Source: Thermoactinomyces sp. DSM 45891 (GTDB lineage: Bacteria > Bacillota > Bacilli > Thermoactinomycetales > Thermoactinomycetaceae). From it: 32,000 nucleotides of DNA. Under the pieces are notes generated by a model, which saw only the letters and a program-made list of their open reading frames with translations, made no database searches and was not told the DNA's origin. The DNA is taken from assembly GCF_900119485.1 (NCBI RefSeq), contig NZ_FPJZ01000006.1, positions 91,263-123,262 on the forward strand, written 5' to 3'. Positions 1 through 32,000 of the stretch are shown piece after piece; position 1 is the stretch's first letter; every line of letters starts with the position of its first letter. The translations under genes were made by a program, and so were the position numbers.

Positions 1-107
1 ATGTGGAAACGTCCTTTCAATACCCGATAGGTATCTAAGATAACACCTAAACAAAAGCCAGAACCTAGCATGAGAAGCATGGTCAGATACTGAGTATGTA
101 GTGTCAC
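1..107 (-). CDS. yabQ: Spore morphogenesis membrane protein YabQ, N-terminal part only (gene runs off the left edge)
   Basis: Truncated, so absent from the ORF track. The reverse strand from GTG at 107 reads VTLHTQYLTMLLMLGSGFCLGVILDTYRVLKGRFH. This is hydrophobic and resembles the B. subtilis YabQ N-terminus as I remember it. The GTG overlaps the yabP TGA stop as GTGA, and yabP-yabQ is the canonical order. Confidence 0.7.
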   Translation of the reverse strand, partial: MTLHTQYLTMLLMLGSGFCLGVILDTYRVLKGRFH

Positions 108-388
108 TTAAATAACCTGCCTAACAAGTTTTTTTGCCGTTCGGACGGGAGCGCACTAGCATCTAGATAACTAATATCATCAAACTGCCCTTCAATCACT
201 ACTATTCCAGACATGAGGTCTAGGTTTTTGATATGAAGTTCACGCCCTCGGATTCCCAAGTAACCGCAATCCGTCCCCAGCAAAAATTCCTCGCTATCAA
301 AGCTTTCTACACCCACTACTCCGCTCACTTCAAGCATGTTTCGATTCTTACAGATAATTTCATGAGGTCGCTGTCTTCGTTCCTCCAT
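104..388 (-). CDS. yabP: Sporulation protein YabP
   Basis: The 94-aa ORF contains NMLEVSGVVGVESFDSEEFLLGTDCGYLGIRGRELHIKNLD, the typical YabP core. An AAAGGGGG SD lies upstream. It sits between yabO and yabQ as in Bacillus. Confidence 0.9.
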   Translation of the reverse strand: MEERRQRPHEIICKNRNMLEVSGVVGVESFDSEEFLLGTDCGYLGIRGRELHIKNLDLMSGIVVIEGQFDDISYLDASALPSERQKNLLGRLFK

Positions 389-434
389 CTAACACGCCCC
401 CTTTATGGTACATATTATGGGGGGGAGGACAAGA

Positions 435-731
435 TTAGAACTCGTCTTCTCCTTCAGTATCAACCCTGCTGGAATCAGTTACTTGTTCTTCTTTGGCGAT
501 CTCATACATGGTATCTGCTTCTTCTTTCCTCACATGGTCAAGCAAGCGCAGTACATTTGCTGTCACGACTTTTTGGCCAAAACGAATAGATATTTCATCC
601 CCTACAGCCACTACCGTCCCTGCTTTCACCACTTTTCCGTTTACTTTCACCCGTCCTTGATCGCATACCTCTTTGGCTAATGTTCTTCTCTTAACCAAAC
701 GAGATACTTTTAAAAACTTATCTAAACGCAT
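435..731 (-). CDS. yabO: S4-domain RNA-binding protein YabO (RqcP-type), with an acidic C-terminal tail
   Basis: MRLDKFLKVSRLVKRRTLAKEVCDQGRVKVNGKVVKAG is a classic S4 (Hsp15-like) motif. The gene lies directly downstream of mazG/yabN. Confidence 0.85.
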   Translation of the reverse strand: MRLDKFLKVSRLVKRRTLAKEVCDQGRVKVNGKVVKAGTVVAVGDEISIRFGQKVVTANVLRLLDHVRKEEADTMYEIAKEEQVTDSSRVDTEGEDEF

Positions 732-838
732 CTATATGTCTCCCCTATGTTCGTCTTTCGCATGTGCAAAGGGATAACAGAGTTTTTCTGTTTACCCACT
801 TAAAATCCTGCCAAACATGCGTTTGGTATAGTGATCGA

Positions 839-2302
839 TCATCTAACATTTTTCGCCTCATCCCACCAGGAATCCAGCTGTTCCATCGATATCTCTTGAA
901 TAGACTTCCCTAACTCATTTGCTTTTTCTTCCAAATAAGAAAACCGATACAGGAATTTTTGATTCGCGCGAATCAGTGCTTGTTCTGGATCAACTTTCAA
1001 CCATCTCGCCAGCGAGCCGATTGCAAATAACAAATCTCCCAATTCTTCTTCCCGCTCAACCTGATTCTGTGCTTGTGCCACCTCTGCCAATTCCTCACGC
1101 ACTTTTGCTAAAACACCTTCGACGGAATCCCAATCAAAACCGATCTTAGCCGCTTTTTTCTGCATCTCAAATGACTTTAAAAGGGTTGGATACTCTTTTG
1201 GGACTCCTGACAAGATAGACTCATCTTCTTGTCCATATTCCCCGCGTTCCTGCTTTTTAATCTCCTGCCAGTTCGAAATCACTTGATCCGAATCCGTTAC
1301 TTCCGTTTCTCCAAAAACATGTGGATGCCGTCGAATCATTTTTTCTGTTAGATTCTCAATCACATCACGAATGTCAAACGTTCCTTCATCTCGTCCGATT
1401 TGGGCATGAAGGAGTACCTGAAGCAAGACATCCCCTAGCTCATCCGCTAATGAATCCTCATCTCCATTATTAATCGCTTCAATCGCTTCATATGCTTCCT
1501 CAACCAAATAAGGGCGTAAACTCTCATGTGTCTGTTTACGATCCCAAGGGCAGCCATCAGGGCCACGCAACGTTTCAATCACTTCCACCAAATAATCAAA
1601 CTGTCTGTATAACGAACTCTCTTGAAGTACAGGCGGTACATATACCGTTGATAAATCCGTAAACAGATCCGCATGGTCTAATTCATAAAGAGGAACTTCC
1701 ACGATCTTTTCTAAACTCGGAATCCCTAGAGCAGTACCGATTATAACATTGTAATCTGCTGGATACACCTCCATAAGACTTAACTTCACATCAGAAGCAA
1801 TCAATCGGTCATATACTTGTCCAATCAAGATATGCATACGCGGATTCAATTGAGGTGCTTGCAAATCATTACCGTCCACCATTTGAAATCCTTCGATCGG
1901 GTCAATTTGTAGCCTTGCAAAAGCGGCATCTAAGAAGCTCCCGCCACCTATGATTTCGACTTCCATTTCTGACTCCGTTTGCTCTTTTAACAAGATCTGA
2001 ACCGTACGCTCCGCAACCATCGGATGCCCCGGAACGGCATACACCACTTGCTGATGCTCTTTCGCTAATCCGAGTAATTGGAATGCGATTTCTTCATACA
2101 CTTTGTCAAATTGATGATGCTCTTCATACACCCTATCAAACGAATGAAAGGGAACTCCTTGGTTCTTCATCCAGTCCACCACTGGATGTTTTTCGGTTCG
2201 GAGCCAAATCACAGGAGCATTCTGTAATAAATTCCATGTCCCGAGGTTTAAGCTCGTTTCATCCCCAAATCCTAAACCTACGATTGTAATTGTTTGTTTC
2301 AT
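839..2302 (-). CDS. mazG: YabN/MazG fusion protein: tetrapyrrole-methylase-like N-domain plus MazG nucleoside triphosphate pyrophosphohydrolase C-domain
   Basis: The N-terminus has ITIVGLGFGD and VYAVPGHPMVAE (methylase-like fold). The C-half has a MazG signature (CPWDRKQTHESLRPYLVEEAYE, ELGDVLLQV, a second ELGDLLF). I moved the start to ATG 2302 (MKQTITIV) because AAGGTGG lies 8 nt upstream. The track ORF extends to 2314. Confidence 0.9.
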   Translation of the reverse strand: MKQTITIVGLGFGDETSLNLGTWNLLQNAPVIWLRTEKHPVVDWMKNQGVPFHSFDRVYEEHHQFDKVYEEIAFQLLGLAKEHQQVVYAVPGHPMVAERTVQILLKEQTESEMEVEIIGGGSFLDAAFARLQIDPIEGFQMVDGNDLQAPQLNPRMHILIGQVYDRLIASDVKLSLMEVYPADYNVIIGTALGIPSLEKIVEVPLYELDHADLFTDLSTVYVPPVLQESSLYRQFDYLVEVIETLRGPDGCPWDRKQTHESLRPYLVEEAYEAIEAINNGDEDSLADELGDVLLQVLLHAQIGRDEGTFDIRDVIENLTEKMIRRHPHVFGETEVTDSDQVISNWQEIKKQERGEYGQEDESILSGVPKEYPTLLKSFEMQKKAAKIGFDWDSVEGVLAKVREELAEVAQAQNQVEREEELGDLLFAIGSLARWLKVDPEQALIRANQKFLYRFSYLEEKANELGKSIQEISMEQLDSWWDEAKNVR

Positions 2303-2317
2303 CACCCACACCACCTT

Positions 2318-3919
2318 TTATCTTCTCAGCCAACGAAATTTATGAACCATTGATTGCAGTTTTGGAAGTTGTTCCAAGTCCTCATCTGGAATCAGATGAA
2401 AACGAAACAGCGCAAAGATATAGACTAAGACACCTACTATTACAGTAACCAAGGAGATAATCGTCATGCTCATACGGCTATGAGCCTCACCAAATCCCCA
2501 GCGCAGGATCTCGAGGACTCCCTTCGTGCTGACAACTAAGAGGAGAATCGTGAGCACACTGTTCCAAATCTGAGTTCCTTTGTTACCCATTTTACCAGCA
2601 AACTGCTGCAGGCAGGCTCGTAGAGTCAAATAAGTAGAAAGCGCATAAGCCAGCACCGAAGCGCAAGCTGCCCCTTCGATCCCCATTTGAGGAATCAAAC
2701 TATAATTCAATCCGATCTTCAAAATCGAACCAAAAAATAAGAAAAGAACGGGTAGGTACAGCTTACCGAAACCCTGAAGGATCCCAACTGATGTAACCCC
2801 TAATGTAGAGAAAAAGGCAGAAAAAGCTAGTATCGCAAGGGCAGTAGAGCCCGCGGAATCCTCAAATAGCATCACATTTACCGGCTCTGCTATAATGAAC
2901 AATCCGATAGAAGCAGGTAATCCTAACAACCACGTAACCCGTAGTGCTAAGCGAGCCCGTTTCTCCGCCTTCTTCTCCTCACCGCGTGCCCTCAGATTCG
3001 CTATCGATGGCACAAGCGATAATGAAATAGCAGCCGCGAAAAAAGAAGCGAATTGAATGAGAGGTTGTCCACGATCGTAAATCCCTTTCTGAGCAATCGC
3101 AAAGGCTTCCCCCTTCTCTTGTTCCAAAATGTTAGCCACTGTAAAGGAATCCACTAATTGATATAGCGGTAACACCAATGATCCCAGACAAATCGGAAAC
3201 GCAATCAGAAAAACCTCTCTTAACACCTCACGCTTTCCTTTTGCGAGCGATCTCATTTTAACGCCTACTCCCGCTGTCCGTTCAATCCCCTTCTTTTTCA
3301 TATAGACCAAAAGGACAATAAAACCTGCTACTGCACCCGTAAAAGAACCAAACACAGCACCAGCTCCTGCATAAACAGGACCATACCCTAGCTCAATCAT
3401 CAGGTAAGAAAGAATCAAAATCGTAAAAACACGCACAAATTGCTCAATCACTTGTGAGATAGCTGTTGGCATCATATCTTGATAACCTTGAAAATACCCT
3501 CTTGCCGCAGCCATTACAGGGATTATCAACAATGCAAACGAAACCGTTTCGATCGGCAGAGTCAGCATTGCTTCATTCCCCATCCACTGTGCAAACCAAG
3601 GCGCCCCAAAAAATAAAAGGGAAAAAAAGAACACACCTGTTATGAGCAAACCAATGGACGATACATAATATACTTGCTTAGCACCTGCTTCGTCCCCTAC
3701 CGCAACCCGCTCTGATACCACCTTCGAGATCGCAAGCGGAAATCCAGCAGTCGCCAATATAATCAAAGTGCTAAATAACGGATACACTTGCTGGTACACG
3801 TACATGCCTTCGTTACCTGTAATGTTTTGATACGGAATCCGATATATAGCCCCTAATATCTTACAAGCAAGCCCCGCTAATCCTAGAATCGTAGCTCCTT
3901 TGATAAATGACTTCTCCAC
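2318..3919 (-). CDS. yabM: MOP/MurJ-superfamily polysaccharide or lipid II flippase-like membrane protein (YabM/SpoVB family)
   Basis: 533 aa, polytopic and hydrophobic throughout. Length and position between spoVT and yabN match B. subtilis yabM. Confidence 0.8.
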   Translation of the reverse strand: MEKSFIKGATILGLAGLACKILGAIYRIPYQNITGNEGMYVYQQVYPLFSTLIILATAGFPLAISKVVSERVAVGDEAGAKQVYYVSSIGLLITGVFFFSLLFFGAPWFAQWMGNEAMLTLPIETVSFALLIIPVMAAARGYFQGYQDMMPTAISQVIEQFVRVFTILILSYLMIELGYGPVYAGAGAVFGSFTGAVAGFIVLLVYMKKKGIERTAGVGVKMRSLAKGKREVLREVFLIAFPICLGSLVLPLYQLVDSFTVANILEQEKGEAFAIAQKGIYDRGQPLIQFASFFAAAISLSLVPSIANLRARGEEKKAEKRARLALRVTWLLGLPASIGLFIIAEPVNVMLFEDSAGSTALAILAFSAFFSTLGVTSVGILQGFGKLYLPVLFLFFGSILKIGLNYSLIPQMGIEGAACASVLAYALSTYLTLRACLQQFAGKMGNKGTQIWNSVLTILLLVVSTKGVLEILRWGFGEAHSRMSMTIISLVTVIVGVLVYIFALFRFHLIPDEDLEQLPKLQSMVHKFRWLRR

Positions 3920-3963
3920 AATCTCCGCTCCGCCTTTCCTTGTACATGCCCTCCATTATACAC

Positions 3964-3995
3964 AAAAAAACACCCTATCCGTTTAGATAAGGGCG
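3964..3995 (-). terminator. Intrinsic terminator downstream of spoVT
   Basis: The minus-strand RNA is CGCCCUUAUC-UAAACG-GAUAGGGUG followed by UUUUUUU. It lies between the spoVT stop (4007) and the yabM start (3919). Confidence 0.6.
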
Positions 3996-4006
3996 TTTCT
4001 CCAATC

Positions 4007-4549
4007 CTATTGTTCCATTTGCTTCCCAAGAAATGATGCGGCAGTACCTGCTAATTTCGCTTCCATATCACCAATCCTTGTACCATCCTTCTTGGAGATT
4101 AGAATCACGGCTCCAATGGGATCACCACCTGCAATAATAGGGACGATAATATAAGATTGATATTCTTCGGGACTCCCTTTTAAAATTTCGGCTGTACTTT
4201 GTGAAGTATCTGATTGAGGGCGGCGGTGTTCCATCGCTAACTCCACTATTTCACCTATAGGCTTCTCCAAATATTCTTTTTTGGATGCTCCCGCTACTGC
4301 AATCACATTATCTCGATCACAGATAAGCGTAGTATGTTGCAAGTTTTCATACAAAGCTTCTGTATACTCTTGTGCAAAGTTACTAAGTTCACCGATGGGT
4401 GAGTATTTTTTTAAAATTACCTCTCCATCACGATCGACGAATATTTCCAAAGGATCTCCTTCACGGATTCGAAGGGTACGGCGTATTTCCTTGGGAATAA
4501 CCACACGCCCGAGATCATCGATCCGGCGAACGATGCCGGTTGCTTTCAT
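4007..4549 (-). CDS. spoVT: Stage V sporulation transcription regulator SpoVT (AbrB-type N-domain plus GAF-like C-domain)
   Basis: MKATGIVRRIDDLGRVVIPKEIRRTLRIREGDPLEIFVDRDGEVILKKYSP is the SpoVT/AbrB swapped-hairpin domain. The 180-aa length and the position after mfd also fit. Confidence 0.93.
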   Translation of the reverse strand: MKATGIVRRIDDLGRVVIPKEIRRTLRIREGDPLEIFVDRDGEVILKKYSPIGELSNFAQEYTEALYENLQHTTLICDRDNVIAVAGASKKEYLEKPIGEIVELAMEHRRPQSDTSQSTAEILKGSPEEYQSYIIVPIIAGGDPIGAVILISKKDGTRIGDMEAKLAGTAASFLGKQMEQ

Positions 4550-4613
4550 AGAAAATATTGCCTCTCTTTCCTATAAAGATTCAATCATTCCTTGACTTAC
4601 CATCTTACGACCA

Positions 4614-4643
4614 TAGTATGAGACTGCTTTCCATTATTTATTC
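4614..4643 (-). promoter_or_regulatory. Forespore sigma-G-type promoter for spoVT
   Basis: The minus strand reads GAATA-N18-CATACTA (GGAATAaataatggaaagcagtctCATACTA), matching the sigma-G consensus GnATR-N18-CATnnTA. It lies about 65 nt upstream of the spoVT ATG. spoVT is sigma-G dependent in B. subtilis. Confidence 0.55.
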
Positions 4644-4687
4644 CAAAAGGTTCAATGTATAAATACCAAAAAAGTGATTCTGTATAA

Positions 4688-4734
4688 ACAGAAAAACGCC
4701 TCCTAGAATCAAGTATCTAGAGGCGTTTCCTTTT
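4688..4734 (-). terminator. Intrinsic terminator after the PPIase lipoprotein gene
   Basis: The inverted repeat is aaacgcctcctaga / tctagaggcgttt (13 bp with one bulge, 8-nt loop), with a U-rich run on the minus-strand RNA (UUUUUCUGUUU). Confidence 0.6.
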
Positions 4735-4787
4735 ATCTGCACAAAGGCTGTGAAACGGACATTTTTTTCTCTATTTGCGCAGATCCG

Positions 4788-5753
4788 TTATAAAATTTTT
4801 ACCTTAAAGTCTTTCATGAACTTATCCATAGCTGGCTGGGCGTACTGAGAACGTTGTTGTTCATCCTTAACATCTTTCAGCTTCTTGGTAGAACGCTCTG
4901 TTACTTTTATCACATGATAGCCGTAGTCTGTTTTGACTGGATCACTAATCTTGTTTAACGGGAGCGTTTCGACTGCCTTTTTAAACTCGGGTACAAATTG
5001 AGCCGGAGATCCTTCATAGGCACCTGCATTTTCCTTCGATCCTGGATCGTCGGAGTATTCCTTAGCAAGCGCTTTAAAATCTCCACCTTTTTCTAGCTTC
5101 TGCTTTACTTCTAAAGCACGTTTCTTCGCTTCTTCATCCGTTCTTTTCTTACCTTCTGGAAGCTCGAGACCAATCAAGATATGATTTAATTTAGCATCCT
5201 CATAGTCGTAGTTTTCATAGATAAACTCCGCACGTTGTCTACTTAATCCAAAGACTTCTTTTAAATCATCACGCGTGGTTCCTCGTTCTTTTAGGACTTC
5301 ATCGAATGTTTTTGCTTTACTACCAAATTGTTGATACATCTTTACGTAGTTTTCTTCATCTTTCTTAAAATCTTCTTCTGCTTTCTTCACAAACTCGCTT
5401 TTTTTGTTTGGATCTTTCTCAGATATAAATTGCAGGGCTGCATAGTCCTTCAGCATCTCTTCCTTTGCTTTCGGATCAGCCAATCCCTGAACGCTTTGAG
5501 GTTGCACAAAAGCAATCACGTTTAGGAAAGCATGAAACTTTCCTTCTACCACTTTCCCACCTTCGTACTCAGCAAGAATCTTGGGACTCTTGGTATCAAA
5601 AGGTTTAAACTCTGGAAGTTTCTGTTCTTGCCCCGTTGCATCCGGTTTCTTTTCCGTTTCTTTTTTAGACGTACACGCTGCTGCTAAAGATGATAAAACA
5701 AGTGCAAGAGCGATCATTCCTGCAATCCATCTACGCTTTCGGAACTGTGACAT
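4788..5753 (-). CDS. PrsA-like parvulin-type peptidyl-prolyl isomerase lipoprotein
   Basis: The signal peptide has a basic n-region and a lipobox (MSQFRKRRWIAGMIALALVLSSLAAAC). The C-terminal PpiC/parvulin motifs are SDDPGSKENAGAY and DYGYHVIKV. A GAGGGG SD lies 9 nt upstream of the ATG. Confidence 0.8.
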   Translation of the reverse strand: MSQFRKRRWIAGMIALALVLSSLAAACTSKKETEKKPDATGQEQKLPEFKPFDTKSPKILAEYEGGKVVEGKFHAFLNVIAFVQPQSVQGLADPKAKEEMLKDYAALQFISEKDPNKKSEFVKKAEEDFKKDEENYVKMYQQFGSKAKTFDEVLKERGTTRDDLKEVFGLSRQRAEFIYENYDYEDAKLNHILIGLELPEGKKRTDEEAKKRALEVKQKLEKGGDFKALAKEYSDDPGSKENAGAYEGSPAQFVPEFKKAVETLPLNKISDPVKTDYGYHVIKVTERSTKKLKDVKDEQQRSQYAQPAMDKFMKDFKVKIL

Positions 5754-8700
5754 TCGATTCGGCCCCTCTCATTTTAGGTACTGTCTCATATTGTATCAGA
5801 AACTGTTCAATCATTTCTAGAACGGCACGAGTAGACAGACCTGCCATCTTAAATGTTATCCCAATCTTTTGCCCTGCCGCAAGCCGAATTCTACCTGGAA
5901 AGTTTTGGGCGATCTTAAATAACTTTTGTCCATCGATTCGTTGATTCTCTGCTTCCCGTAATCGCAAGGTGATTTCTGTACCTTTTTGCTCGATGCTCTC
6001 CATCCCATACTGAATCGCATAAGCGCGGATTTTGGCCACTTTAAGCAGGTTTTGTACAGGTTCAGGCAAATCACCAAAGCGATCTTCCATCTCCTCTTCT
6101 AACTCTACCACTGCGACCCGTTCTGTAACAGCACGGATCTTTTTATATAACTCAATTTTTTGTTTCTCATCCCGAATGTAATCGGAAGGCAGATACGCAT
6201 CTACACTCATCTCTATTTGAATCTCTTTTTCTTCAACCGGAGTCTTCCCTTGAATTTCAGCGACAGCTTCTTTTAGCATCTGGCTATACAGTTCAAAACC
6301 AACCGTAGCAATGTGTCCGTGCTGTTCAGCCCCGAGCAAATTCCCTGCACCACGAATCGAAAGATCTCGCATCGCAATCTTAAATCCAGACCCAAGCTCT
6401 GTAAACTCTTTAATCGCTTGTAGACGTTTTTCAGCGGTTTCCGACAAAATTTTATCCCTCTGGTACGTGAAATAGGCATACGCAATCCGATTGGAACGAC
6501 CCACACGCCCACGTAACTGGTACAACTGCGATAGCCCCATCTTATCTGCATCATGAATGATAAGCGTATTCACATTTGGAATATCGACTCCTGTCTCAAT
6601 AATAGTCGTGCTCACCAAGACATCGTACTCACCATCTAGGAAGTCAAGCATCGTTTTTTCTAGCTCATTTTCATTCATCTGGCCATGAGCGATCGCCACT
6701 CGTGCTTCTGGCACTAACATGCGAATCTGTTCAGCCATCTGGTCGATATTGTGAACTTGATTATATAAGAAATACACCTGTCCATCGCGCGCCATCTCAC
6801 GCTCAATCGCTTCCCGTACTAAGGCACCTGAATACTCCAATACATAGGTCTGCACAGGAAACCGGTTCTCTGGCGGAGTTTCAATCACAGAGAGATCCCT
6901 TACCCCCATCATCGCCATATGGAGTGTACGAGGAATCGGGGTAGCTGTAAGGGTTAAGACATCAATATTATGTTTAAGTTGCTTAATCTTTTCCTTGTGT
7001 TTAACACCGAATCGTTGTTCTTCATCAATAATAAGAAGTCCGAGATCTTTGTACTGAATCTCTTTAGAGAGTAGTCGATGCGTTCCAATGACGATGTCGA
7101 CGATTCCATTTTTCAAACCGTCCAATGTCTCTTTCTGTTCCTTCCGTGAACGAAAACGACTCATCACACGAACTTGCACGGGGAAATCAGCAAATCGCTC
7201 TCGAAACGTTTCATAGTGTTGTTGTGCCAAAATCGTCGTCGGAACAAGTAAAGCCACCTGTTTCCCATCCATTGCCGCCTTAAAAGCCGCCCGCACTGCC
7301 ACTTCTGTCTTCCCATAACCCACATCCCCACACAAAAGCCGATCCATTGATTGACTGCTTTGCATATCCTTTTTAATCTCTTCGATGGAGCGCAGTTGGT
7401 CAGGCGTCTCTTCATAAGGGAACATCGCTTCAAAATCCCGTTGTAACGATGAGTCTTTAGGAAAAGAATATCCTTTTGCTTCTTGACGTTGAGCATATAA
7501 CTCGATTAAATCCTGCGCGATATCTTGCACAGACGTACGAACTTTATTCTTTACCTTGCTCCATTCACTACCACCTAAGCTATATACCTTAGGTGCTTTT
7601 TCTTCTGCACCTACATACTTTTGAACTAAATCAATCTGTTCAACAGGTACATAGAGCTTATCATTACTCGCGTATTGAATATGGAGATAATCTTTATGAA
7701 GTCCGCCCACATTTAGCGTTTCAATCCCTATATAGCGACCGATACCGTGATTAACATGTACAACATAATCACCAGGCTTTAAATCCTGATAATCCTTAAT
7801 TTTTTCAGCATGATCCAGCTTAGTCGATCGACGAGGACGCCGTTGTTTTTGAGTAAACACTTCACTCTCTGTAATCACGACAACTCGCATCGAACCCAGT
7901 TCAAACCCGCTTTGGAGGGCATGCAAACGAACAACCGGCTTACCTGGCAAAGGGGGTTGTTCTGAATTATCCCGGTGCACATCCATTCCATAATCAGAGA
8001 GAACTCGTTCCAATCGATCAAGACGCTCTCCACTACTTGCAGTAAAAATGACTCGATAATTCGCTTTGACAAACCGGTCCCATTCTGCCTTCAAAACATG
8101 CATCTGACCATGGAATTGTTGCATCCCTTTACAAAGAAATTGGACGATGTTTTGAGGTTGTGCACTTGGAATCTGCCTCATAAATAGAGAGAGATACACT
8201 CTGGAATGCTTCGTATGCGAAACCACTTCTTCAAATGAAAGCGAAACTTTTAACTGTGGCAGAAACTCTCCTTGTTGCAGTAAAGCCGTTTGCCATTCTC
8301 CTTCTTCACGCTCCATCTGACGAGCGCTTTCGCCAATCCTCATCGGTTCATCTAAAACAATACATGTATCCGCAGGCATATAATCGATTAAACTATGGTA
8401 GTCTGGGTATATCTGCGAAATATACTTATAAATCCCCGTCACCATCATCCCTTGACGAAGTTGTTCTACATCCCAACCGATCTGCTCCTTCAATTTCTCA
8501 CGTAACGTTTCATCTTGAACTTTTTTCAATCGCGCTTGTAATATCTCTTCTACTCGTTCAGCGGACTGCTTCAATATATCTTGGCTAGCAAAGAGCTCAC
8601 GGGCAGGAGGAACCGTAATCGCATTTACCTTATCAACAGATCGTTGTGAGCTTACATGAAACGTACGGATCGAGTCCACTTCATCATCAAACCACTCGAT

Positions 8701-9279
8701 CCGAACGGGATCTACAAAAGGTACAGGATAGATATCCACAATTCCACCACGAACACTAAATTCCCCACGCTTTTCTACCAACTCAACGCGTTCATAACCT
8801 AAATTCACCAATCGCTCCACTAACGGATCGATCGGCAAATTTGCCCCCACTCCTATCTCGATATGACTTCTTTCAAAAAGCTTTTTCGAGGGGAATAATT
8901 TCCGAAGTCCCGAGAAAGGAACCACTAATACTCCGCGAAACCTTTTCGAAAGTTTTGATAATACATCAATCCGTTCAGGCAGTGTATCATGACTTGCCAA
9001 CGCAATTTCCGTTGTCACCAATTCATTTGCTGGATACAAGAGAACTTCATCTTTTGGTAGTAGCTCTTGAAGGTCTTCCACCATTTTTTGCGCTTGATTC
9101 AAATTATGCGCAACCAAAAGAAGCGGACGTTTCGTCTTTTGGTAGAGCGCCGCTATGTATACACAACGTGCCGTTCCCGTTAATCCAGTTACCAGCTGTT
9201 CTCTAAAGCCCTGTTCCAGTCCAGCTACGGTTGACTGGAAATCTCGATCTTGTTCCATCAGATAGACGAGCGGTCCCAC
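5731..9279 (-). CDS. mfd: Transcription-repair coupling factor Mfd
   Basis: About 1180 aa. It has a UvrB-homology N-terminus and a CarD-like region (GDYVVHVNHGIGRY). The superfamily-2 helicase motifs are GDVGYGKTEVA, DEEQRFGV, LTATPIPRTL and QLRGRVGRS. The track ORF starts at 9294. I prefer the in-frame GTG at 9279 (GGAGG 6 nt upstream); ATG 9258 is an alternative. Confidence 0.95.
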   Translation of the reverse strand: MGPLVYLMEQDRDFQSTVAGLEQGFREQLVTGLTGTARCVYIAALYQKTKRPLLLVAHNLNQAQKMVEDLQELLPKDEVLLYPANELVTTEIALASHDTLPERIDVLSKLSKRFRGVLVVPFSGLRKLFPSKKLFERSHIEIGVGANLPIDPLVERLVNLGYERVELVEKRGEFSVRGGIVDIYPVPFVDPVRIEWFDDEVDSIRTFHVSSQRSVDKVNAITVPPARELFASQDILKQSAERVEEILQARLKKVQDETLREKLKEQIGWDVEQLRQGMMVTGIYKYISQIYPDYHSLIDYMPADTCIVLDEPMRIGESARQMEREEGEWQTALLQQGEFLPQLKVSLSFEEVVSHTKHSRVYLSLFMRQIPSAQPQNIVQFLCKGMQQFHGQMHVLKAEWDRFVKANYRVIFTASSGERLDRLERVLSDYGMDVHRDNSEQPPLPGKPVVRLHALQSGFELGSMRVVVITESEVFTQKQRRPRRSTKLDHAEKIKDYQDLKPGDYVVHVNHGIGRYIGIETLNVGGLHKDYLHIQYASNDKLYVPVEQIDLVQKYVGAEEKAPKVYSLGGSEWSKVKNKVRTSVQDIAQDLIELYAQRQEAKGYSFPKDSSLQRDFEAMFPYEETPDQLRSIEEIKKDMQSSQSMDRLLCGDVGYGKTEVAVRAAFKAAMDGKQVALLVPTTILAQQHYETFRERFADFPVQVRVMSRFRSRKEQKETLDGLKNGIVDIVIGTHRLLSKEIQYKDLGLLIIDEEQRFGVKHKEKIKQLKHNIDVLTLTATPIPRTLHMAMMGVRDLSVIETPPENRFPVQTYVLEYSGALVREAIEREMARDGQVYFLYNQVHNIDQMAEQIRMLVPEARVAIAHGQMNENELEKTMLDFLDGEYDVLVSTTIIETGVDIPNVNTLIIHDADKMGLSQLYQLRGRVGRSNRIAYAYFTYQRDKILSETAEKRLQAIKEFTELGSGFKIAMRDLSIRGAGNLLGAEQHGHIATVGFELYSQMLKEAVAEIQGKTPVEEKEIQIEMSVDAYLPSDYIRDEKQKIELYKKIRAVTERVAVVELEEEMEDRFGDLPEPVQNLLKVAKIRAYAIQYGMESIEQKGTEITLRLREAENQRIDGQKLFKIAQNFPGRIRLAAGQKIGITFKMAGLSTRAVLEMIEQFLIQYETVPKMRGAESNVTVPKA

Positions 9280-9310
9280 AGTGTTCCTCCTCATATTCCA
9301 TCGAATCTAG

Positions 9311-9352
9311 AAAAAAGAAGCCTCAGCTTACAATCGCCAAGGCTATTTTTTT
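9311..9352 (-). terminator. Terminator-like hairpin after fin (bidirectional shape)
   Basis: The minus-strand RNA is AGCCUUGGC-GAUUGUAA-GCUGAGGCU (9 bp including 2 G-U pairs) followed by UCUUUUUU. The plus strand has an A-run before it and a T-run after it. Confidence 0.4.
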
Positions 9353-9398
9353 GGATTTATCTGAAAATCATTTCATGACCCCTAACCCCAGCCAGCCA

Positions 9399-9629
9399 TT
9401 AAGAATAGAGGTGGGGTAGCACGGTTCGTTCTGGATATTGGTCAAAAACCTGCTGACATGTGTCGCAGGTTACCCAAATCCGATTCGTACCATCTTCATC
9501 ATTGGTTATTATATCCTGCCATTCTTCTGGGGTCAACCGATCCAGTCCCAGTTGTACATCAGACACTTGGCTTTGCTCAAAGCGTCCTTGAACCAACTGA
9601 CAATGTGGGCAAACATATTCCCAAGCCAA
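9399..9629 (-). CDS. fin: Anti-sigma-F factor Fin (YabK), small zinc-ribbon protein
   Basis: The 76-aa ORF has CPHC near the N-terminus and CDTC near the C-terminus, and ends in YPERTVLPHLYS. It resembles B. subtilis Fin as remembered. The start codon is TTG (9627-9629), preceded by AAGGGGGAG at 6 nt. It sits between pth and mfd. Confidence 0.85.
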   Translation of the reverse strand: MAWEYVCPHCQLVQGRFEQSQVSDVQLGLDRLTPEEWQDIITNDEDGTNRIWVTCDTCQQVFDQYPERTVLPHLYS

Positions 9630-9663
9630 GTAGATCTCCCCCTTAAGGAAATCAATTTGGTCT

Positions 9664-9692
9664 TAGTATTGCCGTTAGAGAAAGATGTATTC
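9664..9692 (-). promoter_or_regulatory. Forespore (sigma-F / sigma-G type) promoter for fin
   Basis: The minus strand reads GAATAcatctttctctaacGGCAATACTA. This fits the sigma-F form GGnnAnAnT and a near sigma-G -10 (AATACTA), with a GAATA -35. It lies in the 68-nt pth-fin spacer. Confidence 0.45.
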
Positions 9693-9697
9693 TCATC

Positions 9698-10255
9698 TCA
9701 TCCATTAAACCGATTCATGGCTAATAAAAAGGATTCCTCCACCCATGTCTCAACCGCTTGGGATGCACGATCAGCAGCACCCTCAGCAAAGGGCAGCTCT
9801 TCCTTCGAAAACGGTGAAAGCACATAGTCTGGAACAGCAAGGGAAACCGGTCTTCCAATTCCCAGACGAATTCGTTTAAACTGATCCGTTCCCAAATGGG
9901 CAATGGTCGACTTCATCCCATTATGACCGCCTGCACTCCCTTTTGTACGTAGGCGCACTTCTCCAAGAGGTAAATCCATCTCGTCATAGATGATAACCAG
10001 ATCCTCGATATCCATCTTGAGCCAGTCCATAGCAGGACGAATCGATTCACCAGATAAGTTCATATAGGTCATCGGTTTTAGTAAGATTACTTTCTCTCCA
10101 CGTACCATCCCTTCTCCGATGATCCCCTTCCACTTTTCTTTGTTTAGTGGGATTCCCCAGCGCTCACTTAATCGATCAATTGCCCAGAACCCAATGTTAT
10201 GGCGTGTAGGCTCGTATTTTTTTCCTGGATTCCCTAGGCCTACGATTAACTTCAT
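9698..10255 (-). CDS. pth: Peptidyl-tRNA hydrolase
   Basis: MKLIVGLGNPGKKYEPTRHNIGF and GGHNGMKS are Pth signatures. I set the start at ATG 10255 (GAGGAG 5 nt upstream). The track ORF begins 2 codons earlier at a GTG. Confidence 0.93.
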   Translation of the reverse strand: MKLIVGLGNPGKKYEPTRHNIGFWAIDRLSERWGIPLNKEKWKGIIGEGMVRGEKVILLKPMTYMNLSGESIRPAMDWLKMDIEDLVIIYDEMDLPLGEVRLRTKGSAGGHNGMKSTIAHLGTDQFKRIRLGIGRPVSLAVPDYVLSPFSKEELPFAEGAADRASQAVETWVEESFLLAMNRFNG

Positions 10256-10277
10256 TTCCACTCCTCATTTCTCTATG

Positions 10278-10315
10278 TAAAAAATAGCACAACCCCTCTG
10301 AGAAGTTGTGCTATT
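10278..10315 (-). terminator. Intrinsic terminator after prs
   Basis: A perfect 10-bp stem, atagcacaac / gttgtgctat, with an 11-nt loop, followed by UUUUUU on the minus-strand RNA. Confidence 0.65.
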
Positions 10316-10324
10316 GAACCAAAC

Positions 10325-11272
10325 TTAGTCGAATAGCTTACTTACTGATTGTTCATGGTGAACACGCATGATTGCCTCGCCTATTAACGGGGCAACCGAT
10401 AGGATTTTCGTTTTGTTTAACATTTTATCATCTGGAAGTGGGATCGTATCCGTTACAACCATCTCTGTTATACTCGCCTCACGGATGCGAGAAATCGCCG
10501 GACCTGAAAACACGGGATGCGTACAGCAAGCAAATACCTCTTTTGCACCTTGGTCCAAAATTGCATTGGCCGCCAGAGTAATCGTTCCTGCCGTATCAAT
10601 TAAATCATCAATAATGATCGCTGTTTTCCCACTAACATCACCCACAATATTCATCACTTCGGATACATTAGGCTCTGGACGACGCTTATCGATAATCGCG
10701 ATCGGAGCTTCTAGGCGCTCTGCTAAACGACGAGCACGAATCACGCCTCCATGGTCTGGAGAAACCACGACAATATCCTCGAGATTTTTACTCTGGAAAT
10801 ATTCTGCTAAAATCGGCACACCTAACAGATGATCGACAGGGATATTAAAAAAGCCTTGAATCTGTGTGGCATGAAGGTCCATCGTAATAACTCGATTTGC
10901 ACCCGCTGTTTCAATTAAATTTGCCACTAGCTTCGCAGTAATCGGATCACGAGCACGCGCTTTACGATCCTGTCTCGCATAGCCATAGTAAGGAAGTACA
11001 ACATTAATCGTCCCCGCAGATGCCCGCTTTAGTGCATCTACCATCACTAACATTTCCATAAGGTTTTGATTGACAGGGTTACATGTAGATTGGATTACAT
11101 ATACATCCGATCCTCGAACACTTTCATTCAACTTAATATGGATTTCTCCATCGCTAAACTTTCCAACTTGAGCATCTCCAAGAGGGATACCAATATGATC
11201 ACAAATTTTCTGCGCCAAATCTGGGTTTGAGTTACAACTAAATATTTGTAAACGCGAGCGATTAACTGACAT
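10325..11272 (-). CDS. prs: Ribose-phosphate pyrophosphokinase (PRPP synthetase)
   Basis: [26 protein letters not shown] and VSPDHGGV with the PRPP-binding loop [12 protein letters not shown] set the start at ATG 11272 (GGAGG 9 nt upstream). The upstream 23 codons in the track ORF overlap the glmU 3' end. Confidence 0.95.
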
Positions 11273-11297
11273 GTGATGAGTGCCTCCGAATTCCTGC

Positions 11298-12686
11298 TTA
11301 CTTGTTACTATCTTTAATCTTTTCCATAAGGAGCTTGGCATAGCCTTCTTTCGTTACTTGACGCTGTCTTGCAATCGCAAATGAATCTTCTGGAACACGA
11401 TCTGTAATCGTTGAGCCTGCTGCTACATATGATCCCTTTTCAAGGGTAACAGGTGCCACTAAATTCACGTTACAACCGACAAATGAATCAGATTTAATCG
11501 TCGTTTTATGCTTTCTAATCCCATCATAGTTTACCGTTACCACACCACAAGCAATATTGACATTCTCGCCAACTACGGCATCACCTACATACGCCAAATG
11601 AGACACCTTCGTTCCCGAACCTAGCTCAGCCTTTTTCAAATCAACAAAACAGCCTACTTTTACATCTTCCCCTAGTTGTGTACCTGAACGCACATATACA
11701 AAAGGCCCTACACTTACATTTTTGTCAATTAAGCTCTCATGTATCACTGTATAAGATATATTACTAAAGTCGGCTACGGACACATCTTTCAAGTCTGCAC
11801 CGGGCCCAATTCGGCAGGCTTCTCCAATCACCGTTTGTCCACGTAAAAAACAACCTGGCTCAACAACGGTATCCTCACCAATCATGACATCCGCTTCTAT
11901 ATAGGTATTCTCAGGATGAACAATCGTAACCCCATTTAACATATGCCCACGAAGAATTCGCTCACGCATTAACTTCTCAGCTTCCGCTAACTGCAAACGA
12001 TCGTTTACACCCATCGCTTCATTTACATCTTGAATCACTTGTGCACTAATTCTCTCTCCGCCTTCACGTAGAATCGTGAGGGCATCAGGAAGATAGTACT
12101 CTCCTTGCGCATTATTATTGTTTACTTTTTCTAGAGCAGCAAACAATTTTTGATTATCGAAACAGAAGGTACCTGTATTTATCTCTTGAATGAGCAATTC
12201 ATCATCAGTAGCATCTTTATGCTCAACAATACGCTCTACGCTACCATCGTCATAGCGGACAACTCGTCCATAACCGGTAGCATCTTGCATATGAGCCGTT
12301 AAAACCGTTGCTGCAGCTCCCGATTTTTGATGTGTCTCAACAAGTTTTTGTAAGGTTTCTTTCGTAAAAAGAGGATGATCTCCATTTAAAACAATCGTTG
12401 TACCTTTTAAGTCTTGGAGTAAGGGCTTTGCTTGCATAACCGCATGGGCCGTTCCAAGTTGTTGCTCTTGCTGGGCAAATAATACTCCAGAAGATAATTT
12501 CGCCTTTACTGTTTCGCCCAAATAACCAACTACCATAATGGTCTTCGACGTACCTATCGCATGTAATTGATCAATCACATGCTGTACCATCGGCTTCCCG
12601 CAAACAGGGTGAAGAACTTTGTGCGTTTTGGACTTCATTCTTGTACCTTTCCCTGCTGCTAAGATCACCGCAAAGAGATTCTGCAT
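11298..12686 (-). CDS. glmU: Bifunctional GlcNAc-1-P uridylyltransferase / GlcN-1-P acetyltransferase
   Basis: The N-terminus has [14 protein letters not shown]. The C-terminal half is a left-handed beta-helix of hexapeptide repeats. I set the start at ATG 12686. The 36 upstream codons in the track ORF run through the spoVG terminator hairpin. Confidence 0.95.
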
Positions 12687-12784
12687 ACTCGATTTATGCC
12701 CCCGTTTCCTAGCAAACTTCCTTCCTGAATATATCCCAAAGTATACATGATTGCAACCAACGAATCCTAGTCCATTTAGACGAT

Positions 12785-12815
12785 AAAAAATCATCCTTAT
12801 CTAGGATGATTTTTT
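12785..12815 (-). terminator. Intrinsic terminator after spoVG (bidirectional shape)
   Basis: aaaaaatcatcc-ttatcta-ggatgatttttt: the A/T runs on both sides extend the stem. Confidence 0.65.
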
Positions 12816-12833
12816 GGATTATATCTATACAAT

Positions 12834-13136
12834 TTATGCATCCATGCTCACAGCACTAGGAACAGGGACCATATCCACTGGATCTTCCGTCCGATTATAC
12901 ACTTCCAATACAGCCGCTTCGATTTTTTCCCTGCTCGAAGGGGAGATTGGATGTGCAATATCACGGAAATCTCCATCTGGAGTACGTTTACTTGGCATTG
13001 CCACAAACATTCCATTATTTCCATCAATCACACGGATATCATGTACTACAAATTCACTATCGATCGTAATGGAAGCAATCGCACGCATTCTACCTTCTCG
13101 ATTTACTTTTCTAAGACGCACATCAGTTATTTGCAT
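12834..13136 (-). CDS. spoVG: Septation/sporulation regulator SpoVG
   Basis: [63 protein letters not shown] is nearly identical to the SpoVG core. The start is taken at the second ATG (13136). Confidence 0.93.
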
Positions 13137-13264
13137 CCTCATACACCACCCATTTCCAAAGATGACATAGTTCTACATTTCGAGATCGATCGTTTATTTC
13201 CTGCTAAAAAATGGGATTCAGGTAAAATTTTTTCTCGAAATCAGGATGCAAATAGGATGTTGCA

Positions 13265-13639
13265 CTACTTCTTAACTGCGATTACTTCCATTTCGATCAA
13301 GACATCTTTAGGCAGACGTGCTACTTCTAAGCAAGAACGGGCAGGACGATGATCCGCAAAGTATTCTGCATAAATTTCATTAATCGTTTGGAACTGATTC
13401 ATATCTTTAATAAAAAGCGTCGTCTTCACTACTTGCTCCAGCCCCACACCTGCTTCTTGCAGAACTGCTTCCACATTTCGCAAGACCTGATGCGTTTGCT
13501 CTACGATTCCACCTGAAACCAGTTCGCCTTCAGCCGTTAAGGGAATCTGCCCTGACGTAAAGATCATATTCCCTACAATCATCCCTTGTACATAGGGGCC
13601 AATTGCTTGAGGTGCATGATTCGTTTCAATTTTTTTCAT
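13265..13639 (-). CDS. ridA: RidA/YabJ family reactive-intermediate deaminase
   Basis: [12 protein letters not shown] and [24 protein letters not shown] are YjgF/RidA signatures. I set the start at ATG 13639 (AAAGGTGGAG upstream). It lies downstream of purR as in B. subtilis. Confidence 0.9.
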
Positions 13640-13677
13640 TTTGTCTCCACCTTTCTCTGTTCTATTCAAATTTCTGA

Positions 13678-14514
13678 TTACTCAACAAACTTATCTTTAA
13701 ACACATTTCCAATCCCGACTCGAAGCGTACGATCCCGCTCATGAATCTCAGACACACTGATCAAAGAAACAAAATCGTCTACAAATCGTCCGGGAACATG
13801 AGCTTCCGCTAACACTCCCACACCGACCACCGTTGCTTCAAACTCGAGACATAGATCTTGCAGGCCGCGAACCGTTCCACCAGCCTTCATAAAATCATCA
13901 ATAATCAATACACGCGATCCTTGAGGAAGGCTTCGCTTGGATAGAGAGAGCGGCTTTAGTTTCCCGCTTGATCCAGAAACAGTGTTAACTGTTACAACAG
14001 ATCCTTCGGTAACCCGGTAATCATAACGAGCAATCACGACCGGGACACGTAAATAGTTTGCTACCGCATAAGCTAATGGGATTCCCTTGATCTCAACTGT
14101 CAGGATGGCATCAATCTTAACACCTGCAAACAAAGTGGCCCAGATTCGACCTACTCTACTCAGCAATGTCGGATCTCCCAAAAGATCAGACATATATAAG
14201 AAGCCACCTGGTAAAATTCGCTCTGGTTTTTCCAGTTCCTCACAAAGTTTTACTAAAATTTCTTCTGTACGCGCCAAGTCCAATTTTGGGATATAACGGA
14301 CTCCGCCCGCAGCTCCTGCTACTGTCTCTAATTCACCGCTACCTTCACTGCGAAAAACTTCATCAATAATCGTTAGATCTTCACTAATAGATGACTTAGC
14401 AGACTGATATCTCTTTGCAAACATGGTTAGTGGGATCAGTCTGTAAGGCTGAGCAAGTAATTGATTCGTTAGATCAACTAGCCTCGCACTCCGTTTCCAT
14501 TTCTCTTTTTCCAT
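13678..14514 (-). CDS. purR: Purine operon repressor PurR
   Basis: [43 protein letters not shown] (winged-helix N-domain) plus a PRT-fold C-domain ([13 protein letters not shown]). I set the start at ATG 14514 (GGGGGT SD). Confidence 0.93.
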
Positions 14515-14592
14515 CAAAAATACCCCCGAAAATCCGAATATCATGACGGAAATATACCATTATGTACGGGTTTAATCAAGTGGAGACTCAAA

Positions 14593-15450
14593 TTAAACTC
14601 CTAACATTCGCACTGCAAACACTTGATCACAGAAGCCTCGAAGACCATTTACTATTCTCTTAGCTCGTGATTCCTTTCGAACCAAACCAAACACGGTAGG
14701 GCCGCTTCCGGACATTAAGACCCCGTCGGCACCGAATTGCTCCATCTTTTGTTTGATCTTATAAACCTCAGGATATAAGCCGATCGTAACTGGCTCTAGT
14801 ACATTTCCTAAATTCGCAAGTACCTTTTCATATGAGTTGGTTTGCAGTGCATCTACCATGGCTCTAGTATTCGGATGTGTCAAAATTTCATCCACACGAA
14901 GTTTTCCAAACACATCCCCTGTTGAAACGCCGTGCGTTGGTTTTGCAAGCACCACCCAACAACTAGGTGGAGATAAGATCGGCGTTAAAACCTCTCCTCT
15001 ACCTTCTGCAATAGCTGTATCCCCATAGATACAAAATGGTACATCTGAACCGATTTCAGCCCCGATCTCAGCCAATTCTTCCAATGAAAGACCTAGATTC
15101 CATAAACGATTACATCCTCGCAGAGTCGCCGCCGCATCGCTACTCCCCCCTGCAAGTCCAGCTGCTACTGGAATATGCTTATAAATTTTTATCTTCACAC
15201 CGCGATCAATACCTGTTTTTTGTTGTAGTAACTTCGCCGCAAGGTATGCCAGATTCCGCTCATCTTGCGGAACGAGGCCTGATGTACTTTCAAGCGAAAT
15301 TTCTGAGTAAGGTAGATCCATAAGGTCGATTCGGTCGGCCAAATCAACAGTTGTCATCACCATCTCTAAATCGTGATAGCCATCTGGGCGTTTACGAAGT
15401 GCATCTAAAGTTAGATTGATCTTAGCGGGTGCTTTTTCTGATGTGTACAT
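14593..15450 (-). CDS. ispE: 4-diphosphocytidyl-2-C-methyl-D-erythritol kinase
   Basis: [10 protein letters not shown] and the GHMP kinase motif [16 protein letters not shown] set the start at ATG 15450 (GGGAGGAAG SD). The track ORF is extended 25 codons upstream. Confidence 0.93.
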
Positions 15451-15529
15451 TTCTCTTCCTCCCAGCACCTTGTTCATTTCTCTTCCGAAGTATCTGATGA
15501 TCCTATTGTACCACGGTATTCCCATACTC

Positions 15530-15567
15530 GAAATGAAAAAAGAAAAGCCGAGGATTACTCCCCAGCT
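15530..15567 (-). terminator. Intrinsic terminator after sspF
   Basis: The minus-strand RNA is AGCUGGGG-AGUAAU-CCUCGGCU (8 bp, 2 G-U pairs) followed by UUUUCUUUUUU. Confidence 0.5.
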
Positions 15568-15588
15568 ACCCTAAGCCTATCTTCTCGA

Positions 15589-15762
15589 TTACGACTTCTG
15601 AACTAGTTGCTCCTGTGCGATCTGGATTGAGCGTTTGACCATATTGCCTGCGTCACTCGCTTTAATACCACCCCATCCATCACGCTGCACAACCTCATAA
15701 AACCCTAGCTCTTTTGCCAATTCGACCTTAAAGGACTCGGACATTACACCTCGACGTGACAT
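15589..15762 (-). CDS. sspF: Small acid-soluble spore protein, SspF type (57 aa, below the ORF-track cutoff)
   Basis: My hand translation is [57 protein letters not shown]. It closely parallels B. subtilis SspF ([30 protein letters not shown]). A GAGGAGGAA SD lies upstream. The position between veg and ispE is canonical. Confidence 0.85.
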
Positions 15763-15807
15763 AATCCATTCCTCCTCTTTGATTCAAGTAGACATTTAGG
15801 GTATTCC

Positions 15808-15837
15808 TAGTATCTGAACAGTCACTGCCGTTTATGT
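15808..15837 (-). promoter_or_regulatory. Possible forespore (sigma-G-like) promoter for sspF
   Basis: The minus strand reads ACATA-N18-GATACTA. It is an imperfect match to GnATR-N18-CATnnTA, with one mismatch in each element. Confidence 0.3.
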
Positions 15838-15864
15838 AAAAAAAACAAGACCCTAGAGGTCTTG
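15838..15864 (-). terminator. Intrinsic terminator after veg
   Basis: The minus-strand RNA is CAAGACC-UCUAG-GGUCUUG followed by eight U. Confidence 0.7.
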
Positions 15865-15869
15865 TCCGA

Positions 15870-16151
15870 TTATTGAGTAGCTCTGATGTACTTAACTGGA
15901 ACGAGTTGGTCATTTTGAAAAACTTTCAACTCTACTGATTCCGTCAGTATATCCGCATAACTGTATGAAACGCGTTCAAAGGCGTGTTGATCTTCATCTA
16001 ACTTCACAATAAAAACGGAAGGGTATGTTTCTTCTAATATACCCGTACGTTCAATGGTCTTACGGCGTCCACTGTTCGCTTTTAATCGGATTCTTTCTCC
16101 AATAAAGCTGTCCAGAGTTAGCTTGATTTCAGATAGAGCATTTTTGCCCAT
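15870..16151 (-). CDS. veg: Veg protein (biofilm/sporulation-associated small DNA-binding protein)
   Basis: [49 protein letters not shown] is the conserved Veg core. I set the start at ATG 16151 (GAGGTGG 8 nt upstream). Confidence 0.9.
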
Positions 16152-16177
16152 AAATTCGACCACCTCACTTGTAGAAG

Positions 16178-16206
16178 ATTATATAACAAGTGAGGCTCGA
16201 AGTCAA
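16178..16206 (-). promoter_or_regulatory. veg promoter P2 (sigma-A)
   Basis: The minus strand reads TTGACT-17 nt-TATAAT. Confidence 0.6.
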
Positions 16207-16213
16207 ATCAGGT

Positions 16214-16243
16214 ATTATAGCAGTCATTAATTCCTTTTGTCAA
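16214..16243 (-). promoter_or_regulatory. veg promoter P1 (sigma-A)
   Basis: The minus strand reads TTGACA-18 nt-TATAAT, with TGc immediately before the -10 and an A-tract upstream. Confidence 0.55.
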
Positions 16244-16252
16244 TCCTATTTT

Positions 16253-16726
16253 TTATCGTGTAAAGCGATCGGCTACAGCGGATGCCGCATAGGATTCTGG
16301 CTTAATTTTCGCTTGATACCCAACTGCCGTTACCCATCCGACTACTTCCTGAATTACTTTACGCGTTTCACCTTGTTGTCCAATGTCCAAATGAATTTCC
16401 ATCTGTATATCAGAAAACATACGGAAAAACCCATGCTCTTTCAGTAGATCCACACAAGTTAAACTATACTCAGTTTCACGATAGATCCGATAACGTAGTT
16501 CCTTCATCTGACTATGTGTTCGTTTTGTATAGAAGAAAAGCGCCCCTTTTCCAACCCTTTGTATAATAATCGCCGTTACAAAGACAGTCTCTTTATAACG
16601 GGTCATCGAGTCGGTCCCTATCATCAACTTATACTCCGAGTTAGGATCTTCCCGCACATACTTCTGAATCTCAGACATCATTTCCTCGAAGCTACATTTA
16701 CCCCTTCGCGGATGATAAAAATGCAC
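16253..16726 (-). CDS. DUF458 / YkuK-family RNase H-like protein
   Basis: The 157-aa ORF has YKLMIGTDS, TVFVTAIIIQRVGKGALFFY and MEIHLDIG, as I remember for the YkuK family. The start is GTG at 16726, with GGAGGG 6 nt upstream. Confidence 0.75.
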   Translation of the reverse strand: MHFYHPRRGKCSFEEMMSEIQKYVREDPNSEYKLMIGTDSMTRYKETVFVTAIIIQRVGKGALFFYTKRTHSQMKELRYRIYRETEYSLTCVDLLKEHGFFRMFSDIQMEIHLDIGQQGETRKVIQEVVGWVTAVGYQAKIKPESYAASAVADRFTR

Positions 16727-16766
16727 AAGTATCCCTCCAGATTTGAGTCAAGGAACTCGAATCACA

Positions 16767-17645
16767 CTACCTTCCTTGAGAAAAACGCTCCCACGCTTCT
16801 GTTAATGTTGCAAATTCAGCTAGATGTAGGGTTTCTCCTCTTCGCTGTGGATCGATTCCCGCTTGATTCAGGAAGTCTGCTACATCTGATTTCGCCAAAT
16901 GAGAAAAAAGCTGGGAATGGAGTGTGTTTAATAGTGTTTTTCGACGCTGGGCAAAGGATGCTCTTACTATTTTAAAGAATAAACTTTCATTCGACACATT
17001 CACAGCAGGCGCCTCACGTCGCGATAACTTAACAACAGCAGAATCTACATTGGGTCTCGGCACAAATACATGGCTTGGGACCTTGGTAACGAGGGAAGTT
17101 TCTGTGTAATATTGAACCAAAACACTAAGCGAGCCATAGTCTTTGGTCCCTGGTTTTGCTACTAAACGATCGGCAACCTCTTTTTGAATCATGATTACGA
17201 TATTTTGGAGAGGAAGTTTCTCTTCTAATAAACGAATCAAAATAGGTGAAGTAACGTAGTAAGGAAGATTTGCCACAACGTGAATACTATTACATTCCCC
17301 AAAGTTTTCCGAAATAATCTCATGAAAGTCAACCTTCAAAGCATCCCCATGAATCACTTCTATGTTTAGCTGCTTCTCAAAGACGTCTCCTAGAACAGGG
17401 ATTAGACGTTGATCTAACTCCACAGCCACTACTTTCTTAGCACGCTCACTTAATCGTTCCGTGAGAGCGCCAATTCCCGGACCAATCTCAATCACACCGG
17501 CACGCTCATCTAAGTCCGCCGCATCAGCAATTTGTTCTAAAACTCGATCATCTGTTAAAAAGTTTTGTCCTAAGCTCTTCTTTAAACCCAGTTTATATTT
17601 GGCAAGGATTTGCTTTGTATTTTGTGAAATCGTTCTATGTGACAT
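16767..17645 (-). CDS. rsmA: 16S rRNA (adenine1518/1519-N6)-dimethyltransferase
   Basis: KKSLGQNFL, the SAM motif VIEIGPGIGALT, and NLPYYVTSPIL. It overlaps the rnmV stop by 11 nt. Confidence 0.95.
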   Translation of the reverse strand: MSHRTISQNTKQILAKYKLGLKKSLGQNFLTDDRVLEQIADAADLDERAGVIEIGPGIGALTERLSERAKKVVAVELDQRLIPVLGDVFEKQLNIEVIHGDALKVDFHEIISENFGECNSIHVVANLPYYVTSPILIRLLEEKLPLQNIVIMIQKEVADRLVAKPGTKDYGSLSVLVQYYTETSLVTKVPSHVFVPRPNVDSAVVKLSRREAPAVNVSNESLFFKIVRASFAQRRKTLLNTLHSQLFSHLAKSDVADFLNQAGIDPQRRGETLHLAEFATLTEAWERFSQGR

Positions 17646-18204
17646 CCTCTAGTTCCTCTCTTACCTGTAACCAGGCACTAATCAATTCTTCTTTGGTAAC
17701 CTGCAGAGCATGAAGCCGCTGATAGAAGTTCTTGGCATTTGCAAATCCAATTCCTAAGCGATCCGCTACTTTTTGACGTAAGCGGCTCGAATCCGGAAAC
17801 CCTGTGAACCCCATATCAATATAGTCTTCCCACGAAATGGATTCTACTTGCTCATATCCTATATCACTTCTCACATGGAGCAAGGCTTCGCGGATATCCT
17901 CACATGTTGCATGCTCAACCCCTATCTTCTTACGCCCTCTTGCCTTATCTTGTGGTAAGAAAGCATGTTTCACGCCAGGCACCGCTTGTGATATCACTCG
18001 TCGAATTCGCTCCCCTGCATAATCAGGATCTGTAAATATTATGACGCCCCTCTTGGATTGGGCACGGCGCACTTGATCAATCACTTCTTTTCCAATCGCT
18101 GAGCCTCTCGTTTCAATGGTGTCTGCTTTCACAGCACGTTTAATCGTAACCGTATCATTTCTGCCTTCTACTACGATCATTTCATGTATTTGAATCTCAG
18201 ACAA
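17635..18204 (-). CDS. rnmV: Ribonuclease M5 (Toprim domain)
   Basis: IVVEGRNDTVTIKRAV and IIFTDPDYAGERIR are Toprim motifs. The position upstream of rsmA is canonical. Confidence 0.9.
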   Translation of the reverse strand: MSEIQIHEMIVVEGRNDTVTIKRAVKADTIETRGSAIGKEVIDQVRRAQSKRGVIIFTDPDYAGERIRRVISQAVPGVKHAFLPQDKARGRKKIGVEHATCEDIREALLHVRSDIGYEQVESISWEDYIDMGFTGFPDSSRLRQKVADRLGIGFANAKNFYQRLHALQVTKEELISAWLQVREELEDVT

Positions 18205-18285
18205 TGTCTTTTACACAACCTTTACAAAACGATGTAAGCTTACTTTACTTAACAGGACTGTTCATTTATCATCTATTTCACACGT

Positions 18286-19068
18286 TCAAACCGAAACCCG
18301 AAATAGCCTCATCGCATTAGCCGTCGTAATCTCAGCGATCTCCTCCACCGAAATCCCTCGAATCTCAGCGATCTGCTCCGCAACAAGCCTCACATAGCCC
18401 GTTTCATTCCGTTTCCCTCGGTACGGATGCGGTGCCAGATACGGACAGTCTGTCTCTAACAAAAGTCGATCTTCTGGCACCAATCGAGCGATCTCTTTAG
18501 GCAACTTTGCATTTTTAAAGGTAACAGGACCTCCCAGTCCAATGTAAAAATTCATTTCGAGAGCAGCTTCCATAATGGCCTCATCGCCTCCGAAACAATG
18601 TAACACGCCACCTACTTCTTCAGCATGTTCCGATCGCAGAATGCGAATCACATCTTCATGTGCATCCCGATCATGAATAATAATGGGTAATTGTACTTCA
18701 CGTGCAAGCCGAATCTGTTCTTTAAAAACATGGGCTTGTACCTCTTTCGGAGAAGTGTCCCAGTGATAGTCTAACCCCATCTCACCTAATGCTATCACTT
18801 TTGGATGCGCAGCTAATTCGCGCAAATAGCCAAGATCCTCTTCTTGATAGGTAATTGCATCTGTCGGGTGCCAGCCCACCGCACTATAAATAAAATCATA
18901 TTTCTCTGCTAGCTCGATAGAGGACTGAATTGTCTCTCTGTTAAAGCCCACATTTAACATCCAGCTAACCCCATACTCTTCTCTAGCACGACGAATCACT
19001 TCTTCTCGATCTTGATCAAATTGTTTATCATTCAGATGTGTATGTGTGTCAAAAATCATGTTTGTCAT
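18286..19068 (-). CDS. tatD: TatD-family metal-dependent DNase/hydrolase (YabD)
   Basis: FDTHTHLND, GEMGLDYHW, PIIIHDRDAHED and ETDCPYLAP are TatD signature motifs. Confidence 0.92.
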   Translation of the reverse strand: MTNMIFDTHTHLNDKQFDQDREEVIRRAREEYGVSWMLNVGFNRETIQSSIELAEKYDFIYSAVGWHPTDAITYQEEDLGYLRELAAHPKVIALGEMGLDYHWDTSPKEVQAHVFKEQIRLAREVQLPIIIHDRDAHEDVIRILRSEHAEEVGGVLHCFGGDEAIMEAALEMNFYIGLGGPVTFKNAKLPKEIARLVPEDRLLLETDCPYLAPHPYRGKRNETGYVRLVAEQIAEIRGISVEEIAEITTANAMRLFRVSV

Positions 19069-19075
19069 CCTCTCT

Positions 19076-19103
19076 AAAGGAAAAACAGCCCCAGGCGGAC
19101 TGT
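19076..19103 (-). terminator. Terminator-like hairpin after the signal peptidase gene
   Basis: The minus-strand RNA is ACAGUCC-GCCUG-GGGCUGU (7 bp, 1 G-U pair) followed by UUUUUCCUUU. It starts at the sip stop codon and ends about 8 nt before the tatD SD. Confidence 0.5.
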
Positions 19104-19624
19104 TATGGTTCGAGTAGTTGCATTTGGCTAAATGGCATTAGAACAAGCTCAGCTCGGCCGACAACCTCTTTTTCATCAACCGGCCCAATGGCGCGACTAT
19201 CCTCACTGTGAGGGCGATTATCCCCTAACACATAGATTTCTCCTTTAGGCACGACCACTTCTTCAAAAGAGGTGCTAGGATCTATTTGATTAGCAATGTA
19301 CGACTCGCCTACTTCTTTTTCATTACGAAATAACTTCCCATTGGTAATCTTAATATGATCACCAGGTAGGCCAATCACCCGCTTAATAAAATCCTTATCC
19401 TTCGTAGAGTGGAAAACGACGATTTCTCCATATTTAGGCTCTTTGATCTTATAAATAAACTTATTGACTATCAAAAGTTCATTCCCCTTCAGTGTCGGAT
19501 ACATCGATTCACCTTTTACTTGATAAGGTGCGAAAAAAATATATCGACAGACAAGTAGAATCGCCGTAGCCACCAAAGCCGCCATGAGCCATTCACGAAG
19601 TGTCCTATTCTCCCCTGCCATCAT
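19103..19624 (-). CDS. Signal peptidase I (SipS/LepB type)
   Basis: An N-terminal TM helix, then GESMYPTL (catalytic Ser box), KRVIGLPGD (Lys box) and GDNRPHSEDSR (box E). Confidence 0.88.
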   Translation of the reverse strand: MMAGENRTLREWLMAALVATAILLVCRYIFFAPYQVKGESMYPTLKGNELLIVNKFIYKIKEPKYGEIVVFHSTKDKDFIKRVIGLPGDHIKITNGKLFRNEKEVGESYIANQIDPSTSFEEVVVPKGEIYVLGDNRPHSEDSRAIGPVDEKEVVGRAELVLMPFSQMQLLEP

Positions 19625-19648
19625 GATCCTCCTGCTCTTACGCCCAAT

Positions 19649-21646
19649 TTATTTTACACGTGTCCCATTCGGAATATCAGCAGAGACAGTAGAAAGCACT
19701 AATCTCTCTCCTTCTTTCGCTGCTAGGATCATACCTTCTGATTGTTCGCCCCGTAATTTTACTGGCTTTAGGTTGGTAACAACGATTACCTTCGTACCCA
19801 CAATCTCTTGTGGTTGGTAAAACTCAGCAATTCCAGAGACTACTTGACGTTTCTGAGTTCCCAGATCCAGTTGCAACTTAAGAAGGCGATTCGCCCCTTT
19901 TACTGACTCTGCCTCTAGAATCTCGCCCACTTTTAACTCTACCTTCATAAATTCATCAATGCTGATGAAGTCATCTTGTACTTGTACTTCCACCACCTCT
20001 TGCTTCGTTCCTGCTCCAGATTCCGCTTGATCAATGCCTTTATGCTGAGTTGCTGTATCTTTCATCATTTGAACGATTGCCTCCACTTCCACTTTTCCGT
20101 CTAAACGCGGAAAGATTGGATTTTGTTTATGAATCCGCACACCTGAACCAAGCCCACCAAATTGGTAAATGCTTTCCCACTTCTTCTCTTCCTCTGTCTG
20201 AATTCCTATCTGCTCCCAGATTAAAAGCGGTGTCTTTACTAAGAAGGGTTGGATACAAACACTTACAATCCGGACTATCTCCAGTAAAGAGTATAGTACA
20301 GAACCTAATACTGAGTGATTTGCATGATCTTTAGCTAGATTCCACGGAGCATTATTCTCAATGTATTTATTCCCAGCACGCACGAGCTCCCATACTGAAG
20401 ATAGCGCTACCGAAAACTGGAGATTTTCCATCGCGTTTTCAAAACGTGTCACCACTTGATGCACAAGTGCTTGTAACTCGGCATCATAAGAGGTTGCTCC
20501 TTCTACATAAGCCGGAATCACACCGTCGAAATACTTTTCCACCATGGTAAGAGTGCGATGTAATAAATTTCCGAGATCGTTGGCAAGATCGGCGTTTACA
20601 CGTTCCACAAATGCTTCTGGAGTGAAGACACCATCTTGCCCAAACGGAACCTCTCGCAGGAGGAAATAGCGATATGCATCTAGACCATACCGATCGATCA
20701 ATGAAACAGGATCTATCACATTTCCCTTTGACTTAGACATCTTGTCTCCATTCACCAAGAAAAAGCCATGAGCAAAGACTTTCTTAGGTAGCGGAAGATC
20801 AAGCGCCATCAGGAAAATAGGCCAGTAAATACTATGGAAACGAACGATATCCTTTCCGATCAAATGGACATCTGCTGGCCAATAGTTAGCAAATTTATGC
20901 CGTAAGGATTCCTCATCCGCTTCATAACCAATTGCGGTAATGTAATTAGACAATGCATCTAACCATACATACATCACTTGCTCTGGATCGTTTGGTAGAG
21001 GAATTCCCCAGCTAAAAGTAGATCGAGAAATACACAAATCTTCTAAGCCCGGCTTAATAAAGTTTTGAAGCATTTCGTTTTTCCGAGAAATAGGCTCAAT
21101 AAACTCGGGGTGCGCTTCATAATACTGAACAAGTCGATCCGCGTAATTACTCATACGGAAAAAGTAGCTTTTCTCTTTAATTTTATTAACGGCGCGCCCG
21201 CAATCCGGACAGTTTCCATCCTTTAATTGGCGGTCCGTGAAAAATGCTTCGCAGTCAACACAGTAGAAACCTTCATATTCACCTAAGTAGATATCCCCTT
21301 GCTCTAAAAAACGTTGGAAAATTTTTTGTACTACTTTTTTATGACGGTCTTCCGTAGTTCGGATATAATCATCATAGGAAATATCTAGTTTACTCCATAA
21401 CTCTTTGATTCCCGCCACGATCTCATCCACAAATTCAATCGGGGTCTTGCCCATCTGTTCTGCTTTCCGCTCGATCTTTTGTCCGTGCTCATCCGTTCCT
21501 GTGAGGTACATCACATCATACCCTCTAAGCCGCTTATATCTAGCCATCACATCACCCGCTACCGTTGTATAGGTGTGCCCGATATGTAGCTTGCTACTCG
21601 GATAATAAATCGGGGTTGTAATATAGTATGTCTTCTGATTTTCCAT
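19649..21646 (-). CDS. metG: Methionine--tRNA ligase with C-terminal tRNA-binding (EMAP/Trbp111-like) domain
   Basis: HIGH motif (KLHIGHTYT), KMSKS motif (DKMSKSKGN), a CxxC...CPDC zinc knuckle, and a C-terminal OB-fold (KVGEILEAESV...LKL). Confidence 0.96.
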   Translation of the reverse strand: MENQKTYYITTPIYYPSSKLHIGHTYTTVAGDVMARYKRLRGYDVMYLTGTDEHGQKIERKAEQMGKTPIEFVDEIVAGIKELWSKLDISYDDYIRTTEDRHKKVVQKIFQRFLEQGDIYLGEYEGFYCVDCEAFFTDRQLKDGNCPDCGRAVNKIKEKSYFFRMSNYADRLVQYYEAHPEFIEPISRKNEMLQNFIKPGLEDLCISRSTFSWGIPLPNDPEQVMYVWLDALSNYITAIGYEADEESLRHKFANYWPADVHLIGKDIVRFHSIYWPIFLMALDLPLPKKVFAHGFFLVNGDKMSKSKGNVIDPVSLIDRYGLDAYRYFLLREVPFGQDGVFTPEAFVERVNADLANDLGNLLHRTLTMVEKYFDGVIPAYVEGATSYDAELQALVHQVVTRFENAMENLQFSVALSSVWELVRAGNKYIENNAPWNLAKDHANHSVLGSVLYSLLEIVRIVSVCIQPFLVKTPLLIWEQIGIQTEEEKKWESIYQFGGLGSGVRIHKQNPIFPRLDGKVEVEAIVQMMKDTATQHKGIDQAESGAGTKQEVVEVQVQDDFISIDEFMKVELKVGEILEAESVKGANRLLKLQLDLGTQKRQVVSGIAEFYQPQEIVGTKVIVVTNLKPVKLRGEQSEGMILAAKEGERLVLSTVSADIPNGTRVK

Positions 21647-21661
21647 CTAAAAAACTCCTTT

Positions 21662-21959
21662 CTGTATACAAAAAATAAAAATCCCACCCCTTAATTTTGG
21701 GGCGAGATTGGAATCACGCGGTACCACCCAATTTTCGTATAGAACCTTTTACCGATTCAGATACGCTCTGGTCAACCCGTTATCGCTGGTGTGCGTCCCC
21801 TCCTACTTAAACCAGTCATTCGACTCGTGTTCAGAAGGGAAGTCTCATGGACCATGTTCATCTACTATTCCTATACCGGCTTTCACCTGACCCGGCTCTC
21901 TGGAGATAGGCTTCCTAGATTACTCTCCCAATCACAGACATAGATGTAAAGATGTCAAT
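21662..21959 (-). promoter_or_regulatory. T-box riboswitch leader (methionine specifier) controlling metG
   Basis: The minus strand carries the T-box sequence AAUUGGGUGGUACCGCG (plus coordinates about 21714-21732). Stem I elements are AGAGAG and GGUGAAAG. The specifier loop is AGUAG-AUG-AAC, with AUG followed by a purine. The terminator is CUCGCCCC-AAAAUUAA-GGGGUGGG followed by UUUUUAUUUUUU. The UGGU bulge fits an A73 discriminator base. Confidence 0.85.
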
Positions 21960-21965
21960 AAGCAT

Positions 21966-21995
21966 ATTATATGCAAACTTATTTTCAATTTGCAA
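21966..21995 (-). promoter_or_regulatory. Likely sigma-A promoter of the metG T-box leader
   Basis: The minus strand reads TTGCAA-18 nt-TATAAT. The TSS would fall about 25 nt before Stem I. An alternative, TTGACA-16 nt-TGTGAT, lies just downstream. Confidence 0.45.
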
Positions 21996-22077
21996 CCAAT
22001 CCCTTTTCAGAAGATCAATGGACTTCTTATTCCATTATCATAGTTTACCCGTTTCATATTCTCTTTGCCCATCTCTT

Positions 22078-22911
22078 CTATAGAAATGAGTCAATTTCTA
22101 CTACTCTATCTAACCACTCATTGCAGAGGCGATGGAGTAGTAACGGTTGCTCGAGTTGTAGGTTATGCCCTGCCCGGTCTAATACAGCAAAGGTGCAGCG
22201 CGGAAATTTTTCTAATAGGCGCCAAGCATCTTGATATCCTACCATCGAATCTTGTCGACCCGTTACTAGGAGGACAGGCTTTTCAAAGGAAGAGATTGTC
22301 TGATCAACATCAAAAGAAAAGGCATATTGACTTAGAAGTTTGTCTATAAAGCCGGCGTCTGCCATGGAGCGACCGGGCAGAATTTCGTTACGATATCGAT
22401 TCCAATAGTCTTCATTTTGTACAATCGCTAGGGATTGAAAGTCTTCTTTTTCTTCCCGATTCAACTGGGATAATAGATTCTCATCTTGATAGATCACTTG
22501 ACGTAGAGGAAGATCTCTCTCATTTTTATCAGGAACAATCATCGGGCAAATTAGGGCAGCCCCGCCTACTTGCTCTCTTTTCTTCGAGATAATCCCTCTT
22601 GTGAGATATCCGCCGTATGATTGCCCGACTACTAGGAAGGATTCCTCAGGTATCGTTTGATCTAGAAACTGAAGTACCTTTTCTAACATCTCATCAGAGC
22701 CGCTCATCTCATGGTACCCTTTGCTCTCCCCCATCCCAGGTAGGTCGATATAAATTCGTTTCCACTCTTCATCTCTTGCAGAAAAGATAGGCTCCATAAA
22801 ACCAGTCATCGATCGATGATCCAGTGTCAAACCATGTATGATGAGAACAGGACGGCCTGAACCGTAGATATGATAAGGAATTTTTATATTACCAATCGTA
22901 CACTCCATCAT
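22078..22911 (-). CDS. Alpha/beta-fold hydrolase
   Basis: PVLIIHGLTLDHRS (oxyanion region), the nucleophile elbow GQSYGG, and a C-terminal DRAGHNLQLEQP (catalytic His). It has its own candidate promoter (TTGTTA-16-TAGAGT) and SD downstream of the herA terminator. Confidence 0.8.
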   Translation of the reverse strand: MMECTIGNIKIPYHIYGSGRPVLIIHGLTLDHRSMTGFMEPIFSARDEEWKRIYIDLPGMGESKGYHEMSGSDEMLEKVLQFLDQTIPEESFLVVGQSYGGYLTRGIISKKREQVGGAALICPMIVPDKNERDLPLRQVIYQDENLLSQLNREEKEDFQSLAIVQNEDYWNRYRNEILPGRSMADAGFIDKLLSQYAFSFDVDQTISSFEKPVLLVTGRQDSMVGYQDAWRLLEKFPRCTFAVLDRAGHNLQLEQPLLLHRLCNEWLDRVVEIDSFL

Positions 22912-22949
22912 TCGTCACCCTTCACTCTAACTAGTGTGACCAGCATAAC

Positions 22950-22986
22950 AAAAAGCTACCAGCCTTCTCAAGTTTGGTAGCTTTTT
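22950..22986 (-). terminator. Intrinsic terminator after herA (bidirectional shape)
   Basis: aaaaa-gctacca-(13-nt loop)-tggtagc-ttttt. Confidence 0.65.
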
Positions 22987-23025
22987 GGCTTACATAATAG
23001 TCCTGATAGATGGATCACACTCCCA

Positions 23026-24864
23026 CTACACCAACTCAAATCGAGTCGCAAACGGAGACTCTACCCTCTTAACTTTCCCATCCCTCGCCCATTGCTCCAA
23101 CTCCTGGTGCAGACGATGCAAATCCCAACTCAAGCCAGTCTTCGAATTTAACTTTTCTAGCATCGGCAGAAAATCACTATCGAAAAAAGGAAACAAATCC
23201 CGAAGCGCCTCTAAAACCTGATCATCCTGATCCTGCTGAAATTGGGCCAATTCATCAAACGGATTCGATAAATGAGGACTATGCGTATACGCAGTCCGAA
23301 TCCGAATAAAAACCGTTCTCCCAAAAGCCGCCGAAGAAACAAAGGTATCTCCTGAGCGTAAATAAGGCAGACGCTTCCCCTCTTCATTCGTCAAATCTGT
23401 CTCTTCCTTTAAAGTAGCAATATCCGTTCCACGCACCGTCCGAAATACTAACTTCGTATTTAGTTGAGCGGTAATAGTCTCATCTAACAACGTTGGCCTC
23501 TGGGTAGCAAGGATCAAGAAAACACCGTACTTACGGCCTTCTTGAGCAATTTCCTTTAAAATAGACTTAGCCGGGGATTCCACTGCTTTCGGTGCAAAAT
23601 TATGTGCTTCGTCTGTTACAATAACAAATGGTGGGAAGAAATGGCCCTCCTCCCCATTCGTGCGTGCATCTTTATACTCCCTTCGCTTTCGATATAATGC
23701 GCCTGTCACATACGTAGCAAACACCTGCAAAATCCAAGTGGACCCTTGTACTACTACTAATTTCCCTTGCTCAAGCCCCCTCTGAATCGCATCGATATTT
23801 TGTTGAAAAAGCCCCGCCCTCTCCAAACGCTGAAGCCGCCAATGTACCCCCTTCACCGATGAATGAGGCATCGTACCATATTCTTGCAGAAGCTGATTTA
23901 AATCGCGAATCCGTTGCACTTGAATCGGCGTCAGATCATCACTGCGAAGCTGTTTCTCTAAGCCTGCTTTCCCTTCCTCGAGTGCCTGTACCAGATTACT
24001 TACCCGATCACTAAAACTATTATAGGTATCCCTACGCTTATGAAGCATCTGAATCGCATTCACCATCGGCTCCGAAAGCCCGCCTCCAGAAGCCCCCAGA
24101 AGTTCGACGAGATCTCGTGTATTTAATTCGCTAAACGAAACCCCTACTTCCCGACCAATCTGCACCACAACGGAGCGATCTTGCAGATCTGGACATAGAT
24201 GGGCTGTCTCCTCCCCAATATGACGAAAATCCATCTCAAAATGAGGGTCAAAGACAACCGTTGGAATCCGTAACTTCATGATCTCTTCTAACATCACCCT
24301 TAGGCCAAACGATTTCCCCGAACCAGACCCCCCGAAGACACCAATATGCGGATACTGTTGCATCGTTCGAATATCAAAGATAAACGGAACACCTTTCTGA
24401 TCCCTAATGACTCCCTGCTCCATCATCATCATCTGATTCTGTAGCTCTCGATCCATATCATGTGCCATCGGCTCCGTTCCTCGGATCTCCCCGAGTACCA
24501 TTCCTGCTCTAGGTGTTGATTTCACCAGCAAATGACGAACCTCATAAAATTGAGGCAAGCGAACCTGACAACCAGTACGAATCGGATGAGCTGCCTCTTC
24601 AAACAGCCTTACCTTGGCAATATTAATCTCATCCGCATCGATGTTATATCCAATCTGTTCAAGCGTATGTAAGACTTGTTGATCAACCATTGACTTATCA
24701 TATCCCATTGGGATTAACCGATTATATGAAAGTGTCTCAACAACTTCTCCCTTCGGATGATAGAGAGCCGCATCTTCAATCACTAGAATTTCGTTCATGC
24801 GAAACTTACGATCTTTCGATACCACATGTACTTCCTGCTGTGATGTAACTCCAACTACCTGCAT
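23026..24864 (-). CDS. herA: HerA/FtsK-clade P-loop ATPase (DUF87-like, HerA-type helicase/translocase)
   Basis: 612 aa. Walker A is GVFGGSGSGKSF (nt 24307-24342) and Walker B is FVIVTDEAHNF. ILATQRPT is typical of the FtsK-HerA superfamily. A beta-rich N-terminal region of about 110 aa is consistent with a HAS barrel. A GGAGGG SD lies 9 nt upstream. It sits 29 nt downstream of the NurA-like gene. Confidence 0.85.
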   Translation of the reverse strand: MQVVGVTSQQEVHVVSKDRKFRMNEILVIEDAALYHPKGEVVETLSYNRLIPMGYDKSMVDQQVLHTLEQIGYNIDADEINIAKVRLFEEAAHPIRTGCQVRLPQFYEVRHLLVKSTPRAGMVLGEIRGTEPMAHDMDRELQNQMMMMEQGVIRDQKGVPFIFDIRTMQQYPHIGVFGGSGSGKSFGLRVMLEEIMKLRIPTVVFDPHFEMDFRHIGEETAHLCPDLQDRSVVVQIGREVGVSFSELNTRDLVELLGASGGGLSEPMVNAIQMLHKRRDTYNSFSDRVSNLVQALEEGKAGLEKQLRSDDLTPIQVQRIRDLNQLLQEYGTMPHSSVKGVHWRLQRLERAGLFQQNIDAIQRGLEQGKLVVVQGSTWILQVFATYVTGALYRKRREYKDARTNGEEGHFFPPFVIVTDEAHNFAPKAVESPAKSILKEIAQEGRKYGVFLILATQRPTLLDETITAQLNTKLVFRTVRGTDIATLKEETDLTNEEGKRLPYLRSGDTFVSSAAFGRTVFIRIRTAYTHSPHLSNPFDELAQFQQDQDDQVLEALRDLFPFFDSDFLPMLEKLNSKTGLSWDLHRLHQELEQWARDGKVKRVESPFATRFELV

Positions 24865-24893
24865 AAAAAAATTCCCTCCATCTTATATTCAAC

Positions 24894-25847
24894 TTATATC
24901 ACTCGCTCACTTCTCTTTGGACTTAATAAACGATGACGCAAATCAGGATCAATATACTGATCTACCATTGTCTGTACCAGCGGATTCGTAACGCGAACTT
25001 CTTGATCCACAATATCAAGCCAATAAGGAATCCCCCGTCCCTGCATAGGAGTAAGCGAATAAATCAATCGGAGTAGCGAGAGTCGCTCTTGCTTCTGAAG
25101 CAATAAGCCATCCACTCCGACCGGTGCTGGACTATAAGAGGGCCGAAAAACCATTTTCCACATTTTCGTTCCCGCAGGACTCCACTCTGACCACTCATAC
25201 GCTTCGCCAACATCTAGCAAGCCGTAAAGTAAATCCCGATCCGACCATGCTGGATGCTCAGGAAATAACTGCTTTGCGAGCCCACGAGACCCTACTTCCT
25301 CAGCAATCCCTACTATTAGCACGCCGCTTTCTACTGCCAATTCCGCCACCTTGTCCCATTCATCCGCATCATCAAAATGATAATGCAGCAGTGAACCATC
25401 CATCATCACAACATGCGGCTTCCAATCTCGAATTGCCTTTTTCGTCACCTTTAGCTCTAAACGAGACAGCCTCGCACCACGTTTCTGCGCTTCACGGGCT
25501 AACAAACCCTCTGCCTCCCACTCATCCTGGATCAAAGGAGTATATACATCTGCTTCCCAGGCTTCCTCTCCTTGTGTTCCTTTTGCCAACGCTTGAAATA
25601 CAGAAAGCGTCCTCATCTCAATTCCTTTCGTTGAATTTACCGAGCCGTCTATCCCAACAACACTCTTTCCTTTTACCCAATCCTGTAATTGCTGATCACT
25701 AAATCGCTCAATCCGAACAAACTCTCCAATCTCAGAGAGATGCTCACGAATTCTTTGCGGATGTAATAGCTCACCAGGATAGGTCTCCCTTAATTTTATA
25801 TTTAATCTCTTTAGTTTTAACTGAAGTTCTTCTGATACTTTAAACAT
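24894..25847 (-). CDS. nurA: NurA-like nuclease (partner of HerA)
   Basis: 317 aa from ATG 25847 (GGAGGG 8 nt upstream). The track ORF starts 20 codons earlier with no SD. VVGIDGSVNS and VVMMDGSLL resemble the acidic-residue DGS motifs of the NurA/RNase H-like fold. Tight genetic pairing with herA supports the call. I could not run a profile search. Confidence 0.7.
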   Translation of the reverse strand: MFKVSEELQLKLKRLNIKLRETYPGELLHPQRIREHLSEIGEFVRIERFSDQQLQDWVKGKSVVGIDGSVNSTKGIEMRTLSVFQALAKGTQGEEAWEADVYTPLIQDEWEAEGLLAREAQKRGARLSRLELKVTKKAIRDWKPHVVMMDGSLLHYHFDDADEWDKVAELAVESGVLIVGIAEEVGSRGLAKQLFPEHPAWSDRDLLYGLLDVGEAYEWSEWSPAGTKMWKMVFRPSYSPAPVGVDGLLLQKQERLSLLRLIYSLTPMQGRGIPYWLDIVDQEVRVTNPLVQTMVDQYIDPDLRHRLLSPKRSERVI

Positions 25848-25956
25848 ATCAATCACCCTCCATATGAATCTAACCCTCATCTGCAAACCTTTAATAGCCA
25901 ATTTCATCTACTTTTGTCTAAATCAAGAAATTTTCTATAAAACTCCTAAAGAATTA

Positions 25957-25985
25957 TTGACTGACATGGTAATCGCTGGTATGAT
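25957..25985 (+). promoter_or_regulatory. abrB sigma-A promoter
   Basis: TTGACT (25957-25962), a 17-nt spacer, then TATGAT (25980-25985). It lies about 90 nt upstream of the abrB ATG. Confidence 0.6.
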
Positions 25986-26002
25986 GATTTTGACATCAAA
26001 TA

Positions 26003-26009
26003 TGTCGAA
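26003..26009 (+). promoter_or_regulatory. Spo0A box (TGNCGAA) just downstream of the abrB promoter
   Basis: An exact TGTCGAA lies at about +11 to +18 relative to the predicted TSS. This parallels the downstream 0A boxes that mediate Spo0A~P repression of B. subtilis abrB. Confidence 0.45.
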
Positions 26010-26077
26010 ATTTGACGTATATTTTAAAAAGAGATGATCGAAACCAATGGAACGCCAGAATTGAGGGGAGATTTCAA

Positions 26078-26353
26078 ATGCTAAAATCAACTGGTATTGT
26101 ACGTAAGGTAGACGAGCTAGGTCGTGTCGTAATCCCTATCGAGCTTCGTCGTACGCTAGGCATTGGCGAAAAGGATGCATTGGAAATCTATGTAGACGGT
26201 GAGCGCATCGTTCTTAAAAAATACGAGCCTGCTTGCATTTTTACTGGTGAAGTGGACGAAACCGTTCGTTACAAAAACAAAGTAGTTAGCAGAAAGTGTA
26301 TCGAAGAAATGTATTCTCTCATCGAAGCAAATGATTCCGTAATCGCTGAATAA
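26078..26353 (+). CDS. abrB: Transition-state regulator AbrB
   Basis: MLKSTGIVRKVDELGRVVIPIELRRTLGIGEKDALEIYVDGERIVLKKY is nearly identical to the B. subtilis AbrB N-domain. I set the start at ATG 26078 (GAGGGGAG SD). The track ORF carries a 22-codon upstream extension. Confidence 0.92.
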   Translation: MLKSTGIVRKVDELGRVVIPIELRRTLGIGEKDALEIYVDGERIVLKKYEPACIFTGEVDETVRYKNKVVSRKCIEEMYSLIEANDSVIAE

Positions 26354-26454
26354 TTTGTGTCGCTCTTATATACCATATCATAACAATATTGGTAGATGTA
26401 TGAATCACATAAGATTTTCAATTCCAGAACACATAGTATATTTTGATTAGGAAG

Positions 26455-26506
26455 AAAAAAACCAGTTAAATCTCCAGATACACTACCGAGATTCAACTGG
26501 TTTTTT
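26455..26506. terminator. Bidirectional intrinsic terminator shared by convergent abrB and rsmI
   Basis: A 13-bp stem, ccagttaaatctc / gagattcaactgg (1 mismatch), flanked by a 7-nt A-run and a 6-nt T-run. Confidence 0.7.
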
Positions 26507-26511
26507 CGATC

Positions 26512-27384
26512 TTATGTGTGATAAAGATTATATACCTCTCTTTTTCCCACATCACGATCCTTCGATGTTTGCAGTATCGCATCTTTTGTAGTCATCCCTT
26601 GACGCAGGTAGTGCTCAACATGTTCAATCACTTCCAAACTAGACCACCATGCTGGAGGCTCCTGATTAAATTCAGACGGATCAGCCCCTTCAAGGATACA
26701 TACATACTCTCCTCTGACTCCATTCTCCTTTATATACGACAAACATTCTGAAAGCGGTCCTCTTAACCACTCTTCATGTTTCTTTGTTAATTCCCTCGCA
26801 ATCGCAACTTGGCGATCTCCAAGAGCATCCATCGCATCTGAAAGTAGGTCCACCAATCGATGAGGAGCTTCATAACAAATCAATGTGACAGGCATCGTTG
26901 CCCATTTCTTTAACTCTTTTCTGCGATCTTTTTTCTCTCGTGGAAAAAAACCCAAAAATAAAAATGGTTGCGGGATCAGCCCAGAGGCAACTAACGCTGT
27001 AAGAGCAGCGCTCGGACCTGGAATGGGTACTACAGTAATTCCTTCTTGAACTGCCTCACGAACAATCACCTCTCCTGGATCAGAGATTCCCGGCATTCCA
27101 GCATCACTTACTAACGCAATTGATTTGCCCTCTAGGAGTTGTTGGATTAAAAATTTCCCTTTTGATTTTTCGTTATGCTCATGATAGCTCGTTAGCGAAG
27201 TCGAAAACTGAAAAGCAGAGAGTAGCTTTTTGGTATGCCTTGTATCTTCTGCCGCAATCAAATCAACGTTAGCTAAAACCTCTCTGGCCCGTGGAGAAAA
27301 GTCTTGTAAATTCCCGATCGGAGTTCCTACTACATAAAGAATTCCTGTTTTGCTCGACTCATCAAAACTCTTCTGAACGTTCAT
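26512..27384 (-). CDS. rsmI: 16S rRNA (cytidine1402-2'-O)-methyltransferase
   Basis: GILYVVGTPIGNLQDFSPRA, AEDTRHT and SDAGMPGISDPG are RsmI/YabC signatures. Confidence 0.93.
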   Translation of the reverse strand: MNVQKSFDESSKTGILYVVGTPIGNLQDFSPRAREVLANVDLIAAEDTRHTKKLLSAFQFSTSLTSYHEHNEKSKGKFLIQQLLEGKSIALVSDAGMPGISDPGEVIVREAVQEGITVVPIPGPSAALTALVASGLIPQPFLFLGFFPREKKDRRKELKKWATMPVTLICYEAPHRLVDLLSDAMDALGDRQVAIARELTKKHEEWLRGPLSECLSYIKENGVRGEYVCILEGADPSEFNQEPPAWWSSLEVIEHVEHYLRQGMTTKDAILQTSKDRDVGKREVYNLYHT

Positions 27385-27644
27385 TTTAACCCTCTTTCTT
27401 GAATAAGCCTTAATTTCTGCAACCGTGTCATTTTCTTAATTTCATATTCGCGCCGCTGTGCCCAAGATCGCCCTATCCCTTCCTCTTGATACACATACAC
27501 AACAGGAGTTCTCGCTCTCGTATAATGTGCCCCTTTACCCGAATTATGAACATCCAATCGCTTACTAAGATTCGTTGTACACCCCGTATAAAGTGTTTTA
27601 TCTTTACAACGTACGATGTAGACATAATAGGGAATCTCCTTCAA
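27381..27644 (-). CDS. yazA: GIY-YIG domain protein (YazA family)
   Basis: YYVYIVRCKDKTLYTGCTTNLSKRLDVHNSGKGAHYTR is the GIY-YIG motif set. There is a 4-nt ATGA overlap with rsmI. Confidence 0.85.
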   Translation of the reverse strand: MKEIPYYVYIVRCKDKTLYTGCTTNLSKRLDVHNSGKGAHYTRARTPVVYVYQEEGIGRSWAQRREYEIKKMTRLQKLRLIQERGLK

Positions 27645-27694
27645 TTCCTCACCCCATTTATGAAAAAAACGCTGGGAGACTTTCTTCCCAGACG

Positions 27695-28072
27695 TTATTC
27701 ATCAGATATGGTTTTGTTTAAAAAAGCGAGACAGAACAGACAATCCCCTTCTGTCCTCATCCGACCATAGTGGACATTACAAATATGAAAGCCTTCTTCA
27801 TATAACTTGGTTAGATTATTATAGCCCTCTTTGGTCTCTGGTACATCCGCATCTGTATGCTCTGATATGACTAAGGTTGTCGAATTTGATTCCGTACACT
27901 TCGATGCTGCTTGCAAATGTTCTTGGTAACGTTGTTTTTCTAATACCAAGCGTGTATTTTCTTCTATCAATTCTATAACCTGTGCCTTTAAGTTGCCTAT
28001 TTCTTCATATAACTCGCCAATCCGTTCTTCCACCTGAGCAACCTGCTTGAAAATCGCTTGTTTATCCACCAA
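27695..28072 (-). CDS. yabA: DNA replication initiation control protein YabA
   Basis: An N-terminal coiled coil ([30 protein letters not shown]) and a C-terminal Zn-binding motif (HICNVHYG...CLFCLAFL). Confidence 0.9.
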
Positions 28073-28113
28073 GCTACCACCTCATTACTTCCAGACACGT
28101 TTTCCAGATCCAT

Positions 28114-28917
28114 TTAGGCTTCGATTGTAACCTCGTCTAAAGAATGCTCTACCATCTTACCGGAGCCGGCTAACTGTACCTGAACTCGCCTCTCCATCAA
28201 ATCCAGTAAGACCACTTCTCCTTCGCCTTCTGGTGTATGTACAAGTTCACCAAGGTCCGGTAGAACTACTGCGTTTCCTTCATAGTGATCATTTTCATAC
28301 TTTAAACAACACATCAACCTACCACATAGGCCTGAGATCTTCGTTGGGTTCAGCGATAGGTTTTGGTCCTTGGCCATCTTGATCGAAACAGGCTCAAAAT
28401 CCCCTAGAAACGAAGAGCAACATAACACACGACCACAAGGTCCCAGTCCTCCCAGCATCTTCGCTTCATCTCTAACACCGATCTGCCTCAGCTCAATACG
28501 AGTCCGAAAAGCCGCTGCTAAATCCCGAACTAGTTCACGAAAGTCCACACGCCCATCTGCTGTAAAATAGAAAATGATCTTATTTCGATCAAACGTATAT
28601 TCTGCATCAACCAGTTTCATCACTAAGGAATGGAAGAGAACCTTCTCTTTACAGGTTTTAAGAGCTTCCATCGCAGCTTGCTCATTTTCCATCATCTGTC
28701 TCGTGTCATCACTTGTGGCAATTCGAATCACCTGTTTCAACGGAAGAACTACCTCATCCTTTGAAACATAGCGTACGCCTACTACCACCTGACCATACTC
28801 AATACCTCTTACTGTCTCCACAACTACAGCATCCCCTTGCTGGATTTGTAGAGCTCCTGGATCAAAAAAATAAATCTTGCCCGCTTGTCTAAAACGGACA
28901 CCAATAATCTTAAACAC
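28114..28917 (-). CDS. ricT: PSP1-domain regulatory iron-sulfur protein RicT (YaaT)
   Basis: IIGVRFRQAGKIYFFDPG, GPCGRVLCCSSFL and LSGLCGRLMCCLKYE are the RicT/PSP1 cysteine motifs. The start is GTG at 28917, with GGAGGG 8 nt upstream. Confidence 0.92.
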   Translation of the reverse strand: MFKIIGVRFRQAGKIYFFDPGALQIQQGDAVVVETVRGIEYGQVVVGVRYVSKDEVVLPLKQVIRIATSDDTRQMMENEQAAMEALKTCKEKVLFHSLVMKLVDAEYTFDRNKIIFYFTADGRVDFRELVRDLAAAFRTRIELRQIGVRDEAKMLGGLGPCGRVLCCSSFLGDFEPVSIKMAKDQNLSLNPTKISGLCGRLMCCLKYENDHYEGNAVVLPDLGELVHTPEGEGEVVLLDLMERRVQVQLAGSGKMVEHSLDEVTIEA

Positions 28918-29087
28918 TCAATGATCCCTCCTGCATGCCGCCCAATTCACCTGATGGGGTTCTTCTGCATGGGGTCCGTAACTTTCACCCTATTCAAAAG
29001 ACGATGTCTCCATCCCCAACTTGCTCGGGATCTGTCTCACTTTGTTTTTGAAAGAAACAATCTTCAAAAATGAAAATAGAAAAAACA

Positions 29088-29116
29088 TCTATATCATATG
29101 GTATATACCGTAGCAA
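29088..29116 (-). promoter_or_regulatory. Candidate sigma-A promoter for ricT-yabA
   Basis: The minus strand reads TTGCTA-17 nt-TATAGA in the 300-nt tmk-ricT gap. It would give a leader of about 165 nt. Confidence 0.3.
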
Positions 29117-29215
29117 TCAGACAGCGGATACTCCCTCTACTCATTCTATCACCTGTTCGTAAACTTCGGCAAACCCTTCTTCCTAAAACAAACCTAATTC
29201 CTGTAGCTCATTTCC

Positions 29216-29839
29216 TTATGACATTAGCTGTAAGAGGTCCTGTCTGATTTCCCAGTTAATATCCTCCAGCTCTTGATCTCCTGATATCACCCTATATCTA
29301 TGTGGATATCTTGTGGATAACTCAAGATATCCTTCACGCACACGTCGATGAAAAGAGGAATCCCGCTGTTCCATCCGATCCATATCTCCCCCACGTGCTT
29401 TTACCCTGCTTTCGCTCACTTCAGGAGGAATATCCAATAAGTACGTTCGATGCGGTCTCAGCCCCGAAGTCGCTTTCTCATTAATCGTAAGCACAACCTC
29501 TAGCGGAACACCTGCTCCGTAACTTTGATAAGCAACACTAGAGTCCACATAGCGATCACATAGAACCATTTTCCCCTCTGCCAAAGCAGGCATAATCACT
29601 TCACCGACCAATTGTGCTCTTGATGAGGCATATAGCAGCACCTCTGTTAGCATGGACATTTCTTCAAACTCTGGATGTAGAACCAATTCTCGAATCTCAT
29701 TTCCAATACGAGTTCCACCTGGTTCACGTACATGAATGTATGAAATCCCTTGATGATCCAACCATTCACATATTCTGCGTATCTGAGTCGTTTTTCCTGC
29801 TCCCTCTGGTCCTTCAAATGATATAAATAAACCGTCCAT
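29216..29839 (-). CDS. tmk: Thymidylate kinase
   Basis: FISFEGPEGAGKTT (P-loop), DRYVDSSVAYQ, and a lid region. I set the start at ATG 29839 (GGAGTG SD). The track ORF extension overlaps the yaaO 3' end. Confidence 0.93.
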   Translation of the reverse strand: MDGLFISFEGPEGAGKTTQIRRICEWLDHQGISYIHVREPGGTRIGNEIRELVLHPEFEEMSMLTEVLLYASSRAQLVGEVIMPALAEGKMVLCDRYVDSSVAYQSYGAGVPLEVVLTINEKATSGLRPHRTYLLDIPPEVSESRVKARGGDMDRMEQRDSSFHRRVREGYLELSTRYPHRYRVISGDQELEDINWEIRQDLLQLMS

Positions 29840-29903
29840 CGATTCACTCCAATTCACCGAAGGAACAAATTCCCCTTCAGCGCGCTTATGTCTTTCAATA
29901 GTG

Positions 29904-31358
29904 CTAAACAAAAACTATATTAACTCTAACTTCTGATGTTAGTTGATCTTGATATAGCCCTCGAATGCGATATCCAGCTCGGTCGGCGCCTCTTAGGTAT
30001 TCCATCCATTCACATGTCAAACGTTCGCCTGGCAAAAGTACAGGAATCCCGGGTGGGTAAGGTACTATGGGTTCCGTAATGATCCCGTCTATCGCGTCCT
30101 CTAAGCACAATCGAACATGCTGATGTTTCCTAATGTCTTGAAAAGGTAACACAAATTCAGTTGTACTCGGTAAGCGAAGAACAATGGAATCTCTCTCTGA
30201 CAACCTATTTTCGCAACTATCCAACCAGCAGTCTAATTCCAACAACACCTTCTTTAGTCGAATCAATGATCCTTCAGGGTGTCCTAGCGAGAAGCAGAAC
30301 AACACCCGACGATCATCAGCTAATTCGGTATAAATCCCCTTATCCTCTAGAAAAGCTTGCATCTCGAATCCCGTCATTTGTCCACTACTGGCGATTACCA
30401 TTTTACAAGGGTCCTGACATTTTAGATGGTGTAACGATAACTCTTGAACCCATTTACAATAGGGAAACGTATCCTTTTTAAACTGATCTATTTCCGTCAG
30501 CAGTCGTCCAAATAAATGGTATCCATTTACAGCAACCTGTTTCCGCGCTAAATCTAATGAAGCAAGCAGTGGATAAGAAGGGCTACTGGATTGAACAATC
30601 CGTAATTGTCTCTCCAGATCATTTATCCTAACTCGACTACTCCCCACATGTAACATCGAGCTCATCGTCATCGATCCAAGCATTTTATGAGTCGATTGTA
30701 CAACGAGATCCGCACCTTGTGACAAAGCAGAATTTGGAAGATTAGGATGAAAACCAAAATGAGCCCCATGAGCCTCGTCCACCAATAATGGTACATCAAA
30801 CTGATGGCAAATATCTGCTATTTTCCTTATTGGTTGAACCATTCCATAGTAGCTTGGGCTTGTCATCACTACTAACTTAACCATCTCATGCCTACATTTT
30901 TGCACCAACCAATCCAGATCTAACGGCCTTTCGAAACCTGTATCCGAGTGGTATGCATCTTTCCAATAAATAGGTGAAACACCTGCTAACATGCATCCGT
31001 GAAATACAGACTGGTGACAGCTTCGTTGCAAAATCACCTTGTCGCCAGGCAAACACATCGTGAGGATGCTCGCTATATTCCCAGCCGTACTACCGCCTAC
31101 CAGATAAAACGTTTTTTCTGCACCAAACGCCTCCGCCGCAAGATATTCAGCTCTGGCAATCACTCCACTTGGATGATGAAGATCATCTAGGCCCGTTACC
31201 TCAGTTTGATCTATTTGAAGAATCGATTGAAACAAATTATCTTTGTGATCCAGAAAATTTGCGCCTTGCTTATGCCCAGGAACATGGTAGCTATCTGTCT
31301 TCTTGTCTTTATGATGTAGTAACGCCTCGTAAATCGGAGTTTTTTCCTGGTTTTCCAT
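29904..31358 (-). CDS. yaaO: PLP-dependent Orn/Lys/Arg decarboxylase family protein (YaaO-like)
   Basis: YHVPGHKQG, the PLP-lysine motif QSTHKMLGSMTMSSML, SSSPSYPLLASLD and PYPPGIPVLLPGE. I set the start at ATG 31358 to align with the B. subtilis YaaO N-terminus. The track ORF starts at a TTG with no SD. Confidence 0.88.
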   Translation of the reverse strand: MENQEKTPIYEALLHHKDKKTDSYHVPGHKQGANFLDHKDNLFQSILQIDQTEVTGLDDLHHPSGVIARAEYLAAEAFGAEKTFYLVGGSTAGNIASILTMCLPGDKVILQRSCHQSVFHGCMLAGVSPIYWKDAYHSDTGFERPLDLDWLVQKCRHEMVKLVVMTSPSYYGMVQPIRKIADICHQFDVPLLVDEAHGAHFGFHPNLPNSALSQGADLVVQSTHKMLGSMTMSSMLHVGSSRVRINDLERQLRIVQSSSPSYPLLASLDLARKQVAVNGYHLFGRLLTEIDQFKKDTFPYCKWVQELSLHHLKCQDPCKMVIASSGQMTGFEMQAFLEDKGIYTELADDRRVLFCFSLGHPEGSLIRLKKVLLELDCWLDSCENRLSERDSIVLRLPSTTEFVLPFQDIRKHQHVRLCLEDAIDGIITEPIVPYPPGIPVLLPGERLTCEWMEYLRGADRAGYRIRGLYQDQLTSEVRVNIVFV

Positions 31359-31380
31359 CTGACTAACAAACCTCTCGTAC

Positions 31381-31408
31381 AAAAAATAAAAGGACTTTAA
31401 AAAGTCCC
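31381..31408 (-). terminator. Intrinsic terminator overlapping the csfB stop codon
   Basis: The minus-strand RNA is GGACUUU-UU-AAAGUCC (effective stem about 5 bp) followed by UUUUAUUUUUU. Confidence 0.45.
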
Positions 31409-31624
31409 TTCTTCTCTTATATCACTCTCATTTAACCATATTTTTTTCAATCTTGAAACATGGAATAAGTACATTTCCGGCTGATCGCAATCTGTATCAA
31501 TGATTACTTGCTCACAGCAGGCGCATATAGGCTTTTCTAACAAGTGTAGCATATCGTCTTGGATGGTATTACATATAATGCATGGTTCTTGAAGATACTT
31601 CGTTTTAGTCGATCCTTCATTCAT
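31397..31624 (-). CDS. csfB: Anti-sigma-G factor CsfB (Gin), zinc-binding
   Basis: CIICNTIQDDMLHLLEKPICACCEQVIIDTDCDQPEMYLFHVSRLKKI parallels B. subtilis CsfB (C.IC...FIC..CE..VI....DP.Y.FYV.KLK.I). An AAGGGGGA SD lies upstream. Confidence 0.85.
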   Translation of the reverse strand: MNEGSTKTKYLQEPCIICNTIQDDMLHLLEKPICACCEQVIIDTDCDQPEMYLFHVSRLKKIWLNESDIREEGTF

Positions 31625-31841
31625 CTCTTTTCCCCCTTATGTCCGAACCTTTTTACTTACCTTCTATAATTGACTAAATGTTCCTTTTTTATAACCACAC
31701 CGTTCAGATTATACATTTTATTATCAATCTATCGAAATGTAATTTCTTATCACTCAGCGAATTTTTTTGATAAATTACCTTTTAGTCGAATAAAAAAGTC
31801 GTAATTGTGAAATGGTACCTCTTATAGGAGGTATGATCGTT

Positions 31842-32000
31842 ATGATATCTGTAAAGCAAGCGATTCCATTCGTTTTTTGTATATTTATTCCGATTTTAAC
31901 CATATTACGCCTACTTTTTATTTCACGTAATCGTGCTAATGCTGTAGAGGGACTTTCTCATCCCACTGAACATTCTTCCCTCCAAACAAATCCCGAGTAA
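31842..32000 (+). CDS. Hypothetical small membrane protein (52 aa from ATG 31842)
   Basis: AGGAGG lies 10 nt upstream of ATG 31842. One hydrophobic helix (AIPFVFCIFIPILTILRLLFI) is followed by a polar tail. The stop TAA is at 31998-32000. I recognise no homology. Confidence 0.3.
   Translation: MISVKQAIPFVFCIFIPILTILRLLFISRNRANAVEGLSHPTEHSSLQTNPE

Follow-up and report, generated by a model that had tools for sequence, protein, structure and literature searches.

A vertically inherited NurA-HerA operon at a conserved chromosomal position in Thermoactinomyces and other Firmicutes

Introduction

For two decades NurA-HerA has been described as the machine of archaeal end resection, and its in vivo role is now disputed. 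Archaeal NurA is an RNase H-like nuclease with a D-E-D-(H/D) site (Asp51, Glu105, Asp126 and His411 in Pyrococcus furiosus NurA, PfNurA), and its partner HerA combines an N-terminal barrel, a RecA core, a helix bundle and Walker A and B motifs. In solved complexes the barrel docks NurA, and the helix bundle is standard for all HerAs. Neither gene is dispensable in Saccharolobus or Thermococcus. Work from 2026 on the structure and biochemistry of the Thermococcus kodakarensis (Tko) complex reported that it simply destroys both strands, whatever the end structure; its authors doubt a role in end resection and, given this activity, suggest that the complex may be antiviral.

A bacterial nurA-herA operon is known from Deinococcus-Thermus. 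The Deinococcus proteins assemble in a 6:2 ratio into a complex able to translocate along dsDNA and digest it. HerA is also the scaffold of proven antiphage systems, Sir2-HerA and DUF4297-HerA.

Here we describe a nurA-herA pair in a window of 32,000 nucleotides (the whole stretch of DNA analysed) from Thermoactinomyces sp. DSM 45891. An earlier note, made from the letters alone, had proposed a bacterial NurA-HerA operon in this window and had offered spore DNA repair, chromosome processing and phage or plasmid defence as possible roles. What is new here is the evolutionary picture, that is, the same slot across two bacterial classes, core-gene constraint and vertical descent.

Results

Both genes lie on the minus strand of the window (Table 1), whose GC content is unremarkable. 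A gap of 29 nt (24865..24893), a GGAGGG Shine-Dalgarno sequence before each gene and a strong terminator make them a two-gene operon, just as the earlier note had read them. The terminator, previously placed at 22950-22986, is a hairpin (AAAAAGCUACCA...UGGUAGCUUUUU) followed by a U-run; on folding it reached -21.8 kcal/mol (z = -4.0), and none of 200 shuffles was as good. A simple terminator scan missed this hairpin for the sole reason that its apical region exceeds the 8-nt loop limit of the scan. The nurA frame is open as far as ATG 25907; its start was set at 25847 because the Shine-Dalgarno sequence and the N-termini of homologues (MLPVSEEL...) support that position.

Table 1. Positions of the nurA-herA genes, their motifs and flanking signals in the window
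Feature	Position	Strand	Basis or remark
nurA	24894..25847	-	317-aa predicted NurA nuclease, RNase H-like fold
herA	23026..24864	-	612-aa HerA-clade translocase ATPase, predicted hexamer
Shine-Dalgarno GGAGGG of nurA	25856..25861	-	Sequence read; 8 nt before ATG 25847
Shine-Dalgarno GGAGGG of herA	24874..24879	-	Sequence read; 9 nt before ATG 24864, inside the 29-nt gap
Intrinsic terminator closing the nurA-herA unit	~22949..22987	-	Hairpin, then U-run
Divergent control region common to nurA and abrB	25848..26077	.	Promoter scan, sequence read, cross-genome alignment
abrB promoter TTGACT-17-TATGAT	25957..25985	+	Promoter scan
Tandem Spo0A-type boxes	TGTCGAA 26003..26009, TGACGTA 26013..26019	+	Sequence read, cross-genome alignment
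NurA Asp67, first DGS, strand beta1	25647..25649	-	Predicted metal-binding catalytic Asp; matches PfNurA Asp51 by position and spacing
NurA Glu131	25455..25457	-	Predicted catalytic Glu; model helix 115-142; PfNurA Glu105 equivalent
NurA Asp150, second DGS	25398..25400	-	Predicted metal-binding Asp; end of strand 146-151; PfNurA Asp126 equivalent
NurA WLDIVD helix (Asp278, Asp281)	25005..25016	-	Candidate fourth catalytic residue; model helix 275-284
HerA N-terminal beta-barrel (HAS-barrel-like), residues 1-~130	24475..24864	-	Model strands 2-6, 11-16, 26-30, 38-46, 81-87, 121-127
HerA Walker A GGSGSGKS (Lys184)	24310..24333	-	Invariant in Bacilli and Clostridia orthologues
HerA helix-bundle domain within RecA core, residues ~245-366	23767..24132	-	Model helices 249-260, 265-274, 281-306, 313-329, 334-349, 358-365
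HerA Walker B VIVTDEAH (Asp418, Glu419)	23602..23625	-	D418, E419, A420, H421 invariant in Bacilli and Clostridia orthologues
HerA ATQRP motif (Arg456)	23494..23508	-	Invariant in Bacilli and Clostridia orthologues; predicted arginine finger
HerA C-terminal extension	23029..23265	-	SPH..NPFDEL motif and acidic linker, then folded domain

The control region shared with abrB holds the abrB promoter and tandem boxes, which we take to be Spo0A sites from the known design of B. subtilis abrB. The nurA promoter must also lie within this region, and none was identified there. A LexA/Cheo box upstream of nurA was absent in all 83 loci, so that there is no sign of SOS induction of nurA-herA.

The upstream protein matched the Pfam NurA family PF09376 over profile positions 2-254 of 254 (E 1.6e-17, 64.3 bits, cut-off 21). 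Its AF2 model (pLDDT 90, pTM 0.87) has an RNase H-like fold of the EndoV/PIWI type; the best Foldseek match was the T. kodakarensis NurA chain 9x1m_G (E 1.9e-9, TM 0.57), followed by EndoV (~1e-8) and then Argonaute PIWI (~1e-6). Residues Asp67, Glu131, Asp150, Asp278 and Asp281 were invariant among 19 diverse homologues, down to 29% identity. By spacing and secondary-structure position, they conform to a catalytic Asp(beta1)-Glu-Asp(beta4) set with a C-terminal His/Asp, as expected of a two-metal nuclease site, and Asp278/Asp281 may be placed analogously to PfNurA His411 and TtAgo Asp660. Profile HMM, predicted fold and conserved catalytic residues together identify this protein as a predicted NurA nuclease, and NCBI automatic annotation names it 'DNA double-strand break repair nuclease NurA'. 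The possibility, raised in the earlier note, that it would show no NurA or RNase H-like fold is contradicted by Pfam, AF2 and Foldseek alike.

The downstream protein likewise scored above the cut-off in the profile comparison that had been suggested, matching DUF87/HerA (PF01935) with E 3.6e-16 and 60.4 bits (cut-off 23.2). Its AF2 model (pLDDT 83) comprises an N-terminal HAS-type beta-barrel, a RecA-like core and a helix bundle between Walker A and Walker B, and aligns full-length with the HerAs of Saccharolobus solfataricus (Sso), T. kodakarensis and D. radiodurans (Dr) at Foldseek E values of 1e-19 to 4e-26, the top matches being Tko HerA 9x1m_A (3.6e-26), from the HerA-NurA-dsDNA complex that also supplied the best NurA match, and Sso HerA 4d2i (1e-25). 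The Walker A lysine (Lys184), the Walker B Asp-Glu (Asp418/Glu419) and the QRP arginine (Arg456) are intact; from family knowledge, the last is presumably the arginine finger of the FtsK/HerA clade. All motifs quoted in the earlier note for the two proteins are present (GVFGGSGSGKSF, VIVTDEAH, ILATQRPT, VVGIDGS, VVMMDGS and QFQQDQDDQ), and the HerA model shows the three regions that it described: a beta-rich N-terminus, a helical stretch of ~230 aa separating Walker A from Walker B, and ~80 additional aa at the C-terminus. Against the NCBIfam equivalogs for 'DNA double-strand break repair helicase HerA' (NF040819/NF040937), the protein reached 69 bits, with cut-offs of 970 and 800, and the alignment covered only its C-terminal ATPase segment. 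Judged by these profiles, it belongs to the HerA clade but would not be an equivalog of the archaeal repair HerA by the NCBI definition.

The unusual part of this HerA is its folded C-terminal domain and not the helical insertion. Modelled by AF2, this domain of ~75 aa consists of three helices (535-555, 562-576 and 582-594) and a beta-hairpin (598-602 and 607-611) in a winged-helix-like arrangement, with pLDDT ~80-85 after a low-confidence linker. It is kept in all orthologues and in megaplasmid paralogues (see Discussion). Sequence comparison with Pfam and PDB gave no match for it, and an exhaustive phmmer search returned truncated HerA C-termini and nothing else. This domain and the lack of mre11-rad50 linkage are the two traits that set the clade apart, and the domain provides a concrete new handle for mutagenesis.

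The archaeal complexes (S. solfataricus 4D2I/2YGK, P. furiosus 3TAI, T. kodakarensis 9X1L-9X1P) share with the Firmicute locus the two-gene pairing, the NurA active-site type and the HerA architecture. For both proteins they gave the closest structural matches, at a sequence identity of only 12-18%. The NurA of the window is ~80 residues shorter than Tko NurA (317 vs 396 aa), and the archaeal operon hallmark, linkage to mre11-rad50, is not seen at Firmicute nurA-herA. Whereas Firmicute HerA ends in a folded domain, SsoHerA has a short protrusion at the C-terminus by which each subunit clasps its neighbour, and DrHerA has only a short, partly disordered tail. The Deinococcus-Thermus proteins (D. 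radiodurans 7F6D/7WRX; T. thermophilus) are of similar size (drHerA 618 aa, drNurA 349 aa); the sequence relation to Dr HerA is very distant (E 3.3e-6, ATPase core only), and the NurA profile matched no PDB chain by sequence. Compared with Deinococcus-Thermus, the Firmicute clade is distinguished by its location within a deeply conserved housekeeping synteny block.

Antiphage Sir2-HerA and DUF4297-HerA have the HerA scaffold fold (Foldseek E 1e-19 to 1e-21) and the principle of coupling an effector to a ring ATPase in common with the pair described here, but their effector is Sir2 or DUF4297 and the Firmicute partner is NurA. Assignment of the HerA in the window to the antiphage HerA equivalogs was rejected, with NCBIfam NF042943 and NF042944 scoring 48-54 bits vs cut-offs of 800-850. 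AddAB and RecBCD, SF1 helicases with PD-(D/E)XK nucleases, load onto dsDNA ends as ATP-driven motors and degrade the DNA, serving both recombinational repair and destruction of foreign linear DNA. Their folds are unrelated to NurA-HerA, and they are functional analogues only. We know of no Chi-like control of NurA-HerA. The likening to AddAB/RecBCD has also been drawn in the literature.

The slot rsmI-(abrB)-nurA-herA-...-metG is occupied in 22 of the 25 named Thermoactinomycetaceae genera. The pair was found in it in all 36 Thermoactinomycetaceae loci, in alkaliphilic Bacillaceae (Halalkalibacterium halodurans and Shouchella clausii) and in several Clostridia lineages (Caloramator, Tissierella, Peptoniphilus, Fuchsiella and others), in agreement with the abrB-metG location given earlier. 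The genes are co-oriented and conserved as a pair, and in almost every one of the 80+ loci examined they lie side by side, with a gene inserted between them in rare cases. An abrB neighbour is kept in Bacilli and many Clostridia carriers. In Peptoniphilaceae, rsmI, nurA and herA are tightly packed (gaps of -1 to 11 nt); non-sporulating Peptoniphilus and Anaerosphaera have no abrB, nurA follows rsmI directly, and the pair is equally conserved. The conserved flanks (tmk, PSP1, yabA, rsmI, abrB, metG and tatD) showed no mre11-rad50/sbcCD linkage, and no Mre11/Rad50 domain was detected among the scanned or matched window ORFs of at least 110 aa.

HerA is about as conserved as its neighbours. Mean identity to the window proteins was 69% for HerA, 67% for MetG and 60% for RsmI within Thermoactinomycetaceae, and 50%, 51% and 45%, respectively, in Clostridia. 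In an all-against-all comparison, pairwise HerA distances followed those of RsmI (Mantel r = 0.907, p = 0.001), with an evolutionary rate 0.87 times that of RsmI and no cross-class outliers; NurA and HerA distances co-vary (r = 0.94). We found no NurA matches on 72,556 plasmids, no HerA orthologues in 50,697 phage records and no orthologues of either protein in IMG/VR. The behaviour of a defence island was thus not observed, given the fixed slot, vertical descent and absence of plasmid, phage and viral orthologues. In several Firmicute lineages, nurA-herA is an old, vertically inherited chromosomal fixture and not a mobile defence island, although conserved position by itself is no proof of a housekeeping role. 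Many Firmicutes lack the pair, B. subtilis among them, as the earlier note had supposed, and it is therefore dispensable in some lineages.

That note had also considered that the pair might be a universally conserved core pair at this position with an already assigned function. The first half is borne out, because the position is the same across Thermoactinomycetaceae, alkaliphilic Bacillaceae and several Clostridia; a function has been assigned by homology-based naming only.

Discussion

The Firmicute nurA-herA pair is probably an ancient, vertically inherited chromosomal housekeeping translocase-nuclease for dsDNA ends and not a mobile immune system. The analysis itself shows what the domains are and how they fold in the models, that the catalytic motifs are intact and the genes form an operon, and that synteny is conserved, descent vertical and constraint at the level of core genes. 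How the proteins assemble (6:2), on which substrate and with what polarity they act, and what they do in the cell we infer, with the solved complexes of archaea and Deinococcus as the guide to mechanism. Six HerA subunits would form a ring whose helix-bundle face captures a DNA end, and ATP hydrolysis (Lys184, Asp418/Glu419, Arg456) would drive the duplex along the central channel. The N-terminal barrels would carry a NurA dimer, which would split the strands and cut one or both of them at Mn2+-dependent RNase H-like sites (Asp67, Glu131, Asp150, Asp278/281). Such a machine would probably process or clear the ends of broken chromosomes, for instance during recombinational repair or the rescue of forks, and might degrade foreign linear DNA as a by-product, as RecBCD/AddAB do. 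Against a repair role, nurA and herA knock-outs in the bacteria studied are not sensitised to DNA damage and are sometimes more resistant, and the T. kodakarensis authors' doubts apply here as well. The absence of an SOS box, the absence of mre11-rad50/sbcCD linkage and the lack of the pair in many Firmicutes were also counted against the housekeeping reading.

Part of the same evidence bears on other explanations. If HerA sensed or loaded on invading linear DNA and NurA were the nuclease effector, the pair would be a dedicated anti-phage or anti-plasmid system comparable to Sir2-HerA, DUF4297-HerA and the proposed antiviral archaeal HerA-NurA. The HerAs of the known defence systems are close structural matches (8xav, 8wod, 9c1m), PADLOC HerA models match the ATPase half (up to 1.2e-23), the Tko complex degrades both strands, and bacterial knock-outs lack repair phenotypes. 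However, the PADLOC matches of HerA are partial and confined to the generic ATPase core, NurA had none in this check suggested by the earlier note, and the best structural matches are NurA-partnered HerAs, not defence HerAs. No defence genes occur nearby, the neighbours being tmk, PSP1, yabA, rsmI, abrB, metG and tatD. A fixed slot in two classes, a HerA as conserved as MetG, distances that track RsmI and the lack of plasmid, phage and viral-contig orthologues argue for a housekeeping role and against a dedicated defence island, which we regard as quite improbable; among the roles offered in the earlier note, dedicated phage or plasmid defence has the least in its favour. With constraint at the level of a tRNA synthetase and absence from mobile elements, a purely immune function is hard to reconcile.

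It is also unlikely, though conceivable, that the complex limits or regulates recombination instead of initiating it, either by destroying both strands at ends or through interaction with RecJ, SSB or other repair proteins, and so restrains homologous recombination or clears unrepairable fragments. D. radiodurans and T. thermophilus mutants are equally or more resistant to UV and MMC, intermolecular recombination is reduced in those of D. radiodurans, HerA and RecJ interact, digestion of both strands has been demonstrated in vitro, and the missing SOS box would fit. Yet the argument is extrapolated entirely from distant homologues (the Dr HerA sequence match is only E 3e-6), the Firmicute loci offer nothing specific for a limiter, and a purely negative regulator would account less easily for such strong purifying selection. 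Very improbable, in our assessment, is an FtsK/SpoIIIE-like DNA pump-nuclease acting in sporulation, spore DNA repair or segregation and timed by Spo0A/AbrB through the region shared with abrB. HerA does belong to the FtsK-HerA superfamily, nurA is divergent from abrB across ~230 bp with conserved Spo0A-type boxes, the abrB neighbour is widely retained, and the winged-helix-like domain formally resembles the FtsK gamma domain. However, that domain is not basic (9 acidic and 8 basic residues), the boxes stand where the abrB promoter needs them and so need not act on nurA, and model spore-formers, B. subtilis among them, do without the pair. The earlier note had asked about function in a sporulating Firmicute; the pair is no rarity of this spore-former, and a sporulation-specific role is unlikely because the pair is just as conserved in non-sporulating, abrB-less Peptoniphilus and Anaerosphaera.

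A bolder extension of the housekeeping reading, to which we would give only a small chance, is that Firmicute NurA-HerA represents a third ancestral bacterial DNA-end-processing machine beside RecBCD/AddAB and RecJ-RecQ. The last common ancestor of Bacilli and Clostridia would already have carried it, in a fixed place close to the origin, and the clade-specific HerA C-terminal domain, by recognising a sequence or a partner, might add a layer of control that neither the archaeal nor the Deinococcus complexes have. If true, the choice between repair machine and immune nuclease could be settled in genetically tractable hosts. Its carriers include mesophiles that can be cultivated and for which genetic tools or industrial uses exist, such as H. 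halodurans and S. clausii, in which deletion and complementation are much easier than in hyperthermophilic archaea.

HerA-like paralogues also occur on Firmicute megaplasmids (B. thuringiensis Bt407 BTB_502p, P. polymyxa pSC2, C. perfringens and others), with 31-40% similarity over the full length. They have the C-terminal domain and the SPH..(N/H)PFDE motif and no adjoining NurA; their neighbours are a 215-aa protein without domain match, an AAA_5/HIRAN ATPase, a VWA-like protein and dnaE. These paralogues form a separate plasmid-borne branch.

Identification of NurA and HerA

Two minus-strand ORFs, herA and nurA, were recovered with the boundaries proposed in an earlier note, and all peptide motifs named there were present in their translations. 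The note had assigned them to a NurA-HerA operon acting as a candidate DNA-end-processing or defence module. The nurA frame is open as far as ATG 25907; however, we placed the start at 25847 because of the Shine-Dalgarno sequence 8 nt ahead of it and because NurA homologs all start with M-L/F-P/K-V-S-E-E-L. None of 200 shuffled sequences folded as stably as the hairpin downstream of herA. GC content of the two genes (0.44-0.46) was close to that of the remainder of the window.

Coordinates of features in the window
Feature	Position	Strand	Details
herA	23026..24864	-	ORF, 612 aa
nurA	24894..25847	-	ORF, 317 aa
nurA Shine-Dalgarno	25856..25861	-	GGAGGG, 8 nt before ATG 25847
herA Shine-Dalgarno	24874..24879	-	GGAGGG, inside 29-nt intercistronic gap, 9 nt before herA ATG
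Hairpin and U-run downstream of herA	about 22949..22987		-21.8 kcal/mol, z-score -4.0
Divergent abrB-nurA intergenic region	between nurA ATG 25847 and abrB ATG 26078		~230 bp
Conserved block TTTATAGAAAATTTCTT	about 25905..25925	-	between abrB -35 element and nurA
abrB promoter	25957..25985	+	TTGACT-17-TATGAT, upstream TG, near-consensus extended -10 (promoter scan, sequence)
Tandem Spo0A-type boxes	26003..26009, 26013..26019	+	TGTCGAA and TGACGTA, at about +11
Alpha/beta-hydrolase gene	22078..22911	-	Abhydrolase_1, E 1.9e-18
T-box leader	21695..21944	-	RF00230, 98.3 bits, directly upstream of metG
Terminator-like hairpin of T-box leader	21680..21709
tmk to PSP1/ricT gap	28918..29215		298 nt
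Gene for 157-aa protein	16253..16726	-	RNaseH_like PF04308, E 1.2e-54

The 317-aa protein matched Pfam NurA (PF09376) end to end (E 1.6e-17, profile positions 2-254 of 254). A search of PDB sequences with a profile of 19 NurA homologs found no NurA chain, and the fold was therefore tested with AlphaFold2 and Foldseek. The RNase H-like model (pLDDT 90, pTM 0.87) had 9x1m_G as its best PDB match (E 1.9e-9); this chain is NurA in the HerA-NurA-dsDNA complex of Thermococcus kodakarensis. Next came endonuclease V and the PIWI domains of Argonaute, both known relatives of NurA with an RNase H-like fold. In an alignment of homologs down to 29% identity, D67, E131, D150, D278 and D281 were invariant; D67 and D150 are the aspartates of the two DGS motifs singled out earlier. 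The experimentally defined active site of Pyrococcus NurA consists of Asp51, Glu105 and Asp126 plus His411, the last of which corresponds to Asp in Argonaute. Order, spacing and secondary-structure positions of D67/E131/D150 and D278/D281 agree with this site. The assignment of this protein as NurA thus holds, and public records already carry NurA as its automatic annotation.

The 612-aa protein matched the Pfam HerA central domain (PF01935, E 3.6e-16). In its model (pLDDT 83), a beta-barrel at the N-terminus precedes a RecA-like core, and a C-terminal extension comes last; the core carries a bundle of six helices between its Walker A and Walker B motifs. The closest Foldseek matches were the NurA-partnered archaeal HerAs of T. 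kodakarensis (9x1m_A, 3.6e-26) and Saccharolobus solfataricus (4d2i, 1e-25); HerA of Deinococcus and the antiphage HerAs of DUF4297 and Sir2 systems were less close. The earlier identification as HerA was thereby confirmed. The helical insertion of 230 aa, which had been viewed as a special feature, is indeed present, but the model and the closest matches to archaeal HerAs identify it as the standard HerA helix-bundle domain. K184 (Walker A), D418/E419 (Walker B) and R456 (ATQRP) were invariant in all orthologs examined. Scores against the NCBIfam equivalogs for archaeal repair HerA and antiphage HerA were far below both. This protein is a member of the HerA clade that belongs to a separate subfamily.

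HerA C-terminal domain

Directly after the ATPase core, a strictly conserved SPH..NPFDEL motif is followed in the full-length model by an acidic, low-confidence linker and then by a folded unit in which three helices are combined with a beta-hairpin (pLDDT about 80-85), and whose predicted topology is winged-helix-like. The domain was conserved in Bacilli and Clostridia orthologs as well as in megaplasmid paralogs. It had no significant match in Pfam (a weak ZapD match, E 0.072, was below the cut-off) and no match in PDB by sequence, and when 1.84 billion representatives were searched exhaustively with phmmer, only 10 matches emerged, mostly truncated HerA C-termini and a few repetitive proteins. 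In contrast to this folded domain, S. solfataricus HerA ends in a short protrusion wrapped around the neighboring subunit, and Deinococcus radiodurans HerA has only a short, partly disordered tail. With 9 acidic and 8 basic residues, this domain is close to neutral in charge, and protein docking is therefore at least as likely a role as DNA binding.

Distribution and evolution of the pair

Scanning GTDB with one genome for each species yielded 157 NurA relatives; the best 80 of the 157 were analyzed, and each sampled locus (denoted L plus a number) was probed with the proteins neighboring nurA-herA in the window. The nearest relatives (protein identity 94-97%) were Thermoactinomyces sp. DSM 45892, Croceifilum oryzae and Baia soyae, which places the window in this part of Thermoactinomycetaceae. 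Within Thermoactinomycetaceae, divergent abrB followed by nurA-herA was present in 36/36 loci, and where the contig was long enough, the flanks were tmk-PSP1-yabA-GIY-YIG-rsmI upstream and metG-signal peptidase-tatD downstream. Loci and protein matches together placed the pair in 22 of the 25 named genera of this family; the other three were not among the matches listed. HerA orthologs with 60-63% identity occurred in alkaliphilic Bacillaceae (Halalkalibacterium halodurans, Shouchella clausii, Alkalihalophilus, Halalkalibacter and Alkalihalobacterium), and gene calls of H. halodurans and S. clausii revealed the same slot, rsmI-abrB(divergent)-NurA-HerA-metG. In Clostridia, too, the pair follows rsmI, either immediately or with abrB in the gap; this applies to Caloramator, Fonticella, Thermobrachium, Tissierella, Sporanaerobacter, Thermohalobacter, Schnuerera, Fuchsiella, Peptoniphilus and Anaerosphaera. 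In B. subtilis 168, abrB presumably adjoins metS directly, with no gene between them.

Spacing within the slot varied. In Peptoniphilaceae, rsmI, nurA and herA lie close together, -1 to 11 nt apart. A few Tissierellia carried a gene between nurA and herA, either an HD-GYP-type gene (Dethiothermospora, L072 9116..10216) or a GIY-YIG-like ORF (two Tissierella MAGs, L057 and L063), and tight translational coupling is therefore not universal.

Mean identity to the window proteins in Thermoactinomycetaceae was 69% for HerA, 67% for MetG, 75% for PSP1/RicT, 60% for RsmI and 57% for NurA; the corresponding values in the Clostridia group were 50%, 51%, 61%, 45% and 32%. In all-against-all distance matrices of 72 loci, HerA distances correlated with those of flanking RsmI (Mantel correlation 0.907, p = 0.001), NurA and HerA distances co-varied (r = 0.94), and evolutionary rates relative to RsmI were 0.87x for HerA and 1.19x for NurA. 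HerA sequences of Bacilli carriers clustered apart from those of Clostridia carriers. Taken together, these data indicate that nurA-herA is an old pair that has been passed on vertically, under strong purifying selection, with losses in many lineages. HerA distances tracked those of RsmI, and among the 72 loci no cross-class pair was closer in HerA than RsmI predicts; a horizontally mobile cassette would not be expected to behave in this way.

HerA matches on plasmids were limited to paralogs of 31-40% identity on Firmicute megaplasmids. We rejected these as a sign of mobility, as they are this divergent, lack a NurA neighbor and occur in a different gene context. Full-length paralogs with the same C-terminal domain were found in B. 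thuringiensis Bt407 plasmid BTB_502p (L084 5256..11867) and P. polymyxa pSC2 (L085 5159..7836). A conserved protein of ~215 aa without domain match is encoded ahead of the paralog; downstream of the paralog in Bt407 lie genes for an AAA_5/HIRAN ATPase and a VWA-like protein as well as dnaE. This locus may represent a distinct, uncharacterized HerA-based module.

Mechanism and possible functions

In solved complexes, dsDNA is captured at the helix-bundle side of the HerA hexamer and moved, by about 2 nt for each ATP step, to a NurA dimer that sits on the N-terminal barrels. There NurA separates the two strands, which enter its two active sites. All elements of this model are intact here, and by analogy we infer the same mechanism for the Firmicute pair: a HerA hexamer would grip dsDNA with its helix-bundle face and drive it to a NurA dimer docked on the N-terminal barrels, where the duplex would be parted and both active sites would receive strands.

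The physiological role is less certain than the mechanism because the field is unsettled. Knock-outs of nurA/herA in Deinococcus and Thermus showed no damage sensitivity, and in 2026 work on T. kodakarensis both strands were destroyed and the end-resection label was questioned. The pair probably has a housekeeping function in handling chromosomal DNA ends, a reading favored by its vertical descent and constraint. Degradation of foreign linear DNA could be a side benefit, as it likewise is for RecBCD/AddAB. In archaeal systems mre11-rad50 is the hallmark partner, whereas no mre11-rad50 was present at the window locus. That the pair limits recombination appears rather unlikely.

Dedicated defence, one of the functions suggested in the earlier note, is improbable. 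Against it, NurA had no match in PADLOC, and PADLOC matches of HerA covered only the generic ATPase half. A tblastn search of NurA against 72,556 plasmids found nothing; phage genomes contained only remote matches to the HerA ATPase core, one of them a terminase, and in IMG/VR, NurA had no relative and HerA had just two matches, both remote and partial. Moreover, the genes around the pair in the window are of ordinary housekeeping type and lie near the origin (decarboxylase, tmk, PSP1, yabA, GIY-YIG, rsmI, abrB, metG, signal peptidase, tatD, rnmV, ksgA, purR, glmU, prs, pth, mfd, spoVT and mazG). A role in development or chromosome handling is very unlikely.

Firmicute NurA-HerA is not a novel kind of system. 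Literature searches that paired NurA with Firmicutes, Bacillus, abrB or sporulation turned up no work on this clade. Together, four features recommend the Firmicute pair as a tractable system for testing what NurA-HerA does, which is disputed: its slot is deeply conserved in Bacilli and Clostridia, it is constrained at housekeeping level, no mobile copies were found, and the C-terminal domain of HerA is uncharacterized.

abrB-nurA control region

The true start of abrB is most likely ATG 26078 (MLKSTGIV...), the automatic ORF call at TTG 26012 being too long. B. subtilis abrB has the same arrangement of promoter and boxes, which is bound by Spo0A~P. Promoter and boxes were conserved from Thermoactinomycetaceae to Bacillaceae carriers, and this conservation is explained by abrB itself. 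Besides these abrB-side elements, only block TTTATAGAAAATTTCTT stood out in the alignment of the intergenic region; it was conserved across Thermoactinomycetaceae genera and could be an upstream promoter element or operator of abrB, or part of a nurA promoter. Neither the alignment nor the promoter scan revealed a convincing sigma-A or sporulation-sigma promoter for nurA, and no SOS/LexA/Cheo box (GAAC-N4-GTTC) was detected within 260 nt upstream of nurA in 83 loci. Co-regulation of nurA and abrB is therefore a possibility at most.

Neighboring genes

The alpha/beta-hydrolase gene between herA and metG was rejected as part of the nurA-herA unit, as it lies beyond the terminator hairpin downstream of herA and is missing from most loci. 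It had the same orientation in C. oryzae (L001), was inverted in B. soyae (L003), and was absent in Thermoactinomyces sp. DSM 45892 (L002) and every other locus; it is a recent local insertion. Because of its T-box leader, metG is regulated separately from nurA-herA.

In many Thermoactinomycetaceae, rsmI and abrB are separated by a gene for a PTS EIICB transporter (e.g., L004 5536..7020 and L020 5628..7118); the window and its nearest relatives lack this gene. In H. halodurans and S. clausii, the tmk-PSP1 interval contained darA (CdAMP_rec) and holB (DNA polymerase III delta'), and spacing suggests the same for some Thermoactinomycetaceae; given the short gap in the window, both genes must be elsewhere in this lineage. 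The 157-aa protein with an RNaseH_like domain, encoded in the ksgA-purR stretch, is unrelated to nurA-herA.
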